This document shows, in pieces, positions 1 through 64,000 of a DNA stretch of 64,000 nucleotides. The DNA is from Candidatus Magasanikiibacteriota bacterium. Lineage in GTDB: Bacteria; Patescibacteriota; Patescibacteriia; Magasanikbacterales; UBA922. The notes below the pieces were generated by a model that worked only from the letters and a program-made list of their open reading frames with translations, did not search any database and was not told the DNA's origin. The DNA is taken from positions 24,095-88,094 of the forward strand of contig DOYU01000022.1 of NCBI GenBank assembly GCA_003518365.1. The letters are read 5' to 3'. The position numbers were made by a program, and so were the translations under genes. Position 1 is the first letter of the stretch. Every line of letters begins with the position of its first letter.

Positions 1-400
1 GTGTTGGTCCACAATTGTAAGCGGTAAAAAATTGACCAAGCAAAGTAATGCCTTTATATTTTGGGTCGATGGGAAAAACATCGCGACCAATATCTGATAC
101 TGTTGCAGGATCAGTGCATAGCGACGATGTCGTATGCTCAGGTTGAGTATTGTTTACTATAGCTGTATCTTGACTTGTCAATTCTTGTATAACTGTCACT
201 TTTTTAGCTTCCATCAAATCTTGTGATATTTTTTCATTCTGAATTCTAAGGGCTTGGATTTCTTTTCTCAAAATATCTGTCTGATTTTTTTGAAACAACA
301 TGAAACCTCCTCCCACAAGTAAAGCCGTTACCACTACGCTCAGTATGATTGTCCAGATGTTTTGAGAGCTTTGGGCTGGCTCGTTGTTTTGTAGGTTCAT
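1..400 (-). CDS. Partial CDS, only the N-terminal ~133 aa are in the window. It is a membrane-anchored coiled-coil protein; the start codon is at 398-400 and the ORF runs off the window start.
   Basis: The reverse strand translates without a stop from 400 to 1 (MNLQNNEPAQSSQNIWTIILSVVVTALLVGGGFMLF...), showing one TM helix followed by a heptad-like region. It is not in the ORF track because it has no stop inside the window. Confidence 0.45.
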   Translation of the reverse strand, partial: MNLQNNEPAQSSQNIWTIILSVVVTALLVGGGFMLFQKNQTDILRKEIQALRIQNEKISQDLMEAKKVTVIQELTSQDTAIVNNTQPEHTTSSLCTDPATVSDIGRDVFPIDPKYKGITLLGQFFTAYNCGPT

Positions 401-490
401 ATTTTTTGTTAAGTAATTGAGACAGAAAAGTGGAAAAAAATCAGTAAAATTTCACATAACGCGTGATAGGCGATGTGTTTGTGCAAGGTA

Positions 491-958
491 TTATGTGGTA
501 GGGGATGTCGTTGAATACTCCAAAACAATTATGGGAATTTTTATGCCTTGTTTTATGAACACATCATCTTTTATTTTTACAAATCCATATTTTTTGTAAA
601 AACTTTCGGCATTGATAGTTGATTCAATTTTAATTTTTTTGTGATTTTGTGAAGCTATATGAAGGCCATAATCCAATAGACGTTTTCCCATTCCTTTTTT
701 GTGGAAAGTGGGATCGACAAAAATGGCAATAACCTCTCCGGGAATTGCATGACCAAAGCCGATTATCTTCCCATCATCTTCTGCTACATACATTTCACCG
801 TTATTGATACCTTCGTAGTATCCTTCAGGTGATCTGCCTTCGAGCCATGCTTGTATCTGTCTTTCTGTATAAAAATCTTTGCATGTTGTATGTACTGCAC
901 TCGTGTGAATCCTATGCATTTCTTTTGCATCATTGATTGTTGCTGTTTTTATTTTCAT
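491..958 (-). CDS. GNAT-family N-acetyltransferase. The ORF track extends it to 1048, but the likely start is the internal Met at 958.
   Basis: Acetyl-CoA-binding motifs (IIGFGHAIPGEVIAIFVDPTFHKKGMGKRLL) are typical of GNAT enzymes. The longer start would overlap the upstream ACT gene by 43 nt. Confidence 0.75.
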   Translation of the reverse strand: MKIKTATINDAKEMHRIHTSAVHTTCKDFYTERQIQAWLEGRSPEGYYEGINNGEMYVAEDDGKIIGFGHAIPGEVIAIFVDPTFHKKGMGKRLLDYGLHIASQNHKKIKIESTINAESFYKKYGFVKIKDDVFIKQGIKIPIIVLEYSTTSPTT

Positions 959-1005
959 AAGTGTGTATTCAACGAGTGCATATACTGTGTTGTGCAATGT
1001 ATTTT

Positions 1006-1407
1006 TCAATCTTTTTTTATTACCGGAAATCCAATATCTTTTAGACAAGATATTACCGTGTCATAGGTTTTTTCTCGCACGAGTATGTAGTCTTTTGAAA
1101 AAGTAGAAACGACCAAGATGTTTAAACCTTTGTCAGCAACAGCCTTTGTTATTGCGGCAAGCAATCCCACTCCAAGAAACGGCACAGAAACTTTTATTTC
1201 GAACAACTTAAACCATTTAACTTCTTTGCTAAAGGTTGTTTGAGAAATATTTTCTTCTTCGGTTACTATTGTTGTTTCATCTTGATCCTGTGAAATAAAA
1301 AAATGGTTTTTTATTTCAAATTCTTTACCTTGAAGGTAAACATACCTCCCAGGATGAACAACAACTGTGCTGTTTTTTATTATTTCGGTTAGAGATGGGG
1401 TTTCCAT
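1006..1407 (-). CDS. ACT-domain (amino-acid-binding regulatory domain) protein
   Basis: The C-terminal PFLGVGLLAAITKAVADKGLNILVVSTFSKDYILV matches the ACT fold signature. Confidence 0.5.
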   Translation of the reverse strand: METPSLTEIIKNSTVVVHPGRYVYLQGKEFEIKNHFFISQDQDETTIVTEEENISQTTFSKEVKWFKLFEIKVSVPFLGVGLLAAITKAVADKGLNILVVSTFSKDYILVREKTYDTVISCLKDIGFPVIKKD

Positions 1408-1578
1408 AATTGAAAAAAATTTCAGCTAACGTATGTGAGTATGCGAAGTCCAGCCTTTTGTTTCCAGTACAAACTTTTATTTCACAATAAACCTATTTTA
1501 CTGCTTCAAACCTTCAATTTCAAGAGTGGAAGTTGTGTGGAGTGAAGAAAAAATTATTATTTTTTGTACTTTTTTAGC

Positions 1579-1607
1579 TTGACAGATATGCGTGAGCGTG
1601 ATATAAA
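1579..1607 (+). promoter_or_regulatory. Sigma70-like promoter: TTGACA, 17-nt spacer, TATAAA
   Basis: It lies upstream of the ORF at 1636, and a GGAGG ribosome-binding site precedes the ATG. Confidence 0.45.
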
Positions 1608-1635
1608 GAGTAGTCGCCAACGGAGGTAACTATAC

Positions 1636-1974
1636 ATGATCACGACGATGACGGTAAAAGCGGTGAATGAGCTTCGGGAAGCTCTGCGGTACGCCGAGGG
1701 CAAGTGTGACGTAGTACTTGCCAGTGGTTTACCCTATGATTCGTCCATCGACAATCTAGCTGATTTCCTCGCCCACCTTTTTGAACAAGGGGGTAACGAT
1801 CTTCCTCTTCGTGAGTGGTTCCGTGCGCTCGAAGAACAGACCTTCAGGAAGCTGATTGAGAATGGCGCAAAGGGTGCCGACCTAGATCGTTACCTTGGAA
1901 TGAAGAAGTCGGCAAGGCAACAGTATCTTTACCGGCGATTTGGAATTGCGGTTACCAAATTGGGGAATAGGTAG
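1636..1974 (+). CDS. Hypothetical 112-aa protein in a locally GC-rich segment
   Basis: A GGAGG RBS precedes it and GC content is clearly higher than in flanking DNA. A perfect GC hairpin terminator follows. Confidence 0.45.
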   Translation: MITTMTVKAVNELREALRYAEGKCDVVLASGLPYDSSIDNLADFLAHLFEQGGNDLPLREWFRALEEQTFRKLIENGAKGADLDRYLGMKKSARQQYLYRRFGIAVTKLGNR

Positions 1975-1999
1975 ATCGTCCAGTCGCCCCGCTCATCAC

Positions 2000-2037
2000 G
2001 CCCTGCCCGAGATATCTCGGGCAGGGCATTTCTTTTT
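2000..2037 (+). terminator. Rho-independent terminator: 12-bp perfect GC stem (gccctgcccgag / ctcgggcagggc) followed by a T-tract
   Basis: Seen directly in the sequence at 2000-2027, with attTCTTTTT after it. Confidence 0.8.
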
Positions 2038-2090
2038 CACGCAACCTTATACTCAGTGTTATCGTTGATGTACCTAGAAGTTTTTATTCC

Positions 2091-2675
2091 TTATTTCGTG
2101 AATTTAAAACTCGAAAGCATTAAATCAAAGGTATCAATATATTCTTTATCGCTAGAGGTTGTGTTGTGTAATCCTAATACGTAGGTTTCTGAATTTTTCT
2201 CTACATATACCCCCATATTGTATCCATTATTCAAGTTGATAATGAATTTGTCAGTTGAAACGCCTCCAACAACAACTGGTGATGTTGAAATGATTACATT
2301 GCTATTACGCTTAATATAATCAGCGCTATCAACTCTGGAAACGTTGGTCGTGGGAGAAACTTGAATGTCAACTATTTTGTCATGTGGCACATTTTTCTGT
2401 CCAGGGGCTAAGAATGTGGCTAGGGTTTTACCTCGACTATCTTTAGATGCCAAATCTACAGTCCACGTTGAAGGATATTGAATCGAATACCCATAATCTG
2501 TATTGGTGTACGTTTTCCAATTAGTTGGCACAACTGCTGTATCCGATGGTTCGACAGCACCATTGTACGGCATAATATCATTGTCAGCAGTCGTCGCCTG
2601 ATTAGTCGTGCATCCAGCCCCTGTTGTTAAAACGGTAGTGACGATGGCGAGTAGAAGTAACGTTTTCTGGTTCAT
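2091..2675 (-). CDS. Lipoprotein (signal peptide plus lipobox L-T-T-G-A-G-C). The ORF track extends it to 2729, but the likely start is MNQKT at 2675.
   Basis: An N-terminal hydrophobic segment ends in TGAGC, and a YSIQYPSTW module is present. It is paralogous to the next gene. Confidence 0.55.
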   Translation of the reverse strand: MNQKTLLLLAIVTTVLTTGAGCTTNQATTADNDIMPYNGAVEPSDTAVVPTNWKTYTNTDYGYSIQYPSTWTVDLASKDSRGKTLATFLAPGQKNVPHDKIVDIQVSPTTNVSRVDSADYIKRNSNVIISTSPVVVGGVSTDKFIINLNNGYNMGVYVEKNSETYVLGLHNTTSSDKEYIDTFDLMLSSFKFTK

Positions 2676-2758
2676 ACTTTTGCTGATTATTGAATAAATT
2701 ATATTTTTGCATTTTTTCTTGAATCCCATGCATACCTCTCAATTGAGGTTGGGCTTTT

Positions 2759-3358
2759 TTATCTAAGTTTTATTGTTGGTTCAACAACATCTTTCACTTC
2801 TTGACATCCAATTGGTTTGTTAGAGCCATCACTACCTCCAGAGCCACAGGAACTCATGAAGAGGAGCCAATTATCATTTAGCATTGTAGGATAAGCGTCT
2901 CCGGCGGCGTAACATAGATCAAAGTCTTTCTTGAATTGATCAAGTGAAGTATAACCAGCTTTGTTTGGAAGTAATGTTACGACGAAAGTATCAAATCCTT
3001 GGCTTTCTCCAGTGTACTTGAAGTTGTAGATAGTTTTAGATGAGCCACTAAATTTAGTAACTAACTTATCAAAGTAATCAGCTTCATGTTTGGTACCACA
3101 CTCTTTAGCCATTGATTCTAATTGATTGGCTGTGTAAACAAATGGTGCTGTCTTTTGGGATACAGAGGTGGAGACGCCACTTGTTGAATAGGTTATAGGT
3201 ATTTTTGGATCTTCGCTAACTGGATCAGATGGTTCGACGGCACCATTGAATGGCATAATATAAGGTTCATCAGTTGTTGCTTGATTAGTTGTACAGCCTG
3301 CTCCCATTGTTAATAATGGGATTGCAATTGCAAACAGGAACAAATTTTTTTTATTCAT
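2759..3358 (-). CDS. Lipoprotein, paralog of 2091..2675
   Basis: Its N-terminus, LTMGAGCTTNQATTDEPYIMPFNGAVEPSD, is nearly identical to the neighbour's TTGAGCTTNQATTADNDIMPYNGAVEPSD. Confidence 0.55.
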   Translation of the reverse strand: MNKKNLFLFAIAIPLLTMGAGCTTNQATTDEPYIMPFNGAVEPSDPVSEDPKIPITYSTSGVSTSVSQKTAPFVYTANQLESMAKECGTKHEADYFDKLVTKFSGSSKTIYNFKYTGESQGFDTFVVTLLPNKAGYTSLDQFKKDFDLCYAAGDAYPTMLNDNWLLFMSSCGSGGSDGSNKPIGCQEVKDVVEPTIKLR

Positions 3359-3406
3359 ATATATTACTATTAAACGAATTTCTTAAAATAATTGCTAAAT
3401 TTGCTA

Positions 3407-4336
3407 TTATTTTGTCAATCCAAATGTTTTTATAATTTCTTGAATTTCTGCCATTCTCGCAACCATTGTATTATTGACGGCATCTTGTGCTATTGCATAT
3501 CCGAAAACATATTTACTATTTTCTCCTAGATACGTCGGCGTAGGGCCTTCTTCAGATTCAAGTTTTTGCCATTGGCTTTTTGAATGTACACTAATATTGA
3601 ATAAGGAGTCTTGAACAGAAAAACCAAAGTCAATAGAATCGTTGGTACCTAACGTTCCCCAATCTATTGTTCTGCTTTTTGTCGTATAGTCTTTCCACGT
3701 TTGTGGAAAAGTTAAAGTGAAACCGTAGGTTGAGTTTGTGTAGACAATATCTTGAGGTTGAGTGACTTGTTGATTTGTATTTTGGTTTTGAAAAGAAAAA
3801 CTATTCAATATGGTTTCTATGTTAGTATAGTTTTGATCTGCTGGATCATAACTAATCAAGAATGTGTAATCATTCTGTGGAATCAATATAGAAACTACTG
3901 GGGAGCCAAAATCGCCCGTGAAGTTAATTTTTGTTGCAGATTGACCAGCAAAAGTAATATTCTCACGACTGATTAGGTTTTTTCGTATGTTGTCTTCAAG
4001 GGAAGAACGATTGATTGTAATCATTAACTCTGTATTTTGTTCAGCGTTCGTAATCTCTTTTTTTGAGATCCAAACAGCCTCTGGTTGTGCTTTATCAAGT
4101 TTTGGGCTCTTTGTAAGGAACCAGTCTTCTGGATATTGAAATGAATAATTGAACTCGGAACTACTATAAGTTTTTGTAGTTACTTTTGCAGGTTTTGTCT
4201 GTTCGGTAACATTTTGGTCTGTAGGCAATTTTGACTCCTGATTAGTTTGCCACCAATACACTAAGCCACCAACTACGACAGCGGTGATAATGATGGAGAG
4301 GACGACTGGGACTGTACTGGATTTCGTCTGTTCCAT
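3407..4336 (-). CDS. Membrane-anchored secreted protein with repeated Y-x-(Y/F)-P-x-(D/T)-W modules. The ORF track extends it to 4453, but the likely start is MEQTK at 4336.
   Basis: One N-terminal TM helix (VPVVLSIIITAVVVGGLVYWW) is present. The modules FNYSFQYPEDW and YGFTLTFPQTW resemble the module in the adjacent lipoproteins. Confidence 0.5.
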   Translation of the reverse strand: MEQTKSSTVPVVLSIIITAVVVGGLVYWWQTNQESKLPTDQNVTEQTKPAKVTTKTYSSSEFNYSFQYPEDWFLTKSPKLDKAQPEAVWISKKEITNAEQNTELMITINRSSLEDNIRKNLISRENITFAGQSATKINFTGDFGSPVVSILIPQNDYTFLISYDPADQNYTNIETILNSFSFQNQNTNQQVTQPQDIVYTNSTYGFTLTFPQTWKDYTTKSRTIDWGTLGTNDSIDFGFSVQDSLFNISVHSKSQWQKLESEEGPTPTYLGENSKYVFGYAIAQDAVNNTMVARMAEIQEIIKTFGLTK

Positions 4337-4535
4337 ATGTTTTTGGATTACTGAATAAATCTCATCGCTTATATGAAGCCTACTCTTAATCAAGGAATAA
4401 AGATATACCAACGGGAAACGACGCAGATATATACACATATTGTTTGCTTGCAACTAGAGCATATTACAATCCCTCTTGATGCTTGACGGAGTTCGTGCGA
4501 ATCCGATACAATACCCCTACTAATATTCTTGCACT

Positions 4536-5192
4536 ATGTCATCATTTGAACGCCTTTTTAAACTCGCAAAAAAGACCGGCGACCGTATGATCGTGTTTGA
4601 TAGCGCGATAGGGGACGGGTTTGCGGCTATCCCTATTGATGAATATGAGGCCATGATGACCGACCCACGTGATGTGATGTCTCTCTCTGGTGATGAACTC
4701 CTCGAACAAATCAATGACGATATTGCCATTTGGCGTGCACACCAGGAGGCAACAGAACGAGAAGAATTTGCAGATATTCTCGAAGAAAAACTTGCTGATG
4801 AACCACCCTTTGATCCGTTTGTGGAAGATTTTGCACACAAGCCTGAGTGGCACAGCACAGGAGATGTGTTACAAGATCGGTACAAAAAACCTTCGTTTGA
4901 CTGGCTGGAAGATGATGATGACGATGATGATCTTGGACTGTTTGATTATCATGAACCTGCTGACCATGAACGTCACCGTTCTCGATACGAAGATCCTGCT
5001 GTTGGTGTTGGAGAAGAGGAAGATTTTTTTGGAGATACTGAAGAAGAGGATGAAGAGATGACGGTTGAAACACTGCCGTTTGACCCACCGATGCCACAGT
5101 CTATTCCACCCGCAACAGAACGACCGCTCGGTGATTGGCAAGAAGAACCTCTCGATGAGGAACCGTTGTTTTTTGAAGAACCAATCGAATAA
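4536..5192 (+). CDS. Highly acidic, low-complexity hypothetical protein (Asp7 run, EEEDEE tracts)
   Basis: It is a 218-aa ORF with extreme D/E content and repeated W/F-x-D/E motifs. No catalytic motif was recognised. Confidence 0.5.
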   Translation: MSSFERLFKLAKKTGDRMIVFDSAIGDGFAAIPIDEYEAMMTDPRDVMSLSGDELLEQINDDIAIWRAHQEATEREEFADILEEKLADEPPFDPFVEDFAHKPEWHSTGDVLQDRYKKPSFDWLEDDDDDDDLGLFDYHEPADHERHRSRYEDPAVGVGEEEDFFGDTEEEDEEMTVETLPFDPPMPQSIPPATERPLGDWQEEPLDEEPLFFEEPIE

Positions 5193-5237
5193 ATTCTTAA
5201 ATTTTAAATTCAAAAATTCCTAATTCATCTCAATAAC

Positions 5238-5471
5238 GTGTTACCTTTGTATATGGATAATGCACAACAATCACAACCACCACAGTCAGCAGGACAGCCA
5301 GATTATGCAAATATGAGCGAAAAGGAACAAATGGACGCTGCGATGAAGCAGGCTGGCATGGGGCCTGGAGACCTGAAAAAGATGGTTGCCAAGAATATGG
5401 CAAAAAATATGGTGCAGAGCACAGCAAAGTCATGGATGCGTAGACTTCTTTCTCGCTTTTTGAAGTTCTAG
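5238..5471 (+). CDS. Small hypothetical protein with a Gln/Pro-rich N-terminus and a basic C-terminus
   Basis: ORF only, with no recognisable family. Confidence 0.3.
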   Translation: MLPLYMDNAQQSQPPQSAGQPDYANMSEKEQMDAAMKQAGMGPGDLKKMVAKNMAKNMVQSTAKSWMRRLLSRFLKF

Positions 5472-5515
5472 AACCAAACTGCCACATTTCCCCATGTTAT
5501 CCCTAGAAAGAGGGC

Positions 5516-5544
5516 TTGACGCATTGCGTTGTTTCCTATATAAT
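5516..5544 (+). promoter_or_regulatory. Near-consensus sigma70 promoter: TTGACG, 17-nt spacer, TATAAT, upstream of tuf
   Basis: TTGACG sits at 5516-5521 and TATAAT at 5539-5544, leaving a ~130-nt 5' UTR before tuf. Confidence 0.6.
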
Positions 5545-5675
5545 CGACACGCGTAACTTTTACGCCTTTTTTTCCGGCTCTGCGAAAGCAACACCGGATA
5601 GAATCTTAGATAAAACAAAGTATCATACCGCTGGACACAAATCTGTGCTGACCACTCAGTGCAGTGCGGTGAATA

Positions 5676-6878
5676 ATGTATGCCACTATGGCAGAGTTTA
5701 ATCGTTCCAAACCTCACGTGAATGTGGGTACCATTGGTCACGTAGACCATGGCAAAACAACGACCACTGCAGCGATCCTTGCTGTTGCTGGTGCACATGG
5801 GCTTGTTGCTCAGACAAAAGGTGTCGATGCTATCGACGCTGCACCAGAAGAAAAGGCACGTGGTATTACTATCGCGACTGCACACGTAGAATACGAGACA
5901 GATGCTCGTCACTACGCACACGTGGACTGTCCAGGCCATGCTGACTATGTCAAGAACATGATCACTGGTGCTGCACAGATGGACGGGGCTATCCTCGTTG
6001 TATCAGCTGCAGACGGCCCTATGCCGCAGACACGTGAACACATCTTGCTTGCTCGCCAGGTAGGTGTGCCTTACATCGTGGTCTTTTTGAACAAAGTCGA
6101 CCAAGTATCTGATCCAGAACTTATCGACCTCGTAGAAGAAGAAATCAAAGACCTCTTGAACAAATACGAATTCCCTGGAGACACCACACCTATCATCCGT
6201 GGGTCTGCACTCAAAGCTCTTGAAAATCCAAGCGATGACGCTGCAAGTAAGCCAATCATGGATCTTTTGAAGACGCTTGATGAATATATCCCAACACCTG
6301 TACGTGACCTCGACAAACCATTCTTCATGTCTATTGAAGACGTGTTCTCTATTGAAGGACGTGGTACGGTTGTTACTGGTCGTGTTGACCGTGGGTCAGT
6401 AAAAGTTGGAGAAGAAGTAGAAATTGTTGGTATGAAAGCTCAAACCAGTAAGACTACTGTGACTGGAGTTGAAATGTTCAACAAGAGTCTTGACCAAGCG
6501 CAAGCTGGTGACAACGCAGGTGTCCTCCTTCGTGGTACAAAGAAAGATGAAGTAGAGCGCGGACAAGTACTGGCAAAACCAGGTACTATTACGCCTCATA
6601 CTGAATTTGAAGCAGAAGTAGTTGCGCTCACCAAAGAAGAAGGTGGACGACACAAACCATTCTTCAATAAATACAAACCACAGTTTTACATCAACACAAC
6701 TGATGTAACAGGAGAAGTCACCTTGCCTGCTGGCACAGAAATGGTCATGCCTGGTGATACTGTGAATCTCAATATCAAACTCATCGTCCCAGTTGCGCTT
6801 GAAGAGAAGACTCGCTTTGCTATTCGTGAAGGTGGTCGAACCGTCGGCGCTGGTGTGGTAACGAAGATTATTCAATAA
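5676..6878 (+). CDS. tuf: Elongation factor Tu. A second in-frame ATG at 5688 gives the canonical MAEF...[19 protein letters not shown]-terminus.
   Basis: It carries the [10 protein letters not shown]-loop, DCPGHADY and NKVD motifs. Confidence 0.97.
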
Positions 6879-6887
6879 TAGAAAACC

Positions 6888-6928
6888 GGAGGAGAGCCGC
6901 ACTGCGGCTTTCCTCCTTTTCTTTCTTC
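6888..6928 (+). terminator. Rho-independent terminator after tuf: hairpin ggaggagagccgc...gcggctttcctcc followed by ttttctttctt
   Basis: Read directly from the sequence. Confidence 0.7.
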
Positions 6929-6937
6929 CGTTCTTTT

Positions 6938-7291
6938 ATGACAGCAGACAAGCACCCACAACAAGACGACGACACGCAGACCGCTGGATCAAAGCTTCGT
7001 ATTAAGATCCGCGCATACGATAATAAAATTATCGATATCGCTACAAAAACGATTATCGACACAGCTGAACGAAACGGTGCAAAAGTCGTCGGACCAGTTC
7101 CACTTCCTACTGAGACGGCAAAATTTAGTGTAAACCGTTCTACCTTTGTTCACAAACCTGCGCAAGAACAGTACGAAATGCGAACGCACAAGCGTCTGAT
7201 TGATATTATTTCACCTTCACCAAAAGCAATCGATGCTCTCATGAGTCTCAATTTGCCAGCGGGAGTTGATGTAGAGATCAAGATGAGTTAG
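6938..7291 (+). CDS. rpsJ: 30S ribosomal protein S10 with a ~15-aa N-terminal extension
   Basis: RIKIRAYDNKIID...GPVPLP is typical of uS10. Confidence 0.9.
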   Translation: MTADKHPQQDDDTQTAGSKLRIKIRAYDNKIIDIATKTIIDTAERNGAKVVGPVPLPTETAKFSVNRSTFVHKPAQEQYEMRTHKRLIDIISPSPKAIDALMSLNLPAGVDVEIKMS

Positions 7292-7328
7292 TTGCAAGTA
7301 GCAATGAACAACTAGCAATAAACAAAAA

Positions 7329-7353
7329 AATAGTCCGAAAGGGCTGTTTTTTT
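7329..7353 (+). terminator. Putative terminator after rpsJ: a short stem with a GAAA tetraloop (agtcc gaaa gggct) followed by T8
   Basis: It is preceded by A7, so it could act in both directions. Confidence 0.45.
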
Positions 7354-7367
7354 TGTTTGGTGGTAAT

Positions 7368-7478
7368 GCAAGCAACCCTACCTCCTGTCCTCCTTCCCTT
7401 AAAAAGGGAAAGAGGAACGTGCTAAGAAGGTTTCCTCCTCTTTTTAAGGGAAGGGTTAGGGTGGGGTTGCGTTGCCGC
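7368..7478. repeat. Copy 1 of a hairpin repeat element with terminal inverted repeats, which I call MITE/REP-like (TIR gcaaccctacc ... ggtggggttgc)
   Basis: It shares a 29-nt 5' block and the 3' TIR with the copy at 59139..59215. Confidence 0.7.
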
Positions 7479-7575
7479 AAGAAAAAAAAGTACAAAATCC
7501 AGCCTGCACGGAGCAATCGAACGAAGTGAGATGAAGCCGTGTGGATAACCTATCAATAAACCAACATATCTGCAC

Positions 7576-7604
7576 TTGACAGCCTAGAGAAAGTGAGATA
7601 CAAT
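7576..7604 (+). promoter_or_regulatory. Sigma70 promoter: TTGACA, 17-nt spacer, TACAAT, positioned to drive rplC and the downstream ribosomal genes
   Basis: TTGACA is at 7576-7581 and TACAAT at 7599-7604. Confidence 0.55.
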
Positions 7605-7804
7605 TGTGCCGCACTCAATACTTATATTTCTGTGCACGATAGCTTCATTCGCGGAGCAGATAAGATCTTCTCTTTCGACTCATTCAGTGGTTCAGGGAAA
7701 GAAAACATCTGTGGACGCCCGAAGATATCAGGAGAACACTACTGACACATTCCAATTTGTTACAAGCCTTCGCAAGTCCGCCTTGGGCGGATTATTCCAT
7801 AAGG

Positions 7805-7882
7805 CTAGAAAGAAAGGGTCCAATGCCGTTGTATTGATATCTTTCTTTCTAGTTTTTTGTTACCTTCCCGCATTGCGGGAAG
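7805..7882 (+). promoter_or_regulatory. Attenuator-like leader structure about 40 nt upstream of rplC: a 12-bp perfect stem (ctagaaagaaag...ctttctttctag), then T6, then a second 8-bp hairpin (cttcccgc att gcgggaag)
   Basis: Read directly from the sequence. By analogy only, it resembles the L4-mediated attenuation seen in S10 operon leaders. Confidence 0.4.
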
Positions 7883-7894
7883 CAATGACTGCAT

Positions 7895-8662
7895 ATGAAA
7901 TGTATTTTAGGAACAAAAAAAACAATGACACAGATCTTCCGTGAGGATGGTACTGTTGTTCCGGTTACTCGTGTACAGGCAGGTCCATGTGTTGTCACAC
8001 AAGTGAAAACGGTAAAGCGTGATGGTGTGAGTGCCCTACAGATTGGATTTGGTCCACAAAAAGCATTTCGCCTTACAAAACCACTCAAAGGACATTTGAA
8101 AGATATCGATGCTGTTAGACATATGCGTGATTTCCGCGCACCAGAGGATCATGGTCTTTCTCGAGGTGATAGTTTCACAGTCAGTATTTTTTCTGAGGGA
8201 GACCGTGTGGAAGTTGTCGGCGTATCAAAAGGAAAAGGATTCCAAGGTGTTGTCAAACGTCATGGATTTCGTGGGGCACCTGCAAGCCATGGTCATAAAG
8301 ATCAGCTTCGCATGCCTGGAAGTATTGGTGCCGGCGGTGTGCAGCGTGTATTCAAAGGCGTTCGTATGGGCGGACACATGGGAGACCAGCAAGTCACTGT
8401 GAAAAATTTGGAAATTGTTGGTATTGATGAAGAAAAAAATGAATTGTTGATCAAAGGCGCTGTTCCTGGTGCATTTGGTGGTTTATTGATAATTTCTACC
8501 GAAGAAGGAACCATTGAGGTTGCTCATGCTGCGGAAACAAAAGCGGATGCTACTGATGAGCTTGTTGACGATACAAAGAAAGAAGAACGCACCGAAGTTA
8601 CTCCTGAAACTAAGGTTGAGGAGACCCCTGAAGAAAAGAAAGAAGAAGCACCTGCTGCATAA
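7895..8662 (+). CDS. rplC: 50S ribosomal protein L3 with a ~50-aa acidic C-terminal tail
   Basis: MKCILGTKKTMTQIFREDG aligns with the uL3 N-terminus. Confidence 0.9.
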   Translation: MKCILGTKKTMTQIFREDGTVVPVTRVQAGPCVVTQVKTVKRDGVSALQIGFGPQKAFRLTKPLKGHLKDIDAVRHMRDFRAPEDHGLSRGDSFTVSIFSEGDRVEVVGVSKGKGFQGVVKRHGFRGAPASHGHKDQLRMPGSIGAGGVQRVFKGVRMGGHMGDQQVTVKNLEIVGIDEEKNELLIKGAVPGAFGGLLIISTEEGTIEVAHAAETKADATDELVDDTKKEERTEVTPETKVEETPEEKKEEAPAA

Positions 8663-8672
8663 TGCTATCTAT

Positions 8673-9293
8673 ATGAATGTATCAGTCTACAATGTACAAG
8701 GGAAGAAGGAAAAAGACATGGCATTGAATGATGCAATCTTTGGTGTGCCTACAAAAACTGCACTTGTGCATCAGGTATATCATGCGATTGAAGCAAATGC
8801 ACGTGAACCTTGGGCTCATACAAAAACAAAAGACGAAGTTCGTGGTGGTGGAAAAAAACCATGGAAACAAAAGGGGACTGGTCGCGCGCGACATGGATCT
8901 ACTCGTTCTCCAATATGGAAAGGCGGCGGTGTGACGTTTGGTCCACGAAATGTTCGAAATTATACCCAGCGTATCAACAAAAAAATGAAACAGCTTGCAA
9001 CAAAGATGGTGCTTTCTTCCAAAGCAAAGAATGAGAAATTTTTTATTGTTGAAGGGCTTACCGATTTGAAAAAAACAAAAGACATGTCAACCCTCGTGAA
9101 GACATTGCCTCTCAATGGAAAAAGTACCTTGATCATTGGTGGAGAGGGAGAAGATTTTGGATTGATTGTTCGAAATATTCCACAAGTACATTTGCAACGA
9201 GCAATTGATATGAACGTGGTTGATATTTTGCATCATCAATATATTGTTGCTACACAAAAAGCAATAGAAACTCTTGAATCACGTTTGGCATAA
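8673..9293 (+). CDS. rplD: 50S ribosomal protein L4. The true start is the Met at 8673, and the track's upstream Lys-rich extension is an artefact of an overlapping frame.
   Basis: GGGKKPWKQKGTGRARHGS is the uL4 signature. Confidence 0.9.
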   Translation: MNVSVYNVQGKKEKDMALNDAIFGVPTKTALVHQVYHAIEANAREPWAHTKTKDEVRGGGKKPWKQKGTGRARHGSTRSPIWKGGGVTFGPRNVRNYTQRINKKMKQLATKMVLSSKAKNEKFFIVEGLTDLKKTKDMSTLVKTLPLNGKSTLIIGGEGEDFGLIVRNIPQVHLQRAIDMNVVDILHHQYIVATQKAIETLESRLA

Positions 9294-9298
9294 TTGCT

Positions 9299-9679
9299 AT
9301 GGGAATTTTGAAACGAAAGACAACTGATACAAAAGCAAAAAAAGAAACAACACCTGTTTTAGAAGAAAAGAAACGTGTGTCTGTGCAGAATGCATTTGTT
9401 CACAAACGTATCTTACTGGGAGCACATGTCAGTGAAAAAGCGGCAAGTGTGGAATCTACAGGACGGTACACATTCCGTGTGGCAATCAATGCAACCAAAA
9501 ATGATATTTCTACTGAGATAAAAACACACTACGGTATCGCTCCTCTTTCAGTTCGTGTTATCAATGTAGAAGGAAAAAATGTTCGATTTGGTCGAACCCT
9601 GGGCAAGCGAAAAGATTGGAAAAAAGCTATTGTTACTCTGCCAGAAGGAAAGCATATTGATATTCATTCTGGTGTTTAA
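9299..9679 (+). CDS. rplW: 50S ribosomal protein L23 with an N-terminal extension
   Basis: Its position between L4 and L2 plus the conserved core (RVINVEGKNVRFG). Confidence 0.8.
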   Translation: MGILKRKTTDTKAKKETTPVLEEKKRVSVQNAFVHKRILLGAHVSEKAASVESTGRYTFRVAINATKNDISTEIKTHYGIAPLSVRVINVEGKNVRFGRTLGKRKDWKKAIVTLPEGKHIDIHSGV

Positions 9680-9688
9680 TATCCTGGT

Positions 9689-10531
9689 ATGCCGATAAAA
9701 AAATATAAGCCAACAACTCCAGGACGACGCGGTGCTAGTGCACAAGACTTTTCTGATATTACAAAGAAACGCCCTGAGAAATCTCTTACGAAAGTGTTAA
9801 AAAAACACAGTGGAAGAAATAATACAGGAAGTATTACGGTCCGACATCGAGGCGGCGGCGTAAAGAAGTTGTACCGCATGGTTGATTTCAAACGATTTTC
9901 ATTTGATACGCCCGCTACTGTTGAAGCGATCGAATATGATCCAAACCGTGGTGCTCGTATTGCGCTCGTTTCATTTGAAGATAACACAAAAGCATATTAC
10001 ATCGCAGCAAAAGGACAAAAAGTAGGCGATGTAGTCATATCATCACAACAAAAAATAGACGCAACCATTGGAAACCGCATGCCTCTCGAACATATTCCTG
10101 TTGGTCTGTTCGTATACAATGTTGAATTGGCACCAATGACTGGGGGATCTATTGTACGCGGTGCAGGAACAAGTGCGCAGCTTCAAACGATCGAAGGTGC
10201 CTTTGCTCAGTTGAAATTTCCTTCAGGAGAAATTCGTTTGATCCCAAAAGAAGCACTCGCAACTGTTGGGACTGTCAGTAATCCGGAATACAACTTGGTA
10301 CGACTTGGAAAAGCAGGACGCATGCGAAAGAAAGGTTGGAAACCAACAGTCAAGGGACGAGCAATGAATCCTGTAGATCATCCTCACGGAGGAGGGGAAG
10401 GGCGAACCAGTACAGGTCTCAAAGGTGGTCCAAAGACCCCATGGGGAAAGAAAGCAATGGGTGTCAAAACACGAAATAAAAAGAAGGCAAGCAGTAAATT
10501 TATTCTCCACCGCCGTAAAGGCAAGAAATAA
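9689..10531 (+). CDS. rplB: 50S ribosomal protein L2
   Basis: MPIKKYKPTTPGRRG together with the HPHGGGEG motif. Confidence 0.95.
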   Translation: MPIKKYKPTTPGRRGASAQDFSDITKKRPEKSLTKVLKKHSGRNNTGSITVRHRGGGVKKLYRMVDFKRFSFDTPATVEAIEYDPNRGARIALVSFEDNTKAYYIAAKGQKVGDVVISSQQKIDATIGNRMPLEHIPVGLFVYNVELAPMTGGSIVRGAGTSAQLQTIEGAFAQLKFPSGEIRLIPKEALATVGTVSNPEYNLVRLGKAGRMRKKGWKPTVKGRAMNPVDHPHGGGEGRTSTGLKGGPKTPWGKKAMGVKTRNKKKASSKFILHRRKGKK

Positions 10532-10534
10532 TTT

Positions 10535-10610
10535 AGAGAAGGCTTAGAAGGCCTAGAAGGCTCGGAAAGATATTCTTTCTCTGCCTTCCCAAGCCTTCCA
10601 AGTCCTCCAA
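10535..10610. repeat. Long imperfect inverted repeat built from 9-nt agaaggcyt units. It fills an unusual 89-bp rplB-rpsS spacer.
   Basis: agaaggcttagaaggcctagaaggctcggaaaga faces its near-complement tctttctctgccttcccaagccttccaagtcctcc. Confidence 0.6.
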
Positions 10611-10620
10611 GCATACATTT

Positions 10621-10932
10621 ATGTCACGAAGTTTGAAAAAAGGACCTTACGTTGATCCAAAAATCATTGCGAAGGTTCACAAAGCAAAAGCAGATAATGA
10701 TCGTACTCCAATTAAGACATGGTCACGATCCTGCACCATCACGCCAGACATGGTGGGTGTTTCCTTTGCTGTGCACAATGGACGCAAGTTTATTGAGTTC
10801 ACAGTGGATGAAAACATGGTAGGACATAAATTTGGTGAATTTTCTCCAACACGAACCTTTAAGGCACACAGTGGAAAACTTGCAAAAGAAAGCACAACGA
10901 AACCACCAGCACCAAAACCACAGCAAAAATAA
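10621..10932 (+). CDS. rpsS: 30S ribosomal protein S19
   Basis: SLKKGPYVD together with HNGRKF. Confidence 0.95.
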
Positions 10933-10961
10933 TTGACAACCAGTAACAAACAGCGTATAGT
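10933..10961 (+). promoter_or_regulatory. Consensus sigma70 promoter: TTGACA, 17-nt spacer, TATAGT, internal to the ribosomal cluster upstream of rplV
   Basis: TTGACA is at 10933-10938 and TATAGT at 10956-10961. Confidence 0.5.
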
Positions 10962-10982
10962 GCGCCCACCTATCACATACAT

Positions 10983-11441
10983 ATGAAACGGCAAGCAACA
11001 GCAAAATTGAACAATCTCCGCGTAGCACCACGAAAAGTGCGGCTGCTTGTTGACCTCATCCGTGGTATGCATGCTGCTGATGCATTGGTACAGCTCAAAT
11101 TTTCAAAAAAACACGCTGCATCATCTGTATTGAAATTACTCCGCAGCGCGGTTGCAAACGCTGAACATAATGCAGATATTGACATTGATACATTGATGGT
11201 AAAAGAAGCATACGTAGACGGTGGTCCGATTTTGTATCGCTGGATGCCACGAGCATTTGGTCGGGCAGGAAAAATCCGTAAGCGTACAAGCCACATTACG
11301 CTCGTGCTCGAAGGTGATGAAAAAGCGACAAAAAAAGCACCTAAAGCATCAACGCAAAAAAAAGAAGAAATGAAAGAAGATGTACAGACAAAGAATGCAG
11401 ATGAAATCCCTGCGAAAAAAGAAAAAAAGGCAAAGAAATAA
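10983..11441 (+). CDS. rplV: 50S ribosomal protein L22 with a Lys-rich C-terminal tail
   Basis: The conserved L22 core (KVRLLVDLIRG...HITLVL). Confidence 0.9.
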   Translation: MKRQATAKLNNLRVAPRKVRLLVDLIRGMHAADALVQLKFSKKHAASSVLKLLRSAVANAEHNADIDIDTLMVKEAYVDGGPILYRWMPRAFGRAGKIRKRTSHITLVLEGDEKATKKAPKASTQKKEEMKEDVQTKNADEIPAKKEKKAKK

Positions 11442-11478
11442 TTCTGCATTCGAAATTCTACATTCAACATTCTGATAT

Positions 11479-12204
11479 ATGGGACATAAAGTTCATCCAA
11501 AAATTCACCGCACTGGTATCATCTACACATGGGACTCTCGTTGGTTCTCAAAAGATGATTATGCTACCTATGCTGAGCAAGATATTGCTATTCGTACGTA
11601 TCTTGGGAAAAAGTTCAAGGATGCGCATATTGATCGCATCAGTATTGAACGTGGTCCAAAGAACGTAACCGTAACTATTTTGGCAGCAAAACCAGGATAT
11701 ATTATTGGACGCGGTGGAAAAGGTTTGGACGATGTCCGAAAATATATCGAACGAAAGATTTTGAAAATGATTCTGAAAGTGAAATTGAATGTCCGTGAAG
11801 TCAGTACACCAGCGCTTTCTGCGATGGTTGTGGGACAATCAATTGCAACTGATCTTGAAAAACGTATTCCATTCCGACGTTCCATGAAACAGTCTATTAA
11901 GCGTGTCATGGAAGCAAACGCAGGTGGTGTCAAAATTCAGGTATCAGGGCGTCTCAATGGCGCTGATATCGCTCGATCTGAAAAACTTGCTGCAGGAAAA
12001 GTTCCATTGATTACGCTTCGTGGTGATGTAGATTACGGAAGAGTTGAAGCGCATACCACATACGGTGTTATCGGTGTGAAGGTATGGATCTATCATGGGG
12101 AAGTATTTGGTCGAAAAGACGTGTTTGATATAGCTGATGAACCAAAAACACAAACAGCACGTCGCCGAAAGCGACCTGCAAGACGACTGTCTGATAAGAA
12201 CTAA
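11479..12204 (+). CDS. rpsC: 30S ribosomal protein S3
   Basis: MGHKVHPKIHRTG plus a KH domain. Confidence 0.95.
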   Translation: MGHKVHPKIHRTGIIYTWDSRWFSKDDYATYAEQDIAIRTYLGKKFKDAHIDRISIERGPKNVTVTILAAKPGYIIGRGGKGLDDVRKYIERKILKMILKVKLNVREVSTPALSAMVVGQSIATDLEKRIPFRRSMKQSIKRVMEANAGGVKIQVSGRLNGADIARSEKLAAGKVPLITLRGDVDYGRVEAHTTYGVIGVKVWIYHGEVFGRKDVFDIADEPKTQTARRRKRPARRLSDKN

Positions 12205-12212
12205 GAAACGGT

Positions 12213-12623
12213 ATGCTTATCCCAAAAAAAGTAAAACACAGAAAATGGCATAAACCGCGACGCGGGAATAAAGGTACCGCGAGCCGTACAAACACGATTG
12301 CTTTTGGTACGGTCGGTGTTGTGGCAACAACGCATAGTTGGGTCACATCACGACAGATCGAATCTGCTCGTCGTGTCTTGACTCGGTACGTCCGCCGTGG
12401 TGGAAAGGTCTGGATTCGTATTTTCCCAGATCGACCAGTCACCAAAAAAGGTTCTGAAGTACCTATGGGAAAAGGAAAAGGCGCACCTGATCATTATGTC
12501 TGTACGGTAAAGCCAGGAACTGTCATGTTTGAAATGGGTGGTCTCCCTGTAGAAAAAGCACAAGAAGCATTGGAATTCGCGGGGCATAAATTGCCAGTAA
12601 AAACAAAAATTATTACGAAGTAA
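12213..12623 (+). CDS. rplP: 50S ribosomal protein L16
   Basis: MLIPKKVKHRK. Confidence 0.95.
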   Translation: MLIPKKVKHRKWHKPRRGNKGTASRTNTIAFGTVGVVATTHSWVTSRQIESARRVLTRYVRRGGKVWIRIFPDRPVTKKGSEVPMGKGKGAPDHYVCTVKPGTVMFEMGGLPVEKAQEALEFAGHKLPVKTKIITK

Positions 12624-12626
12624 TAT

Positions 12627-12821
12627 ATGGAACTTGTAGAATTGAAGCAAAAAACAGGAGATGATTTGAAGACTTTGCTCATCGAGCAACGTGCTCATTT
12701 AAAAGAGCTTCAATTTCAGGCACATGAAGGGCAGCTCAAGCAAATCCATACCATTAAGCAGACAAAAAAAGTGATTGCCCAAATTTTGACACTGCTTAAT
12801 GTAGCGGCATCAAAGCAATAA
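12627..12821 (+). CDS. rpmC: 50S ribosomal protein L29
   Basis: Its size, position and coiled helical sequence. Confidence 0.8.
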   Translation: MELVELKQKTGDDLKTLLIEQRAHLKELQFQAHEGQLKQIHTIKQTKKVIAQILTLLNVAASKQ

Positions 12822-12828
12822 AGATTTT

Positions 12829-13110
12829 ATGACTACGAAGAATCACACAACACAAACTCCAAAAGTTATCAAGCGAGAATTCGAAGGTACTGTTGTTTCT
12901 GCAAAGGAACAAAAAACAGTCCATGTTCGTGTGGAAACTGTAAAAATGCATCCAAAGTATAAAAAACAGTATGTCACAAGTCGAAAATACGCAGTGCATG
13001 ATGAAAAAGGGACTGTGCAGGAAGGTGATGTTGTCCGATTTCAAGAATGCCGCCCATATAGCAAGACAAAACGATGGTTTGTGATTTCAGTTGTAAAGAA
13101 AACTGCATAA
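12829..13110 (+). CDS. rpsQ: 30S ribosomal protein S17
   Basis: EGTVVSAKEQKTVHVRVE. Confidence 0.9.
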   Translation: MTTKNHTTQTPKVIKREFEGTVVSAKEQKTVHVRVETVKMHPKYKKQYVTSRKYAVHDEKGTVQEGDVVRFQECRPYSKTKRWFVISVVKKTA

Positions 13111-13120
13111 TTCGTGAGAT

Positions 13121-13492
13121 ATGATCCAAGAAGAATCAGTGCTCAAAGTAGCCGACAATTCAGGAGCAAAGAGATTGAAGGTAATCCGCGTGCTCGGTGG
13201 ATTTAAAAAACGATATGCGCATATCGGTGACATTGTGACATGTGCAGTGAAAGAAGCAGCGCCACGTGCTGCCATCAAAAAAGGTGATGTTGTTCATGCT
13301 GTATTGGTTCGCCAACGAAAAGAAATTCGACGAAAAGATGGTACCTATATCCGATTTGATGAAAATGCTGCCGTTGTTGTTGATAAGAAAAATAAAGAAC
13401 CAAAGGGAACACGTATTTTTGGACCAGTTGCTCGAGAGCTTCGCGTAAAGGGATTCCAGAAAATTGTTTCTTTGGCACCTGAAGTACTCTAA
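13121..13492 (+). CDS. rplN: 50S ribosomal protein L14
   Basis: [17 protein letters not shown]. Confidence 0.95.
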
Positions 13493-13499
13493 CATTTGT

Positions 13500-13820
13500 A
13501 TGAAGATAAAAACAGGCGACAATGTAAAAATTCTTTCTGGAAAAGATAACGGAAAGACAGGAAAAGTTACACAAACTCTTTTTCACGAACAAAAGCAGCG
13601 ATGGTTTGTCGTCGTCGAGGGATTGAATGCGATGAAACGACACATGAAACCACGACAGCGTGGAGAGAAAGGGCAAGTGTTGGAACTTTCACGTCCCATT
13701 GATGCAAGTAATGTTATGGTTATTGACCCTGCATCAAAAAAACCAACTCGCGTTGGATATAAAAAAGAAGGTTCAACAAAAAAACGTATAGCTAAAGTAA
13801 GTGGTGAATACCTCGATTAG
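13500..13820 (+). CDS. rplX: 50S ribosomal protein L24. The true start is MKIKTGD at 13500.
   Basis: A KOW motif (KIKTGDNVKILSGKDNGKTGKV). Confidence 0.9.
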   Translation: MKIKTGDNVKILSGKDNGKTGKVTQTLFHEQKQRWFVVVEGLNAMKRHMKPRQRGEKGQVLELSRPIDASNVMVIDPASKKPTRVGYKKEGSTKKRIAKVSGEYLD

Positions 13821-13824
13821 TTTT

Positions 13825-14373
13825 ATGACAGAGCCAACACTCTACACACAATATAAAACGACTGTTGCACCAAAACTGCAAGAACAGTTTGGGTACAAAA
13901 ATGTTATGCAAGTACCACGCATTAAAAAAGTTGTGGTCAATGTTGGCTATGGTCGACATGTAAAGGATAAACAGTATATTGAGCAAATTGAAAAGACACT
14001 GACACAGATTACAGGACAAAAGCCAGTACATAATAAATCGAAAAAAGCTATTTCAAATTTTAAAATCAGAGAGGGGATGAATATTGGTGTATCCGTAACT
14101 CTGAGAGGGCGATCCATGTACGAATTTTTAAACAAATTGATTCATATTACATTTCCACGGGTGCGAGATTTTCGAGGTATTAGTCCAAAAAGTTTTGACG
14201 CACAGGGAAATTATGCTATAGGATTTAAAGAAAACATTGCATTTCCGGAAATTGGTGGCGACGCCGTAGAACGCATGCATGGGCTTGAAGTCGTGATAAC
14301 TACTACGGCGATCAACAAAAAAGAAGGACTCGCACTTTTGAAAGAAATTGGATTCCCATTTCGGGACAAATAA
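13825..14373 (+). CDS. rplE: 50S ribosomal protein L5. The likely start is at 13825, while the track ORF begins at 13801.
   Basis: FGYKNVMQVPRIKKVVVNVG. Confidence 0.9.
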   Translation: MTEPTLYTQYKTTVAPKLQEQFGYKNVMQVPRIKKVVVNVGYGRHVKDKQYIEQIEKTLTQITGQKPVHNKSKKAISNFKIREGMNIGVSVTLRGRSMYEFLNKLIHITFPRVRDFRGISPKSFDAQGNYAIGFKENIAFPEIGGDAVERMHGLEVVITTTAINKKEGLALLKEIGFPFRDK

Positions 14374-14382
14374 TATAGTGTT

Positions 14383-14568
14383 ATGGCAACAAAAGGACAA
14401 ATAGCAAAATCAAAACGTATTCCAAAGTTTAGTACTCGACTCGTGCGACGATGCTGGAATTGTGGACGAAAACGAGCATTTATGAGAAAATTTGGATTGT
14501 GCCGTATTTGTTTCCGGGAAATGGCAAACGATGGAAAACTCCCGGGTGTCCGTAAATCAAGCTGGTAA
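14383..14568 (+). CDS. rpsN: 30S ribosomal protein S14, zinc-ribbon type (type Z), 61 aa
   Basis: The [10 protein letters not shown]...CRIC Zn-finger. Confidence 0.9.
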
Positions 14569-14580
14569 GACGATTATTCT

Positions 14581-14970
14581 ATGATGACAGACCCAATCGC
14601 AGACATGCTCACACGTATCAGAAACGCTGCAAAATCACGCAAGCGTACTACTGAAGTACCTGTATCTAAGGTAAAAAGAGCTCTTGCAGATCTTCTCAAA
14701 GCAGAAGGCTATCTTCAAGACGTTGCAGAAATTGATGGCAACCCACGTATGCTTGTATTGACATTGGCGTACCAGGGAAAACAATCAAAAATTCAATCTA
14801 TTACTCGTGAAAGCAAGCCTGGACATCGGGTATACCGAAAATCTGATGAGATGCCTCGTGTTTTGAATGATTATGGTATCGCGATTGTGTCAACATCAAA
14901 AGGAATCATGACAAATAAGCAAGCGCGACAAGATGGTGTTGGGGGCGAAGTGCTTTGTAGTATCTATTAA
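14581..14970 (+). CDS. rpsH: 30S ribosomal protein S8
   Basis: DPIADMLTRIRNA. Confidence 0.95.
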   Translation: MMTDPIADMLTRIRNAAKSRKRTTEVPVSKVKRALADLLKAEGYLQDVAEIDGNPRMLVLTLAYQGKQSKIQSITRESKPGHRVYRKSDEMPRVLNDYGIAIVSTSKGIMTNKQARQDGVGGEVLCSIY

Positions 14971-14973
14971 TGT

Positions 14974-15522
14974 ATGTCACGTATAGGAAAAAAGACAATT
15001 GAGATCCCGCAAGGCGTCACGGTGACGATTGCCAATGATGTGGTGAAAGTCCAAGGTCCAAAAGGGACGCTCGAAAGGCGTATTCATCCACTCGTGAGTG
15101 TGTCAGTCACGGACAATGTTGTGGCAGTTGATGTGGTACAAAAAGAAGAAAAGAAAGAGCGTTCACTCTGGGGAACGTTTGGTGCACATATTCGAAACAT
15201 GATTGAGGGAGTAACCACTGGATTTAAAAAAGAATTGGAAGTCAACGGCGTAGGATATAAAGTGGCGATGCAAGGAACGGACCTTAAATTAGATCTTGGT
15301 TTTTCTCATCCTGTTATCTATAAGATTCCCGCAACTGTCCAAGCGAGTGTTGAGAAAAATGTTATGACGCTTGTCAGTGCTGATAAAGAATTATTGGGCG
15401 CTACGGCAGCAGAGATTCGTTCTATCCGTAAACCTGAACCATATAAAGGAAAGGGAATTAAGTATATGGAAGAACAGATTCGACGCAAAGCAGGAAAAGC
15501 TGCAAAGGCAGCTGGTGCGTAA
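14974..15522 (+). CDS. rplF: 50S ribosomal protein L6
   Basis: MSRIGKKTIEIPQGV. Confidence 0.95.
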   Translation: MSRIGKKTIEIPQGVTVTIANDVVKVQGPKGTLERRIHPLVSVSVTDNVVAVDVVQKEEKKERSLWGTFGAHIRNMIEGVTTGFKKELEVNGVGYKVAMQGTDLKLDLGFSHPVIYKIPATVQASVEKNVMTLVSADKELLGATAAEIRSIRKPEPYKGKGIKYMEEQIRRKAGKAAKAAGA

Positions 15523-15539
15523 TTCTCCATACATATTCT

Positions 15540-15917
15540 ATGAATACTAAACATCAGACAAAAGAACAAAAACGAGCTCGTCGACGCGTGCGTGTTCGTG
15601 CTCGTGTTGAAGGCACTGCGCTTCGTCCACGACTTTGTGTATTTCGGAGTCTTCGTGGGATGTATGTCCAGCTTATTGACGATGTCGCTAGTCTTACGCT
15701 TGTGAGTGTGCATAGTAAAAAAGATGCTTCTCTTGATGTTGACGCAGGAGATCGAACTGGCAAAGAAGCGCGTGCCTATGTGCTTGGAAAAGTCCTTGCT
15801 GAAAAAGCTCAAAAAGCAAACATTACAACGGTCGTTTTTGATCGTGGTGGGTATGCATACCATGGACGTGTGAAGGCTGTTGCAGATGGTGCACGAGATG
15901 GTGGTTTGATATTCTAA
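15540..15917 (+). CDS. rplR: 50S ribosomal protein L18
   Basis: RPRLCVFRSLRGMYVQLIDD. Confidence 0.9.
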   Translation: MNTKHQTKEQKRARRRVRVRARVEGTALRPRLCVFRSLRGMYVQLIDDVASLTLVSVHSKKDASLDVDAGDRTGKEARAYVLGKVLAEKAQKANITTVVFDRGGYAYHGRVKAVADGARDGGLIF

Positions 15918-15929
15918 TTTCGATTTCAT

Positions 15930-16523
15930 ATGGCACAACCAGAAGGAAAACGAAGACGTGGCTCTCGAGCCCCAAAAGAAAAACCAGAGTTTGACCAACA
16001 AATTGTTGATCTTGCTCGTGTAACTCGTGTTACAAAAGGTGGAAAACAAATGAGTTTCCGATGTTGTGTTCTTATTGGTGATCGAAATGGGCGTGTTGGG
16101 TATGGTATTCAAAAAGGAAAAGATGTCCAGATCGCTGTAGAAAAAGCAGTTCGACAGGCAAAGAAGCATATGATCCTTGTGCCCCTTATCAAGGAAACAT
16201 TGCCACATACGGTGCATGCGAAATTTAAAGCGGCTGATGTTATGCTCAAACCGGCACCAAAAGGGTCTGGTATTATTGCAGGATCAGTAATTCGCACGGT
16301 GCTTGAAATGGCAGGCGTCCCAAATGCTTCATCAAAAATGCTTGGGAAGACAAATAATAAAATCAACAATATCAAAGCAACCTTTGATGCATTGCAATCG
16401 TTTCATGTCAAAGAAAAAGGATCTAAAAAAGCTTCTAAAAAAATAGACGAAACGAATGACATCTCGAACAAGACTGTTCAGGATCCAAAAGCAACTGTAT
16501 CTGAAGAAAAGAAATCAGTATAA
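15930..16523 (+). CDS. rpsE: 30S ribosomal protein S5 with a ~40-aa Lys-rich C-terminal tail
   Basis: VTRVTKGGKQMSFRCCVLIGDRNGRVGYG. Confidence 0.9.
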   Translation: MAQPEGKRRRGSRAPKEKPEFDQQIVDLARVTRVTKGGKQMSFRCCVLIGDRNGRVGYGIQKGKDVQIAVEKAVRQAKKHMILVPLIKETLPHTVHAKFKAADVMLKPAPKGSGIIAGSVIRTVLEMAGVPNASSKMLGKTNNKINNIKATFDALQSFHVKEKGSKKASKKIDETNDISNKTVQDPKATVSEEKKSV

Positions 16524-16527
16524 TTAT

Positions 16528-16971
16528 ATGGCAATTGGTGCACACACAATTTCAAAAGCATTCGGATCAGCACGACAAAAAAAACGTGTTGGTCGTGGGA
16601 ATGGATCACAAAAAGGAACCACCGCAGCTCGTGGTACGAAAGGCCAACGAGCTCGTTCTGGTGGAAAGAGTAGAACCGCTGTTCGGGGAATGAAGCAATC
16701 TCTTCTCAAAGTTCCAAAACTTCGTGGATTTACGAGTATGCATCCAAAGGCACAGGCTGTGTCACTTCGAACACTGAATCGTGTCGCAGAAGAACATGTT
16801 TTGGTGACACCTTCATTTCTCAAAAGCAAAAGTGTTATCAAGAACATCTCACATCCTGTAAAGATTGTTGCCGGTGGTACATTGACGAAGAACGTCACAC
16901 TGCAGGGATGTGTTGCAACAAAGGCTGCGACCGCTGCAATTGAGCAAGCAGGCGGCTCTCTTCGTTTCTAA
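16528..16971 (+). CDS. rplO: 50S ribosomal protein L15. The true start is at 16528, immediately after rpsE, so no L30 gene lies between them.
   Basis: The Gly/Arg/Lys-rich N-terminus (KKRVGRGNGSQKGTTAARGTKGQRARSGG). Confidence 0.9.
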   Translation: MAIGAHTISKAFGSARQKKRVGRGNGSQKGTTAARGTKGQRARSGGKSRTAVRGMKQSLLKVPKLRGFTSMHPKAQAVSLRTLNRVAEEHVLVTPSFLKSKSVIKNISHPVKIVAGGTLTKNVTLQGCVATKAATAAIEQAGGSLRF

Positions 16972-17000
16972 GAATACTGATGGTCAGTATTCTTTGTGTG
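16972..17000 (+). promoter_or_regulatory. Perfect 9-bp hairpin (gaatactga tgg tcagtattc) followed by a T-rich stretch in the 94-bp rplO-secY spacer. It may be an attenuator or partial terminator.
   Basis: Read directly from the sequence. Confidence 0.45.
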
Positions 17001-17065
17001 TGATATCATGCACATGTTATCGGGTTGGGTTGCTCTACTCATCTCCATCATCACATTAGCTTTGT

Positions 17066-18346
17066 ATGTTAGAAACACTCCGCCGTATTTGGAAAATTAA
17101 AAATCTTCGTCAGAACATCCTGTTTGTCCTTGGGATGCTTGTTATTTTTCGTGCAGCTGCACATATTCCTGTCCCAGGAGTAGATATTGAAGCACTTCGA
17201 GGTTTTTTGTCTGGCAATCAGGTGCTTGGGTTATTGAATATTTTTTCAGGTGGTACGATTGAAAATTTTTCTATTGTGATGCTTGGTGTTGGTCCATATA
17301 TTACGGCGTCCATTATTTTTCAAGTGTTGACAATGGCGCTCCCTCAGTTGGAAGAATTGCAAAAAGAAGGGGAGTCTGGACAGCGAAAAATCAACATGTA
17401 TACCCGTATTGCAAGTATTCCTCTGGCTATTCTCCAGGCGTTTGCCTTGTTGCGTTTGCTTGGTTCTACCGCAAGCCAGGCTGGTGGCAATATCCTTGGT
17501 ATTTCATCTCCCTTTCAATGGGTTGCGATGATTACTGCTGTCACCGCTGGAACCGTCTTCCTTATGTGGATTGGTGAACTTATTACTGAAAAAAATATCG
17601 GCAATGGTATTTCTATTTTGATCTTTTCTGCCATTGTTTCTGGACTGCCAACGACCATTCAAAACCTTGTGGTAAATTACAACCCTGCGGATTTGACAAC
17701 GTATATTTTATTTGTGGCAGTTGCATTAGTGACGATCGTTGGCGTCGTGTACATTACTGAAGGACAACGCAATATCCCTATTACCTATGCGCGACAAGTG
17801 CGTGGACGTGCTGCTGCTGGTATGAAAAACCATCTGCCGCTTCGTCTGAACATGGCCGGTGTGATCCCTATTATCTTTGCCGTATCTGTCGTACTCTTTC
17901 CACCAATGATTGCACAGTTTTTTTCAAACAATCCTGGAACAGGTGGGGCAATAGCACGAGGCATTATTACCTTTTTCAATAATCAACTATATTACGGGTT
18001 GCTGTATTTCATTCTTGTATTTGGGTTCACCTATTTTTATACTGCGATTATCTTCCGACCAGATAAAATGGCTGAAAACCTACAACGACAAGGTGCCTTT
18101 ATTGCCAATGTTCGTCCAGGCAAGCAAACAGAAGAATATCTTGGCAAGGTCATGAATCGTCTTGTCTTTAGTGGAGCGCTTTTTCTTGCGCTTATCGCTG
18201 TCTTGCCACTCATTGTTCAGGCATTTACTCGTTCACAAGTATTGGCTGTGGGTGGTATCAGTCTTCTCATTGTGGTGAGCGTTGCTATTGAAATGGCAAA
18301 GCAAGTACAAGCTCAGCTCACGATGCATGAATACGATAGAGTGTAA
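17066..18346 (+). CDS. secY: Preprotein translocase subunit SecY
   Basis: Ten TM helices and conserved SecY motifs. Confidence 0.95.
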   Translation: MLETLRRIWKIKNLRQNILFVLGMLVIFRAAAHIPVPGVDIEALRGFLSGNQVLGLLNIFSGGTIENFSIVMLGVGPYITASIIFQVLTMALPQLEELQKEGESGQRKINMYTRIASIPLAILQAFALLRLLGSTASQAGGNILGISSPFQWVAMITAVTAGTVFLMWIGELITEKNIGNGISILIFSAIVSGLPTTIQNLVVNYNPADLTTYILFVAVALVTIVGVVYITEGQRNIPITYARQVRGRAAAGMKNHLPLRLNMAGVIPIIFAVSVVLFPPMIAQFFSNNPGTGGAIARGIITFFNNQLYYGLLYFILVFGFTYFYTAIIFRPDKMAENLQRQGAFIANVRPGKQTEEYLGKVMNRLVFSGALFLALIAVLPLIVQAFTRSQVLAVGGISLLIVVSVAIEMAKQVQAQLTMHEYDRV

Positions 18347-18368
18347 GCAAAAAATAATAAATAATAAA

Positions 18369-18396
18369 CAAAACCCCATGATAGGGGTTTTGTTGT
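18369..18396 (+). terminator. Rho-independent terminator (caaaacccc atgata ggggttttg followed by ttg)
   Basis: Read directly from the sequence. Confidence 0.75.
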
Positions 18397-18466
18397 AGAG
18401 TGGAGTAAAAGACTTGATTTTTTTGATATTGTCCTATACAATTCCTTTGTTATAACGTATGTTGTT

Positions 18467-18757
18467 ATGGGATTTTTTGACTATATCTTTGGGAGTAATG
18501 CAGCGTATTCGTCTGAGATGAAAGCCGTCTCGAGAGAACAAATACGTATGTTTGTCTCACAGTCGAGCGTGCGTACTCTTGATAGTAAGGAAGAAGATGC
18601 CATCGAAGACGCACTTGCTACGGCTCGACAAGATGGAAAGATATCACTTCAGAAGGTAGATAAGACATTACAGTCACTTGTGTCGAAACGTGTGATCAGT
18701 ATCAATGATAAAAAAGGAGTGTTTACTCTCTTTGAACAATATTTTGAATCACGGTAA
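18467..18757 (+). CDS. Hypothetical 96-aa protein inserted between secY and adk
   Basis: ORF only. Confidence 0.35.
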   Translation: MGFFDYIFGSNAAYSSEMKAVSREQIRMFVSQSSVRTLDSKEEDAIEDALATARQDGKISLQKVDKTLQSLVSKRVISINDKKGVFTLFEQYFESR

Positions 18758-19350
18758 TGCGTATGAAAAAAATTATTATTCTTCTCGGTATCCCAGGAAG
18801 TGGAAAAGGGACGCAAGCAATGCGGCTTGTTGAGCGTTATGGGTACACACACATTTCAACTGGCGACTTGCTCAGAGGGCTGCAAGGCAGAACAGATCTT
18901 GATTCCGAATTACAAGAAGCCGTAGACACCATGCTTGAAGGAAAATTGGTCAAAGACACTGTTGTGTATAGACTTGGTTTTGACGCGATTCGCGACGCAC
19001 TTGATGCTGGCAAAGGTGTTGTGCTCGATGGTGTTGTGCGCAATCGTGCGCAGGCAGAGTGCTACTATGCGTTTTTTGAAGAATTAGGTGTTGTCAATGA
19101 TGTACAGGTGATTGAAATTGCTCTTGATGACACGGAAAGTTTTGATCGTTTGAAAGCGCGGATTGCCAGTGGGTACCAGTCGCGTCCTGATGATACACAA
19201 GAAATTCTTCGTGAACGTATCAAAGTCCAGGGCAACACTGCACTTGCACCCATCAAAGCCTTTTATGACGCGCATGGTGTGCTTGCTCGGGTGGATGGAC
19301 GAGCGTCTATGGATGATGTAGAGAAAGCCATTACTGCTATTTTGTCGTAA
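18757..19350 (+). CDS. adk: Adenylate kinase, short form without the zinc lid
   Basis: IILLGIPGSGKGTQA. Confidence 0.95.
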   Translation: MRMKKIIILLGIPGSGKGTQAMRLVERYGYTHISTGDLLRGLQGRTDLDSELQEAVDTMLEGKLVKDTVVYRLGFDAIRDALDAGKGVVLDGVVRNRAQAECYYAFFEELGVVNDVQVIEIALDDTESFDRLKARIASGYQSRPDDTQEILRERIKVQGNTALAPIKAFYDAHGVLARVDGRASMDDVEKAITAILS

Positions 19351-19617
19351 CATTTGAGAATAAAAAAATAGACCCTCTTGGAGTCCTACTGCGAGATGTA
19401 CACCTCGCAGTTTCGCCTCAACAAGAATGGTCGTTTTTTTTTGCCTTTCGGCACTCTCTAGAGAGTCTTGATGCCATGCACCATAGTGCCTGGCAAAAGA
19501 GCTTGCATATTATATCGGTGTTTTACGATATTGTCTATGTGGTGCTATGTGGACATCTTGATTTTTTTGGTTTTTGTGTTAGTATGGGAATAAATAAATA
19601 TACCAATTATCTGTTGT

Positions 19618-20427
19618 ATGGCCTATCTGAAAACACAAGAAGAACAAGATGCAATTCTCAAAGGAGGACTTTTGTTGGGGGCAATTCTAGAAGATCTTGG
19701 GAAGATGGCAAAACCCGGAGTGACGACTCTTGAGATCGATACGGAAGCAGAACGACGTATTCGTGCGGTCGGTGGTATTCCTGCGTTTAAAGGCTATGCT
19801 CCATCAGGGCATCGTCCTTTTCCTGGGACTATTTGTGCGTGTGTGAACGATGAAATTGTGCATGGTATCCCGTCAGACCGTGTTCTTATTGAAGGTCAAA
19901 TTTTGAGTATTGATATTGGGATGCAGTATCCAGCCAAGAGTGGGCTAGGGCAAGGGGGCAATGGATTTTTTACAGATACGGCGATTACGGTGCCTGTCGG
20001 AGAGATCAACAGTCAAGCACGACAGCTCTTATCTGTCACAAAAAAATCACTTGAAATGGCAATAGAGGTTGCGACGGCTGGGACATCGGTTGCAGAGATT
20101 GGCAGAGTGATAGAGCGGTATATTGAGCCACAAGGCTATGGCATTGTCAGAGACCTGGTGGGTCATGGCGTCGGGCATGAGGTGCATGAAGATCCTGCTG
20201 TGCCAAATTATTATGAAGCATATCTTGAAAAAAAATTGTTGAAGCCGGGCGTGGTCATTGCGATTGAACCGATGATCACGGTGGGCGATTATCGTACAGA
20301 TGTCCTCGACGATGGGTGGACTATTGTCACAGACGATGGCAGTTTATCGGCTCATTTTGAACATACGATTATTATCACAGAGGATGGGAAGCCTATTGTC
20401 GCGACACTCAGGCCATCAGAAAAATAA
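19618..20427 (+). CDS. map: Methionine aminopeptidase type I
   Basis: Metal ligands fall in the conserved positions (D...D...H...E...E). Confidence 0.95.
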   Translation: MAYLKTQEEQDAILKGGLLLGAILEDLGKMAKPGVTTLEIDTEAERRIRAVGGIPAFKGYAPSGHRPFPGTICACVNDEIVHGIPSDRVLIEGQILSIDIGMQYPAKSGLGQGGNGFFTDTAITVPVGEINSQARQLLSVTKKSLEMAIEVATAGTSVAEIGRVIERYIEPQGYGIVRDLVGHGVGHEVHEDPAVPNYYEAYLEKKLLKPGVVIAIEPMITVGDYRTDVLDDGWTIVTDDGSLSAHFEHTIIITEDGKPIVATLRPSEK

Positions 20428-20429
20428 CT

Positions 20430-22145
20430 ATGTCTGTGCCATATACACTGGGACATGATTTTTTCAAAGTACAGCAATGTTTGTTTGCTGTACTTTTTTT
20501 TGTGTTTGCTGTCACATTTGTGAGTCCTGTTCATGCAAGTGAATTTCCTATTTCACTGCAAGGAGTAGAGGAGTCGGCTGTCTCTCCAGACTTGTATGCG
20601 TGCGTACAAGATGCAAATCAAGCATATCTGTACAATGCAGAGATACGGTATTCAGATTGGCTGGAACAAGCCGTCGCATGTTACCGACAAACTGGCGATA
20701 TGTCACTCCTTCCATCTTTTTTCCAAGCATACGATTTTTCTACTGCTGAAAAAGATTTTGCCTTAGAAAATTGTAATGCTGATGTGCAGCGTGGACAGTA
20801 TGCACGACTCACTGCATGTGCGTGGAGTGGAAAAAGTATCAACGCATGTTATGCTGAAGAAAAAAATACAACTGTTCAGTTGTTATCGGCGTGTTATAAA
20901 GAAAACATTCCAGAAGACAGTATATGGAATCTGCCGATCATGCAGCAGGGGATAGAGGCCATGCTCGGCGGGGCAGATTACAACACGATGTCGCTCGAAG
21001 AAAAATATACCCTTGATACATGTCTGCAAGATGCATTATCCGGGGAAAAGGCTGACACGCTTGATCAAGAAAAGGAAGCTGCAATTGCATCTTGTTATAC
21101 CGAGGTCGGATTGACGGATGTTGCTGCCTTTTATACCAAAACATCCATTGTGGTTGATTGTGCCCTCGAAGTAGCAAGTCGTCGAGGCGTCTCTGATATC
21201 AAGACACTGATTGTCTCTCGATCTGCCGCTGATGAAGCATACATCGAACAATGTGTGGTAAAGAAAACTGCCCCGATTATTCTTGGCATAGCAGTAGTAA
21301 ACATTCCATTTGCAGCTGGCTTTGGAAATCTTTTGTTGTACCTCCAATTTTTCTTTACACAACCACTTCTTCTGCTACGTGGAAAACGAGAAAATTGGGG
21401 GAAAGTGCTGGACGCTATGACAGGATCGCCGATAGACCTCTCCGCTGTCAGACTTATTGATGAAGAAAAACAGACCGTCCTCAGAAGTATGGTGACAAAC
21501 AAGAAGGGAGAGTATTTCTTTTTGCCACCAACCGGGACATATCGCGTGGAAGCGATGAAGCAAGGATATGCATTCCCATCTACCTTATTGAAAGGATCTC
21601 CAGAGTATTATTTTGGAAAGAGTTTTGCAATCGATTCAAAAGGAGATGTCATAGACAAACATATTCCTCTTGATCCGGCTGTTGAAACGGTTTCTGTACG
21701 AGCATTTCTTCTGAAAAAATGGCGATACCGTATTGGGACCTTGTTTGCTGTGGTAGGTCCCGTATCTTCTCTGATATTTTTTATCTTCGTGCCAAAGTGG
21801 TGGGTTGCTGTCCTCATTGTATTGCATATTGTTTTGTTTTTTGTCTTCCGTCGTCTGTCATCGAGGCATACCGTAAAACAATTTGGTGTGGTAACAGATG
21901 AAAATGGGAAATCATTGAGTCAGGTAAAAGTCATGCTCTTTAACGGACCGTATAAAAAGTTGCTGCAATATTATGTGACGGATATGTTTGGACGATACTA
22001 CTTTCCTCCTATTGTCGGTGAGTTTATTGTTAAATTTGAAAAAGATGGTTTTGAAATGGCGAGTAAAGAAATTCAGATTAGTCCACTTGATACGACGAAA
22101 ACAGTACATCTGGATGTTCATTTGAAATCTACTATAACGTCATAA
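20430..22145 (+). CDS. Large membrane protein with a signal peptide, a Cys-rich N-terminal domain, TM helices and two CarboxypepD_reg-like (prealbumin-fold) domains
   Basis: GEYFFLPPTGTYRVEAMKQGYAF and GRYYFPPIVGEFIVKFEKDGF are typical CarboxypepD_reg motifs. The gene sits where infA and rpmJ usually follow map. Confidence 0.55.
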   Translation: MSVPYTLGHDFFKVQQCLFAVLFFVFAVTFVSPVHASEFPISLQGVEESAVSPDLYACVQDANQAYLYNAEIRYSDWLEQAVACYRQTGDMSLLPSFFQAYDFSTAEKDFALENCNADVQRGQYARLTACAWSGKSINACYAEEKNTTVQLLSACYKENIPEDSIWNLPIMQQGIEAMLGGADYNTMSLEEKYTLDTCLQDALSGEKADTLDQEKEAAIASCYTEVGLTDVAAFYTKTSIVVDCALEVASRRGVSDIKTLIVSRSAADEAYIEQCVVKKTAPIILGIAVVNIPFAAGFGNLLLYLQFFFTQPLLLLRGKRENWGKVLDAMTGSPIDLSAVRLIDEEKQTVLRSMVTNKKGEYFFLPPTGTYRVEAMKQGYAFPSTLLKGSPEYYFGKSFAIDSKGDVIDKHIPLDPAVETVSVRAFLLKKWRYRIGTLFAVVGPVSSLIFFIFVPKWWVAVLIVLHIVLFFVFRRLSSRHTVKQFGVVTDENGKSLSQVKVMLFNGPYKKLLQYYVTDMFGRYYFPPIVGEFIVKFEKDGFEMASKEIQISPLDTTKTVHLDVHLKSTITS

Positions 22146-22148
22146 TAT

Positions 22149-22523
22149 ATGAATATATTAGCAATAGACTTCGGACAAAAACGAATTGGCCTGGCGTGGC
22201 TTCAGCCAGGCATTGATATTGTGCTTCCCTTTGGCGTGATCGCGTATGAAAAATGGAAAACAGAACTTCCCGCATTGATTGAGAGTGAAGGAATACAAAA
22301 CATAGTCATAGGAAATCCACTTGGTATGGATGGGGGAGAGAATGAGAATACAAAACGTGTTCAAGATTTTGTAGACGAACTTTCTGCAATGATTGCTGTC
22401 CCTATCGAGCTCTATGATGAACGATTTTCTTCAAAACAAGCAGATGCCATGGGAGGCACCGCAACGAGAGACGAAAAATCGGCCATGGTCATCTTGCAAA
22501 GTTATCTTGAGCGCAAAAAATAA
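22149..22523 (+). CDS. ruvX: Holliday-junction resolvase-like protein YqgF/RuvX
   Basis: MNILAIDFGQKRIGLA. Confidence 0.85.
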   Translation: MNILAIDFGQKRIGLAWLQPGIDIVLPFGVIAYEKWKTELPALIESEGIQNIVIGNPLGMDGGENENTKRVQDFVDELSAMIAVPIELYDERFSSKQADAMGGTATRDEKSAMVILQSYLERKK

Positions 22524-22531
22524 TTTTTTCT

Positions 22532-23311
22532 ATGTACGGCATTGTCCTCTCACGACGTGATTTTCGAGAGGCAGATCAAGTCATCACTATCTTGACTGCA
22601 GAGGAGGGCAAACGAGAATACATCGCCCGTGGGGTAAAAAAAATTGTCAGCAAAAACACGTCGCACCTTGAGCCTGCGACGCTTATTAGTTTTGGTATTG
22701 CAGAAGGAAAGAAAGAATTTTCCTATCTGACGAATGTCCAACCGGTTGAATCATTTTTTCATCTTCGACAATCTCTTCCAACACTTCATATCATCGGGTA
22801 TAGTCTTGATGCGCTTTTTACCATGCTCAAAGAAGGGGAAGCAGATAGCGACATCTACCAACTGTATATTTCGTATCTTAGATTTCTCAATACTCAAGAA
22901 CAGGTGAGACTTCTTCTTCTCGACGCATTTCTTATCAAACTTTTTTCTCATCTTGGCTATCATCCATCACTCGATGCGTGTGTGGTATGTGAAAAAACCT
23001 ATAAAGAAATAGGACTAGAATTTCTTTCTGCGACAGAGCAAAAACCTGGGTTTTATTTTGCCGGCGGCGGTATTATTTGTGCGTCTTGCAAAGCAGAAAA
23101 ACAACGCATTGGAGAAGTGGCATATCCGTGTGGAATAAAGGAAATCAACACGTTGCGTTTTCTATTGGCAAGTTCGTGGCAAGATGTGGTTTCGTTCCCA
23201 CTTGATGAAGAAGAATATCGTCTTGTACACAAACTGATCTATGAGTTTATGTTATATCACAGTGAGAGAAAGTGGGATGATTGGGGGAAGATTTCTTTGA
23301 TCATGACATAA
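22532..23311 (+). CDS. recO: DNA repair protein RecO
   Basis: An N-terminal OB fold plus a CxxC...CxxC zinc finger. Confidence 0.75.
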   Translation: MYGIVLSRRDFREADQVITILTAEEGKREYIARGVKKIVSKNTSHLEPATLISFGIAEGKKEFSYLTNVQPVESFFHLRQSLPTLHIIGYSLDALFTMLKEGEADSDIYQLYISYLRFLNTQEQVRLLLLDAFLIKLFSHLGYHPSLDACVVCEKTYKEIGLEFLSATEQKPGFYFAGGGIICASCKAEKQRIGEVAYPCGIKEINTLRFLLASSWQDVVSFPLDEEEYRLVHKLIYEFMLYHSERKWDDWGKISLIMT

Positions 23312-23371
23312 CCTGAGCAAAGAAATCTGCGGAAGGCTGGGGGCCTTCCGCGACTGTGGATGATGGTTTCG

Positions 23372-23542
23372 CTATACCTGTCCGGTGGCCTGTAGGAGCC
23401 ATCCCAACGCGGCAAGGACGAGGATGAAGATCGTCAGCTTGATGAGGACTTCGCCGCTAGTCTTTACTGTTTTGATGGGGTGGAAGAGAAGGTTCCAGAA
23501 AAACACCAGTACAAGAAATCCCAAAATACCAACAATCCACAT
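23372..23542 (-). CDS. Small membrane protein of 56 aa with two TM helices. The likely start is MWIV, preceded by a GGAGG RBS.
   Basis: An ORF in a GC-richer islet, preceded by the duplicated promoter module described below. Confidence 0.4.
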   Translation of the reverse strand: MWIVGILGFLVLVFFWNLLFHPIKTVKTSGEVLIKLTIFILVLAALGWLLQATGQV

Positions 23543-23703
23543 AGTAACCTCCAGTTTCGTCATGCATATATACAACATGTATTCTATTTATGCATGACAA
23601 AACTGAAGAGCGGTGGAGTATATACGATATTCTTTTTTCTGTCAACCTTGCAATTTTATTCCATTTTTAGCTCGATAGTCGAGGAATTATAGGAAATTTT
23701 TGA

Positions 23704-23772
23704 AATAAAAAAACAAGGAGATCTTGTTTGTTGAAGTGAACTCGGGCAGCGTGCGTGACGCCGCCCGAGTTC
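23704..23772 (-). terminator. Terminator region for the gene at 23788..24024: a GC hairpin (gaactcgggc...gcccgagttc) and then a 6-bp hairpin followed by a T-run on the minus strand
   Basis: Read directly from the sequence. Confidence 0.5.
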
Positions 23773-23787
23773 GTCGTTTAGCGGAAG

Positions 23788-24024
23788 TCACCCCAAAGGG
23801 GATTTCTTCCCATCGAAAACCTTGAGCGCCCGCCACGCGATGATCAAGGCAAGGAACAGCGTCAGAACAAACGAAGCACATGCTGCGCCGATGATATCGC
23901 GGGCTTCCTCAGTGGGGGCTTTCCTCACCATGACAAAGCCGGTGATGAGTGCGGCTATCAGAGCTGCCTTGAGCTGGCTCATGATTCCTCGCAACCATCG
24001 TACGGTCTGGTGATGTGGGTTCAT
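23788..24024 (-). CDS. Small membrane protein of 78 aa. The likely start is MNPHHQ with a GGAGGA RBS, and the track's longer start would overlap the -10 element.
   Basis: Two TM helices and the same upstream promoter module as 23372..23542. Confidence 0.4.
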   Translation of the reverse strand: MNPHHQTVRWLRGIMSQLKAALIAALITGFVMVRKAPTEEARDIIGAACASFVLTLFLALIIAWRALKVFDGKKSPLG

Positions 24025-24140
24025 CAGGTCCTCCGTCGGGGTTTGAATGACATAGTAACACATATTATTTTCCTGTCAACCTTGCAATTTTTCATTGTTT
24101 TTTGTAGTATACAAGGTACTTTAGATGTTATTACTTTTAT

Positions 24141-25436
24141 ATGAATGCACGTATATCACAGTTTAAAGACCACGTCGGCCAAGAAGTCACCATCCAAGGA
24201 TGGATTCAAGGAGGACGATCTTCTGGCAAGATCGCCTTTTTTGAGATTCGCGATGGCTCTGGATTTACGCAGGCAGTGGTAGCTCAAGAGAGTGTGTCTG
24301 ACGATGTCTGGCAACAGGCTGTCGGTGCCTCACAAGAGTCTTCCGTTCGACTAACAGGGACTGTCTCTGCACATCCAAAAAAAGAAGGTGTATTTGAACT
24401 TCAAGTATCGAGCATGAAAGTCGTGGGTGCTTCAGAAGAATATCCTATCGGGAACAAAGAGCATGGTCCGGATTTTCTCATGAATCATCGTCACCTCTGG
24501 CTCCGTAGCAAAAAGCAATGGGCGATTCTTCGCATCAGAGATACGGTAGAGCGAGCGATTATGAATTTTATGCATGAACAAACATTCGTGCGTACTGATT
24601 CTCCTATTTTTACGCCAAACGCGTGCGAAGGAACCACAGATTTATTTCCTGTCCCATATTTTGATCTTGGGGAAGCATATCTGTCACAGTCTGGACAACT
24701 CTATATCGAAGCGGCTATTGCGAGCGTCGGACGATGTTATGATTTTGGTCCAGTGTTTCGTGCAGAAAAATCTGTCACAAAACGGCATCTCACAGAATTT
24801 TGGATGATGGATGCAGAAGCGGCATTTGTCGAGCATGATGAAAACATGAATATCCAAGAAGCGCTTGTGAAATATATTGTCAAAGCGTGTCTCACAGAAT
24901 GTAAAGAAGAATTTGTTATTCTGGAGCGAGATACGACGCCATTAGAAAAACTTCTTGAACTTTCATTCGAACGACTCGAATACGATGATGCTATTGTTCG
25001 TCTCAATGAACTCGGATCAGATATTAAGCATGGAGAAGATCTTGGTAATGATGATGAAGGCTTGCTCACGCAGAATAGTCCTGTGCCAGTCTTCATCCAC
25101 AAATGGCCAAAGCATATCAAGCCATTTTATATGAAAATTGATCCAGAAAATCCAGCACGCGTCTTCAACAACGATCTTATTGGTATTGAAGGATCTGGAG
25201 AAATTATTGGTGGATCACAGCGTGAAGATAATTATGATTTGCTTTTGGAACGTATCAAAGCTGATGGGCTGAGTCCAGAAGAATATGAATGGTATCTTGA
25301 TCTTCGAAAATACGGCAGTGTGCCACATTCAGGATTTGGTATTGGGCTCGAGCGTATGGTGAGATGGATGTCTGGTACAGAGCATATTCGTGAATGTATT
25401 CCATTTCCACGATTGGTAAATAGAATAAAACCGTAA
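24141..25436 (+). CDS. asnS: Asparaginyl-tRNA synthetase
   Basis: Class IIb synthetase motifs (FRAEKSVTKRHLTEFWMMDAE and GGSQREDNYDLL) and a length near 430 aa. Confidence 0.85.
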   Translation: MNARISQFKDHVGQEVTIQGWIQGGRSSGKIAFFEIRDGSGFTQAVVAQESVSDDVWQQAVGASQESSVRLTGTVSAHPKKEGVFELQVSSMKVVGASEEYPIGNKEHGPDFLMNHRHLWLRSKKQWAILRIRDTVERAIMNFMHEQTFVRTDSPIFTPNACEGTTDLFPVPYFDLGEAYLSQSGQLYIEAAIASVGRCYDFGPVFRAEKSVTKRHLTEFWMMDAEAAFVEHDENMNIQEALVKYIVKACLTECKEEFVILERDTTPLEKLLELSFERLEYDDAIVRLNELGSDIKHGEDLGNDDEGLLTQNSPVPVFIHKWPKHIKPFYMKIDPENPARVFNNDLIGIEGSGEIIGGSQREDNYDLLLERIKADGLSPEEYEWYLDLRKYGSVPHSGFGIGLERMVRWMSGTEHIRECIPFPRLVNRIKP

Positions 25437-25445
25437 TAGCACGTT

Positions 25446-25468
25446 TCTCCTCCTTACTAAGGAGGAGA
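25446..25468 (+). terminator. Perfect 10-bp hairpin (tctcctcctt act aaggaggaga) after asnS, followed by aggaggttttctt. It is a putative terminator or SD-sequestering structure.
   Basis: Read directly from the sequence. Confidence 0.45.
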
Positions 25469-25569
25469 ACAAGAGGAGGTTTTCTTAGCAAGCAAAAGGA
25501 GGGGATATGACAAAGCTGTATAATAAGCAAGAATATACAAAAAAACGAAATGTATAAAACATATATACT

Positions 25570-26562
25570 ATGTCACGAAAAAATCGAAAGAAACAAAAAC
25601 CAGTTTTCCCAAAAGAAATTCCACAGGAATTTTTTGATCGGCTGACAGCGATGTTTGGTGATGTTTTGTCATCTGAATTACAACAAACATTTATCGACCG
25701 ACCGACGACATTCCGTGTGAATACGCTGCGGGCAAAAACGAAAGATATGTTGAACGTGTTGAAAGAACAGTCGTACGAGCTCGATCCTGTGACGTGGTTT
25801 CCAGATGCGTACATTCTTCGCAATAAAGAAAAGAAAGATATTTGTGATCTTGAGATGTATACTGACGCACAGATTTATCTGCAGAGTATTTCGAGTATGA
25901 TTCCGCCGGTGGTCTTGGATCCACAGCCAGGAGATCGCGTGCTCGATCTTACCGCAGCGCCTGGAAGTAAGACAAGCCAGATGGCGATCATGATGAATCA
26001 ACAAGGCGAGCTGGTTGCAAATGATAAAAACAAGATTCGGTTTTTCAAGCTGAAGCATAATATGGAGCAGCAGGGGGTGGTAGATGAAGAAAAGAAAGAC
26101 TGGTCACTGACTCTCCGCATGGAGCCGGGCACGCAGCTCGTTCGAGAATATGACGCGTATTTTGATAAGATTCTCCTCGATGCACCCTGTAGTTCGGAAG
26201 CGCGATTTGTAATTAGGAATCCAAAAACATTTGGGTATTGGAAAGATCGAAAAGTAAGAGAAATGGCATATACGCAGAGAGAGCTTTTGCTTTCTGCCTG
26301 GAAATCACTCAAACCAGGCGGTACGATCGTGTACAGCACCTGTACCTTCGCACCAGAAGAAAATGAAATGCAAATTGATAGAGTATTGGAGAGATTTGAA
26401 GATGCTATAGTCTTGCCAGTTGTACTGCCAGGAGTAGACACCTTGCCGATTATGAAAGAATGGAATGGAAAAACGTTGTCACCAGAGGTACAGAAGTGTC
26501 TTCGCGTGAAACCGACAAAAGATATGGAAGGATTTTTTATTGCAAAATTGCAGAAGAAATAA
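25570..26562 (+). CDS. RsmB/RsmF-family (NOL1/NOP2/Sun) rRNA cytosine-C5 methyltransferase
   Basis: The SAM-binding DLTAAPGSKT motif and the catalytic cysteines in DAPCS and TCT. Confidence 0.85.
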   Translation: MSRKNRKKQKPVFPKEIPQEFFDRLTAMFGDVLSSELQQTFIDRPTTFRVNTLRAKTKDMLNVLKEQSYELDPVTWFPDAYILRNKEKKDICDLEMYTDAQIYLQSISSMIPPVVLDPQPGDRVLDLTAAPGSKTSQMAIMMNQQGELVANDKNKIRFFKLKHNMEQQGVVDEEKKDWSLTLRMEPGTQLVREYDAYFDKILLDAPCSSEARFVIRNPKTFGYWKDRKVREMAYTQRELLLSAWKSLKPGGTIVYSTCTFAPEENEMQIDRVLERFEDAIVLPVVLPGVDTLPIMKEWNGKTLSPEVQKCLRVKPTKDMEGFFIAKLQKK

Positions 26563-26655
26563 TATACATTTGGGAGTGACGAAATGAGAGAAACGAATTT
26601 CGTTATCGTTGCTAAGAGGACGAACTCACGCTTGTCACTCCTCTCATTTTCATAT

Positions 26656-26892
26656 ATGGAAGACATCATCATCGGTGGCATCTACAAACATTATCGCAGA
26701 GGAGGGGAGTACAAAGTCATCGGTTTTGCGCGACATTCGGAGACACTGGAAGAGCTGGTGGTGTATAAGCCACTATACGACACGCCAGAATTTCCAGAAG
26801 GAACGCTCTGGGTGAGACCGAGAGAGATGTTTTTGGAAGATGTAGAAGTTGATGGGGAAATGGTGAAGCGGTTTCAGTATTTGGGGGAGTAA
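26656..26892 (+). CDS. DUF1653-family protein. The true start is MEDIIIGG at 26656.
   Basis: GIYKHYRRGGEYKVIGFARHSETLEELVVYKPLY matches the DUF1653 signature. Confidence 0.55.
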   Translation: MEDIIIGGIYKHYRRGGEYKVIGFARHSETLEELVVYKPLYDTPEFPEGTLWVRPREMFLEDVEVDGEMVKRFQYLGE

Positions 26893-26918
26893 AAAACGAG
26901 CTGGTTGCTCGTTTTTTT
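26891..26918 (+). terminator. Rho-independent terminator (aaaaaacgagc tggtt gctcgttttttt)
   Basis: Read directly from the sequence. Confidence 0.8.
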
Positions 26919-27143
26919 GTTATTTCAGATAACGTCTCTGGACATGCAAAGTTGCACCGTTGTTAGTTTACCAGATTTTCGTTTTAGTACTAGCCTTCGT
27001 CGAAGCCTCAAACTTTCAATTTTTTTGTCGTGGTTTACTATTGACAATTTATCTAAAAACGGTAAGATTGGGTCGAGAGTCGGGGTTTACCTTATTTCGA
27101 GGGATTCCTTGTGACTTTCAAGCATATCGAGAAGGAGCCTGTC

Positions 27144-27350
27144 ATGGCACGGAGTGTTCACCTCACGAACGGTCAGGGTCAGCCCGTCCGCTTCAGCAAG
27201 GGGCAGGGTGAGTCGGTCTACATCGGAAACGGCGGCGATCCGGTGTACGCCTCGAGCTCGGGGAAAATCGTCTGGGCGACGAACCCCGACGCTCTCCCCG
27301 CCAACCTGCGTCCCGGCCAGGTCGGGACGCGCGACGAGTTCAAGCCGTAG
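27144..27350 (+). CDS. Small 68-aa ORF with high GC, a GAAGGAG RBS 7 nt upstream of the ATG, and a putative promoter at 27041..27068. Function unknown.
   Basis: Its GC content is much higher than the surrounding genome, and a GC-rich terminator follows at 27371..27413. Confidence 0.35.
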   Translation: MARSVHLTNGQGQPVRFSKGQGESVYIGNGGDPVYASSSGKIVWATNPDALPANLRPGQVGTRDEFKP

Positions 27351-27370
27351 CCTACGGTAAGAACCATCTC

Positions 27371-27413
27371 AGGCCGGCTTCGCAATTTCGCGGAGCCGGC
27401 CTTTCACTTTTTA
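27371..27413 (+). terminator. GC-rich rho-independent terminator (aggccggct...agccggcct followed by ttcactttttag)
   Basis: Read directly from the sequence. Confidence 0.6.
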
Positions 27414-27441
27414 GAGAGAAAAAATTTTAAAAATAATGAAC

Positions 27442-27470
27442 AAAAACGAGTGTGGAAGCTCGTTTTTTTG
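27442..27470 (-). terminator. Bidirectional terminator (aaaaacgag tgtggaag ctcgttttttt) serving the minus-strand gene at 27504..28016
   Basis: Its stem sequence is nearly identical to the terminator at 26891..26918. Confidence 0.65.
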
Positions 27471-27503
27471 TTCAAATGAATAGGTAGGCTTTTTTATTGT
27501 GCA

Positions 27504-28016
27504 TTATTCAATAATTTCCCCTTCATCATACTTGTATTCTGCGTCATTCCAACAGTTACAAGTCGTATTTCCGTTGTTATCTGGTGAAAGATATGATCCA
27601 TTTCCGTCATAGCCTTTTTGTACACACAGATTGACACATTGTTGATGGTTTTGCTTTTTAGATAGAGAAGCACTCAGAAAAGTAAACATAAGAGTACCTA
27701 CTAAAACTAATATTGCTATCGAAATTATAACATGTCCGCTGTTTACTGAAACGTATTCAGATTCTCGTTTTTTTCCAATAAAAAATCCAGTCACTATCAT
27801 GATCGTGAGTGATGTTAAAAACGCTATCGCTTTTGTCCCTGTTATTATCAACCCGGCCACTGCAGGCCATGTATTATCTCCAAATACAAAAGCCCATAAA
27901 AATGCGAATGCTAATATCCCTGCCAATATTGATGCAAAAATTGATATTATAATGCCAGGAATTCCAAATAAAAGTGAGTAAATGTATCTTTGTTTCATAA
28001 TGAGATAATTAATCAT
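27504..28016 (-). CDS. Hypothetical membrane protein with four TM helices and a Cys-rich C-terminal tail
   Basis: Hydrophobicity pattern plus a C-terminal CxC-rich region. Confidence 0.45.
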   Translation of the reverse strand: MINYLIMKQRYIYSLLFGIPGIIISIFASILAGILAFAFLWAFVFGDNTWPAVAGLIITGTKAIAFLTSLTIMIVTGFFIGKKRESEYVSVNSGHVIISIAILVLVGTLMFTFLSASLSKKQNHQQCVNLCVQKGYDGNGSYLSPDNNGNTTCNCWNDAEYKYDEGEIIE

Positions 28017-28173
28017 CTATAGTTTATATGTCTTATTAAATGTTATCAAAATTTCGCTATTATAAGAAAAATATGTTTTAACGTGGCGCGGATATGAGAA
28101 GTTGGCTTTGCCAATTTGGGCGAGTGCGAAGCAACGAGCCTCATATCGGCTGTTAGGGGATGTGCTATAAAAA

Positions 28174-28602
28174 TTAAAAAAGATTGGCAGAGATAAATAA
28201 GTATAAAATGATCAATGAAAGAATGTATCCAATAATTGCGAAATGTTGAATGACTTTTTGTAGTAGAGTGAATTTTTTACTTGCTAGAATATAATCTTTA
28301 TCATTCTGCTTCGATGCACCAATATTTTGTCTACCTGTAGAACCAATGCTGTTGGCGGCTAAATAATTAGTTACAGAAGATAATATTAGAGTAGTTAACA
28401 ATAAGATTAAAGCAGTTTTGATGTAACAAACAGAATTTATTTTTCCATTTGAAGCTTTTATTTGTGTAATCAGCGGTATTATAAGAGTAATAGTTGCCCC
28501 CGAAAGTATTGACCAATGGAAAAAAAATTTTGTTCTTAATTCGGCTGCTTGTTTAGTTTGCTCTACGCCAAGATCAACTCTTTTTTCTTCTTCATTTTTC
28601 AT
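28174..28602 (-). CDS. Hypothetical membrane protein
   Basis: Three to four predicted TM helices. Confidence 0.45.
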   Translation of the reverse strand: MKNEEEKRVDLGVEQTKQAAELRTKFFFHWSILSGATITLIIPLITQIKASNGKINSVCYIKTALILLLTTLILSSVTNYLAANSIGSTGRQNIGASKQNDKDYILASKKFTLLQKVIQHFAIIGYILSLIILYLFISANLF

Positions 28603-28710
28603 ACTTTTTAATTTTTATAGCATTTTGCCTAACTGGTTTTTATCCAAACTTTTATATGGAAAATATACAAAATTTAGTATGAAATGCAAACTTTTGTCAC
28701 AGGGAATTTT

Positions 28711-29748
28711 CTACCCTTCTATACACGCATTATATCCACTCACCTCTACATTATATTCACTCACGAGCAACTCTGTCTCGCCAATAAGCGTGTTATATTC
28801 AGCAACAAGTGCATTGTATATATCTACTTTTTCTTTGTAAGCACTCCCTTGCTTTGGCTCGGACGCATCGAGTGCTTCTTTTTGCGCTGTGAGCTCGGCT
28901 TGCCGGTCTTTGATTGTTTGCTGGTTTGTTGCGATCAATGCTTGGGTATCTTTATTTGGAAGCGAACAATTTGGCAGCGGTTTTCCAAAAATTTGGACGG
29001 CAAGCCAGGTTTCGCGTCCGTCATACATGCCTTTGCCTACAGCAACACCAATCTCTGTATATTCTGGTTTTAATATATTTGCGCGATGGCCTGGACTATT
29101 CATCCATGCCGTGACCAGGTCTGTATCTCCAGAAAAGTCACCTAAGGCTAAATTTTCTCCAGTCAATCTGTAGATATATCCCGCACTTTCTACCCAGTAT
29201 GATGGCTGCGTGCCATCTGGCCCAACATGTGCAAAGTATTGCTTTGCAAACATATCTGCGAGCTTTGCTGCGGCAGCGTTGGAGAGCTTTGTGTTGAGCG
29301 TGAGAGATGAGAGGCCTTGGGCAGTTCTTTCCGCGTTTGTGACTGCTACGACGCCAGGAACGGTCAGTGCACCAGTCGCAGACAATGAAGGGCGTGTGAG
29401 CGGAGGCGGGGAATTGACTTCTTTTTTGGTGTCAGTGATTTTTGTTTGGGTAAATGTCGGGGTGGTTTCTTGTGTTGGGGTGTCTATCTTCTGTGGAGGC
29501 TCCTGATCTGCGGTTTTCTCAGTATCTGCTCTCAATGGTAGCTTTTGCCCTTTTGACGTGTCAGAAACACTTTGTGGGGCGTTGTAGCGAGCTAATTCTT
29601 CTATATCTACGTCTATCAGGGCTTCCTGTAAGGTAAATCTGAATAATAAGACAGCGCCAACCGTGAGGCCAGCAAAGAAGAGTATGGAGAAGAGTCGTCT
29701 CATAAGCTCTTGCGTAAAGGGGCATAGATTGCTACAATACCGAGGCAA
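28711..29748 (-). CDS. CAP/SCP (PR-1-like, YkwD-type) domain secreted protein with an N-terminal TM anchor and a C-terminal coiled coil. An alternative start is MRRLF at 29703.
   Basis: The CAP motifs GHRANIL and YTEIGVAVG. Confidence 0.65.
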   Translation of the reverse strand: MPRYCSNLCPFTQELMRRLFSILFFAGLTVGAVLLFRFTLQEALIDVDIEELARYNAPQSVSDTSKGQKLPLRADTEKTADQEPPQKIDTPTQETTPTFTQTKITDTKKEVNSPPPLTRPSLSATGALTVPGVVAVTNAERTAQGLSSLTLNTKLSNAAAAKLADMFAKQYFAHVGPDGTQPSYWVESAGYIYRLTGENLALGDFSGDTDLVTAWMNSPGHRANILKPEYTEIGVAVGKGMYDGRETWLAVQIFGKPLPNCSLPNKDTQALIATNQQTIKDRQAELTAQKEALDASEPKQGSAYKEKVDIYNALVAEYNTLIGETELLVSEYNVEVSGYNACIEG

Positions 29749-29814
29749 AAAATGCTTTATTCAGAGAAATCTTTCTGATTCAGTATACAAAAAATATACT
29801 ATATATTCAAGTCT

Positions 29815-31578
29815 ATGACACTTCGAACACATACGTGTGGAGAATTGAAAAAAGCTGCTGTCGGCACACAGGTCACATTGTCAGGTTGGGTCCACAAACG
29901 ACGCGATTTGGGAGGCTTGCTTTTTGTAGATCTTCGCGATCGATATGGCATCACCCAAGTCGTATTTCATCCAGACAAGGTGGCTGATTTTTCTGTGGCA
30001 GAAAGTTTGAAGTATGAATACATCATCACGGTGAACGGAGACGTCGTTGCGCGCGATGCCAATACAGTCAACAAAGATCTCGCGACAGGAGAGATTGAAA
30101 TTCATGCGACGACGCTCACGATTCAGTCTACGGCAAAAGCAATGCCATTTGAAATTTTTGACACACAAAAAGGAGAAGAAGATGAAGATCTTCGCTTGAC
30201 CTACCGTTTCCTCGAACTCCGTCGTGAAAAATTGAAAGAAAATATCATCTTCAGAAACAAGATGGAACAGCATATTCACAAGTACATGCAGGAGAGAAAT
30301 TTTTTGCATATTGCAACTCCGATTCTTACGGTCAGTTCTCCAGAAGGTGCGCGTGATTTTCTTGTGCCAAGTCGTATTCACCCAGGGAAATTTTACGCAT
30401 TGCCACAAGCGCCACAGCAGTATAAGCAGCTCCTCATGGTCGCAGGCTTTGATCGCTATTATCAGATTGCGCCATGTATGCGCGACGAAGATCCGCGCGC
30501 AGATCGTTCACCAGGAGAATTTTATCAGCTCGATACTGAAGTGAGTTTCATGACGCGTGATGAATTTTTTGAACTCATGGAACCTCTGTTTGTAGAACTT
30601 ACGGAACAAGTTGCTGGGAAAAAAATTCAACAAACACCATTTCCACGTATTCCATTCAAACAAGCAATGGAAGAATACGGCAGTGATCGTCCAGACCTTC
30701 GTTTTGGTTTGAAACTTGTTGATGTGACTGCGTGGGGGAATGCAAGTGCATTCAAAGTTTTTTCAGACGCACCAAGTGTTCGTGCATTGAAAATCGACGG
30801 TGGACACGAATGGAGCAGAAAACAAATCGAAGATGAATTTGAAGATGCGGCAAAACGTGCACATGCAAAAGGACTTGCATGGATGAAATTTGTTGAGGGT
30901 AAGTTCGATGGAGGTATTGCCAAGTTTTTTTCAGAGGAACAATTACAACAATTACAACAATTAGTACACATTGAACAAAACACGATAGTGTTTTTCGTCG
31001 CTGATGAATGGGATGTCAGTTGTCTTGCACTCGGTGCAGTTCGCCACTATGCAGGAAAGAAACTCGAGCTCGCAGATCAAAATGTGATTGCGTGGGCATG
31101 GATTGTCGATTTTCCATTTTTTGAAAAGAACAGTGAAACAGGAAAAATAGATTTTGGACACAATCCATTCTCTATGCCACAAGGCGGCCTTGACGCACTG
31201 AACAATCAAAACCCACTCGATATTCTCGCAGACCAGTACGACATCATTGCAAATGGACTTGAACTCAGTTCCGGTGCGGTGAGAAATAAAGATCCTGAAG
31301 TCATGTACAAAGCATTTGATATCGCTGGATATACCAAAGCGCAAGTAGATGAAAAGTTTGGGCACATGATAAAAGCGTTTGAATATGGTGCGCCTCCCCA
31401 TTGCGGCTTTGCGCCTGGTATTGAGCGTATGGTGATGGTATTGAAAGGGGAGACAAATATCCGTACTGTCATTCCATTCCCAAAGAATCAAAAAGCAGAA
31501 GAACCTATGATGGGCAGTCCTGCCGTTGTTGACGATGCGCAATTGAAAGAATTGGGGATTGCTGTGGTAAAGGAATAA
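29815..31578 (+). CDS. aspS: Aspartyl-tRNA synthetase
   Basis: An N-terminal OB fold, class II motifs and a GAD-type insertion, in a 587-aa protein. Confidence 0.95.
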   Translation: MTLRTHTCGELKKAAVGTQVTLSGWVHKRRDLGGLLFVDLRDRYGITQVVFHPDKVADFSVAESLKYEYIITVNGDVVARDANTVNKDLATGEIEIHATTLTIQSTAKAMPFEIFDTQKGEEDEDLRLTYRFLELRREKLKENIIFRNKMEQHIHKYMQERNFLHIATPILTVSSPEGARDFLVPSRIHPGKFYALPQAPQQYKQLLMVAGFDRYYQIAPCMRDEDPRADRSPGEFYQLDTEVSFMTRDEFFELMEPLFVELTEQVAGKKIQQTPFPRIPFKQAMEEYGSDRPDLRFGLKLVDVTAWGNASAFKVFSDAPSVRALKIDGGHEWSRKQIEDEFEDAAKRAHAKGLAWMKFVEGKFDGGIAKFFSEEQLQQLQQLVHIEQNTIVFFVADEWDVSCLALGAVRHYAGKKLELADQNVIAWAWIVDFPFFEKNSETGKIDFGHNPFSMPQGGLDALNNQNPLDILADQYDIIANGLELSSGAVRNKDPEVMYKAFDIAGYTKAQVDEKFGHMIKAFEYGAPPHCGFAPGIERMVMVLKGETNIRTVIPFPKNQKAEEPMMGSPAVVDDAQLKELGIAVVKE

Positions 31579-31585
31579 GAATGCT

Positions 31586-32281
31586 ATGAGGCAATCTGCT
31601 TATAGCATTATTATCCCAACCTATAACGAGGTAGAAAACATAACTCCGCTCATTGAGGAGATTATCGAACAGGTTGATAGTTCATCTGTGAGTTTGGATA
31701 TTGTTGTTATTGATGATAATTCTCCTGATGGCACAGGAAAAAAAGTGTTGGAATTGGTAGATACGTATCCTGTGAGGTTGATTTCTCGAGAATCAAAAAC
31801 CGGGTTAGGAAGCGCTGTGAGAGAAGGATTTGCTCAAACTGATTCAGAGTATCTTATTGTTATGGATGCAGATTTAAGTCATGATCCATCAATTTTGAAT
31901 GCTATGATCACGGCTTTATCGAGTTTTGATATTGTTATCGGCAGTCGTTTTTTGCCAGAAAGCACGGTTGAGTCTTGGACTCCTTGGCGTAAATTTTTAT
32001 CAAAATTTGGTGTTTCCTTGGCACGCTATACGGTGCAGGTACAGGATCCATTGAGTGGATATTTTGGTTTTCGTCGGCACGTTATTGATAATGTTCAGCT
32101 AAAGACAATGGGATATAAAATATTGTTTGAGATATTGGCGAAAGGAACCTATCAATCTGTATGCGAGATTCCGTTTACCTTTCGTGTGCGACATACGAGT
32201 GTTTCTAAATTGAATACGAAAGAATATCTTCGTTTTTTGTTTCAATGCATAACCTATGTGAGGTGGCGGAAAAAAAAGTAA
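31586..32281 (+). CDS. GT2 glycosyltransferase, polyprenol-phosphate mannose/glucose synthase (DPM1-like)
   Basis: IIIPTYNE, VIDDNSPDGT and DADLSHDP motifs. Confidence 0.8.
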   Translation: MRQSAYSIIIPTYNEVENITPLIEEIIEQVDSSSVSLDIVVIDDNSPDGTGKKVLELVDTYPVRLISRESKTGLGSAVREGFAQTDSEYLIVMDADLSHDPSILNAMITALSSFDIVIGSRFLPESTVESWTPWRKFLSKFGVSLARYTVQVQDPLSGYFGFRRHVIDNVQLKTMGYKILFEILAKGTYQSVCEIPFTFRVRHTSVSKLNTKEYLRFLFQCITYVRWRKKK

Positions 32282-32283
32282 GT

Positions 32284-33573
32284 ATGGTTTTACGGCTACG
32301 ACAAATAACATATATAAAAGTTTTTGCTTTTTCTTTTTTGTGTACGCTATTTGTTATATATCTCCATCTTGCATTGCCGTCGATGTTTAATCAATTTGCC
32401 AAAACAAACTTTTTCTTTTCTGATGTGTCTACAAGAATTAGCGAACCGTATGGAGAATATGTTTGGAATTTGCATACTACCCATCCGGTATTTGCAAGAA
32501 GGCAGCTTACGACACAAGTCGTACATTTGTTTCAGCATGTATTTGATATTGGGATAATGCCAGCGTTTATTCTGCTACAATCATTGCTTCTCTTTTTTTC
32601 TGGGGTGGCTCTCTTTTATTTTATACGGGCTGTAGAATTAGAAAAGTACTGGTTTGTATCATTGGCAGCATTTTATACAACATTTCCTATTTTATTTGCT
32701 TTTTTGCCTAGTATCTGGTCGTATGATGATCTTTGGCAAATATTTTTTTTGTTTCTTGTTCTTGCGAATGCGTGGAATCGGAGATATACGTTTACGTTAT
32801 TTTTTTTATTCCTTGCTCTCGTTTCTCGAGAATCAACGATCCTGGCGTTTCCTGGGATTTTTGGGATCATGGTCTATCGAGGATACGCCGGTGTGAAAAC
32901 AAAAATTTCATTTCGTTCTATATTCACCCATGGATTGATGTTATTACTTCCAATAGTAGTATATATGTTATATTATGTTGCATTAGGGCGCATACTCCAT
33001 ATGCAAGGAAGTGACGTCGCATATATGACAACTGAAAGATTTCGTCATGTTATGTATAATTTTCAGAATACTGCATATAGTGTAGAGTCTTTGGTTGCTC
33101 CGGTCCTTGTATATGGTTTAGCTGTATATGCTCTTTTTCGTTCCTTGCAAGGGGGATATATGAAAGAAACGTTTTTCCCTCTTGTGATTGGGTTTGTTGT
33201 GACTATGTTTGTAAATGTACTTGCTGTCTATACGGGTGGCCATGCCTATGAAATGCGCCTTTTTTTCTTACCCCTGGTATTTTTGTATCCACTATTGGGA
33301 TTTTTATATATGAAAGAATTGAGGACTATACGAGACATAGTGAAGAAACATACCATGCATAGGCGAGCTGCCCCTATACTTTTTACATATTTCATTTCTT
33401 TTTTCCTTTGTATTTTTGCTACAATTGTGTTTAGTTTTTTTGTATATAGTCCAGTTGGTGGTGGCCCTGTGAGTATGATATATCAATGTTTTCTTTTTCT
33501 TGTATTGTTTTTCATTGCTTTGAGTATGTGCTTGCACAGTGTAGACAAATCATTAAAAAGAATTTTAAGTTGA
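32284..33573 (+). CDS. Polytopic membrane protein, putatively a GT-C-fold glycosyltransferase partnered with the upstream DPM1-like enzyme
   Basis: At least ten TM helices and a position immediately downstream of a polyprenol-phosphate sugar synthase. The family assignment is inferred from context. Confidence 0.4.
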   Translation: MVLRLRQITYIKVFAFSFLCTLFVIYLHLALPSMFNQFAKTNFFFSDVSTRISEPYGEYVWNLHTTHPVFARRQLTTQVVHLFQHVFDIGIMPAFILLQSLLLFFSGVALFYFIRAVELEKYWFVSLAAFYTTFPILFAFLPSIWSYDDLWQIFFLFLVLANAWNRRYTFTLFFLFLALVSRESTILAFPGIFGIMVYRGYAGVKTKISFRSIFTHGLMLLLPIVVYMLYYVALGRILHMQGSDVAYMTTERFRHVMYNFQNTAYSVESLVAPVLVYGLAVYALFRSLQGGYMKETFFPLVIGFVVTMFVNVLAVYTGGHAYEMRLFFLPLVFLYPLLGFLYMKELRTIRDIVKKHTMHRRAAPILFTYFISFFLCIFATIVFSFFVYSPVGGGPVSMIYQCFLFLVLFFIALSMCLHSVDKSLKRILS

Positions 33574-33576
33574 CAT

Positions 33577-34266
33577 ATGGATCTCACGCTCAAACAATTT
33601 ACTGGCCCTTTTGATCTTTTGTTGTCGCTGGTGGAAGGGCAGGAGCTTCAGATTTCCGAAATTACCTTGTCCGAAGTCACAGAACAGTATCTCACATATC
33701 TCGATACCCTGGAGGAAGATCGTGTTGAAGAATTGGCAGATTTCCTGGTTGTTGCCGCAAAACTTTTGTATTTGAAATCAAAGCGACTCCTCCCTGAATT
33801 TTTGCCAGAAGAAGAGGATGATACTGATGGGCTTGAAGCACAGTTGAAGCTGTATAAGCAATTTGTTGATGCTAGTAAGATAGTAGACAAATTGTGGCTT
33901 GGAGACAAGAAAAGTGGCTTTCGCAGTGAACCACCAAAGCAACGTGACGGCTTTGCATTGCCCCCAGGGCTTGATCTAGAGGCTTTGGGGCAATCTATGG
34001 TACACTTAGTGTCCAAGATAGCGCCACCAAAAAAATTGCCTCGGACCCATATAGATAAAGGGGTGTCTCTCAAAGAGCGTATTGATGCGATTCGGAAGCT
34101 CTTGAAAGAACGAAAAAGTTTTCGTTTTGCAGATGCTCTTTCTGATGCTAATAATAAGACCGAAGTGATCATTGGATTTCTTGCGATTCTTGAACTGGTG
34201 AAGCAGAAGTCCTTATATTTAGATCAAGATGCGACCTTTGGGGATATTATGATTACGCGGGCGTGA
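33577..34266 (+). CDS. scpA: Segregation and condensation protein A
   Basis: FTGPFDLLLSLVEGQELQISEITLSEVTEQYL. Confidence 0.85.
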   Translation: MDLTLKQFTGPFDLLLSLVEGQELQISEITLSEVTEQYLTYLDTLEEDRVEELADFLVVAAKLLYLKSKRLLPEFLPEEEDDTDGLEAQLKLYKQFVDASKIVDKLWLGDKKSGFRSEPPKQRDGFALPPGLDLEALGQSMVHLVSKIAPPKKLPRTHIDKGVSLKERIDAIRKLLKERKSFRFADALSDANNKTEVIIGFLAILELVKQKSLYLDQDATFGDIMITRA

Positions 34267-34284
34267 AGCATCACTCCTACAATA

Positions 34285-34356
34285 GAACACGGATCAAACA
34301 GATTGAACGAATTTGAACTGATCCGTGAATATCTGTGAGATCTGTTCAATCCGTGT
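34285..34356. promoter_or_regulatory. Structured or operator-like scpA-scpB spacer: three copies of a 7-mer (cacggat / atccgtg / atccgtg) arranged as a 9-bp hairpin (34288..34327) plus an extra half-site
   Basis: Read directly from the sequence. scpA and scpB are separated by 109 bp here, whereas they are often translationally coupled. Confidence 0.4.
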
Positions 34357-34375
34357 GCTATCAGTACTTACCTCT

Positions 34376-34933
34376 ATGAATCTTTTATCAAAACTTGAAT
34401 CTATTCTCTTTGTTGCGTCAAAACCTTTGACGATTGTTCAGCTTGCAAAAGCACTCGATACGAGTAAGGAGCATATCAGTGAAGCACTGGATACACTTGT
34501 CATGAAATACAATCGTGATGATAGTGGCATTCATATATTGCGAGAAGCAGAAAGTGTGCAGATGGCGACGAATCCTGAAAATCTTTCTGCGATTGAAGGA
34601 TTTATCAAAGACGAAGTTTCAGGAGAATTGACAAAGGCACAACTCGAGACATTGACTGTCATTGCATATCGTTCACCAATCACCAGAGCTGATCTCGAGC
34701 AAATTCGTGGGGTGAACTGTTCTGTTATTTTGCGAAATTTGATGATGCGTGGGCTTGTGGATCAATATGATAGTAGTGAAGAAATTTTACCAACGTATGT
34801 GCTTACGATGGATGCCTTGGCCGCACTTGGTATTTCGGAGATTGCTGATTTGCCACAGTTCGCAGAGCTCAGTCAGCACGAGCATATTGCACATGCGCTT
34901 TCAAAAGAAGAAGATAGCGATACTGTAGAATAA
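34376..34933 (+). CDS. scpB: Segregation and condensation protein B. The true start is MNLLSKLE at 34376.
   Basis: LESILFVASKPL together with a winged-helix pair. Confidence 0.85.
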   Translation: MNLLSKLESILFVASKPLTIVQLAKALDTSKEHISEALDTLVMKYNRDDSGIHILREAESVQMATNPENLSAIEGFIKDEVSGELTKAQLETLTVIAYRSPITRADLEQIRGVNCSVILRNLMMRGLVDQYDSSEEILPTYVLTMDALAALGISEIADLPQFAELSQHEHIAHALSKEEDSDTVE

Positions 34934-34940
34934 TGTAATT

Positions 34941-36005
34941 ATGAATTTTCTTGATATACAATCTGGTGCAAAAGATAGATCAAATACGTGGCGAAATATT
35001 CTTGCTATGGGTATGTTTGTCGTTGCTCTTGGTGGTATTGGGTGGTCATTTGCATCATCATTTTCTTCTGGAAAAATATCTACATTTATTGCTCGGGTTA
35101 CGCCAGAAGGATTTCCTCTTGCAGAAGACAAAGAGGTGGTAAAAGCAGGAGGAGATATTACGGTCGAGCCCATGAATCTTCCTGTTCCACCAAAATTGAT
35201 AGGAGAACTTGTTCCTGCAAGCACTTTTGCGGCCGAAGGATTGATTGTCAAAGATGTGGAAACCGGTGCATTGCTGTATGAAAAGCGTGCCTATGATCAA
35301 CGACCAATCGCGAGTATTACAAAGCTCATGAGCGCGCTTGTTATTTTGGAAAAATCTCCTGATTGGACAACGTCAACTATTGTTGTCTCAGATACTGTCC
35401 CTGATACACACATGTATGCGGGGGATACCTATACACTCGAAGAATTATGGCGCGCGGCATTGGTTGGATCGTCAAATAAAGCGATTCTTACACTTGCGGA
35501 TGCTGTTGGCTGGCCACGCGATGCGTTTATCGAGCGCATGAATCAAAAAGCGCGCGAGCTTGGCATGCTCGATAGTTTGTTTACAGATCCGAGTGGACTT
35601 GATGCTGGGAATGTTTCAACGCCATCAGATTTGGTCATTCTCCTGAATGAAGCACTCTCACACGAAGATATTCAGCGGACACTCTTGATCACAGAAGTGC
35701 AGCTTTTTTCAAAAGAGCGAAATAAGCAGCATCACATGTGGAGCACCAATTGGCTTTTGCTTGGGTGGATCCAGCATGGATTTGCCAATATTCTTGGTGG
35801 AAAAACAGGCTACATTCCAGAATCTGGATACAATTTTACTGCTCGTATTGAAGATATTCTTGGGCATCAGCTCGATATTGTAGTTCTTGGTGCTACGGTA
35901 CATGAAGATCGTTTTACTGTGCTTCGAGAGGCAGGGGAGTGGGCATTTGAAAATTATCAGTGGGATGATGAACCAATTGTAGAAACTTCACCGGAGGGCG
36001 TATGA
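34941..36005 (+). CDS. D-alanyl-D-alanine carboxypeptidase (S11, PBP5/6-like)
   Basis: SITK (SxxK), SSN (SxN) and KTG motifs, plus an N-terminal TM anchor. Confidence 0.8.
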   Translation: MNFLDIQSGAKDRSNTWRNILAMGMFVVALGGIGWSFASSFSSGKISTFIARVTPEGFPLAEDKEVVKAGGDITVEPMNLPVPPKLIGELVPASTFAAEGLIVKDVETGALLYEKRAYDQRPIASITKLMSALVILEKSPDWTTSTIVVSDTVPDTHMYAGDTYTLEELWRAALVGSSNKAILTLADAVGWPRDAFIERMNQKARELGMLDSLFTDPSGLDAGNVSTPSDLVILLNEALSHEDIQRTLLITEVQLFSKERNKQHHMWSTNWLLLGWIQHGFANILGGKTGYIPESGYNFTARIEDILGHQLDIVVLGATVHEDRFTVLREAGEWAFENYQWDDEPIVETSPEGV

Positions 36006-36565
36006 ACAAAAAAGCAATATTGATCAAAATAATCGCACTCCTCTTTGTGTGTGGTATCATTGTCGGACTCAACATTTTTTTGATAGAGCACAGTGATGTT
36101 GTAGAAAATATTGTTTCACGCTTTGGATATGTGGGAATGTTTCTTCTTGCTGCGGTGAGTGGATTCAATCTGGTTGTCCCCATCCCTGCCATAGGATTTT
36201 ATCCGGTGTTTGCCGAACTTGGATATGCACCAGCCGTGATTATTGGCATCATGTCTCTTGGAATGACGCTTGGTGACTCTATTGGCTACTTGCTTGGGCG
36301 TACAGGAAAAGATATGCTTGCTGCCTCTTCATCACGGCATGTGAATGATGTCTTTCATAGATTGTATCTGCGACATCAAGTCTTGCCATTTGTTTTTTTG
36401 TTTTTTTATGTTGCATTTGTGCCACTTCCAAACGAGCTGCTTGTAATTCCTATGGCTATTGCCGGCTATCGGTATTGGCACATGGCTGTGGTATTGTGTT
36501 TGGGAAATATGTTGTTTAATACATTCGGTGCATTTGGAATAGCGACGATAGTGTCATTGTTTTAG
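36002..36565 (+). CDS. Membrane protein, possibly of the DedA/VTT family
   Basis: Four to five TM helices and a VPIPA motif. The family assignment is weak. Confidence 0.35.
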   Translation: MNKKAILIKIIALLFVCGIIVGLNIFLIEHSDVVENIVSRFGYVGMFLLAAVSGFNLVVPIPAIGFYPVFAELGYAPAVIIGIMSLGMTLGDSIGYLLGRTGKDMLAASSSRHVNDVFHRLYLRHQVLPFVFLFFYVAFVPLPNELLVIPMAIAGYRYWHMAVVLCLGNMLFNTFGAFGIATIVSLF

Positions 36566-36568
36566 GCT

Positions 36569-37075
36569 ATGCCTCATTTGAATCCTGCCACATGGTTTGC
36601 TGCACTTCCTCATGAATGGGCAGTATTTTTGCTTTCGATGCTCCCGATTACCGAGCTCCGAGCCGCTATTCCTATTGGGCTTACCGTCTATGACATGTCT
36701 TTACCCGTGACGTGGATCATGGCGGTGTTGGGCAATCTTGTGCCATCATTTTTTTTGCTCCTTCTTTTGCCTCGGTTGCATGATTGGATTATCCGACAAA
36801 AATATATAGGAGCTATATTCAAAAAGAAACTCGCAGATGCTGAGCGATTTTTTTCTGGCAATCATGCGAAGTATGGGGCTATCGCTTTGGTGGTATTCGT
36901 GGGGATCCCGTTACCTATGACCGGAGCATGGACTGGGTCACTCGCATCGTTTATTTTCAAAATCCCATTCAAAAAATCATTTCCTCTCATCGCGCTTGGC
37001 GTTTCGCTCGCCGCGACGATTGTTACTCTTATTACGCTCTTTGCTGGGGGAGCATGGCGAGCCTTATTTTTGTAG
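36569..37075 (+). CDS. Small multidrug-export-like membrane protein (COG2426 family)
   Basis: The PITELRAAIPIG motif. Confidence 0.5.
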   Translation: MPHLNPATWFAALPHEWAVFLLSMLPITELRAAIPIGLTVYDMSLPVTWIMAVLGNLVPSFFLLLLLPRLHDWIIRQKYIGAIFKKKLADAERFFSGNHAKYGAIALVVFVGIPLPMTGAWTGSLASFIFKIPFKKSFPLIALGVSLAATIVTLITLFAGGAWRALFL

Positions 37076-37105
37076 GAGGTATCCCATTTTGAAAAAACAC
37101 TCGCA

Positions 37106-38245
37106 TTATTGAGTGTTTTTTCTTTCCTGAATGAGTGTTTTTATTTCATGCACGATGGTATTGATGAGTTTTTTTATTTTTCTCTTGGATGAACGTATTT
37201 CATCATATTCCCAATAAATGCCAGGATTTGTATTGCCTTCTACGAGATACAAATGTCCATTGTTACTTCGTATATAGTCTAGTGCATAGAGAGAGTGTGA
37301 CAGGTCTAGGGTGTTTTCTAATATTTTTTTAATTTTTGTGTTCATGATGATTACATCTTGGGGGATGCGTCTTAGAGAAATATAAAAAGAACTTCCGCCC
37401 TGGTGTTGGTTTGCTAAAAAGTTTCCTTTTTGAGCTACGCGGATATAGCTTTGGAGTGTTTTTGTATTCAATGTGATTACTCGTACATCTATTGTTCCGC
37501 GATGTTTTTTGAAATGAAAGCTCGTATCACAGGTGAGAAAAGGTTGAAGAACATACGAGATATGTTTTGTATGATAGTCGATTATTTTGGCTATTCCTTT
37601 TTTGGTAAACGTTACTTTGTGAATATTGAATCCTCCAGATCCTGTTTTATTTTTTATAATGTATCCATTCAAAAAATCTTCACGATAGGGATGTTTTTGA
37701 AGTATGGCATCTAGTCTTTTTTTTGCTGCCATGATTGCTTTTTCTGTGCCATGTGTTATTTCTGCTGTAGGTATCGCATATTTTTTGAAATGTGTGTATG
37801 TATTGAATTTATTCTCAAAAACTTTTGTGAGGATTTTTTTGTTAAACGTATAGATTTTTTTGCTTGATGTAAGTGTAGACATTTGCTCCTTTTGAGTAGA
37901 TGTCTTTGGGGTAAACTTATCAAAGAGCATGGTCGTGTATGCCTTATGTGGGTGTCTGTGCCATGTGTTGTTGTCGTAGGTCCAAAAACTTTTGAATAAT
38001 CCTGAACCACAAATGTCTGATGATGTTGCAAATGCAGCGTTCAATCCTTTTTTTTTGCATCTTTCTAAAAAATATCGATAGCAGTCATTGTATACTCCTA
38101 CTTTACTTTTTGGAGGAAACGGAGGGCTGTCTGTATATGACGTATTGCCCGCACTCTTTGCTTTCATTCCCGAATACACAATAATAATGTCAAATGTGTC
38201 TATTTGAGTATTCATGATATGTTGATTTATCTTGAAATCAATCAC
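37106..38245 (-). CDS. ATP-grasp family protein with a C-terminal ATP-grasp fold. The likely start is MNTQID at 38215.
   Basis: NQHQGGSSFYISL and LYLVEGNTNPG match the ATP-grasp nucleotide-binding signatures. Confidence 0.55.
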   Translation of the reverse strand: MIDFKINQHIMNTQIDTFDIIIVYSGMKAKSAGNTSYTDSPPFPPKSKVGVYNDCYRYFLERCKKKGLNAAFATSSDICGSGLFKSFWTYDNNTWHRHPHKAYTTMLFDKFTPKTSTQKEQMSTLTSSKKIYTFNKKILTKVFENKFNTYTHFKKYAIPTAEITHGTEKAIMAAKKRLDAILQKHPYREDFLNGYIIKNKTGSGGFNIHKVTFTKKGIAKIIDYHTKHISYVLQPFLTCDTSFHFKKHRGTIDVRVITLNTKTLQSYIRVAQKGNFLANQHQGGSSFYISLRRIPQDVIIMNTKIKKILENTLDLSHSLYALDYIRSNNGHLYLVEGNTNPGIYWEYDEIRSSKRKIKKLINTIVHEIKTLIQERKNTQ

Positions 38246-38369
38246 CCTGCAGGAGGCTGACAGGGTGTGAGAAGAGATACCTTTGTATAGTACAAGGAAG
38301 GTCTAAGATATATATATCCTAGCATAGATACGAGTATCTGTATAGAGAAAATTTGTGGTATGACAACAT

Positions 38370-40307
38370 TTACTGTTGCTGGTATGTGAACGATTTTTTC
38401 ATTGCTTTCCAGAATACTTCTTTGTTGACACAATGTGGATTGGTCCCATCGCAGTCTTTGTTTTCTAAAATGTTGCCATATTTGGCAAACGTATTTTTGT
38501 CTTCGTACATATACGGATCTTTTTGCAAGTTTGCTGTGACAGCGGCATGCGCTTTGTCTACGTCACCACCGGCTTTTGCCAATTCTTCTTCCATACCTAG
38601 ATTGTATGCACGGACAAGGCCGCGGAATTCTGCTGATTTTGCTTCTTTTTGGACCGTGTCGAGCGCTTCACCGAGTATTGCTGTCGTTGCTCCGGCAGCA
38701 TCTGATTCGACGAGTTCGAGCAATTCTCCAAAAGCGGCTTTTTTGGCCTCGTCTGTTATTTTTTCAATTATGTCATCTTTTATTTGATCTTGTATACGAC
38801 CTGTTTCTCTCTCAAAATCTTGTTGTTCTTGACTCAAGCCTTTGTCAATGGCGGCTTGTCTCTCGAGCATTCTTTCATATATCAAGAGTGATTCATCATA
38901 TTTCTTTTCTTTTTCTGTTGGGTTTGCGTTCCAGAATTTGAGGTAGTCTTTGGCATTGCCAAGTTTTTCGTTCCAACGTAATTTTACGAGTTCAGAAGCT
39001 TCTAGATTTTCTATATCATTTTTTGGATCATTTTTGTAGGCAAGCATATCACTGATTGCCTTATACTCTTTTTCGCTCAGTGTTTCACCTTTTTCGCGCA
39101 AACTATCATTAAGCGCCGTCAGAGCATTTTTTGTTTTTTCATCTATTTCCCCCGTTGCGTAGTCGAGTGCTGTTTGTTTGTTCAGTGGGTCTGTGAGCGA
39201 TTCGTATTCTTTTTTATTTTCATCATTGATTACTGCCATGTAGTCTGCCTTGGTTTTTTCTAACTCGTCTAATTGTTTTTGCAACGCAGCGTCTGGATTT
39301 TCATTCAATTCTTTTTTCAAAAATTCTATTTGTTCGTCTATTTCAACTACTCTGCCAGGATGAATTGATGGACTTACTTGCTCAATACATGCGTCTCTAT
39401 CAGCTCCTGTTAATGCTACACAGCCAGAAGGATTTTTGAATTTGACGGAGGTATTCAAAATACATTCTTCTTTGGTGTACGAGTAGGGGCCTCCTTCTAT
39501 GTTGTCACACGTACCAAGGTCGCCGGTATTTTCCGCTATACGGAGATAACATTTGTCTTTTGGTGGATTCGATCCTGAATCAGAAAAATCTTCACCTTGT
39601 ATATTTTTACACGTATCGGGATTTCCTCCCTGAACCGCAGCATTTTGCAAACAATGATCAGGATTGTCAAAGAAGCCACATGCCCATTCGTTGATATTGC
39701 TTACGCACCCTGTGAGAAAGAGGGGTGCTATGAGGAAGGATGCAACAAGCGCAGATTTTTTAGCTACGTTTTTGCTGATTACTTTTTTGACAATGAGTAT
39801 CAACGTCCACAGAGCTACTACCCAAAACAAAAATTTGGTGGTAGATAAGAGCGGCACGCCGATATAATAGATGAGTCCTCTTCCCATATCAGTATATTTG
39901 TTTTCAATATAGACGAGCTGTCTCGCCAAAAAATACCAAGGTAACGTCATGAGGAACGCTATTACTGGGAATATAAGAGTGTAATTTTTTAGTGCAGTTT
40001 TTTTCAATATACCATACACTATATATCCACCAAGCATAGAGATGAATCCTAGTGCCAGTCCGGCAAAAATACTGTAGGTGGCAAAAAGTTTTGTTATACG
40101 AGCATCGGTAATATCTGCGTATGTGATCTTTGCTAAATCATACGAAAAAAAATAAAAAAGACCGCCAAAAACGATCCAGAATACGAGAGGCATAAGTGCC
40201 GTGTGCAAAAAGTTTGTTCTTGTCTTTTTTTCTTTGGGTGAGTTTTGTGTGTCTGCAAGTATTTCCTCTTGTTCTTCGGGCTGGTTGGCTATATGTTCTT
40301 CTTCCAT
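38370..40307 (-). CDS. Large 645-aa membrane protein with about six N-terminal TM helices, a Cys-rich segment and a long extracellular coiled-coil domain
   Basis: Hydrophobicity plus a heptad-rich acidic C-terminal half. There is no catalytic motif. Confidence 0.5.
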   Translation of the reverse strand: MEEEHIANQPEEQEEILADTQNSPKEKKTRTNFLHTALMPLVFWIVFGGLFYFFSYDLAKITYADITDARITKLFATYSIFAGLALGFISMLGGYIVYGILKKTALKNYTLIFPVIAFLMTLPWYFLARQLVYIENKYTDMGRGLIYYIGVPLLSTTKFLFWVVALWTLILIVKKVISKNVAKKSALVASFLIAPLFLTGCVSNINEWACGFFDNPDHCLQNAAVQGGNPDTCKNIQGEDFSDSGSNPPKDKCYLRIAENTGDLGTCDNIEGGPYSYTKEECILNTSVKFKNPSGCVALTGADRDACIEQVSPSIHPGRVVEIDEQIEFLKKELNENPDAALQKQLDELEKTKADYMAVINDENKKEYESLTDPLNKQTALDYATGEIDEKTKNALTALNDSLREKGETLSEKEYKAISDMLAYKNDPKNDIENLEASELVKLRWNEKLGNAKDYLKFWNANPTEKEKKYDESLLIYERMLERQAAIDKGLSQEQQDFERETGRIQDQIKDDIIEKITDEAKKAAFGELLELVESDAAGATTAILGEALDTVQKEAKSAEFRGLVRAYNLGMEEELAKAGGDVDKAHAAVTANLQKDPYMYEDKNTFAKYGNILENKDCDGTNPHCVNKEVFWKAMKKSFTYQQQ

Positions 40308-40392
40308 ATACTATATGAAACTAGGTATACGCACCTATATGAGGTAGCATAGCACTTTTTTTTGTTCCGTACAGTCTCCCTGTTGATAATTA

Positions 40393-41364
40393 TTACTCCA
40401 CCTTCAACAACACCACTTCCGGCGGATTGAACAACCTTGCGCGCGCGCCGGTTTCCCCTGTGCCGCTTGTGACAAATAATTGCGTGTCTGTATCAACCTC
40501 TACAAGCCCTTGATACCAATCTGCAGGAATGGCTTCTGCGATTCGACCGACAGGGCCAACAAATGGCAACCGAATTTGTCCGCCATGGGTATGTCCAGAC
40601 AGGATCAGATCGATCTTTTCTTTTGCTGCTAGCCATGCGGCTGCAGGATTGTGTATGAGTGCAATCGTTGGAATCTCAGTCATCGTCTCCTCAAGCGCAT
40701 CAAAGGCGAGCTTACCCGCAAGGTAGGAATCGCCCCCGAAAATCTGTATATCCTGTCCATGAATGGTCGTGGTCACGACATCGTTCACCAGATACGTGAT
40801 TCCCATAGGGGTCATGGCATCGTAGACCTGTGTGCTCACGTCACCGAGTAAAAATACAGGACCCTTTTTTCGACTCATACTGACACCGTATTCATGATTG
40901 CCATGAATAGCGTACGTCGGGATGCCGGCATCTACTAAGCGAGCGAGGGGAGCGAGCTCAAGTGTTTCGTCGGTTGGTCCATTTGCATTATCCACTTGAT
41001 CTCCTGCAATCATCACGATGTCTGGCTGAAGGCTGAGAATCCGGTCAACGATGCGATCCATATACACGGCTTTCTTGTACGGCCCTACTTGAAAGTCTGC
41101 AACAAGTGCAATGCGAATGGGTGTATTGATGCCAGGGATATCAATCGTTTGTTCGCGTATCACGAGAAACGTGGGTTCAATAAAACTGCCATAGAAAATG
41201 GTCGTTGCGCCAAAAAGGAGGAGAGTAACAAACAAAAAAGACCAACGTTTGTGTCGGTATTCCCAGCTCTGTATCCTCCTCTTCGTACTGTGGAGAATGA
41301 TTCCTGCTGGGACAATTGTCCCAACAAGAAAGATGGCGATCATCAGATCGTAGAAGATACGCAT
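40393..41364 (-). CDS. Membrane-anchored metallophosphoesterase of the calcineurin-like family. The true start is MRIFYDL at 41364, since the track's longer N-terminus would run antisense through the tRNA-Leu gene.
   Basis: The GDQVDN, GNHEYG and GHTHGGQ motifs. Confidence 0.8.
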   Translation of the reverse strand: MRIFYDLMIAIFLVGTIVPAGIILHSTKRRIQSWEYRHKRWSFLFVTLLLFGATTIFYGSFIEPTFLVIREQTIDIPGINTPIRIALVADFQVGPYKKAVYMDRIVDRILSLQPDIVMIAGDQVDNANGPTDETLELAPLARLVDAGIPTYAIHGNHEYGVSMSRKKGPVFLLGDVSTQVYDAMTPMGITYLVNDVVTTTIHGQDIQIFGGDSYLAGKLAFDALEETMTEIPTIALIHNPAAAWLAAKEKIDLILSGHTHGGQIRLPFVGPVGRIAEAIPADWYQGLVEVDTDTQLFVTSGTGETGARARLFNPPEVVLLKVE

Positions 41365-41367
41365 ATG

Positions 41368-41451
41368 TGCCCTGGGAGAGACTCGAACTCTCATGATGTT
41401 GCCATCACTGGATTTTGAGTCCAGCGCGTCTACCAGTTCCACCACCAGGGC
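41368..41451 (-). tRNA. tRNA-Leu(CAA), 84 nt with a long variable arm and no encoded CCA
   Basis: Folds as a 7-bp acceptor stem GCCCTGG/CCAGGGC, anticodon loop CTCAAAA, long variable arm TGATGGCAACATCATG, and T-arm GAGAG TTCGAGT CTCTC. Confidence 0.85.
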
Positions 41452-41457
41452 ATGTAT

Positions 41458-41733
41458 TTACTTTTTTAGACTATCACGTAACAGTAATTTTACCATACGT
41501 TTGCCTGTACTTGTTTTCAGATACGTTTCTCTTCTCAATGCATCTGTTTTTGAACAAAATGCTTCGTAGTACACAAGTTGGAATGGTCGATATGGTGCAG
41601 TTGATTGCACTTTTCCATCTGTATGTTCTTGCATTCTTCTTTTCAAGTCACTTGTTTGTCCACTATATATATTTCCACTACTTAATTGTAACAAGTATAC
41701 ATAGTGCATAGAATAGAAATGGATTTTGTCCAT
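41458..41733 (-). CDS. GIY-YIG nuclease family protein of 91 aa (URI domain, COG2827-like)
   Basis: YVYLLQLSSGNIYSGQTSDLKRRMQEH...YEAF...RRETYLK matches the GIY-YIG signature. Confidence 0.75.
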   Translation of the reverse strand: MDKIHFYSMHYVYLLQLSSGNIYSGQTSDLKRRMQEHTDGKVQSTAPYRPFQLVYYEAFCSKTDALRRETYLKTSTGKRMVKLLLRDSLKK

Positions 41734-41792
41734 GAACTAGAGCGAAGCTCAGTTCAGGACACCAGGAAGCGAGCTTTGCTCTGCTTCTCTGG

Positions 41793-41830
41793 TGAGTCCA
41801 GCGCGTCTACCAGTTCCACCACCAGGGCAT
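41793..41830 (-). repeat. A 38-nt exact duplicate of the tRNA-Leu 5' half (2 nt of 5' flank plus tRNA nucleotides 1-36, ending inside the anticodon)
   Basis: 41793..41830 is identical to 41416..41453. Confidence 0.85.
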
Positions 41831-42003
41831 TAGATAGTTTCTAAGCAGTCAATACTATAGCGAAAAATGGCAGGGTTGTCAATTTTGTGATATACTTTCA
41901 TTGATTTCACAGATCTGAAAGGATTACACTGATTTTTGCTATAAATAGCTTCATAAATTCTTTGTATATAGCAAAAAAGAGAGATCTGTTGCTGACATAT
42001 GAT

Positions 42004-42771
42004 ATGGCTAAAATTATTGCTGTTGTGAACCAAAAAGGTGGCGTGGGGAAGACCACGACTGCTATGAATCTCGCCGCTCACCTCGCTGAGCTTGGCAAAT
42101 TTGTGCTTCTCGTGGACATGGATCCACAGGGGAATGCCACGAGCGGTTTTGGTATTGCCGTGCATGAATTGGAGCATGGTGTGTATGAAGCCTTAGCAAA
42201 ACAAAAGCGTGTGCATGATGTGATCCAAAATACGTCCCACGAAGGGCTGCGCATTTTGCCGGCGACGACAAATCTTGCCGGTGCAAATATTGAGCTTGTG
42301 GACATGGATCGCCGTGAATTTCAATTGTCAGATCTTCTCGGAGAAGTGACGCATGCGTATGATTATATTATTATTGATTGTCCACCATCTCTTGGATTGC
42401 TCACGATCAATAGTCTTGTTGCTGCCAATGAACTCCTGATTCCTGTGCAAGCTGAGTATTATGCGCTCGAAGGATTGGGACAGCTTCTCAAAACAATTCA
42501 GCTTATCCAAGAACACATCAAGCCGAATTTGGAAGTGCTCGGTGCTGTGATTACCATGTTTGATAAACGTACACGACTTTCGACAGATATTATGGATCAA
42601 TTGTACAAATTTTTTCCTGATACGATTTTCCGATCAGTTATTCCACGTACCGTTCGTCTTGCCGAAGCCCCAAGTTTTGGACAGACGATTCTCCAATACG
42701 ATCCAAAAGGAAAAGGGTCTCGCGCGTATGAGCGGTTGGCGAGGGAGATTCTAGAAAAGCATCAGATGTAA
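42004..42771 (+). CDS. parA: Chromosome partitioning ATPase ParA/Soj. The true start is MAKIIAV at 42004, because the track ORF begins at an upstream TTG.
   Basis: NQKGGVGKTTTA deviant Walker A motif. Confidence 0.9.
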   Translation: MAKIIAVVNQKGGVGKTTTAMNLAAHLAELGKFVLLVDMDPQGNATSGFGIAVHELEHGVYEALAKQKRVHDVIQNTSHEGLRILPATTNLAGANIELVDMDRREFQLSDLLGEVTHAYDYIIIDCPPSLGLLTINSLVAANELLIPVQAEYYALEGLGQLLKTIQLIQEHIKPNLEVLGAVITMFDKRTRLSTDIMDQLYKFFPDTIFRSVIPRTVRLAEAPSFGQTILQYDPKGKGSRAYERLAREILEKHQM

Positions 42772-42889
42772 ATTACAAATTACTAATTACCTAATTCACC
42801 TAATAAAATTTCAAAATAGTATTTTCTTATTAGAATTTTTGCATGTTATTTTGAATGAGATAATTAGATGAATTAGAAATGTATAGTAT

Positions 42890-43756
42890 ATGGCATTAGG
42901 AAAAGGACTCGACTCCCTCATCCCCTCACAATCAAAACGCAGGTCGTTTCGAAAAGAAACAGAATTTTCTCCGTCTGCAAATGCTGCAGATCGGGTGTGG
43001 CATATTCCGCTCTCAGAGATCACCCCAAATCCAAATCAGCCACGAAAAGAATTTTCTCATACTGAAATGGAACAGCTTGTCGCTTCGATCAAAAAACATG
43101 GTGTGATGCAGCCAATCACGGTGACAGAAAAAGAGGATGGTGGGTATGAAATTATTGCAGGAGAACGTCGATTTCGTGCATCAACGATTGCTGAACTGCC
43201 AACTATTCCCGCATTGGTTCGCAGTGCGACGGAGCAAGAAAAATTGGAATTAGGACTGATTGAAAATATTCAACGGCAGGATTTGAATCCGATTGAAGAG
43301 GCATTTGCGTATCAACGGCTTACTGATGAATTTGGCTTAACCCAGCAAGAAATTGCCGATCAAGTGGGGAAAAGTCGTCCTCTGATTGCCAATACTATTC
43401 GATTGTTAGATTTGCCAGAACCTATCCAAAAGGGATTGATTGATGGACTGCTATCTGTCGGGAAAGCGCGCGCACTGTTGAGCTTGAAAGATGAAAAAGA
43501 ACAATTGAATATGTACCAAAGTATGATTGGCACCACTGCAACGGTGCGGCAGATCGAACAGGCCGTCGCAGGAAAAGGAGAACACTCTCGCAAAGGATCT
43601 GTCCGTCGTGACCAGCAATTGTCTCAAGCAGAAAAAATTATTGAAGATAGGCTTCGTGCAAAAGTGCATATCAGTGGAAAGGGCGAGAAGGGAACGATTC
43701 AGATCTCGTACTATTCAAAAGATGAGCTGAAGCGACTTATTGAAGAATTATCCTAG
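42890..43756 (+). CDS. parB: Chromosome partitioning protein ParB/Spo0J
   Basis: GERRFRA ParB box together with a helix-turn-helix. Confidence 0.9.
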   Translation: MALGKGLDSLIPSQSKRRSFRKETEFSPSANAADRVWHIPLSEITPNPNQPRKEFSHTEMEQLVASIKKHGVMQPITVTEKEDGGYEIIAGERRFRASTIAELPTIPALVRSATEQEKLELGLIENIQRQDLNPIEEAFAYQRLTDEFGLTQQEIADQVGKSRPLIANTIRLLDLPEPIQKGLIDGLLSVGKARALLSLKDEKEQLNMYQSMIGTTATVRQIEQAVAGKGEHSRKGSVRRDQQLSQAEKIIEDRLRAKVHISGKGEKGTIQISYYSKDELKRLIEELS

Positions 43757-44078
43757 TATGGATGAACTACAAAGTCCTGATGTACACATGGCTGTTGCCA
43801 ACATGATCAATATCGCGCTTGGCTTTATTGGCATGTTGTCCGTATTTTCGGTTTTTTTCTTTTGGATCGTCGCGCTCATTCAGGTGATTATCAGAAAAGA
43901 TTTGACTGAACACAAGTTGCTGTGGATATTACTTCTGATATTTGTTGCCCCCGTTGGTGTACTAGCATATTTCTTTATTGAAAAAAGAAAAGGGTGGGGG
44001 ATTGCGGCTGCAATTTCTTTTGCCATACTTCCTTTTGTGTTAGTTTTTTGGGCGATCTCAAGAGCGATGTATTTGTAG
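43740..44078 (+). CDS. Small membrane protein with a PLDc_N-like (phospholipase-D N-terminal) domain
   Basis: LLWILLLIFVAPVGVLAYFF is typical of PLDc_N. Confidence 0.45.
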   Translation: MKNYPSMDELQSPDVHMAVANMINIALGFIGMLSVFSVFFFWIVALIQVIIRKDLTEHKLLWILLLIFVAPVGVLAYFFIEKRKGWGIAAAISFAILPFVLVFWAISRAMYL

Positions 44079-44097
44079 AGAAGAACATAAAAAATAA

Positions 44098-44130
44098 AAA
44101 ACGATGGGAAACACCCATCGTTTTTTTATA
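44098..44130 (+). terminator. Rho-independent terminator (aacgatggg aaacac cccatcgtt followed by ttttt)
   Basis: Read directly from the sequence, and it could act in both directions. Confidence 0.75.
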
Positions 44131-44162
44131 CCTAATTCTCTAAGACTCTAAACCTCTAACAC

Positions 44163-45659
44163 CTATTTATTCGGCAACACACTCTTGATCCAACTTGTTC
44201 GTTTTTTCTTCGCTGCATTTTTTATATGCGATTTTGCTGTATGTGTTTTGACGAAGCTAATCCAATCTGGATTTGGTTCTTTTCGATTTTTGTCAAGAAT
44301 AATATCGATCACGTCACCATTTTTCAGTTCTGTATCAAGGCTCACCATTTTGTCATTCACGATTGCACCATTACATTTATTTCCAATATCTGTGTGGATA
44401 TGATACGCAAAATCAATCGGTGTGGCACCGTCTGGCAGATCGATAACATCTCCCTTTGGTGTGAAGACAAAAATGCGTGATTGCAAAAAATCGACTTTCA
44501 TTTCTTCGAGATCATTCAATTTTGTGAGCATGTCTTTTTGTATTTCAGCCAATTCTTTTGCCCACGCTACTTCCTTTTTGGGCATACGAGCACCTTCTTC
44601 ATCGTAGTGCCAGTGTGCTGCAATACCAAATTCTGCTTCTTCATGCATTTCTTGTGTACGGATTTGAAATTCGACAAGTTCCCCATCAGGTGTAAAAACA
44701 GTGGTATGGAGTGATTTGTATCCATTTGGTTTCGGTTGAGAGATGTAATCTTTGATCCGCCCTTTCATAGGGCGCCAGATGTAGTGAAGAATGCCGAGAG
44801 CGGCATAACAATCTGCGACTGTTGGGACAATGACTCTGATCGCGACCAGATCATAAATTTTTGCGACCTGGTTGTCTTTTCGAAGTAATTTTTGATAAAA
44901 ACTATACAAGCGTTTTTCTCTGCCATAGAGTTCTTTGATAGGCACGCCTGCTTGCGCCAATTCAGCTTTTGCTTTTTCTTCAATATCTTTTAAAAATTTT
45001 TCTTTCCCAGCCAATTTTTCTTCACGGACCTTCTTCGTTCTCTCATATTCTTTTGGGTAGACATATTTGAACGACAAGTCTTCCAGCTCTCCTTTCATTT
45101 CTGCCATCCCAAGACGATTTGCAATTGGTGCATAAATTTCCAGACTCTCAAGCGCGATGCGATACCGTTTTTGTGGTGGAAGTGCGTCCAGCGTGGAAAG
45201 ATTGTGAATACGATCTGCAAATTTGATAATCATGACGCGGACATCTTCTGCCATTGCCACAAACATTTTTCGAAGATTCTCAATATAGCGCTCGACACCG
45301 CGATATTTCAATTTTCCAAGTTTTGTGATGCCTTCTACTAGTTTTCGGATTTCTTCTCCAAAGTTTTTTTCAAGTTCATCAAGTGTCACCTCTGTATCCT
45401 CTGGCACATCGTGCAGGAGCGTCGCGACAATGATAACAGGATCTATCTTCATATCTGCTACAATATGCGCAGCACCAAGCGGGTGAATTATATAGGGTTC
45501 ACCTGATTTTCGGAATTGCCCTTCGTGCGCGTCTCTTGCAAATTCGTATGCAAGCTTGATCATGTCTAGATCTGTCTGAGGCGCATATTCTCGTACTTTG
45601 TCGAGCAGTCCTTCAATTGTCTCCTTTTTCTGCTTTGTCATACCACTGTATGTTACCAT
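44163..45659 (-). CDS. rel: RelA/SpoT-homolog (p)ppGpp synthetase/hydrolase, a short 498-aa form with HD, synthetase and TGS domains but no ACT domain
   Basis: The HD motif (HDVPED), the synthetase domain and the TGS domain. Confidence 0.85.
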   Translation of the reverse strand: MVTYSGMTKQKKETIEGLLDKVREYAPQTDLDMIKLAYEFARDAHEGQFRKSGEPYIIHPLGAAHIVADMKIDPVIIVATLLHDVPEDTEVTLDELEKNFGEEIRKLVEGITKLGKLKYRGVERYIENLRKMFVAMAEDVRVMIIKFADRIHNLSTLDALPPQKRYRIALESLEIYAPIANRLGMAEMKGELEDLSFKYVYPKEYERTKKVREEKLAGKEKFLKDIEEKAKAELAQAGVPIKELYGREKRLYSFYQKLLRKDNQVAKIYDLVAIRVIVPTVADCYAALGILHYIWRPMKGRIKDYISQPKPNGYKSLHTTVFTPDGELVEFQIRTQEMHEEAEFGIAAHWHYDEEGARMPKKEVAWAKELAEIQKDMLTKLNDLEEMKVDFLQSRIFVFTPKGDVIDLPDGATPIDFAYHIHTDIGNKCNGAIVNDKMVSLDTELKNGDVIDIILDKNRKEPNPDWISFVKTHTAKSHIKNAAKKKRTSWIKSVLPNK

Positions 45660-45718
45660 TTATCCTATCCCAGGTGTGGGTATTTTGCAAGTCTCCACTC
45701 ATTTTTAAAAAAGATCCG

Positions 45719-46399
45719 CTAACATGACGGATCTTTTTTGTGTTCAGACTGTTCAGGTCCTTTTTCCTCTAGATCAGAAAAATTTCGCAATCCTTCCCAT
45801 TTTTTGCGGAAATCTTCCGCACCGAGGTACTCAACAAAGGTATGGTATTGGGAATGTGTGTGGGGTAGGCGGGTGGCGTATTTGATGGGGCACCAATATC
45901 GTTCTGTCCGCCCAGCAATTTCAGTCGCGTAGCGCATGAGATTGTTGAAGTAGCTGCAGTACAGACAATTGAATTTTTCAAACCAGTTTAAATAGGGCAG
46001 CCGTTGGCGGTCGTAGACAAAATAGTCTCGTGCTTTTACGCGTGGGATATCGTACAGACGAAATGAAAACTGATGATACATCTCAAGGCAAATATGAAAA
46101 ATGATCGCAGGCATGATCATTCCATAAATGAATGGAACGCTGAGAAGATGGGGGAGGCTAATGGGAAAAAAAGTTTTGAGAGAACTGATTTTCCATTGTC
46201 GCATTTGTTCTCTTTTTTTCTTGAGTTCTGTAAAAATGTTTGTCTTTGTATTCACTGCTTGCATTGCACGATCAAACGCTGCAAACATATCGTCCCCAAG
46301 TTCTGAAAGTTTTTTCACTTCAAGCTCTTTCATTTTCCCCAGACGATCTTGAATGTTTTTCAGGCGTTTTTGGAGGTCTTGTTTTGTTTTGTTTATCAT
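45719..46399 (-). CDS. Hypothetical protein with an N-terminal coiled coil, one TM helix and a C-terminal Cys/His-rich region
   Basis: ORF only. Confidence 0.4.
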   Translation of the reverse strand: MINKTKQDLQKRLKNIQDRLGKMKELEVKKLSELGDDMFAAFDRAMQAVNTKTNIFTELKKKREQMRQWKISSLKTFFPISLPHLLSVPFIYGMIMPAIIFHICLEMYHQFSFRLYDIPRVKARDYFVYDRQRLPYLNWFEKFNCLYCSYFNNLMRYATEIAGRTERYWCPIKYATRLPHTHSQYHTFVEYLGAEDFRKKWEGLRNFSDLEEKGPEQSEHKKDPSC

Positions 46400-46509
46400 A
46401 TCATCTAAATATAGCGAATGGAGTATAGCAGAAGTTGTGTTTTCAGTACACGTTTTATGTATAGAGTTATATATAGATTCCTCCCTTACTTTTTTTTACC
46501 AATCTGATG

Positions 46510-46541
46510 AAAAAAATCGCCACTGTGGCGATTTTTTTGGT
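46510..46541 (-). terminator. Bidirectional terminator (aaaaaaatcgccac tg tggcgatttttttt) downstream of topA
   Basis: Read directly from the sequence. Confidence 0.75.
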
Positions 46542-46542
46542 A

Positions 46543-48834
46543 TTACTCACTTTTTTTCTTTTTTGCCCATTTTCGTTTTGGTTTTTTCTTTGCCTCTTCT
46601 ATCAGTTCTTGACACTGTTCAAGCGTCAGGGTTGTTGGATCAGTATCTTTTGGAATCTTCGCATTTATTTTGCCAGCTTTAATATATGGTCCATAGCGGC
46701 CTTCACGGATTTCAATGCGCTCTTCGGCGTCAAAAGCTTTTATCAATGCTTTTGCTTTTTTTTCTTTATCTGCTGCAACAACTTCTTTTGCTCTTTCAAG
46801 TGTGACAGTATATGGGTCATCATCTTTGAGAGAAACATATACTTTTCCAATCTGAATATACGGTCCAAATTTGCCAATCGCGACTGTCATATCTTCACCT
46901 GCTTCTGTTTGCCCGAGAATTTTTGGCAATGACAGGAGATGGAGTGCTTCGTTCATGGTGACGGTTTGGACAGATTGTCCTTTGCCAAGGCTGGCAAATT
47001 TTGGTTTTTCTTCGTCTTCTTTATCACCGAGCTGCACAAACGGGCCAAAGCGTCCGATGCGCGCAAAAATTGGTTTACCGCTTTTCGGGTCTGTGCCAAC
47101 TTCTCTGATTTGCAGTGTATCTTCGCGGGACAGTTCTTCTTCTTTTTTTACTAAATTTTCATGAAAGGGATGATAGAACGTCGCAATGATTGGTTGCCAA
47201 TCGCGTTCACCTGTTGCGATCTCATCGAGATTTTGTTCCATGAGTGCGGTGAAATCGTAATCAATAATATCTTTGAAATGATCAACAAGGAGATCATTGA
47301 CAACCATGGCGATGTCTGTTGGTTTGAGTCGTTTGTCTTCCAGTCGTTCGACATAGCCGCGCGCTTCAATTGTCCCAATTGTTGGCGCATAGGTGGATGG
47401 GCGGCCGATACCACGCTCTTCGAGTGCTTTGACAAGTGTTGCATCGGAATAGCGAGCAGGTGGTTTGGTAAAATGTTGTTCTGGTTTGAGTGCTTCACAC
47501 ACAAGTGTTTGGCCTTGTGCAAGCACCGGCAGCATTTCATGTTTGATATTTTCTGGATAGAGTGCAAGCCAGCCATCAAACACACAGGTTTGTCCATTTG
47601 CACGGAAGGTATATTTCAGTGCAGAAATATCAACTGCTGTTTTGTTGAGTTTCGCCGCTGCCATCTGTGTCGCGACTGCGCGTTTCCAGATCAGTGCATA
47701 CAATTTGTATTGATGATCATCGAGATATTGTTTGATTGATTCTGGTGTGCGTGCAGGGTCTGTGGGACGGATAGCTTCATGCGCTTCTTGGGCTCCTTTT
47801 GCTTTTTTTGCATAGACACGCGGTGTATCGAGAATGTATTTGTCTCCGTGGGTATGTTTAATGTAGGCGTTTGTCTCTGTGACAAATTTTTCAGACAAAT
47901 TTGTTGAATCCGTACGCATGTAGGTGATCAGCCCTGTTGATCCTTCTGCTCCAATCGCAATTCCTTCATACAGTTGCTGAGCAAGACGCATGATTTGTTT
48001 TGCAGAAAATCCATATACGTTGTTTGCCGCTTGCTGCAAGCTGGACGTAATAAAGGCTGGTGGGGGAGTGCGTGTTGTTGCTTTTTCTTCAATATGTGAA
48101 ATGGTGTATACTGCGCCTTCAAGATCTGTAAGAATCGTATCGACAGTTCCTTTTTCGCTCAGTTCCAATTTTTTTAATGATTTTCCATCAATGGCTTGCA
48201 GCTTTGCCACCACCGGATCTGGAAATGTTTTTTTCTCATCTTGAAATAAACCCTCAAGGGTCCAATATTCTTCCGCAATAAATGCTTGAATTTCTCGTTC
48301 ACGCTCGACGGTGAGGCGCACGGCTACTGATTGCACACGCCCAGCAGAAAGACCTCGGGCTACTTTTTTCCATAAAAATGGGGAGAGCTCGTATCCCACG
48401 AGGCGGTCCAGCACACGGCGCGCTTGTTGTGCATCGACCAGCTTTTGATCAATTGTACGGGGATGTGCCAGCGCTTCATCAATCGCGTGTTTGGTGATTT
48501 CATGGAAGACAATGCGATGCGCGTCTTCTGGTTTTACTTTCAAAATATGCGCCAAATGCCAGGAGATGGCTTCTCCTTCGCGATCTTCATCAGTTGCAAA
48601 GATGATTTCATCACTTTTTGCTGCGAGATCTTTGAGTTTTTTTACTTGCGCGGTCTTATCTTTTGACACGGTGTAGGTGGGTTCAAACGTCCCGCCTTCA
48701 ATATCAATGCCCATTTTGCTTTTTGGCAGATCGCGGACATGGCCAAAAGAAGACTCAACATAGTAGTCTTTGCCTAGGAATTTGCCGATAGTCTTCGCTT
48801 TTGTCGGTGACTCAACGATTACAAGTTTTTTCAT
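46543..48834 (-). CDS. topA: DNA topoisomerase I
   Basis: A TOPRIM domain (MKKLVIVESPTKAKTI), the catalytic Tyr region and a Lys-rich tail. Confidence 0.95.
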   Translation of the reverse strand: MKKLVIVESPTKAKTIGKFLGKDYYVESSFGHVRDLPKSKMGIDIEGGTFEPTYTVSKDKTAQVKKLKDLAAKSDEIIFATDEDREGEAISWHLAHILKVKPEDAHRIVFHEITKHAIDEALAHPRTIDQKLVDAQQARRVLDRLVGYELSPFLWKKVARGLSAGRVQSVAVRLTVEREREIQAFIAEEYWTLEGLFQDEKKTFPDPVVAKLQAIDGKSLKKLELSEKGTVDTILTDLEGAVYTISHIEEKATTRTPPPAFITSSLQQAANNVYGFSAKQIMRLAQQLYEGIAIGAEGSTGLITYMRTDSTNLSEKFVTETNAYIKHTHGDKYILDTPRVYAKKAKGAQEAHEAIRPTDPARTPESIKQYLDDHQYKLYALIWKRAVATQMAAAKLNKTAVDISALKYTFRANGQTCVFDGWLALYPENIKHEMLPVLAQGQTLVCEALKPEQHFTKPPARYSDATLVKALEERGIGRPSTYAPTIGTIEARGYVERLEDKRLKPTDIAMVVNDLLVDHFKDIIDYDFTALMEQNLDEIATGERDWQPIIATFYHPFHENLVKKEEELSREDTLQIREVGTDPKSGKPIFARIGRFGPFVQLGDKEDEEKPKFASLGKGQSVQTVTMNEALHLLSLPKILGQTEAGEDMTVAIGKFGPYIQIGKVYVSLKDDDPYTVTLERAKEVVAADKEKKAKALIKAFDAEERIEIREGRYGPYIKAGKINAKIPKDTDPTTLTLEQCQELIEEAKKKPKRKWAKKKKSE

Positions 48835-48886
48835 ACAAAGCCGAGCATAGAGGAAGATCGTCCAATTGTCAACCCTCCGTAGATTT

Positions 48887-50203
48887 TTAGTAGAAGAAGC
48901 TTTTTATTTCACTGCTTACAAACAGCGAACCGGTGACAAGTAGTATATCATGTTTTTTCACATGTTTCTGTGCCCACGTGAATGCATCCTGTGGTTGGAG
49001 GAATATTTCTGTGTGTGCATCACTATAGTTGTTCCATACGTTTGCGATATCGTGTGGTGACGCAACTTTTCGAAAATGATTTATGGTATTTCTTGTACAG
49101 ACAACTGCTTTTGGATTGAGCGTTGCCAGCTGTGAAATCATTTTTTTCAGATCTTTGTCACCTGAAAACCCATTGATGATATACAGATTTCTTTTTTTGT
49201 CAGGTCTTAAGACCTGCGTTACACTAGCAACTGTTGTTTGTATCTTATCTGCATTATGCGCTCCATCAAGAATAATCAGTGGCATTTCCGACAACACTTC
49301 CATGCGTAATGGTTGGTCGGCGTGACTGATTCCGTTTGCGATATGTTTTTCATCAATGCCAATTGCCGTTGCCGCGTCAATGGCAATTGCAGCATTCATG
49401 CTCTGATGCTCGCCGAGCGCTGTTGTATGATATGTCGACCCTTGATATGTGAACATTGTGCCATTGAGATCAGTGGTTATATCACAAATTTCTTTTTTCG
49501 ATATGGCGTGTATCTTCGAGTTCTGTTTTTTTGCTTGTGTTTCAATAATTTTTTTAATCACCGTACTTTGTTCACCTGTAATAACGGTGCATGGTGCGGA
49601 AATAATACCAGCTTTGCGTACTGCGATTTCTTGTTTTGTTTTCCCAAGCAGCTCTGTATGATCCAATCCGACATTGGTAATCACGGCGACATCTTTGTAG
49701 GGGATAACATTCGTTGCATCGTATGTGCCGCCACAGCCGACTTCAAGAATTGCCCATTCCACTTTTTTTTTTGCAAAAAAATAGAGGGCAATGGCTGTTG
49801 TCAGATCAAAGTAAGAGAGCATGTCATAGGGGGATGTTCGAATATATTCATCAAGAAGAGGGGAGAAGGTCTCCATGATGTTTGCAAATTCTTTTTTTGT
49901 CATGCAGACATTGCCTACCTTCCATCGTTCAGTGATGGATGTTGGATGAGGAGATGTGGTACTTCCAACTTTTTTTCCGGCTTGCTTGAGAATGCTATGA
50001 ATATAGTTGACGGTCGATCCTTTCCCGCTCGTCCCTGTGACATGGATGTAGTGTGGAATCTTTTTTTCAGGATTGCCAAGAATGTCGAGAAAAAATTGTA
50101 CGCGCGGTAAATATTCTGAACAGTCTCGACTGTCAGTCATGTATTCTTTTCTCGGAAGATTTGAAAGAGAATACAGAAATTGTTCTGCGTCATGATAGTT
50201 CAT
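48887..50203 (-). CDS. folC: Folylpolyglutamate synthase / dihydrofolate synthase (Mur ligase family)
   Basis: HVTGTSGKGST P-loop. Confidence 0.8.
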   Translation of the reverse strand: MNYHDAEQFLYSLSNLPRKEYMTDSRDCSEYLPRVQFFLDILGNPEKKIPHYIHVTGTSGKGSTVNYIHSILKQAGKKVGSTTSPHPTSITERWKVGNVCMTKKEFANIMETFSPLLDEYIRTSPYDMLSYFDLTTAIALYFFAKKKVEWAILEVGCGGTYDATNVIPYKDVAVITNVGLDHTELLGKTKQEIAVRKAGIISAPCTVITGEQSTVIKKIIETQAKKQNSKIHAISKKEICDITTDLNGTMFTYQGSTYHTTALGEHQSMNAAIAIDAATAIGIDEKHIANGISHADQPLRMEVLSEMPLIILDGAHNADKIQTTVASVTQVLRPDKKRNLYIINGFSGDKDLKKMISQLATLNPKAVVCTRNTINHFRKVASPHDIANVWNNYSDAHTEIFLQPQDAFTWAQKHVKKHDILLVTGSLFVSSEIKSFFY

Positions 50204-50226
50204 TGGATGACAAACTCAACTGTGTG

Positions 50227-50898
50227 TTATGAGATACGCGCATGCTCTGTATTTTCTGCATCATCTTGTGTGTGCCCTTTTCGAAGCCAGCGGACGAGCG
50301 CATAGACAAGTGGTGTATCGATGAGAGCAAAGAGTGCTTTGATGAGCCAGTAGGTAATGGAAAGATGCAAAATAAATCCAACCGTAAATCGGTCATTAAT
50401 GCCGTAGAAAGCAATAAACATGAAGAGCAGTGTATCAATGGCTTGGCTGACAACTGTTGATGCATTATTTCTGAGCCAGAGATATTTTCCATGTGTTTTT
50501 TTTTTCCACCATTCAAATGCCCAGATGTCATGCGCTTGCGCAACAACAAAGGCGATGAGGCTCGCGATGATCATACGAATGCTGCCATGAAAGACGGTGA
50601 TGTATTCTGCATTGGTGGTATATCGTTCTGCTGGTGGCAGAGCAACGGAAAGCCAGGTGAGAAAGAGGACTAAGATTTGGGCAAGAAATGCAGCGTAGAC
50701 GACTTGTTGTGCTTTTTTCTTTCCGTACACTTCTGCGATAGCATCTGTCATGAGAAAGGTAAGAGGATAAGAAAAAATAGCAACGGACATCGTGACGCCA
50801 AAGATGGTCGTAACTTTCGCGCCAAGAAGATTTGCAGAAATAAGTCCTGCCACAAAGATTGATGTAAGAATGGTTAGTTTGTAGTGTTGATCTTTCAT
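50227..50898 (-). CDS. yhhQ: Queuosine-precursor transporter YhhQ (DUF165/VUT family)
   Basis: YPLTFLMTDAIAEVYG motif. Confidence 0.75.
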   Translation of the reverse strand: MKDQHYKLTILTSIFVAGLISANLLGAKVTTIFGVTMSVAIFSYPLTFLMTDAIAEVYGKKKAQQVVYAAFLAQILVLFLTWLSVALPPAERYTTNAEYITVFHGSIRMIIASLIAFVVAQAHDIWAFEWWKKKTHGKYLWLRNNASTVVSQAIDTLLFMFIAFYGINDRFTVGFILHLSITYWLIKALFALIDTPLVYALVRWLRKGHTQDDAENTEHARIS

Positions 50899-50991
50899 AG
50901 GAATGTTGAATATAGAATGCTGTATGAAGAAATAATACGCTTGCCGTGTTTTTATGAGATCGTTCCCAGTTACGGGTGCCTAGTGACTATC

Positions 50992-52077
50992 TTATCTCGC
51001 TACAACATAGTGCATGTTTCCTATATTACGGACTTTTCCTTTCATTTCCATGAGGGTGAGAGTACTATTTACCTCTCTGCTTGTCAAACTACTCTGTTTT
51101 GCCAATTCATCTACGTGAATTGGTTCCCTAGACAAATGCGTAAGAATCGCTGCTTCTTGTGGAGTGTCAGGGATGATCGCGGCATTTTGTGTAAATGTTT
51201 TGAGTTCATTTAAATTGAGCACGTCAATGACATCTGATGCTGACGTGACCATGTGTGCGCCTTCTTTGAGCAGCTTATTTGGACCTGTGCCAGTTTCTGA
51301 CGTAATTGGGTGGGGGACTGCAAAAATTTCTCTGCCATGTTCGAGTGCATAGCTCGAGGTAATGAGTGCACCTGATTTTTCTGCGGCTTCGATCACAAGC
51401 GTGCCAAGCGTCATGCCGGCAATAATGCGGTTTCGTCGCGGAAAGGTAAATTTTGATGGGAGTGAGCCTGGGGGATATTCTGAAATAACAGCGCCGCCCC
51501 GAGCAATGATTCTCTCGGCAAGTTGTTTGTGTACCGCTGGATAAATGTGATGGCGATTGATACCGCTCCCGAGCACGGCAATCGTCGTGCCACCTGCCTG
51601 CATCGTAGCATCGTGAGCAATGCCATCGATGCCAAGTGCTAGGCCACTTGTAACCACCAGCCCATGTTGTGCAAGACCGCTGACAATTTCTTGCGTAATC
51701 TGTTTGCCATAAGCACTTGCCTTTCTTGTCCCTACCACGGCAATAGGATATTGATTTTTGAGTTGCAATTTGCCTCGCACAAATAAACAAAACGGTGGAT
51801 CATAGATTTGCTTTAACAATGGTGGGTACTGTTCGTCTTGCTCGGTAATAACAGTGATATGTTCTTGCTCTAAAATTTTCTTGATCCGTTTTGGATCAAT
51901 ATCTTCTCGCCACATGAGGAAAAGATTTTTTGTCTCTTCATCCCATGGAAGTTTTTCTTTTATGACATAGGTATCTGCATCAAAAAAAGCGTCTGCAGAA
52001 CCAAAAGCTGCGACGCCTTCTTTGAAACGTTTGACCGTCATTTTTGGAAAGTGAGCAAAAAGTGCTTCAGCAATCAT
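50992..52077 (-). CDS. dprA: DNA processing protein DprA (Smf)
   Basis: Rossmann-like motifs VVTSGLALGIDGIAH and PRRNRIIAG. Confidence 0.85.
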   Translation of the reverse strand: MIAEALFAHFPKMTVKRFKEGVAAFGSADAFFDADTYVIKEKLPWDEETKNLFLMWREDIDPKRIKKILEQEHITVITEQDEQYPPLLKQIYDPPFCLFVRGKLQLKNQYPIAVVGTRKASAYGKQITQEIVSGLAQHGLVVTSGLALGIDGIAHDATMQAGGTTIAVLGSGINRHHIYPAVHKQLAERIIARGGAVISEYPPGSLPSKFTFPRRNRIIAGMTLGTLVIEAAEKSGALITSSYALEHGREIFAVPHPITSETGTGPNKLLKEGAHMVTSASDVIDVLNLNELKTFTQNAAIIPDTPQEAAILTHLSREPIHVDELAKQSSLTSREVNSTLTLMEMKGKVRNIGNMHYVVAR

Positions 52078-52613
52078 GTGATCCAGTCAGTAATATGAGT
52101 ATGCGCATCTTCTGCCATTTTTTTTATTGCTCGTTTTTCGAACATGCTAAATTTTCCGAGGACAAAGTTCACTGTATCTTCCATTTGGCGAGGATGATCT
52201 GATGCAATGCCGAGTCGAATGCGAGTAAAATTTTGTGTGCCAAGATGTTCTATAATTGATTTAACGCCGTTGTGTCCCGCTGCTCCTCTGTCTTTTTGTA
52301 CTTTGATCGTGCCGAGTGCAATATCCTTTTCATCATGTAAGACGATGAGGTCTTTTGTTGGGTCGAGTGTATAGTAATTGATCAGCAACCCTACCGACTG
52401 CCCTGAGTTGTTCATGAAAGTCATTGGTTTTACGAGCATGATAGATTCATTCACAATAGATCCTTCGCTTATTTCGGCATTAAATTTTTTACTGAGTGAC
52501 CATTTTTTCATGCCTGGGAGCTTTTGGAGTTCATCCAACACAAGAAACCCAGCGTTGTGTCGAGTTTTTTCGTATTGTTTCCCTGGATTCCCTAATCCTA
52601 CGATGAGCTTCAT
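52074..52613 (-). CDS. pth: Peptidyl-tRNA hydrolase
   Basis: MKLIVGLGNPG...TRHNAGF. Confidence 0.9.
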   Translation of the reverse strand: MKLIVGLGNPGKQYEKTRHNAGFLVLDELQKLPGMKKWSLSKKFNAEISEGSIVNESIMLVKPMTFMNNSGQSVGLLINYYTLDPTKDLIVLHDEKDIALGTIKVQKDRGAAGHNGVKSIIEHLGTQNFTRIRLGIASDHPRQMEDTVNFVLGKFSMFEKRAIKKMAEDAHTHITDWIT

Positions 52614-52726
52614 ACAATCATGTATACGGATATCCGGATAATCCAGATATACAGATTATGTTAATATGTCTTTTTGTAAGATACATCCAATCCGTAAATC
52701 TGGATTATCTGAATATCCAGGTGCTG

Positions 52727-54124
52727 TTATCTTTTCATCTTGGTCAGCTTTATTATAATCGGTACAGCGTAAAAATCAAATTGTTCGCGGAGGCGATTTT
52801 CGAGATAGTTGATATACGATCGGTGGACAGATGTCCGAAACTTCACAAATATTTCAAATACCGGAGGAGCAGTCCCTATTTGTCTGATTCCCATGAGTTT
52901 TGGGTGGCGCGTTCCTTTGCCCCGAGAAGGCGCATGCGCACTTGTTGCAGTCTTCAGGAATGATTCGAGTGCTTTGACTGGTACGGCTATTTGACGTGCA
53001 TGCCATGCATGAATGAGCTCAGGAAAAATTTTATGAACGCCATATCCTGTTTTTCCACTCACGAGTAAGATTGGCGCAAAGTTGAGATGGGGAAGATACT
53101 GTGCGATCATGGTTTTTATTTCATTTCGTTTGTTATCAGCTTTATCATCAGAGAGGTCCCACTTATTGAGTAAAATAATAACGCTTTTTGCATGCCGCTC
53201 AAGAAGACCACCGAGTTGCATGTCTTGTGTTGATATTTCTTCTGTCCCATCAATAACAAAGAGCGCTATATCTGCTTTTGTCGAAGCATCTATACTTTTG
53301 TGAATACTCTCACGTTCGAGCCCTTTTCCGACTTTTGCTTTCCTTCGAATTCCTGCTGTATCGATAAACGTGATGCGGTAGGGAAGTGCTTCTGCTTGTT
53401 CTGGTGTATACATGACTTCTGTATCATGTGGTTCCCGTGTCGTGTGTGGAATGTCACTTACAATAACCTTGTCTTCCCCAATAAGTTTGTTAAAGAGTGA
53501 AGATTTTCCAACATTTGGTTTCCCTATTAACGTCACTGAGAATGATGCATTCACTGATACACCATCTTCTTTCACCTTCGATCGTTTTACATGCTTTGTG
53601 AGATCAACAATAATATCAAGGAGATCACCTGTATTTTTTCCACTTGCTGCAGAGAGGGGGAACGGTTCACCAAGACCGAGTTTATACCAAGCTGCGTCTG
53701 TGAGATTGCGTTCATGTTTTTTATTGTCTGCTTTATTTGCGATGAGGATGACAGGCTTTTGTTCAATACGTCTGAGATGCTTTGCGAGCTCATGCTCTTG
53801 TGGCAAGATGCCTGTTTGTGCATCGGTGACAAATAAAATGATATCAGCTTCTTTCATGGCAGCTTTGGATTGTTCGAGAATTTCTTTTTCAAAAGGGATA
53901 TCATCAGTAAATGTTAGTCCTCCTGTGTCGATGATGCGGAATTCTTCGCCACGCCAGATGATAAGTCCTTCATTGTTTGTACGTGTTGTTCCTGGAACGT
54001 CAGAAATAATTGCCTTTGGGCTTTCGATTAATTTATTGAACAATGTTGATTTTCCGACATTAACTCGTCCTACGAGTGCGATTGTTGGGAGTGTTCGTTT
54101 TTCTTGTGTGTATTGTTTTGTCAT
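52727..54124 (-). CDS. der: GTPase Der/EngA with two G domains and a KH-like domain. The true start is MTKQYT at 54124.
   Basis: GRVNVGKSTLFN and GKPNVGKSSLFN. Confidence 0.9.
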   Translation of the reverse strand: MTKQYTQEKRTLPTIALVGRVNVGKSTLFNKLIESPKAIISDVPGTTRTNNEGLIIWRGEEFRIIDTGGLTFTDDIPFEKEILEQSKAAMKEADIILFVTDAQTGILPQEHELAKHLRRIEQKPVILIANKADNKKHERNLTDAAWYKLGLGEPFPLSAASGKNTGDLLDIIVDLTKHVKRSKVKEDGVSVNASFSVTLIGKPNVGKSSLFNKLIGEDKVIVSDIPHTTREPHDTEVMYTPEQAEALPYRITFIDTAGIRRKAKVGKGLERESIHKSIDASTKADIALFVIDGTEEISTQDMQLGGLLERHAKSVIILLNKWDLSDDKADNKRNEIKTMIAQYLPHLNFAPILLVSGKTGYGVHKIFPELIHAWHARQIAVPVKALESFLKTATSAHAPSRGKGTRHPKLMGIRQIGTAPPVFEIFVKFRTSVHRSYINYLENRLREQFDFYAVPIIIKLTKMKR

Positions 54125-54125
54125 A

Positions 54126-55571
54126 TTATTCTTCAAAATCCTCTCCCAGGATGACGAGCACTTGGGTCCCCGTCGCATGACGGAGATCTTTCTGAGGCTC
54201 TTTAATAGGTATCTGGAGTGTTCCTTTTATTGCTTGGGCAGCGTCTTTTCCAAATGGGTCAAGGATATAGATTGCACTTTCCATGATTGGACGTTCATCT
54301 GTGTTGCCGAGAATGGATACTGAAATATCTTCGTCCTCAAGTTGTCTTTGCGTGCGAGCGGCAAGACCTGCGCGCCATGTTCCATTTTGTATTTCTACAA
54401 TGGTAGGTGGTAATTGTGGTTGTGCTTGTACCGGTGTATCGATTGCTTCGACTGTATCGAGTATGATGTCAGGATTGAAAATATGTTCAAACAAATAAGA
54501 AATGTCATCAAAATTTCCTGAAACGGGCTCAAGGATAAATGCTCCGCTCGAACTGTATCCATTTTTTAGATACCCATTTACTGATGTGTCGAGCACGACT
54601 GTCTTGATACTGGAGAGATCTACTTCTTTTGCCAGTTTCATCATGGACATAATGTCTGAGAACATCATGTTCGTTGATATGTGTTTGTCGAGTGTAGAAA
54701 GAATGCTATGAATCCGAATAGGATTTGACAGTGTTTCAAAAGAAAGCATTTTTTCTTTGAGCGCGAGGATCACGCGTTGTTGTCTGCGGGCGCGAGCAAA
54801 GTCTGATCCTTCGCCATTATTGCCATGGCGAGAGCGTGCATATTCGAGTGCGGTCTCACCATCCATAGTTTGAACGCCTTGTTTGAACGAGACGGTTTGG
54901 TACAGATGATTGGCTGCTGGGAATTCCGCATCTGTAAAGCTACGTTCTACATCTACTGTAATGCCACTGATATCGTCGACAATTTTTTTGATTGCCTCAA
55001 AATCGACACGCACATAGTAGTGTATGGTGATTGCAAAGGTATCACTAACCACTTTTGCGGCAAGGGCGCCCCCACTGCCAGATTGGTTTGCTTCGCCAAA
55101 CGCATTGGCGTGGTTGATCTTATACCACCCATGGCCTGGAATATCAACCCCTAGGTCACGCGGAATAGACATAAGTGCTACTTCACCGGTCGATGGTTGG
55201 ATACTTGCCACTATCATGGTATCGGTCAGATATGGGCCATCATGACCTGGGCCTCCCATCCCAAGGAGGAGAATATTGATGCGGTCTTGTTTTTCTCCAG
55301 CAAGTGGTTCTTCTTTGCTGAATACCAAGTGCTTGATTCGCGTGAGGAGACCTTCTGGTTCAATTGGTTCGAGTGTTACTGGGTCGTAGGCAAGTGGGTC
55401 ATTTGGGAGTGTTCGTTCTATGAAAATTCTCCCTACGCAGCCAGATACAAAGAGGATGGTTCCAATGAGCAAAAATAAAAAAATCCGTCCTCGTTTTTTT
55501 TTGGGCGGTTCGTATATCTGTGGTTCAGTAGAGGGGGAATTGTCTAGAAAGTTCGTTTTTCTCTTTTCCAT
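54126..55571 (-). CDS. LytR-CpsA-Psr (LCP) family cell-envelope phosphotransferase with a C-terminal LytR_C-like domain
   Basis: An N-terminal TM helix and an LCP core (NILLLGMGG...LTDTMIVASI...SIPRDL). Confidence 0.8.
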   Translation of the reverse strand: MEKRKTNFLDNSPSTEPQIYEPPKKKRGRIFLFLLIGTILFVSGCVGRIFIERTLPNDPLAYDPVTLEPIEPEGLLTRIKHLVFSKEEPLAGEKQDRINILLLGMGGPGHDGPYLTDTMIVASIQPSTGEVALMSIPRDLGVDIPGHGWYKINHANAFGEANQSGSGGALAAKVVSDTFAITIHYYVRVDFEAIKKIVDDISGITVDVERSFTDAEFPAANHLYQTVSFKQGVQTMDGETALEYARSRHGNNGEGSDFARARRQQRVILALKEKMLSFETLSNPIRIHSILSTLDKHISTNMMFSDIMSMMKLAKEVDLSSIKTVVLDTSVNGYLKNGYSSSGAFILEPVSGNFDDISYLFEHIFNPDIILDTVEAIDTPVQAQPQLPPTIVEIQNGTWRAGLAARTQRQLEDEDISVSILGNTDERPIMESAIYILDPFGKDAAQAIKGTLQIPIKEPQKDLRHATGTQVLVILGEDFEE

Positions 55572-55665
55572 AGCGTTGCTAGTATACGAAAAAAAAGTGT
55601 TTTTGGCAATGTTGTTTGCATATGGGGTTTTATGCTATACTTCTATCACTTATAGGTACATATAT

Positions 55666-56163
55666 ATGCCAGAGAAAATAACTGAACATACTTTTATAGG
55701 AGATGTCCTCTACGAATGGGATGTAGAGGAATATGAACAACATGACCGTGGGACATTGTGGCATGTTTTGGTAATTTCAGTTGGCATTCTTCTTGTGATA
55801 TATGCCCTCGCTACAGATAACTTTTTATTTGCAGTTATTATTATTCTGGCCGCAATAATTTTGTTTTTGCAGTCAGCTGTTGAGCCAAATAAAGTTTCTT
55901 TTGCTATTGCAGATTTGGGCATTGTGTTAGGCAACCGTTTTTATACATATGATGAATTGCGTGCCTTCTATATTATTTTTACCCAAGATGCACGGACGCT
56001 TTTTTTTGATACAAAATCTGCAATTCGTCCTGATATCAGAGTTCCTCTCAAGGATGCAGATCCTATGGAAGTTAGATTTGCCTTACAAGCTGTATTGGAT
56101 GAAGATTTAGAAAAGGAAGAGCCTTTTTCAGATAGAGCTGCACGGAGATGGAAGATGCATTAA
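55666..56163 (+). CDS. Hypothetical membrane protein with two TM helices. The track ORF starts at 55420, inside the LCP gene, so the likely start is at 55666 or 55609.
   Basis: ORF only, followed by the terminator at 56172..56200. Confidence 0.35.
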   Translation: MPEKITEHTFIGDVLYEWDVEEYEQHDRGTLWHVLVISVGILLVIYALATDNFLFAVIIILAAIILFLQSAVEPNKVSFAIADLGIVLGNRFYTYDELRAFYIIFTQDARTLFFDTKSAIRPDIRVPLKDADPMEVRFALQAVLDEDLEKEEPFSDRAARRWKMH

Positions 56164-56171
56164 AAATAAAC

Positions 56172-56200
56172 AAAAACAGCAGGTCCCTGCTGTTTTTGTT
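56172..56200 (+). terminator. Rho-independent terminator (aaacagcagg tcc cctgctgttt followed by ttgttttt)
   Basis: Read directly from the sequence. Confidence 0.75.
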
Positions 56201-56204
56201 TTTG

Positions 56205-56279
56205 TGGTGCTCCCGCTAAGAATCGAACTTAGATTTTTGGTTCCGCAAACCAATGTCCTATCCATTGAACGACGAGAGC
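56205..56279 (-). tRNA. tRNA-Arg, 75 nt, with an apparent GCG anticodon (CCA encoded)
   Basis: Acceptor stem GCTCTCG/CGGGAGC, D-loop AATGGATA carrying A20, anticodon stem-loop TTGGT-TTGCGGA-ACCAA, and T-arm CTAAG-TTCGATT-CTTAG. Confidence 0.7.
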
Positions 56280-56349
56280 CTTATGCGAAACGAGTATAGT
56301 CGAAATATGCCTATTCGTCAATACCGAGCTCTTTTGCTAGAATAGACAC

Positions 56350-58497
56350 ATGCATCTCGATACCTCAGTTATTCATCTCAATAAGGTAGGGGAGGCGCTT
56401 GAGAAGCGTCTGCTTCGGCTTGGGATAAAAACGGCGCACGATCTGTTATTTCATTTTCCGTTTCGCTATGAAGATTTTAGCCAGGTGTCTGGGATTACAC
56501 AACTGCAGAACGGACAGGAAACAACGATTGAAGGAACAGTCGAGCTGATTGCAAATAAACGTAGTCCACGAAAGTGGACGATGATCACAGAAGCGGTAGT
56601 AAGCGATGGGACAGCGCAGATGCGTGTTGTGTGGTTTGGTCAGCCATTTATTGCAAAAAGTTTACATGTAGGGGACAGGGTGTTTCTGTCTGGAAAAGTG
56701 AAGGATGATATGTTTGGGTTACAGATGGTGTCGCCGAGCTACGAAAAAATCAGAAATCAGGCGTCAGTAACCAGTAACCTAGACACTTTGAATACTGCAA
56801 GAATCGTGCCAATGTATTCACTTACAACAGGGCTCACACAAAAACAATTGCGGATGTTGATAAAGCAAGTATTACCCGTTGCCAAAGAACTTTCAGAATG
56901 GCTGCCTGAAGATATCCGCGACAGAGCAGACGTCATGCCACTGCATGAGGCGCTTGCGCATATCCATTTTCCAGAAGACCTGGATAGTTTGAAACATGCC
57001 GAGCGTCGATTGAAATTTGATGAATTATTTTTATTGCAGCTCAGAGCTGAGATGATTCGCCAAGAAGTGAAGCAAGAAACTGCATCAGAAATTCCATTTG
57101 CTGAAGAAACGATCAAGGCGTTTGTGGCTGCATTGCCGTTTGCTCTCACGAAAGCACAAAAGATTGCGGCGTGGGAGATCTTGAAAGATATAGAAAAAAA
57201 AGAACCCATGAATCGATTGCTTGAAGGAGATGTAGGATCAGGGAAAACCGTTGTGGCTGCGATGGCGACGCTCGATGCTGTTCATGCTGGGTTTCAAGTA
57301 GCGATCATGGCGCCGACGGAGATTTTGGCGAAGCAACATTTTCAATCATTTCAGACGTTGCTTCCCAATGCAAAGATATTGCTTATAACATCGTCAGAAA
57401 TTAGAAATTTGAAATTAGAAATTGGTGAAGAATCAAAGAAAAAGCGGAGAGATCAAGCCATTGCATGTATGAAAAGTGGGGAAGCGCAGATTGTGATTGG
57501 GACGCATGCATTGCTGACAGACGATGTCTTATTTAAAAATCTCGGTTTGGTCATCGTTGACGAACAACATCGCTTTGGTGTGGCGCAGCGGAAAACAATT
57601 CGAGAAAAGTCTGGTAATCCAAATACCATGCCGCATTTTCTTTCTATGACTGCGACACCGATTCCACGTTCGTTTGCATTGACATTGTACGGCGATTTGG
57701 ATTTGTCTATTATCAATGAAATGCCAGTGGGGAGGAAACCTGTGAAGACTACGGTTGTCGATCCACACGCACGGTCTGCTGCGTATGATGTTATTCGGGA
57801 TGAGGTGAAGGCGGGGAGGCAGGTGTTTGTAATTTGTCCGTTGATTGAGGAAAAAAAAGATGAAGGGACAGGTTCCTCCACTTCGGCGGACAGGCGTGAC
57901 CTGTCAGTACAGACGTCTGGTTCAGAAAAAAAATCTGTATTAGCAGAGTATGAAAAACTTTCAACAAAAATATTTCCTAATCTTCGCGTTGCATATATTC
58001 ATGGAAAAATGAAATCTGTAGAGAAAGATGCTGTGATGAACAAATTTGCTACTGGCGAGATCGATATTCTTGTTTCAACCTCAGTCGTTGAGGTCGGTGT
58101 AAATATTCCAAACGCGAGTGTGATGATGATAGAAGGAGCTGAAAATTTTGGGCTTGCACAGCTTCACCAGTTTCGTGGACGTGTGGGGCGAAGTGAATAT
58201 CAGTCATATTGTTTTTTGTTTACTGATAGTGATAGTCAGCGAGTGGCAGAGCGACTGAAATTTTTTTCAAGCACGACGAACGGATTCAAAGTCGCTGAGT
58301 ATGATCTCGAGATGCGTGGGCCGGGAGAAGTGTATGGGAAGATGCAGAGTGGTATGGGAGAGTTGAAGTTTGCGACGATGCAAGATGGCGAGCTTATCAA
58401 GCTTGCACGAGAGGTTGCACGTGGTATTGATTTTGAGAAATATAGTACGCTAAAAGAAAGGGTGGAGGAGTGGGAGCGGGGGATTCATCTGGAATAA
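56350..58497 (+). CDS. recG: ATP-dependent DNA helicase RecG
   Basis: A wedge domain and helicase motifs (GDVGSGKT, DEQH). Confidence 0.9.
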   Translation: MHLDTSVIHLNKVGEALEKRLLRLGIKTAHDLLFHFPFRYEDFSQVSGITQLQNGQETTIEGTVELIANKRSPRKWTMITEAVVSDGTAQMRVVWFGQPFIAKSLHVGDRVFLSGKVKDDMFGLQMVSPSYEKIRNQASVTSNLDTLNTARIVPMYSLTTGLTQKQLRMLIKQVLPVAKELSEWLPEDIRDRADVMPLHEALAHIHFPEDLDSLKHAERRLKFDELFLLQLRAEMIRQEVKQETASEIPFAEETIKAFVAALPFALTKAQKIAAWEILKDIEKKEPMNRLLEGDVGSGKTVVAAMATLDAVHAGFQVAIMAPTEILAKQHFQSFQTLLPNAKILLITSSEIRNLKLEIGEESKKKRRDQAIACMKSGEAQIVIGTHALLTDDVLFKNLGLVIVDEQHRFGVAQRKTIREKSGNPNTMPHFLSMTATPIPRSFALTLYGDLDLSIINEMPVGRKPVKTTVVDPHARSAAYDVIRDEVKAGRQVFVICPLIEEKKDEGTGSSTSADRRDLSVQTSGSEKKSVLAEYEKLSTKIFPNLRVAYIHGKMKSVEKDAVMNKFATGEIDILVSTSVVEVGVNIPNASVMMIEGAENFGLAQLHQFRGRVGRSEYQSYCFLFTDSDSQRVAERLKFFSSTTNGFKVAEYDLEMRGPGEVYGKMQSGMGELKFATMQDGELIKLAREVARGIDFEKYSTLKERVEEWERGIHLE

Positions 58498-58578
58498 GGT
58501 TTCTGAGGTTGGTAAGGTTGTTGAGGTAGCTAAGGTTTCTAATGATTACGGGAAAGAATTTTGCTTTATACACATAAG

Positions 58579-58602
58579 ATGCTTTACAAAAAGCATTTTT
58601 TG
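58579..58602 (+). terminator. Terminator after recG (atgcttt acaa aaagcat followed by ttttt)
   Basis: Read directly from the sequence. Confidence 0.6.
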
Positions 58603-58692
58603 GTGTATTTTGGGCACATCGTTGTCGGCCTCATTCTATCCTTTGCCTAAGTGGGCGTTGGAAAGAAGAGGCAAACGCATCAAGGGAACACC

Positions 58693-58914
58693 ATGCATTG
58701 TGTCAAGAAGGTCGGTTCCGAGTATGTTCAAGCCGACTTCCACCTGGCCACCCGCGGGAATCACCGGCGCATCCTGGTGCCGGTCCGTCCTCTCAGGGAA
58801 GGAGATCCCCTCCCCAAGGGAGTGTCCTCGATGATGGATCTCGGTAGGCTCTGTGCCACTGAGCGAGAGCTGAAGGCCGCCCGCGTCGCTGCGGGAGTGC
58901 CGCACCGCGGCTAG
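58693..58914 (+). CDS. Possible small ORF or pseudogene fragment in a GC-rich islet. The frame has a strong GC3 skew, an AAGGGA RBS precedes the ATG at 58693, and the track ORF starts at GTG 58651.
   Basis: About 70% of third-codon positions are G/C in this frame and not in the antisense ORF. No family was recognised. Confidence 0.25.
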   Translation: MHCVKKVGSEYVQADFHLATRGNHRRILVPVRPLREGDPLPKGVSSMMDLGRLCATERELKAARVAAGVPHRG

Positions 58915-59086
58915 CACTTCATCGCCGTCCACGTGGCAAGGAGAGGGCTGCGTGTACTCATCCGCGGCCCTCTCCTCTGAGAATTGCATTTGTACCCAAC
59001 CACTCGCACCTCACTGTGATTTGAACTCAAAACGTTCAAGTCAGAGCAAGGTAGCTCATATCGAGTGGTTGTCTCTACAATTAAAA

Positions 59087-59115
59087 ACACTCCGTGTAAG
59101 CGGGGTGTTTTTTTT
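59087..59115 (+). terminator. Rho-independent terminator (acactccg tgtaag cggggtgt followed by T8)
   Basis: Read directly from the sequence. Confidence 0.7.
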
Positions 59116-59138
59116 CGTGCTGGGTTTTTCTTGCTGCG

Positions 59139-59215
59139 GCAACCCTACCTTCTGTCCTCCTTCCCTTATAAAATATTCCTTCCCCTTTTTAAGGGGAGGG
59201 CTAGGGTAGGGTTGC
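59139..59215. repeat. Copy 2 of the MITE/REP-like hairpin element with terminal inverted repeats (perfect 11-bp TIR gcaaccctacc ... ggtagggttgc)
   Basis: It shares the 29-nt 5' block gcaaccctacctyctgtcctccttccctt and the 3' TIR with 7368..7478. Confidence 0.7.
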
Positions 59216-59229
59216 GTGGCTAACAGTCA

Positions 59230-60588
59230 TTACGTCTTTGCAATCAATTCTTCTATATTTTTTACTTGCACTGTTTTTACACCATCAATGATTGGTACGG
59301 CTTTACTCGCTGCGGTGATGACGCGTGTCATGCCAAGCTGGGCTGCTTCTTTTATTCTTTTTTCGAGAAAACGTACGGATCGGACTTCACCGCCAAGACC
59401 GACTTCTCCAAACACGACCAAATCTTTGCCACCGGATTTTTCTTTGAAACTACTTGCGATGGCAAGGCAGACTGCAAGATCTACCGATGGTTCTGTTGCT
59501 TTTACACCGCCGACAACATTGAGATGAATGTCGTACTGTCCGAGATCTAGGCCTGCCCGTTTTTGTAGCACGGCGACGAGGACGTGGAGGCGATTGATAT
59601 CAAAGCCACTTGCTTTTCGTACTGGATATCCAAAACTTGTTTTGTTTACCAGTGCCTGGATTTCTACGAGGAGTGGGCGCGTGCCTTCCATGAGGCAGGT
59701 GATAATACTGCCAGGCATGTCGTCACCTCGTTCTGCGAGAAAGGCGGCGGATGGATTTGCTACACCAAAAAGACCATCGCTTTTCATTTCAAAAATACCA
59801 ACTTCGTCTGTGGATCCAAATCTATTTTTGACAGCGCGAAGAATTCTGTATACATGATATCTATCTCCTTCGAGGTATAGGACGGTGTCGACAAGATGTT
59901 CCAGTGTTTTGGGGCCGGCCACCGTGCCGTCTTTTGTGACATGTCCGATAAGGACGACTGGCACGCCGCTCGACTTTGCAGCGTCGAGGAGTGTTACGGT
60001 GCAGGCACGAATTTGGGACACACTTCCTGATTCTCCTGTCGCGTCCGCATTCCACATGGTTTGCATGGAGTCGACGATTACTAACTGTGGTTTGAGTTTT
60101 TTAATTGTACTAGAAATAACATCAATGTTTGTCTCATTCGAGAGGGAAAGAGACGCATGGCTATGCGTCTTTACGTCGTTCATGTTTAGTCTATCGGCTC
60201 TTAGTTTGATTTGTTCGACGGATTCTTCTCCGGAGAAGTAGAGTGTGTTTGGGATGCTGGCAGCGAGCTGGAGAGACAGTGTGGATTTCCCAATGCCAGG
60301 TTCACCGCCAAGCAGTGTGAGGCTTCCCGGGACAATGCCACCGCCGAGGACACGGTCAAGTTCGCTGATATGTGTTTGTGCTCTGACGATGTTTTTCCCT
60401 GCGATATCTTTCAATGATGTTGTCTTTGCAACAGGGAGATCTTGAAGATTTTTTGATTTGTTATTTTCTTGTGTTATTGCCTTCTCAAGCGTACCCCATT
60501 TGCCACATTCAAGACACCTGCCGTTCCATTTTGTAAACTGGGCGTCGCAGTTTGTACAAGAAAAAATAGTTGTGTTTTTTTCAGCCAT
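59230..60588 (-). CDS. radA: DNA repair protein RadA/Sms
   Basis: An N-terminal C4 zinc ribbon, a RecA-like ATPase (GEPGIGKST) and a Lon-like C-terminal domain. Confidence 0.9.
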   Translation of the reverse strand: MAEKNTTIFSCTNCDAQFTKWNGRCLECGKWGTLEKAITQENNKSKNLQDLPVAKTTSLKDIAGKNIVRAQTHISELDRVLGGGIVPGSLTLLGGEPGIGKSTLSLQLAASIPNTLYFSGEESVEQIKLRADRLNMNDVKTHSHASLSLSNETNIDVISSTIKKLKPQLVIVDSMQTMWNADATGESGSVSQIRACTVTLLDAAKSSGVPVVLIGHVTKDGTVAGPKTLEHLVDTVLYLEGDRYHVYRILRAVKNRFGSTDEVGIFEMKSDGLFGVANPSAAFLAERGDDMPGSIITCLMEGTRPLLVEIQALVNKTSFGYPVRKASGFDINRLHVLVAVLQKRAGLDLGQYDIHLNVVGGVKATEPSVDLAVCLAIASSFKEKSGGKDLVVFGEVGLGGEVRSVRFLEKRIKEAAQLGMTRVITAASKAVPIIDGVKTVQVKNIEELIAKT

Positions 60589-60692
60589 AGAAGAAACGAT
60601 ATCTCACGAGTGGAGGAATGACTATTTATTTTTGGTGCTGGGCGTTGCCGTTTGTAGAAGAAGCTAGAGGATAGGCATATGCCCTATCTGCT

Positions 60693-62609
60693 TCACTCCT
60701 CTTCAACAGATTGACTTGATACATTTGGGCATGTGGATTCTTGCCACATCACGGCATTCACTCTGTTAAAGCAATCTTTATTTGTTTCGGACTCTATATA
60801 TTCTGTTTTCCCAGTATCATTTGATATTTCACAACATCCTTTTGCATTATCTGCTTTTTTTAGTGAGTAATCTTGTTGAGCAAGTTGTGTTGCAATTTTT
60901 TCTGACCATTGCTTATTTTTGCATCCATGAACAGTAGAGTCTAATCCTATTTTACTATAATCAAAATTCCGTGCATCTGCTCTGTTATTATCCACTTGGC
61001 AATGATTCAAAATACTTCCATCCGTTCGCGAGATGCTCGTCATAGGAACTACTTTTGAAATAATTTTATTTATAGCATCATATTGTTCTTGGGTATATGT
61101 GCATTTCGCACTACAGGTGGCATCTCTTACACATGCCGTTCCTGTGCTACATTCATCTGCAATGCTCAGATCTATGCCAATAGAAAATGGATTTATGGTG
61201 CCTGCATGATACGCTCTCCTGCGTATGTCTACGGCTTCAATAATGGTCCCATCTCGTTTTACCACAAAATGCGTTGAGAGTTGTCTCGATTTTAGTGTAT
61301 TTACGGTTGCATCGATTCCATTGACGAGTTTATCTCGACTACCTTCATGAAGAATAATATATCGGACACTTTTGAGGGAACGATTGCCACAGGAAAATGC
61401 ATCAAGTGCATCGAACTGTGCTATGCCAAGTCCTAAACTTTGAGATGCAGGTTTTCTCCCTACACATGGTGTAGAGACTGTTGATGCCGTTTCTTCTTCT
61501 GCACTGTGCTCTGAGAGAGGGATGCTTTGGACTATCATGACACGCAGATTTCTAAAATTTACCAATTCTGGGTTGATAAGGTAGAGTAACGCATAGGATG
61601 TTGTGGCAATAAAGAGACCAATGATTGCCTGTGTGATATGTTTTTTGGCAGTAGTAATTTTGTCACTCTGTCCTGATGATGCAATCCATAAGAGACCTGC
61701 ATACATAATCATGACTACGGAGGCAACCCCAATTGCTATGATACCGTACTTGTATATTGAAGCTATATATTCTCCTAAATAGGGGAAATACACATACGTT
61801 GCTCCTCTTTCGTCTGTTGTTCGTTTCAGTTTGCTAGGATTTGTGAAGGATACCCCCGGGATAGTAATTTTGAGACTGGGTGCTTGAATGAGTTTATTCA
61901 ATGCGGCTGCATTGAGCTGGATCGCGGCTGAAGTGTCTGTAAGAATATCGAGGCCGCAGCTTTCCGTGACTGGTCCGGGAAATTTTGAGTTGACTTGGTT
62001 ATCATATTGACAATAGTTTAGATTACCTGATCCACAAGTTCCATCGTTACATTCCCATTTGGTAGGATCTTGCCCCGGTGTCCCATATGCTTGTGAACAA
62101 TCTTCCTTACCAGTCGATCCGACTGCTGCCGCACTACACACACAATAATTTCTTTGGTCGATAGCGCTTTTTTCACAAACATCCGTGCTGCAATCGTTAT
62201 CATCAGTACATATTTGTCCAATAGAGAGTTTGGTCTGCTGCTCGGCTGCCTCATCATTGTATTGGCAGTAATTTAAGTTGCCTGTTGTAATTTTTCCATC
62301 ATTACATTCCCATTTGGTAGGATCTTGTCCCGGTGTCCCATATGCTTGAGCACATTCTTGGTCACCTGTCGACCCGATTGCTGCCGCACTACACACACAA
62401 TATTTTTTTCCATCGAGATAATTTTCCTCACAAACATCAGTACTGCAATTATCATTATCAGTACATATCTGTCCAATAGGAAGTTTTGCCGGCTCTGCTT
62501 GTCCGTATGCTATGTGAGGCAAGGAAAAGAGTCCCAAAAGGAATGGAAAAACAAATAAACATGTTGATACATATATTCTGCGTTTCATAGACCAAGCACT
62601 ATTTCCCAT
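60693..62609 (-). CDS. Secreted, membrane-anchored protein with a signal peptide, two tandem ~85-aa Cys-rich repeats, a hydrophobic anchor region and a C-terminal N-acetylmuramoyl-L-alanine amidase (Amidase_2/PGRP-like) domain
   Basis: The repeats LPIGQICTDNDNCSTDVCE... and LSIGQICTDDNDCSTDVCE..., and the amidase motifs ILHEGS...HFVVKRDG...AYHAG. Confidence 0.65.
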   Translation of the reverse strand: MGNSAWSMKRRIYVSTCLFVFPFLLGLFSLPHIAYGQAEPAKLPIGQICTDNDNCSTDVCEENYLDGKKYCVCSAAAIGSTGDQECAQAYGTPGQDPTKWECNDGKITTGNLNYCQYNDEAAEQQTKLSIGQICTDDNDCSTDVCEKSAIDQRNYCVCSAAAVGSTGKEDCSQAYGTPGQDPTKWECNDGTCGSGNLNYCQYDNQVNSKFPGPVTESCGLDILTDTSAAIQLNAAALNKLIQAPSLKITIPGVSFTNPSKLKRTTDERGATYVYFPYLGEYIASIYKYGIIAIGVASVVMIMYAGLLWIASSGQSDKITTAKKHITQAIIGLFIATTSYALLYLINPELVNFRNLRVMIVQSIPLSEHSAEEETASTVSTPCVGRKPASQSLGLGIAQFDALDAFSCGNRSLKSVRYIILHEGSRDKLVNGIDATVNTLKSRQLSTHFVVKRDGTIIEAVDIRRRAYHAGTINPFSIGIDLSIADECSTGTACVRDATCSAKCTYTQEQYDAINKIISKVVPMTSISRTDGSILNHCQVDNNRADARNFDYSKIGLDSTVHGCKNKQWSEKIATQLAQQDYSLKKADNAKGCCEISNDTGKTEYIESETNKDCFNRVNAVMWQESTCPNVSSQSVEEE

Positions 62610-63229
62610 TCAGCAACAGAATTCGGTGTTGCGATTTGGGTATTATCAACAAAAAATGTTGGGACACTCTGCACATGAAGAATTGTTGCCAATGATTGAA
62701 TTGTATCAATATATGCAAGACCATCATTTGAATCAAGACATGCTGATAGTTTTTCTTGATCTAACTCGATTTCATTTGAGATGGTGACTAATGTTGTTGG
62801 TGTGAGATTTGTATTATTTACAAATGCATACTCTTTAAATACTTCAAATTTTCCTTGTTTGTGTGCACAAAATGCATATTCATGGGCGACTTCACTCGGA
62901 TATGGATAGGGGATAACGGGAAGACCTTTCCATATAATTTTGACTTTGCCTGGATGTTGTTGTTGAACCTGTTTCAAAAAGGTATCTTGTATTTTACATC
63001 CTGCACAGGCAAGATCTTCAAACACGACGATTGTTTTTGGGGAAGAAGGAGAGCCTATGATTGGATCATCAGGTAATATTGGTATCAAATCAAGTGATTC
63101 ATTCTGTTGAGATTGAATTTTTCGTGACTGAGATAAGGAATTGTATTGCCATATGCGTATCATGAAAATTCCGGCAACAAGAAAAATTGCCGGTATCATG
63201 ATAAAAAATATGTGTCTCGGTTTTATCAT
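62585..63229 (-). CDS. Thioredoxin-fold thiol:disulfide oxidoreductase (DsbA-like) with an N-terminal TM anchor
   Basis: A CAGC (CxxC) active-site motif in a thioredoxin-like context, and adjacency to a Cys-rich secreted protein. Confidence 0.55.
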   Translation of the reverse strand: MIKPRHIFFIMIPAIFLVAGIFMIRIWQYNSLSQSRKIQSQQNESLDLIPILPDDPIIGSPSSPKTIVVFEDLACAGCKIQDTFLKQVQQQHPGKVKIIWKGLPVIPYPYPSEVAHEYAFCAHKQGKFEVFKEYAFVNNTNLTPTTLVTISNEIELDQEKLSACLDSNDGLAYIDTIQSLATILHVQSVPTFFVDNTQIATPNSVAEWEIVLGL

Positions 63230-63240
63230 AGAAGGTGTGT

Positions 63241-64000
63241 TTAGAGCGGTATTTGGAAAAGACCTGTTTGATTTTTATCTGTAAAGTACAGGGTGCGCCC
63301 GCTGTCTCCCAAAAACATGCTATCAACTGTGTGGACACCATCTGTTTGTATTTGTTGTTTCAAACCTGTTTGTGTGTCGATTCGAATAATATCGTCAGGA
63401 GCCGCATCTGCGAGTGCCGGTACAAAACCACTTCCTTTTTCTAGGATTCTGGGTACCCCACAATAGACATATCTGTCGTCGGCAAATGCGCATTTGTCTG
63501 CCCATGTATTTACATTGAGTAGCTTTCTTCCAGAACCAATGGTATCTCCTGACGCATTTACCACCCACAATTGTGGCTGGTACTCACTTTGTGCACTATA
63601 CACGCTGTGTAACAATTTTTCTCCATTTGGAGACCATGTGGAACGCAAATCTCTCCCCTCAACAATAACAGATTTAAAATTTTCACCATATTGACCGAGA
63701 AGTAAGACTTCTTGTCTATCAGAACCAAGTGATTCTCCTGTCCTTGAAAGCGCAATAACACTATTATTTGGAGACCAATCGACAATTACTTTTGCAGCAT
63801 TTTGTCCGAGGGGTTCAATAGGAGTCACATTGGTTCCTTTTGGATCAGAAACAACAAGCCATTGATTTTCTTCAGAAAATCCAATACTTTTTGCGGCAAT
63901 TTTGTCTCCGGTTTGTTCAAAACTAAAAGATTCCCAGTGTTGGGGAAGGGTCACTTGTTCTTTTGTATCAAAATTATAATAAATATTTGCACCATCAGGA
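63241..64000 (-). CDS. WD40-like beta-propeller (TolB-like) repeat protein, partial. The N-terminus lies beyond the window end.
   Basis: Repeated SPNGEKL/SPNNSVIAL-type propeller blades. The reading frame stays open to position 64000. Confidence 0.55.
   Translation of the reverse strand, partial: PDGANIYYNFDTKEQVTLPQHWESFSFEQTGDKIAAKSIGFSEENQWLVVSDPKGTNVTPIEPLGQNAAKVIVDWSPNNSVIALSRTGESLGSDRQEVLLLGQYGENFKSVIVEGRDLRSTWSPNGEKLLHSVYSAQSEYQPQLWVVNASGDTIGSGRKLLNVNTWADKCAFADDRYVYCGVPRILEKGSGFVPALADAAPDDIIRIDTQTGLKQQIQTDGVHTVDSMFLGDSGRTLYFTDKNQTGLFQIPL

Follow-up and report, generated by a model that had tools for sequence, protein, structure and literature searches.

A candidate attenuator-type leader RNA between rpsJ and rplC in Magasanikbacteria-like genomes

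Between rpsJ and rplC of the bacterium considered here, a member of the Magasanikbacteria (candidate phyla radiation, CPR), lie 603 nucleotides (7292-7894), and the question raised by this locus is whether so large an interval serves the expression of the ribosomal protein genes that follow it. Read from the sequence, tuf ends at 6878 and rplC starts at 7895 (MKCILGTKKTMTQIF), a start backed by tblastn, since 58 relatives match it from residue 1 onward. The genes rplD, rplW, rplB and rpsS, and then further genes, lie 3' of rplC. No Shine-Dalgarno (SD) sequence was found within 5-10 nt of the rplC AUG. An earlier sequence-only reading held that only a few base pairs divide rpsJ from rplC in most bacteria, which understates the usual distance: among the matches listed, the gap in other bacteria is typically 12-100 nt, and it is 32 nt in E. 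coli. Nor is the large gap peculiar to the source genome, for the nearest relatives also carry an enlarged one, of about 200-400 nt at loci L011-L019 and L058 and about 470 nt at L094. The elements which that reading had listed in the gap were all located where it had placed them, by reading of the sequence and by scans. The gap divides into a species-specific 5' part (7292-7530) and a conserved 3' part (7576-7894). The genes and the elements around the 5' part are as follows, with positions counted in the window, the whole 64-kb stretch of DNA analysed.

6888 to 6926, plus strand: tuf-distal hairpin (6888-6916, 13 bp) with a T-rich tail; -26 kcal/mol, z -7.3
6938 to 7291, plus strand: rpsJ (uS10, 117 aa; PF00338)
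7324 to 7354, plus strand: intrinsic terminator of rpsJ (A-tract, AGUCC-GAAA-GGGCU, T8); -17.3 kcal/mol, z -6.9
7368 to 7478, no strand assigned: palindromic repeat (REP/MITE-like insertion); -59.5 kcal/mol
7895 to 8662, plus strand: rplC (uL3, 255 aa, with a K/E-rich C-terminal tail)

Of the 59 nt between tuf and rpsJ, the hairpin behind tuf takes up the greater part, so that rpsJ must be read through it. The terminator after rpsJ consists of a stem (7332-7336/7341-7345) closed by a GAAA loop and followed by T8 (7347-7354), and the flanking A tract extends the stem. The palindromic repeat resembles REP/MITE-like elements: it is long, imperfectly palindromic, situated between genes and present more than once, but it has just two copies in 64 kb, the second at 59139-59220, likewise intergenic, and it lies outside the conserved leader. 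A supposed third copy at 52385 was discarded, being a 17-nt match inside an ORF. The proposal that terminator and repeat together set rpsJ apart from rplC stands in so far as both are present; both are species-specific, however, and fall outside the conserved design. The terminator is missing from most relatives, and in many of these the promoter described below starts a few nucleotides after the rpsJ stop codon. Such contents might suggest that the enlarged gap is non-functional debris of mobile-element insertions, and the palindromic repeat with its second copy, together with the end of an IS200-like transposase that precedes the rplC promoter in the closest relative, speaks for this explanation. 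It accounts for 7292-7530 only. For 7576-7894, where conservation and covariation extend over 55 distinct sequences, the comparative data refute it, and for the gap as a whole we give it hardly any credence.

The conserved 3' part contains a series of elements on the coding strand of rplC.

7576 to 7604, plus strand: sigma70-type promoter, TTGACA (7576-7581), 17-nt spacer, TACAAT (7599-7604); 11 of 12 consensus matches
7642 to 7727, plus strand: predicted leader domain 1, an outer helix P0 around module A, assigned from cognate duplex energy
7653 to 7715, plus strand: module A, with helix P1 (7656-7661/7707-7712)
7730 to 7736, plus strand: SD-like element AGGAGAA, rich in purines and constantly spaced on the 3' side of module A
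7765 to 7806, plus strand: helix P3, AGCCUU (7765-7770) with AAGGCU (7801-7806), enclosing a hairpin (7777-7791)
7805 to 7858, plus strand: intrinsic terminator (attenuator) of the leader, stem 7805-7816/7841-7852 and U6 (7853-7858)
7859 to 7889, plus strand: module C, in which GUUA (7859-7862) pairs with UGAC (7886-7889) around a stem (7864-7871/7875-7882)

Promoter-like sites of at least 11/12 number seven in the window, against about two expected, and comparison with relatives lends the one before rplC greater weight: the exact form TTGACA-N17-TAnnnT recurs in 49 of 51 leaders. The consensus promoter postulated earlier at this site is in this respect borne out. Transcription is predicted to start near 7611, and the product would be a structured leader RNA of about 285 nt that ends in a terminator.

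The same anatomy was found upstream of rplC at 62 loci, 55 of them distinct, in Magasanikbacteria-like genomes and metagenomes. How these were collected governs what their conservation can mean. Among the matches listed, six loci (L011, L012, L013, L091, L094 and L097) were found through the L3 protein, independently of the leader sequence, and carry the promoter, module A and the GCUAGAAG...CUUCUAG-U terminator. The remaining matches listed from this protein-based genome scan are mostly from other phyla and serve as negative controls for gap length and model specificity. A search for the terminator pattern GCTAGAAGN{18,48}CTTCTAGTTTTT returned 120 metagenome stretches, 58 of which encode L3 from residue 1 at 9-172 nt downstream. 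Since the pattern by which most family members were gathered prescribes the terminator base, conservation of that base among the metagenome sequences is built into the search; independent evidence of it comes only from the seven protein-ascertained loci among the matches listed. A covariance model of module A gave exactly one match per rplC locus (62 matches, 55 distinct), with no match elsewhere in the 64-kb window and none in the L3 loci of other phyla among the matches listed.

Module A is a hairpin in which two helices flank a purine-rich 4x4 internal loop (5'-AAGA, 7662-7665; 5'-AAAC, 7703-7706). Across L3 identities of 50-83%, none of the eight loop nucleotides changes, nor do the A-U pairs on either side, while P1 and P2 both covary strongly. 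In the helices 91.4% of alignment cells are paired; shuffles give 76.4%, with none of 500 as high as the observed figure, and sliding the partners leaves at most 49%. The pair types that replace one another include UA (30) and CG (23), AU (34) and GC (18), and CG (26) and UA (26). The P2 segment (7666-7702) varies in length, from 7 to 96 nt in the pattern-collected set and longer still in L168, and the smallest version of the module is a 30-nt hairpin, GUAAAU-AAGAU-CCUAAGG-AAAAC-AUUUAC, at L176/L152. For P0, cognate flanks form a duplex of -10.65 kcal/mol versus -5.95 for non-cognate ones (p 5e-18). Distant relatives (L014, L016, L149) have a hairpin of the P1/AAAGAU/AAAAC type with another P1 sequence, and give no model match at E below 1. 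A leader peptide or small ORF was considered and rejected, as P2 lengths fall in all three mod-3 classes and the longest ORF has a median of 21 codons. The comparison across relatives that the sequence-only reading had called for shows promoter, covarying domain and terminator to be conserved in 55 distinct relatives, and its suggestion of a separate promoter for rplC and the genes beyond, and of an attenuator-like leader that might be a structured RNA, is supported by comparative data. We regard the invariant loop as the likeliest recognition site for a trans-acting factor, although RNA tertiary contacts or a non-ribosomal factor could equally explain its constancy.

The terminator at the 3' end of the leader is a perfect 12-bp hairpin (-23.4 kcal/mol, z -5.2). 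Its base sequence is kept as GGCUAGAAG...CUUCUAG-U6, with GGCUAGAA.../...UUCUAG at the foot of the stem, and the attenuator hairpins comprise 12-20 bp plus U6. Helix P3 (AGCC/GGCU) abuts it, with C7805 and U7806 belonging to both stems. On the coding strand of rplC, a stable hairpin with a U tract directly behind it lies after the promoter and before the first ORF, at 9-172 nt from the AUG across relatives. Since this distance can be as short as 9 nt, rplC must be transcribed through the terminator and there is no room for a further promoter behind it; by this anatomy the terminator acts as an attenuator, which polymerase must pass to reach rplC. The second hairpin reported before rplC was likewise present and forms the stem of module C, whose 3' arm contains an SD-like GGGAAG and is followed by the motif CAAUGAC (7883-7889). 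A CAAUGAC-like motif occurs in 29 of 52 relatives and GUUA follows the U tract in 37 of 52; many relatives have an extra hairpin with CAAUGAC at its end, just 5' of the rplC AUG.

A unit of about 250 nt with its own consensus promoter, an efficient-looking terminator and a conserved structure could also be chiefly the gene of a stand-alone, trans-acting sRNA, with rplC expressed as a by-product of read-through. We consider this quite improbable, because the unit is always directly upstream of rplC, co-oriented and in one copy per locus, because no alternative rplC promoter fits downstream of it, and because module C ties it to the rplC start site; the two roles are, in any case, not mutually exclusive.

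Is the leader a known RNA? Against Rfam 15 at the gathering threshold, the whole window yielded two tRNAs only, and at E up to 10 the region 6800-8000 gave only spurious miRNA-type hairpin matches on the palindromic repeat. With its at least 55 related sequences, the candidate leader appears to be previously undescribed. It has the general marks of a ribosomal protein leader, namely a conserved, structured RNA with covariation in the 5' UTR of a ribosomal protein operon. Among the closest parallels is the E. coli S10 leader, reportedly a uL4-responsive attenuator and translational operator, as known from the work of Zengel and Lindahl. Both leaders are long and structured, and both stand before the same gene block, with rplC, rplD, rplW, rplB and others. 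In E. coli, however, the leader lies 5' of rpsJ, whereas the candidate occupies the rpsJ-rplC interval with its own promoter, which excludes uS10 from its control. The E. coli leader involves no classical antiterminator, and none was found in folds of the candidate. The upstream hairpin needed for protein action in E. coli (HD), the terminator hairpin with a U run (HE) and the hairpin at the first start codon (HG) have counterparts in layout here (PMC3616713, PMC10931766), with no homology in sequence or structure. Homology was rejected when the module A model failed to match the E. coli locus L221 with filters off; an alignment of the E. coli leader is given by Fu et al. 2013 (PMC3616713).

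The sole previously listed r-leader candidate directly 5' of rplC-rplD-rplW-rplB is L4-Archaeoglobi (Eckert and Weinberg 2020, PMC7247131), which is archaeal, differs in architecture and has no bacterial intrinsic terminator described; its Rfam model had no match in 6800-8000 at E up to 10. Attenuation by a ribosomal protein is established for L20 of B. subtilis (PMC1865079): there the ribosomal protein operon infC-rpmI-rplT has a leader of some 200 nt that links binding of bL20 to an intrinsic terminator. That leader belongs to another operon and protein, and works by an alternative long-range pairing and a clear 23S rRNA mimic, neither of which was found in the rplC leader. Regex and topology scans detected no mimic of module A with the same topology in E. 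coli 16S and 23S rRNA or in the 16S rRNA of four relatives, and its covariance model did not match the E. coli rrn operon with filters off. Short identities with E. coli 23S rRNA exist, AAACAUCU at 195-202 (the H11-13 hairpin) and AGAUAAG with the 5' strand of H97, GAAAC being on the 3' strand, both of lengths expected by chance. They stand in a structural register different from that of module A and were kept only as leads.

How the attenuator might be overridden bears on whether it regulates at all. In folds of nascent leaders up to the terminator loop we found no conserved antiterminator helix; only P3 (AGCC:GGCU) recurs, touching the first nucleotides of the terminator 5' arm, and no conserved partner for the remainder of that arm was found in these folds. 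This result, the rRNA mimic not found in the scans of E. coli 16S/23S and relatives' 16S, and further internal promoter-like sites in the cluster, for example at 10933, would fit a constitutive, unregulated 5' UTR, whose hairpins stabilize or process the mRNA and whose terminator, in want of any ligand, insulates the operon or fixes a level of partial read-through. Such a leader seems unlikely to us: an invariant loop amid covarying helices, with a variable P2, is typical of a specific recognition site and not of a generic stabilizer, and genes that are essential and highly expressed would hardly have a strong terminator right before them unless it served control.

Our preferred reading, which we judge to be somewhat better than an even bet, is that this is a new ribosomal protein leader that attenuates rplC-rplD and the downstream genes, with feedback probably exerted by uL4 or uL3 encoded in the operon. 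According to this model, 7576-7894 would be a dedicated transcription start for rplC-rplD-rplW-rplB and later genes; the near-consensus promoter would fire at about 7611, and the leader of about 285 nt would fold into the P0-P1-P2 hairpin, P3 stacked on the terminator, and the hairpin beside the start codon. Free ribosomal protein in excess would bind module A, by analogy with uL4 at the E. coli S10 leader and bL20 at B. subtilis infC; uL4 is the most likely ligand and uL3 the second. Once bound, the protein would presumably make termination or pausing more frequent at the attenuator, and might in addition block translation initiation through module C, so that ribosomal protein output is matched to rRNA supply. 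The rpsJ gene, encoding uS10/NusE, would escape this control and be expressed with tuf.

The terminator needs some override, and this need not come from a ribosomal protein of the operon. The SD-like AGGAGAA is followed by no start codon, its position is conserved and the 16S tail is the canonical CCUCC, all of which would suit docking of a 30S subunit; as a statistically enriched match to the anti-SD the element was rejected, exceeding shuffles only weakly (5.5 vs 4.9 nt). The location of rpsJ/NusE directly upstream would suit a Nus-type complex with uS10/NusE. An alarmone-type small molecule is a further conceivable input. A sensor of any such kind strikes us as improbable, given that no Rfam riboswitch or other family matched and that the conserved nucleotides are few and set in a simple hairpin, not a multi-helix junction. 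A boxA/Nus antitermination leader was rejected: the rrn leaders of relatives carry boxA-like GAUCAUUACAA / CUUUAACAAUU, which are missing from the rplC leader, and the k-mers of those rrn leaders are not shared with rplC leaders. It would be a long shot, in our estimation, that module A senses an input new to ribosome synthesis in CPR bacteria, whether as an alarmone-type or ion aptamer or as a uS10(NusE)/Nus or 30S-docking site that overrides the attenuator. If true, the main ribosomal protein operon would be under growth-rate control of a new class, in bacteria that, to our knowledge, lack most of the classical regulators.

The cis-regulatory RNAs of CPR bacteria (Patescibacteria) are essentially uncharted, and the literature searched contained no paper that treats CPR or Patescibacteria together with ribosomal leaders or riboswitches. 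Only some Gammaproteobacteria possess the uL4-responsive S10 leader, so the balancing of the largest ribosomal protein operon is an open question in most bacteria. The rplC leader provides a candidate here that is both concrete and widespread: it comprises at least 55 distinct sequences, has a minimal hairpin of 30 nt and shows a defined invariant loop. The arrangement would also illustrate an evolutionary re-wiring by which uS10/NusE was taken out of the regulated unit and is expressed with EF-Tu. The leader alignment is suitable for a new RNA family entry.

One small element remains to be recorded between the two parts of the gap.

7540 to 7548, plus strand: DnaA-box-like TGTGGATAA, 27 nt 5' of the -35 hexamer, common to 8 close relatives

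The gap between rpsJ and rplC holds every feature that a sequence-only reading had placed there, and the locus is laid out as follows:

up to 6878: tuf
6888-6916: GC-rich 13-bp hairpin 3' of tuf
6938-7291: rpsJ
7324-7354: rpsJ terminator with GAAA loop and T8
7368-7478: the hairpin repeat, a 111-nt palindrome (-59.5 kcal/mol)
7576-7604: promoter, TTGACA-17-TACAAT
7653-7715: module A (helix P1, internal loop AAGA/AAAC, helix P2)
7765-7770/7801-7806: helix P3
7805-7858: leader terminator, a perfect 12-bp hairpin plus T6 (-23.4 kcal/mol)
7864-7882: second hairpin, 8 bp
7895-8662: rplC, its start without a Shine-Dalgarno sequence (SD) at normal spacing

Downstream of rplC follow rplD, rplW, rplB, rpsS, rplV and rpsC. 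Ten near-identical contigs share this locus, including the 603-nt rpsJ-rplC gap, and the uL3 and uS10 of the window are identical to those in the Candidatus Magasanikbacteria bacterium GW2011_GWD2_43_18 / GWC2_42_27 records. The palindrome has one more true copy in the window, which is intergenic (59139-59220); a match at 52385 was rejected, being just 17 nt long and within an ORF.

The proposal that rplC and the genes downstream stand under their own promoter and attenuator-type leader is supported by conservation and covariation in relatives, and 7576-7894 is very probably a conserved promoter with a structured attenuator leader. Across 80 L3 loci of GTDB species representatives (among the matches listed), rpsJ and rplC are separated in most phyla by 12-100 nt, not by the few base pairs that had been assumed for most bacteria, and by 200-400 nt in the closest relatives listed (loci L011-L019 and L058). 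Three of these gaps (L011, L012 and L013), read directly, present the same order of elements as the window: TTGACA-17-TAnAnT, yArAUAAGAU-hairpin-AAAACAUyUr and the terminator GGCUAGAAG...CUUCUAG-U6. Contigs found through three further Magasanikbacteria uL3 proteins (66-82% identical) carry the same elements. The rpsJ terminator and palindromic repeat (7292-7530) are additions specific to this species. In the closest relative, Magasanikbacteria CG1_02_41_34 (uL3 82% identical; L091 1-230, L092 1-100), the expected place of rpsJ, just upstream of the rplC promoter, is taken by the C-terminal end of an IS200/IS605-like transposase ORF, which shows that the spacer 5' of the promoter tolerates insertions.

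A metagenome scan with the terminator pattern GCTAGAAGN{18,48}CTTCTAGTTTTT yielded at least 120 stretches, and 58 among those listed have an L3 gene, from residue 1, beginning 9-172 nt 3' of the U tract; the leader set analysed after duplicate removal likewise numbers 58. The exact promoter TTGACA-N17-TAnnnT occurs in 49 of the 51 listed leaders with sufficient upstream sequence, in many cases starting only a few nucleotides from the rpsJ stop codon, and the predicted transcription start lies 207-408 nt from the AUG (median 288, leaders listed).

The view of the leader as a structured RNA was borne out by covariation in P1 and P2, found on alignment across relatives (55 distinct module A sequences), and by pairing of the flanks in the outer helix P0. 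Standard pairs fill 91.4% of cells in these sequences versus 76.4% in shuffles, none of 500 shuffles reaching the observed value, and slid partners pair in at most 49%. Both partners change in three pairs of P1 and in three of P2 (UA:30/CG:23, AU:34/GC:18, CG:26/UA:26), and the AAGA/AAAC loop with its adjacent A-U and U-A pairs is invariant. P2 ranges from 7 nt (CCUAAGG) to 96 nt among the metagenome pattern matches, and is longer still in locus L168, leaving as the functional core a hairpin of ~30 nt built around a 4x4 purine loop. For P0 the support comes from flank pairing, which is much stronger between cognate 5' and 3' flanks than between non-cognate flanks (-10.65 vs -5.95 kcal/mol, p 5e-18); P3 (AGCC/GGCU plus variable pairs) has weaker support. 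RNAalifold, applied to 35 full leaders, predicted P1, the base of P2 and the terminator. A covariance model of module A, built from a 44-sequence alignment, matched every rplC-leader locus once and only once (62 matches, 55 distinct); nothing else matched in the 64-kb window, the L3 loci of other phyla, the non-L3 pattern matches, or the rrn operon and S10 leader of E. coli. GUUA follows the U tract in 37/52 leaders, and in 29/52 a hairpin with CAAUGAC at its end stands no more than 45 nt from the AUG; the window's own GUUA (7859-7862) and UGAC (7886-7889) pair with each other and enclose the 7864-7882 stem. A coding function for the leader was considered and rejected.

The anatomy shows that transcription from the conserved promoter can reach rplC only by crossing a strong intrinsic terminator, and no second promoter fits downstream, since the terminator-to-AUG distance can be as little as 9 nt. 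Folds of the nascent RNA revealed no conserved antiterminator, only AGCC:GGCU (P3) recurring. This is consistent with a mode like that of the E. coli uL4/S10 leader, which dispenses with a classical antiterminator: there, an upstream hairpin (HD), a terminator hairpin (HE) and a hairpin at the start codon (HG) bring about translational repression as well as termination that depends on protein and NusA (PMC3616713, PMC10931766). By analogy, the leader may work similarly, with the invariant loop of module A as the putative protein recognition site. C7805 and U7806 are contested by P3 and the terminator, a competition that could, speculatively, affect how tightly the hairpin adjoins the U tract. 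Attenuation driven by a ribosomal protein (r-protein) is also documented for B. subtilis bL20 (PMC1865079). Autoregulation by an operon-encoded r-protein has a slightly better than even chance of being correct. As ligand, uL4 is a reasonable but tentative candidate; uL3 is rather doubtful, another protein more doubtful still, and a ligand other than a protein improbable.

The uL3 of this clade (221-327 aa) bears a K/E-rich C-terminal extension of 30-90 aa (window 8500-8659), absent from the ~200-210-aa uL3 of most other bacteria. Mimicry of rRNA was considered against E. coli 23S. Module A shares AAACAUCU with positions 195-202, in a hairpin loop context, and AGAUAAG/GAAAC with H97 (GAG-AUAA-GUGCU...AGCAC-GAAA-CUU); in both the register differs, and 7-8-nt matches are expected by chance.

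The leader matches no family in Rfam 15, and our literature searches combining CPR or Patescibacteria with r-protein leaders or riboswitches found nothing. The only published r-protein leader candidate placed before rplC is the archaeal L4-Archaeoglobi motif (PMC7247131). On this evidence the leader appears to belong to the known class of leaders and attenuators of r-protein operons, as a new and non-homologous member; what sets it apart is that it divides the canonical S10 operon 3' of rpsJ.

A purine-rich element 16-26 nt 3' of module A (AGGAGAA, GAGGUGA or AGAAAGGA by lineage) is complementary to the canonical 16S tail of relatives; its enrichment over shuffles is weak, and in the leaders it is not followed by a start codon. 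A DnaA-box-like TGTGGATAA at 7540-7548, 27 nt upstream of the rplC-leader -35, is the sole perfect TTATCCACA/TGTGGATAA in 64 kb (0.49 expected), and eight close relatives have the same box 25-36 nt upstream of their -35. Related TTATCCCCA/TTATCCCTA boxes precede the rrn promoters of relatives (L218, L195 and L168, before 16S) and the tuf promoter of the window (~5497-5505), and the sequence may be an upstream element common to translation-apparatus promoters. No rRNA gene occurs in the window; in several relatives (L218, L195, L172, L168, L012, L011, L123, L013) tuf-rpsJ-leader-rplC is preceded, 3-4 kb upstream, by a 16S rRNA gene, and the rrn leaders of these relatives carry boxA-like GAUCAUUACAA / CUUUAACAAUU.

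The tuf-rpsJ gap (6879-6937) is nearly all 13-bp hairpin and T-rich tail, with no rpsJ SD and no room for a promoter, so that rpsJ expression requires read-through of a terminator-like structure. At 5516-5575, the tuf promoter, TTGACG-17-TATAAT (11/12), is directly followed by a small hairpin (5551-5565) and T7, ~110 nt before tuf, possibly a second leader of the attenuator type. Sites resembling a promoter at 11/12 matches or better number seven in the window versus ~2 expected; one, TTGACA-17-TATAGT (11/12; 10933-10961), sits precisely in the interval that separates the rpsS stop (10932) from the rplV start (10983), and the ribosomal-protein cluster may thus have further internal promoters. 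Elsewhere, a 38-nt segment (41416-41453) overlaps an end of tRNA-Leu(CAA) (41367-41451, minus strand) and recurs exactly 377 nt away (41793-41830), resembling an att-site duplication or a partial tRNA copy, and a 235-nt unit stands in two tandem copies, 80% identical, at 62005-62494.

Follow-up and report, generated by a model that had tools for sequence, protein, structure and literature searches.

The window, as we call the whole 64,000-nt stretch of DNA that was analyzed, has a GC content of 42% and carries on its plus strand tuf, rpsJ, rplC, rplD, rplW and rplB; recG and radA lie further on. Its RpsJ protein is identical to that of groundwater assemblies, including GCA_003488405.1, and its nearest named relatives are Candidatus Magasanikbacteria, within the Patescibacteria/CPR group. 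Two related hairpin repeats were found at the places where the original prediction had put them, one (copy 1) between rpsJ and rplC and the other (copy 2) close to the radA stop codon, and the terminator claimed to lie upstream of each is real in both cases. The first terminator, at 7324-7353, is located 3' of rpsJ and upstream of copy 1. The second, at 59083-59112, is a bidirectional hairpin followed by a U-run (-17.2 kcal/mol, z-score of -5.35) that was missed by a consensus scanner. The repeats, their parts and a third, solo unit are located as follows.

7372..7470, no strand assigned: copy 1, an inverted doublet with all its parts (arm A, a spacer of 17 nt and arm B), flanked by the terminator of rpsJ and the promoter of rplC
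7375..7415, minus strand: arm A of copy 1, a triplex-type unit, CCTCTTTCCCT / tttta / AGGGAAGGAGG / aca / GGAGGTAGGGT
7433..7468, plus strand: arm B of copy 1, TCCTCCTCTT / ttt / AAGGGAAGGG / tta / GGGTGGGGTT, followed by a GC terminus at 7469-7470
25447..25480, plus strand: solo unit, CTCCTCCT / tacta / AGGAGGAG / aacaa / GAGGAGGT
59139..59215, no strand assigned: copy 2, an inverted doublet whose arm A is truncated, between the 59083-59112 terminator and the radA stop codon
59139..59166, minus strand: remnant of arm A of copy 2, GGGAAGGAGG aca GAAGGTAGGG, with the purine stem and mirror third strand kept and the C-rich stem lost
59178..59213, plus strand: arm B of copy 2, CCTTCCCCTT / ttt / AAGGGGAGGG / cta / GGGTAGGGTT, followed by a GC terminus at 59214-59215
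59230-59232, minus strand: stop codon of radA

The limits first given for copy 2 (core of 77 nt) held, whereas copy 1 (core of 99 nt) turned out to be narrower than the 7368-7478 proposed; both cores are on the plus strand. Local alignment placed the two copies in the same orientation, with ca. 22 extra central bases in copy 1, and a repeat finder matched 7372-7405 to 59139-59172 (the 34 nt at the 5' end) with 94% identity and 7431-7475 to 59176-59220 (the 45 nt at the 3' end) with 84%. The terminal 11-mers, GCAACCCTACC and GGTRGGGTTGC, form inverted repeats just as predicted; they are perfect in copy 2, and those of copy 1 have a single mismatch (T-G on the plus strand). GCAACCCTACC with no more than one mismatch was present at 6 sites in the window against 0.29 expected. 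A third 11-mer site, at 52385, was rejected as a family member and treated as a chance match, since it lies inside a gene and has no hairpin. Folding of both copies gave energies well below those of shuffled sequence, either as RNA (-59.5 kcal/mol and z-score of -6.75 for copy 1, -39.7 kcal/mol and z-score of -3.9 for copy 2) or as DNA (z-scores of -5.7 and -3.9, respectively).

The long fold therefore stands, but the anatomy of a single hairpin does not, as each copy joins two unlike arms in a back-to-back arrangement, and a separate triplex-type motif is found in each arm. An arm consists of five segments. A C-rich stem comes first and is joined by a loop to a homopurine stem, which a 3-nt loop (ACA, TTA or CTA) connects to a mirror purine stem. 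The stems of the arms are CCTTCCCC/GGGGAGGG/GGGTAGGG and CCTCTTTCCC/GGGAAGGAGG/GGAGGTAGGG. As the second purine stem mirrors the first, a G*G:C, A*A:T or T*A:T triplet would be possible at every position. In arm A of copy 1, purine-motif triplets are possible at 11 of 11 positions, and its 11 pairs comprise 10 Watson-Crick and 1 G-T. Both B arms have 9 triplets out of 10, with 9 Watson-Crick pairs and 1 G-T among 10 in copy 2 and 7 Watson-Crick pairs and 2 G-T among 10 in copy 1, where the arm's own hairpin is degenerate. The outer ends of the doublet are the third-strand tails, which finish in GCAAC and GTTGC; with the tails pointing outward and such ends, the doublet reads as one long hairpin with terminal inverted repeats. 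Scanning the window with a three-segment rule returned 4 motifs (the arms and the solo unit at 25447-25480) against 0 in 30 block shuffles, so that the family is not restricted to the two copies originally proposed. The solo unit begins 10 nt past the stop codon of a class II aminoacyl-tRNA synthetase gene and has no GCAAC terminus. We consider the arms potential intrastrand-triplex units, the triplex being predicted here from the sequence pattern. Arm B is also a canonical G-quadruplex motif, GGGG-A-GGG-CTA-GGG-TA-GGG, and may fold as one instead. The ends were also compared by eye with attC-like cores and discarded as such, being unlike RYYYAAC/GTTRRRY.

There was no T-run after either doublet, so copies 1 and 2 lack the combination of GC-rich hairpin and U-run that defines an intrinsic terminator, and no promoter was found ahead of either copy. 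Neither of them matched an Rfam family at the gathering and E-value thresholds; the sub-threshold matches were generic hairpins only (plant miRNA precursors and a snoRNA). A tRNA/tmRNA scan gave nothing relevant. The "GC islet" was considered as a possible RNA and rejected, as it is at least partly a small protein-coding ORF.

To find other members of the family, genomes were scanned with the two termini separated by a gap (TIR-gap-TIR), which returned 28 loci. Most of them were unrelated, either Lysobacterales matches with GTAAGCG ends, presumably of the IS66 type, or chance palindromes. Three were close relatives, found at different loci (L010, L027 and L035) of one Magasanikbacteria MAG, and six GC-rich loci from Saprospiraceae, Hymenobacter and Anaerolineae have the same element design. 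Metagenomes were scanned with a B-arm pattern, which arm B of copy 2 fits, and the C-rich partner was not required. This pattern recovered 70 loci, ca. 58 of them distinct, with a GC content of 35 to 73%, and the C-rich partner was present in 51 of the 58 distinct loci against 15% at random positions. Their loops were variable (38 different sequences). Viral contigs gave 0 matches to the same pattern. The doublets at L047 and L050 have arm A, the spacer ACGTGCTAAG and arm B in common with copy 1, although they lie at other loci, which indicates that the whole doublet is a unit of propagation. Arms A and B differ in every doublet compared, arms also occur singly, and the size of the element ranges from 77 to 113 bp across copies. 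Conservation across phyla extends to the mirror third strand and to the GCAAC ends. Close copies at other loci in related Magasanikbacteria (L010, L027, L035, L047 and L050) bear out the view of a proliferating repeat family rather than two conserved regulatory sites.

The insertion polymorphism that had been suggested as a check was observed, in the form of presence or absence among relatives, at both sites of the window. The region downstream of radA has orthologous loci in L010 (RadA 90% and RecG 82% identical, recG being also kept there) and L050 (RadA 79% identical). In L010, the radA stop codon is followed by a B-type unit, a 135-aa ORF, a complete doublet and the shared terminator. The ORF is a DUF559 gene (PF04480, E = 1e-29) whose last codons and stop codon lie inside a GCAACCCTACC-TAA terminus. 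In L050, the order is radA stop codon, doublet and a DUF559 gene cut short by an insertion sequence, the protein being 68% identical to that of L010. The site in the window has the same outer boundaries as L010, and the 38 nt found ahead of the L010 start codon are present in it as well, but the DUF559 gene is absent. We also considered the terminal inverted repeat as a relic of the sequence coding for the conserved N-terminal R-x-N-P-T of DUF559. The L010 ORF ends in R-N-P-T-stop inside the terminal repeat, and the idea was dropped because this coincidence was its sole support. Given its location in the radA 3' untranslated region, before a bidirectional terminator, copy 2 may incidentally add a stable 3' hairpin and so stabilize the radA mRNA, as judged from its position.

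At the rpsJ-rplC site, we compared the window with L116, L117 and L118, whose RplC proteins are 82, 74 and 72% identical to that of the window. The three relatives all keep the rpsJ terminator in this slot, along with an insert that varies, a promoter that is conserved (TTGACAGCCTAGAGAAAGTGAGATACAAT) and ca. 290 nt of leader with an attenuator-like hairpin, but none has the doublet. Its absence from all three indicates that copy 1 is an insertion, specific to its lineage, at a slot of variable content. That rpsJ and rplC are separate is ancestral in the clade and was not caused by the repeat; the claim that copy 1 separates rpsJ from the rest of the S10 operon fails, as the same terminator and an independent rplC promoter are found in all three relatives that lack it. 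In L116, the slot holds a remnant of an IS200-like tnpA, which is unrelated to the units.

DUF559 is among the commonest small uncharacterized nuclease domains. It is a Vsr-fold PD-(D/E)XK endonuclease, and its only sequence match among solved structures was PDB 3HRL. A DUF559 gene was located within ca. 150 nt of the unit at 7 distinct B-arm loci (out of ca. 58). At an eighth one, L091, the gene is 8 kb from the unit by which the locus had been selected and has its own unit, of a different subtype, 30 nt upstream. Within the lineage of the window, DUF559 genes are directly flanked by the same type of unit at L010, L047 and L050, whereas DUF559 probes gave nothing significant in the 64-kb window itself. 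The search for a cognate gene that had been recommended thus found no transposase, but it did find an endonuclease gene flanked by units in relatives. We also tested the association in reverse, starting from eight homologues of the L010 protein that were picked only by homology and contig size, and not for carrying units, from Patescibacteria, Marinifilum, Chitinophagales, Saprospiraceae and metagenome contigs. All 13 strict motifs in this set were within 200 nt of the DUF559 ORF and 0 were elsewhere in 35 kb (P ~2e-10). The strict motif was absent at three of the eight genes, yet repeats (direct or inverted) common to the upstream and downstream flanks were present at seven of them, including all three without the strict motif. 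The stems vary by lineage (GGAAAGGG, AAGGGAGG, GAGAAGGG, AGAGAGGG and GGAGAGGG), and the third strand mirrors the purine stem in every motif passing the rule, which itself demands at least 7 of 8 triplets.

In L110, the DUF559 gene is placed exactly in the center of a divergent doublet bounded by GCAACTCAT...ATGAGTTGC; this is a window-type element in which the gene replaces the spacer. In L108, the gene is found between two direct copies, 94% identical, of a 147-nt doublet. The arrangement of gene and units therefore varies (inside a doublet, beside a doublet or between direct repeats of doublets), and no one transposition geometry fits all of these layouts. The DUF559 nuclease is the only gene found repeatedly inside or beside the elements and, at L110, the only one found between matching ends; no insertion sequence with these ends and a transposase was detected in the window or in the ca. 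120 loci. Taken together, the tight physical association of the units with DUF559 genes, which recurs in bacteria that are very far apart, is almost certainly real.

The same association can be followed into Escherichia coli, where a similar repeat was named BoxC, later PIT and then TM_ECO (Holder et al. 2015, PMC4666352). The E. coli gene ycjD codes for a protein related to Vsr (PMC1189080). It is annotated as DUF559 in strain MG1655, and the CPR protein matches its NCBIfam model, NF007294, at 3e-18. In MG1655, the ycjD stop codon lies inside a unit-type hairpin, TM_ECO no. 9 is located 170 nt downstream, and the last ca. 45 nt of the ycjD ORF are duplicated between the two. The gene is present in 3378 of 5426 complete E. 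coli genomes. BoxC-like sites were counted in an evenly spaced sample of 37 ycjD-positive genomes and 22 ycjD-negative chromosomes. All 37 positive genomes had 15 to 33 sites, whereas 12 of the 22 negative chromosomes had five or fewer (Fisher P = 6e-7, a comparison confounded by phylogeny). All 12 sampled genomes with so few sites were devoid of ycjD, although ycjD-negative lineages such as O157:H7 still have ca. 15. This correlation is consistent with the link to DUF559, with phylogeny as a confounding factor. The literature searched for DUF559, YcjD, BoxC and intrastrand triplex contained no paper linking the repeats to DUF559, and ycjD is not mentioned in the TM_ECO paper (PMC4666352).

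Considering all of the above, the two copies and the solo unit in the window probably belong to a dispersed repeat family that accompanies DUF559 genes, as members without a gene of their own, and we infer that the DUF559 nuclease is what moves the repeats. The nuclease would recognize the unit by its sequence or by its folding into a hairpin or triplex and would nick it. Repair of the break, or recombination between units, might then place copies of the doublet, some of them together with the gene, at new intergenic sites. The DUF559 gene could later be lost by recombination of the doublets on its two sides, so that a solo doublet is left, as copy 2 at the radA site might illustrate. That the nuclease is the agent spreading or maintaining the repeats is plausible, if somewhat short of an even bet, and the association could instead mean that DUF559 cassettes target such hairpins or decay into them. 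Counting against the preferred reading are the lack of a DUF559 gene in the window, the varied layouts of gene and units, the BoxC sites kept by E. coli lineages devoid of ycjD, the mismatch to the strict TM_ECO pattern with its differently oriented pair, and the published E. coli results, in which neither a stable triplex in vivo nor an association with mobile elements was seen (PMC4666352). The copies in the window are most likely selfish or neutral passengers located after terminators and stop codons.

Two of the other explanations involve a transposase. The elements were originally thought to be of the MITE or REP type, and a classical MITE, that is, a deletion derivative of an insertion sequence with a DDE transposase, recognized by its terminal inverted repeats and moved in trans by cut and paste, would account for the 11-bp terminal inverted repeats, the size of 77 to 113 bp, the hairpin fold, the several copies and their presence or absence in relatives. 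It seems highly improbable nonetheless, since the flanks of 8 copies contained no shared direct repeat that could be a target-site duplication, the window has no transposase homologue, the arms are structured units of two different kinds that can also be found alone, and the sole gene repeatedly inside or beside the elements is the DUF559 nuclease. We find it very unlikely as well that the units are REPs or REPINs whose mobilization depends on an IS200-like Y1 transposase, or RAYT, with its gene somewhere else in the genome. Such a system would be in keeping with the pairing of short hairpins in inverted doublets, the lack of target duplication, the intergenic position after genes, the nuclease gene flanked by repeats and the tnpA remnant in the L116 slot. 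However, there is no conserved GTAG/CGTC tag 5' of the palindrome (the GTAG within GGTAGGG is 3' of the hairpin and reads GTGG in most copies), and the gene that is flanked is DUF559, of a different fold. An IS200 TnpA probe and the L116 fragment gave nothing significant in the window, nor did any Y1 transposase (RAYT) adjoin a unit in the ca. 120 loci. The original prediction was right in spirit in seeing a proliferating repeat, but the families it named were wrong.

It is also possible, although unlikely, that these are cis-acting hairpins selected at their sites as back-up or bidirectional terminators, mRNA 3'-end stabilizers, insulators or sites for DNA-binding proteins. Their folds are very stable, and their positions are suited to such a role: copy 1 and the L035 copy come right behind a terminator and ahead of a promoter, copy 2 lies in the radA 3' untranslated region, and the solo unit is 10 nt past a stop codon. 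Against it, copy 1 is missing in three relatives that keep the terminator, the promoter and the leader, the hairpins are not followed by a U-run, and the cross-phylum conservation of the mirror third strand and GCAAC ends is unneeded for generic hairpin function. Besides, E. coli PIT elements have neither promoter nor terminator activity, according to work cited in PMC4666352. Small structured RNA genes, or a chance similarity of two AT/CT-rich hairpins, are the least credible of all, to the point of being negligible. The folds are significant, but the weak Rfam matches to plant miRNA precursors reflect only long hairpins and remain below threshold, the copies have no promoter ahead of them, copy 1 comes after a strong terminator, and triplexes of the purine motif are stated not to occur in RNA (PMC4666352). 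The excess of 11-mers, the shuffle test and the dozens of related copies elsewhere exclude chance. We therefore retain as the preferred reading that of gene-less repeats accompanying DUF559 genes.

The window extends the BoxC/PIT/TM class to a reduced candidate-phyla genome. The link between repeat and DUF559, which is reproducible, apparently unreported and includes ycjD of E. coli, makes the origin of this orphan repeat class experimentally testable. Our tentative proposal, which we hold slightly more weakly than an equal chance, is that DUF559 endonucleases (YcjD-like, with a Vsr fold) have the BoxC/PIT-type repeats as their cognate repeats, in bacteria ranging from candidate phyla to E. 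coli. If true, this would account at once for a repeat family to which no function has been assigned since the 1990s and for a domain of unknown function that is very widespread. It might also amount to a second partnership of the REP/RAYT kind, built on a different nuclease fold, with the nuclease recognizing the unit in its folded or mirror-symmetric form and driving the copying, the loss and the known local instability of the repeats, a reading that we put forward with the same reserve and at less than even chances. With regard to annotation, the repeat explains a class of spurious small ORFs and contig breaks.

Compared with known systems, the window elements resemble MITEs (such as Correia/NEMIS, RUP and ERIC) in their size, terminal inverted repeats, long hairpin and intergenic location near gene ends. 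They differ from them in having no target-site duplication and in being built of arms that are independent modules, also found solo, and no parental insertion sequence encoding a transposase was seen in the window or in the ca. 120 loci. REP/REPIN elements and RAYTs, reportedly described by Nunvar (2010), Bertels and Rainey (2011) and Ton-Hoang (2012), come closer in organization, with short hairpin units in inverted doublets, no target duplication, and many gene-less copies next to a low-copy nuclease gene flanked by cognate repeats. It was through a nuclease gene flanked by cognate repeats that RAYTs were first tied to REPs. However, the window units have no GTAG tag and carry an extra mirror-repeat segment that is absent from REPs, and the gene that they flank codes for a DUF559 endonuclease of the Vsr fold instead of a Y1 (HUH) transposase.

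Homing endonuclease genes offer another parallel. Free-standing ones include the Vsr-like (EDxHD) lineage of I-Bth0305I. As in those systems, we found a small nuclease gene that is present or absent at a collinear site, its spread being likely driven by repair, and a 3' end of the gene that is duplicated alongside (ycjD of E. coli and L115). Unlike them, the DUF559 genes are not located in introns or inteins. They lie within dispersed repeats, so that if homing took place its target would have to be the repeat.

The closest resemblance is to the BoxC/PIT/TM_ECO repeats, to whose class the repeats of the window very probably belong. The E. coli repeats were reportedly studied by Bachellier et al. 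in the 1990s and by Hoyne and Maher in 2000 and 2002. Repeats of this kind have been known since the 1990s, from hundreds of genomes and with local instability, and we know of no origin, function or mobilizing activity established for them. The TM_ECO pattern is CCCTCNCCC-N3-6-GGGNGAGGG-N3-GGGNGAGGG, and the E. coli sequence forms an intrastrand purine-motif triplex in vitro, as seen by CD and NMR, although a stable triplex was not seen in vivo (PMC4666352). Strain MG1655 has 23 copies, all intergenic, and five loci are inverted pairs, always of one type A and one type B; the pattern has 3610 occurrences in 262 proteobacterial genomes, and other G/C-rich triplex motifs exist in cyanobacteria (PMC4666352). 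The E. coli motif is "not associated with" mobile elements; its loci are unusually variable between strains, and palindromic pairs often lose small parts while the hairpin is kept (PMC4666352). Such elements had been noted as not known to be described for this lineage. The literature searched indeed contained no description of BoxC-type repeats in candidate-phyla bacteria, but the class itself is known from E. coli (PMC4666352).

The likeness covers the order of parts (C-rich stem, loop, purine stem, 3-nt loop and mirror purine stem) and the 3-nt loop itself, TTA in E. coli type A and TTA or CTA in the B arms of the window. Both are intergenic, dispersed and highly conserved repeats occurring singly or as inverted pairs of two subtypes. 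As the class demands of its multi-copy members, the units described here occupy three loci in the window and three in one MAG. Small deletions keep the hairpin in both cases (copy 2 in the window), loci vary between relatives, and a unit adjoins a DUF559 gene in E. coli as well as in the lineage of the window. The differences lie in the host, here a candidate-phyla (Patescibacteria) genome; in the triplex, predicted in this case from the sequence; in the stems of the window, of 8 to 11 nt and richer in A/T, with a loop 1 of up to 7 to 9 nt; and in the pairs, which in the window are divergent (tails outward, GCAAC/GTTGC), whereas TM_ECO 1 and 2, mapped from the coordinates of Table 1 in that paper, are convergent. 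With stems of such length and A/T content, the published TM_ECO pattern is not matched, and the repeats are not TM_ECO in the strict sense. The shared design, together with the mismatch to the strict E. coli pattern and the divergent pairs, leads us to regard them as a new sequence family within a known kind of repeat.

In addition to copy 1 and copy 2, the window contains a third, solo unit of the triplex type and a stray match to the terminal 11-mer, as follows.

25447-25480, plus strand: solo triplex-type unit, CTCCTCCT / tacta / AGGAGGAG / aacaa / GAGGAGGT
52385-52395, plus strand: exact match to the terminal 11-mer GCAACCCTACC, within a minus-strand coding region

The solo unit starts 10 nt past the stop codon of the gene at 24141-25436, which encodes a class II aminoacyl-tRNA synthetase, and has an rsmB-like gene as its downstream neighbor. 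Its flank carries a sequence (..AACGTGCTA..) similar to the copy 1 spacer. The 11-mer at 52385-52395 has neither a hairpin nor a triplex motif, similarity outside it was just 65% over 34 nt, and this match is probably due to chance.

Relatives that do not carry copy 1 (L116, 1-330; L117, 1020-1360; L118, 690-1320) have a hotspot in the slot that runs from the rpsJ terminator to the rplC promoter. In L116 it holds an IS200-like Y1 transposase, present as its 3' end, and in L117 and L118 it holds opposite-strand GC-rich ORFs. A related hairpin precedes the insert in all three, being GAGTTGGGACCGCCGCGAGC...GCGGTCCCAACT in L117 and diverged in the other two. Immediately beyond this slot in the window, rplC has its own promoter and leader.

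7576-7604, plus strand: rplC promoter, near-consensus TTGACA-17-TACAAT
7576-7894, plus strand: rplC promoter plus leader region, with a leader of ca. 290 nt

The leader ends in a long attenuator-like hairpin followed by a T-run (7806-7858). Both its sequence and its structure are kept in three Magasanikbacteria relatives, with compensatory changes at six pairs, and a comparison with Rfam gave no family match. We consider it a candidate ribosomal-protein (L4-type) autoregulatory leader.

Two further features of the window were recorded, one in the GC islet adjoining recG and the other at a tRNA gene.

58651-58914, plus strand: small GC-rich ORF, 52% protein identity to its counterpart in L010 (the orthologous radA site of a related genome)
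41416-41453 and 41793-41830: exact 38-nt direct repeat, copies 377 nt apart

No Pfam family was found for the GC-islet ORF. The 200 nt located 3' of it (58915-59115), ending in a bidirectional terminator, are near-identical between the window and L010, exceeding the flanking genes in conservation; this stretch could represent a small RNA or a 3' UTR that is conserved. The first copy of the direct repeat overlaps tRNA-Leu(CAA) (41367-41451), and the repeat may have arisen by partial duplication of the tRNA or as a scar of integration.

Seven metagenome loci (L037, L071, L077, L080, L082, L088, and L090) have a B-type unit joined to the 3' terminus of an ORF that ends in ..LLPKLISGELRLDEIPSP-stop, with the stop codon inside the hairpin loop. 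Endings of this type presumably characterize the specificity subunits (HsdS) of type I restriction systems. Further observations concern DUF559 genes and their surroundings.

L010, 1665-1684: perfect 20-bp palindrome CCTGCCTGCCGGCAGGCAGG, nested in the unit 5' of the DUF559 gene
L107 (Escherichia coli MG1655), 5240-5430: ycjD-fabI spacer, with a second copy of the ycjD 3' end

The palindrome is missing from the orthologous unit in the window. A large share of the DUF559 homologues listed by the protein search lie on contigs shorter than 2 kb, which is what assembly breaks at the flanking repeats would produce. In E. coli MG1655, the hairpin at the ycjD stop codon and the published unit TM_ECO no. 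9 enclose a second copy of the last ca. 45 nt of the gene, ca. 60 nt 3' of the stop. This duplication, of which another DUF559-homologue locus (L115) has one of the same kind, looks like the scar of an earlier DUF559 copy.

Follow-up and report, generated by a model that had tools for sequence, protein, structure and literature searches.

Several described systems bear on the small locus that we report here. Divergent sigma-70 promoters can be arranged back to back, as two −35/−10 pairs on opposite strands. In the phage lambda N leader and in E. coli adhE, processing by RNase III unmasks a ribosome-binding site. Type I toxin loci such as hok, tisB, zor, and aapA1 typically code for hydrophobic membrane peptides of less than about 60 aa, lie in variable intergenic locations, and have an mRNA fold that sequesters the ribosome-binding site, with a leader better conserved than the protein; the toxins mostly have a single transmembrane helix. 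Two helices are found in other small bacterial membrane proteins, including Pmp3/YqaE, small accessory subunits, and the class II holins, which have two transmembrane segments, 65–95 aa, a charged C terminus, and phage or endolysin neighbours. Integron cassette arrays combine an integrase gene with attC sites that flank promoterless cassettes.

The gap between recO and asnS in a 64-kb stretch of Magasanikbacteria DNA (the window, by which we mean this whole stretch) is a variable intergenic islet with two small membrane-protein genes, A and B, both on the minus strand. Its architecture combines known kinds of element, namely divergent promoters, a promoter core present twice, and a leader sequestering a ribosome-binding site. 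From the DNA and its relatives, we consider it reasonably probable that this variable islet consists of two single-gene units, that a module repeated within it is promoter core rather than operator, and that gene B would be expressed constitutively and gene A gated at translation. In the reading to which we commit, A and B would be independent accessory small membrane proteins.

The recO–asnS gap and its relatives

The left border of the islet is recO (22532..23311, plus strand; Pfam RecO_N and RecO_C), which has ruvX upstream and is syntenic in all related loci; the conserved right border is asnS (24141..25436, plus strand; Pfam tRNA-synt_2 and an anticodon-binding OB fold), whose product is a class II AsnRS-type synthetase. 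An earlier note on this DNA had described a GC-richer islet between these genes, with two minus-strand open reading frames of 56 and 78 aa, each preceded by GGAGG and each coding for two transmembrane helices, and with GC hairpins as boundaries. All of these features are borne out. The GC content of the islet rises to 0.52–0.56, against 0.42 across the whole window, and Pfam identifies both flanks. In the list of open reading frames, gene A (23372..23542, minus strand) codes for 56 aa with the motif W-x-L-[LI]-F-H-P and a C-terminal A-T-G-Q, and gene B (23788..24024, minus strand) codes for 78 aa with a conserved N terminus, MNPHHQTVRWLR, and a conserved C terminus, GKKSP. A GGAGG Shine-Dalgarno sequence lies 5 nt before each ATG (23548..23552 for A and 24030..24034 for B, both on the minus strand). 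Hydropathy gives two hydrophobic segments in each protein and AlphaFold2 predicts two helices in each, at residues 2–20 and 29–52 of A and at residues 3–35 and 39–72 of B (pLDDT 86 for B). NCBI has identical entries for both proteins, which come from GW2011 bins of Magasanikbacteria.

Longer annotated versions of the two reading frames (63, 66, 68, 88, and 91 aa) were also weighed. The conserved start of gene A is the ATG after GGAGG, which gives a product of 56–57 aa across lineages; longer versions in the databases were rejected because the frame of their upstream in-frame ATGs is not the same from lineage to lineage. The 88-aa version of gene B would start inside the −10 box described below, and the 91-aa version farther upstream still, ahead of the predicted start of transcription; both were likewise rejected.

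Each gene is followed by hairpins, among them the two bounding hairpins of the earlier note (23329–23351 and 23738–23772). A terminator scan places the putative intrinsic terminator of gene A at 23329..23351 (minus strand), where GCGGAAGG-CCCCC-AGCCTTCCGC is followed by AGATTTCTTT; this hairpin has a T-rich tail, faces the convergent recO, and is conserved in the related lineages Y, Z, and Z2. The terminator region of gene B (23701..23772, minus strand) comprises two inverted repeats predicted to fold as hairpins (−39.2 kcal/mol, z −5.0), a G+C-rich one at 23738–23772 and an A/T-rich one at 23708–23732, the latter followed by seven T (23701–23707), and this region is conserved in lineage X. 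The evidence supports a division of the islet into two separately promoted and separately terminated small-gene units that share a promoter module; in each unit, a sigma-70 promoter close to consensus would drive a gene that has a GGAGG site and codes for a small two-helix membrane protein, and a hairpin terminator would follow the gene.

The content of the gap differs among related loci. Reading from asnS toward the convergent recO, lineage W (the window and L008–L015) has a module from which asnS and B diverge, a terminator, a second module with A downstream of it, and a second terminator. Lineage X (L001–L004) has the module between asnS and B, a terminator, and a DUF6311 gene. In lineages Z and Z2 (L019 and L032), asnS and A diverge from the module and A is followed by a terminator, and in lineage Y (L005 and L018), an unrelated G+C-rich 113-aa gene and a terminator precede the module, A, and the terminator of A. 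By arrangement, the module next to asnS can drive either A (Z) or B (W and X). The earlier note had treated the two genes as a pair under one control element, a view that the relatives contradict, with B present without A in X, A without B in Z, and A after an unrelated gene in Y. Judging from these loci, A and B, which relatives do not carry together, are not a conserved pair on which co-regulation could act. The gap does not resemble an integron-type cassette array, since no integrase is present in the flanking ORF and gene tables and each gene has its own predicted promoter.

A repeated module and the promoters of the islet

The module was recognized through the 19-mer CTGTCAACCTTGCAATTTT, which occurs at exactly two sites in the 64 kb, 23639–23657 and 24073–24091, the positions given in the earlier note. 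The repetition is not random: the chance expectation is 0.05, at least two copies were obtained in 0 of 100 shuffles, and no third site is found in the window with up to three mismatches. Identity reaches 24 nt with one mismatch (23634–23657 versus 24068–24091, 23 of 24 identical). A promoter scan between 22.5 and 25 kb ranks two sigma-70-like sites highest; their −35 boxes lie one in each copy, and the two sites are the predicted promoters of A and B. The gene A promoter (23617..23645, minus strand) has TTGACA (23645..23640) and TATACT (23622..23617) separated by 17 nt and scores 11/12 in the scan; its −10 box is TATAAT in relatives. The gene B promoter (24052..24079, minus strand) has TTGACA (24079..24074), a 16-nt spacer, and TACTAT (24057..24052) preceded by TG, scores 10/12, and is nearly identical in lineage X. 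Of the −10 boxes proposed earlier, TACTAT at 16 nt stands for gene B; for gene A, TATACT at 17 nt is a better choice than the proposed TATATA at 15 nt.

Copy 2 of the module (24068..24091, minus strand) appears to be a back-to-back −35 core common to the gene B promoter on the minus strand and an asnS promoter on the plus strand. Its TTGACA would serve gene B, and its TTGCAA, with TAGTAT 17 nt farther on, would serve asnS; the two −35 boxes are on opposite strands, 2 bp apart. The putative asnS promoter (24082..24110, plus strand) consists of TTGCAA (24082–24087), a 17-nt spacer, and TAGTAT (24105–24110), with 30 nt to the asnS ATG. As a match to the consensus it is modest (8/12, under the cut-off of the scan), and we recognize copy 2 as a probable divergent core because the geometry TTGCWA-17-TAGTAT-29/30-ATG(asnS) is kept in four lineages (W, X, Z, and Z2) despite differing spacer sequences. 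Copy 1 (23634..23657, minus strand; AAAATTGCAAGGTTGACAGAAAAA) duplicates copy 2 and is without a usable plus-strand −10 box, as none lies at the right distance from its TTGCAA. The block TATACTACAAAAA is conserved amid diverged flanks, and the gene A-type and gene B-type promoters diverge just downstream of GTTGACAGRAAAA. The arrangement is similar to that of other back-to-back divergent sigma-70 promoters, with two −35/−10 pairs on opposite strands, −35 hexamers 2 bp apart, and canonical 16–17 nt spacings that are conserved across lineages as the spacer sequence drifts. It differs in that the core is duplicated here and that gene A would use, on our interpretation of the sequence, a copy lacking an opposite-strand −10 box.

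The earlier note had read the conserved sequence upstream of −35 as a shared activator site or UP element, and had proposed that a search with the repeat would find further members of a regulon. A binding site for a shared activator or repressor, or a UP-like element, that co-regulates A and B would account for the identity of 23 of 24 nt between the copies, and for the unusual conservation of the entire gene A promoter, spacer included. It would also account for the persistence of GCAAGG in W and Y at the copy before gene A, where there is no known divergent gene and no plus-strand gene that needs it; we estimate roughly that neutral decay would leave it intact with a chance of about 0.07, and GCAAGG may have a role in the gene A promoter itself. 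However, at the asnS copy the bases in question fall on the −35 hexamer of asnS, conserved 17 nt from TAGTAT. They also contain G and C, the conserved bases being GCAAGG rather than an A/T-rich block at −40 to −60 or a recurring motif; the A/T block noted earlier farther upstream is present, but amounts to AAAA(T)T only.

Searches for further copies argue in the same direction. With up to two mismatches, GCAAGGTTGACAG matches only the two module sites within the 64-kb window, and GCAAGG is absent upstream of −35 at the other strong window promoters, including those upstream of tRNA genes and those in the ribosomal-protein region. A 21-mer covering all module variants, searched in ~186,000 species genomes, gave one copy in each of three related Magasanikbacteria and one additional chance hit, and a metagenome scan for the module gave just these lineages and chance hits. 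A regulon was not found across the 64-kb window and the related genomes scanned, and with A and B not co-occurring in relatives, we regard a shared regulatory site as unlikely. The 19–24 nt module is probably a duplicated promoter core that includes the divergent asnS −35 box, and not a regulon signal.

The two copies also hint at how a duplicated promoter core could have arisen. Both copies in lineage W read TTGCAA and every relative reads TAGCAA, a difference that points either to gene conversion between them or to a duplication of recent date. Copy 1, before gene A, would be a duplicate of the asnS-side core; alternatively, it may be a relic of the lineage Z arrangement, in which A and asnS are immediate neighbours. 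If the two direct copies in W recombined, B would be deleted and exactly the lineage Z arrangement would result.

The leader of gene A

Gene A has a 5′ leader with an inverted repeat (23549..23608, minus strand; arms 23549–23575 and 23582–23608) that is predicted to fold into a 60-nt hairpin (MFE −35.5 kcal/mol, z −6.6), beginning about 8 nt past the predicted transcription start. In this fold, the 5′ arm CUCUUCAG pairs with CUGGAGG, and the GGAGG of gene A is buried, occluding the ribosome-binding site. In contrast, the gene B leader is short and unstructured (leader fold z −1.35). In lineages W, Y, and Z, 26 pairs of the gene A hairpin are kept and 17 are invariant; three single-sided changes keep pairing, one pair is broken, and the loop varies freely. 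The leader of Z2 folds alike. The pair count for the four sequences includes no pair altered on both sides; the only candidate compensatory change is an apical pair in Z2 which seems to have changed on both sides, from AAU/GUU to AAG/CUU, and which was read by eye from the sequences and fold, outside the pair-count table. Rfam at an E-value of ≤1 gave no family on the islet, with only generic microRNA-precursor hairpin models matching the leader, and the whole window at gathering thresholds yielded two tRNAs only.

The 104 nt from the module to the gene A ribosome-binding site are 89–94% identical between lineages, compared with just 61–78% for the gene A coding sequence and 83–85% for the recO-side flank, and the leader is thus better conserved than the protein. 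One locus, L033, joins a Y-type leader to a Z-type coding sequence and recO, from which it follows that alleles recombine across this conserved leader stretch. L034 is apparently similar: its 113-aa gene, promoter, and leader are Y-type, and the protein after them is Z-type.

We infer from the predicted fold that gene A is gated at translation, with its ribosome-binding site inaccessible until the stem is melted or cleaved. Gene A would be transcribed strongly, and the first ~70 nt of the transcript would fold into a very stable hairpin in which the ribosome-binding site is paired, blocking translation; the stem would then have to be opened or cut, a step in which RNase III or a partner RNA or protein could act. 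Gene B would be made constitutively from its short open leader. Like the RNase III-processed leaders of lambda N and E. coli adhE, that of gene A has a near-perfect 5′ duplex of 17–26 bp that includes the ribosome-binding site and is of the right size for an RNase III substrate; unlike in those leaders, cleavage is here purely a prediction. We also considered an RNA thermometer, which seems unlikely, as a stability of −29 to −35 kcal/mol is too great compared with the thermometers familiar to us.

The earlier note had likened the two genes to stress or toxin-type small proteins, and the leader of gene A would fit such a role. It could be that of a type I-like membrane toxin, with the mRNA of gene A (less likely gene B) made constitutively, silenced by its leader, and held in check by a putative RNA antitoxin. 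The parallels with the hok, tisB, zorO, and aapA1 mRNAs lie in the small hydrophobic protein, which at 56 aa is in the type I size range, in the strong predicted promoter, and in the very stable leader that buries the ribosome-binding site and is more conserved than the protein; the setting is also similar, as the gap lies between core genes, varies in content, and shows both presence/absence variation and mosaic alleles. Gene B shares neither the size, being too large at 78 aa, nor the sequestered site, its leader being open. In a consensus scan of W, Y, Z, and Z2, we found no convincing conserved antisense promoter in or next to gene A, although such scans may miss a weak or distant RNA gene; the sole recurring antisense match is weak (ATGACA-16-GATTAT, 8–9 of 12) and overlaps the sense −10 box. 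A short-word BLAST search for complements to the leader returned nothing significant elsewhere in the 64 kb. Moreover, two helices are predicted in protein A where known toxins mostly have one, Pfam, NCBIfam, and PADLOC give no toxin-family match, and the literature searched contains no link of type I toxin-antitoxin systems to Patescibacteria. A toxin at this locus is improbable on this evidence, and we favor an accessory membrane protein that would be translationally gated.

Coding status, families, and composition of A and B

The earlier note had allowed that the two reading frames might not be conserved; they are conserved in relatives, with signs of purifying selection. In codon-aligned comparisons, gene A (W versus Y) has a dN/dS of 0.23 with a dS of 0.71 and gene B (W versus X) has a dN/dS of 0.31 with a dS of 0.90, both with an excess of third-position changes. 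By these substitution patterns, A and B are real coding genes under moderate purifying selection. In lineage X, the gene B ribosome-binding site reads AAGGAG in the same place though the surrounding sequence differs, and its retention argues for a functional site. In A/T-rich genomes, islands rich in G+C are frequently structured RNAs, and by this rule of thumb the G+C-rich stretches would be non-coding RNA genes and not protein genes. We hold this to be very improbable, given substitutions concentrated at third codon positions with dN/dS of 0.2–0.3, the conservation of reading frame, ribosome-binding site, and protein length across lineages, and Rfam results limited to generic models on the leader.

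Relatives of both proteins are few. The gene A protein is found in five clusters only, all in or near Magasanikbacteria, its relatives being four clusters at 43–73% identity, and gene B has a single relative cluster, at 60% identity. The earlier note had proposed a search of small-protein families by HMM, and this gave no match at threshold for A or B in Pfam or NCBIfam; PHROGs and PADLOC likewise gave none. A sequence profile of gene B retrieved nothing from PDB, and Foldseek of the gene B model against PDB returned generic helical hairpins only, all with E >0.3. When the gene B profile was searched against 1.84 billion representatives, it found, besides itself, four matches which we did not count as homologs, as they are short, multi-stretch, and in much longer proteins. 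There is no detectable relationship between A and B. On the strength of these searches, the A and B proteins are new, narrowly distributed families.

Both proteins (56 and 78 aa) are similar in size and helical-hairpin topology to small two-helix bacterial membrane proteins such as Pmp3/YqaE, class II holins, and small accessory subunits, but neither has a match at threshold in Pfam, NCBIfam, or PHROGs, and for B the Foldseek matches are generic. Gene B fits the class II holins in size and topology and has a charged C-terminal tail. Overall, however, it does not present as a class II holin, as no PHROG holin matches A or B and the neighbours are recO and asnS rather than endolysin or other phage genes.

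A and B stand apart from their neighbours in composition. Their GC3 is 0.65–0.66 (0.67–0.75 in relatives), against 0.33–0.39 in neighbouring genes. In the window, GGAG or GAGG is present at −21..−4 in 7 of 50 genes and missing in the other 43, which have a GC3 of 0.35 ± 0.06; the five GC3-richest window genes (0.53–0.84) are all among the seven. These features could reflect recent import of A and B as foreign cassettes, from a phage, a mobile element, or a host, with the repeat a by-product of insertion or exchange at a hot spot. Such an origin would be in keeping with the high GC3 and with canonical GGAGG sites in a window where most genes have none, as well as with the variation in gap content between close relatives and the mosaic structure of L033. 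The age of the genes argues otherwise: their dS (0.7–0.9) is similar to the values for asnS and recO in the same pairs of genomes (0.95–1.8), and they are therefore about as old as the lineage splits, having been resident roughly since the lineages separated. Nor did we find an integrase or transposase in the flanking gene tables, relatives in phage records (tblastn) or IMG/VR scans, or homologs of A or B beyond Magasanikbacteria-like contigs. We consider a recent foreign origin quite unlikely, and continue to favor two long-resident accessory genes with a duplicated promoter core.

A broader proposal, which we put forward as a long shot, is that the gap is one case of a genome-wide class of G+C-rich single genes with Shine-Dalgarno sites, defined by a near-consensus promoter and a strong terminator amid A/T-rich core genes that are mostly without Shine-Dalgarno sequences. 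Its members would be cassettes that recombination exchanges at conserved promoter and terminator modules, and gene A would be an RNA-gated membrane toxin among them. If this is true, no type I-like module may have been described in Patescibacteria before gene A, the literature searched having none.

The locus would serve as a worked example in which a repeat resembling a regulon operator is more probably a bidirectional promoter core, duplicated within a variable intergenic islet. The anti-Shine-Dalgarno motif in 16S rRNA is reported to be absent from about half of Parcubacteria (PMC9297842), and the split in the window between core genes without Shine-Dalgarno sequences (GC3 ~0.35) and a few G+C-rich GGAGG genes bears on translation initiation in Parcubacteria. 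In this uncultured CPR lineage, the conserved leader of gene A and the fast-evolving membrane protein behind it offer a candidate case of translational gating, or else of toxin-like biology.

Lengths of the two small membrane proteins

By comparison among related loci, true lengths of 56/57 amino acids for gene A and 78 amino acids for gene B, the two small membrane-protein genes lying between recO and asnS, are supported. Their database starts (23372-23578 and 23788-24063; entries P0002, P0003 and P0006) are inconsistent and over-long, giving products of 63, 66, 88 and 91 amino acids. We rejected the 88-amino-acid version of gene B, whose start falls within the -10 box, and also the N-terminal extension of gene A, the frame of which varies from lineage to lineage. 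The recO stop codon falls within the span of a 15-bp inverted repeat (23289-23328; 93% complementary), which directly adjoins the gene A terminator and is kept in relatives.

Single-gene islets and Shine-Dalgarno use in the window

Across the window, 43 of the 50 genes lack a Shine-Dalgarno-like motif, including those for ribosomal proteins, secY, adk and aminoacyl-tRNA synthetases, and in these the G+C content at third codon positions (GC3) is about 0.35. GGAG or GAGG is found in few genes, mostly G+C-rich single genes.

A further islet of the G+C-rich single-gene type lies at 27041-27415 (plus strand; GC 0.61-0.67), with a predicted promoter (TTGACA-16-TAAGAT), an AAGGAG ribosome-binding site, a 68-amino-acid ORF (GC3 0.84) starting with ATG at 27144 and a hairpin terminator; the predicted product is soluble and glycine-rich, and Rfam gave no match for this islet. 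The stretch at 58636-58989 (minus strand; GC 0.61) is also G+C-rich and without an Rfam match, and its candidate 117-amino-acid ORF (GC3 0.69) has neither a ribosome-binding site nor an obvious promoter; the stretch may encode either a protein or an RNA. The islet pattern of promoter, ribosome-binding site, single ORF and terminator is repeated at 1560-2040 (plus strand), where a predicted TTGACA-17-TATAAA promoter and a GGAGG site precede a 112-amino-acid ORF (1636-1974; GC3 0.54) and a strong, G+C-rich 12-bp terminator (2000-2027).

The lineage Y islet and mosaic loci

In lineage Y, a very G+C-rich 113-amino-acid gene replaces gene B (L018, 2790-3480, minus strand; L005, 60-600). A predicted promoter of its own (TTGACA-17-TACATT) lies upstream, as does a five-codon ORF (MKYSS) that has a strong AAGGAGGTGA site, and several G+C-rich hairpins lie 3′ of the gene.

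Two gene A loci are mosaic, with the junction close to the start codon. L033 was measured to combine a Y-type leader (the 5′ hairpin of the gene A mRNA) with Z-type coding sequence and recO; in L034, as read from the sequences, a Z-type protein comes after the Y-type 113-amino-acid gene, promoter and leader.

The upstream ends of L005, L018, L026 and L030 fall ~735-810 nt upstream of the module, the repeat that holds the -35 boxes of the gene A and gene B promoters. All lineage Y contigs, which come from different samples, break there, pointing to either heterogeneity among strains or repeated sequence at the islet.
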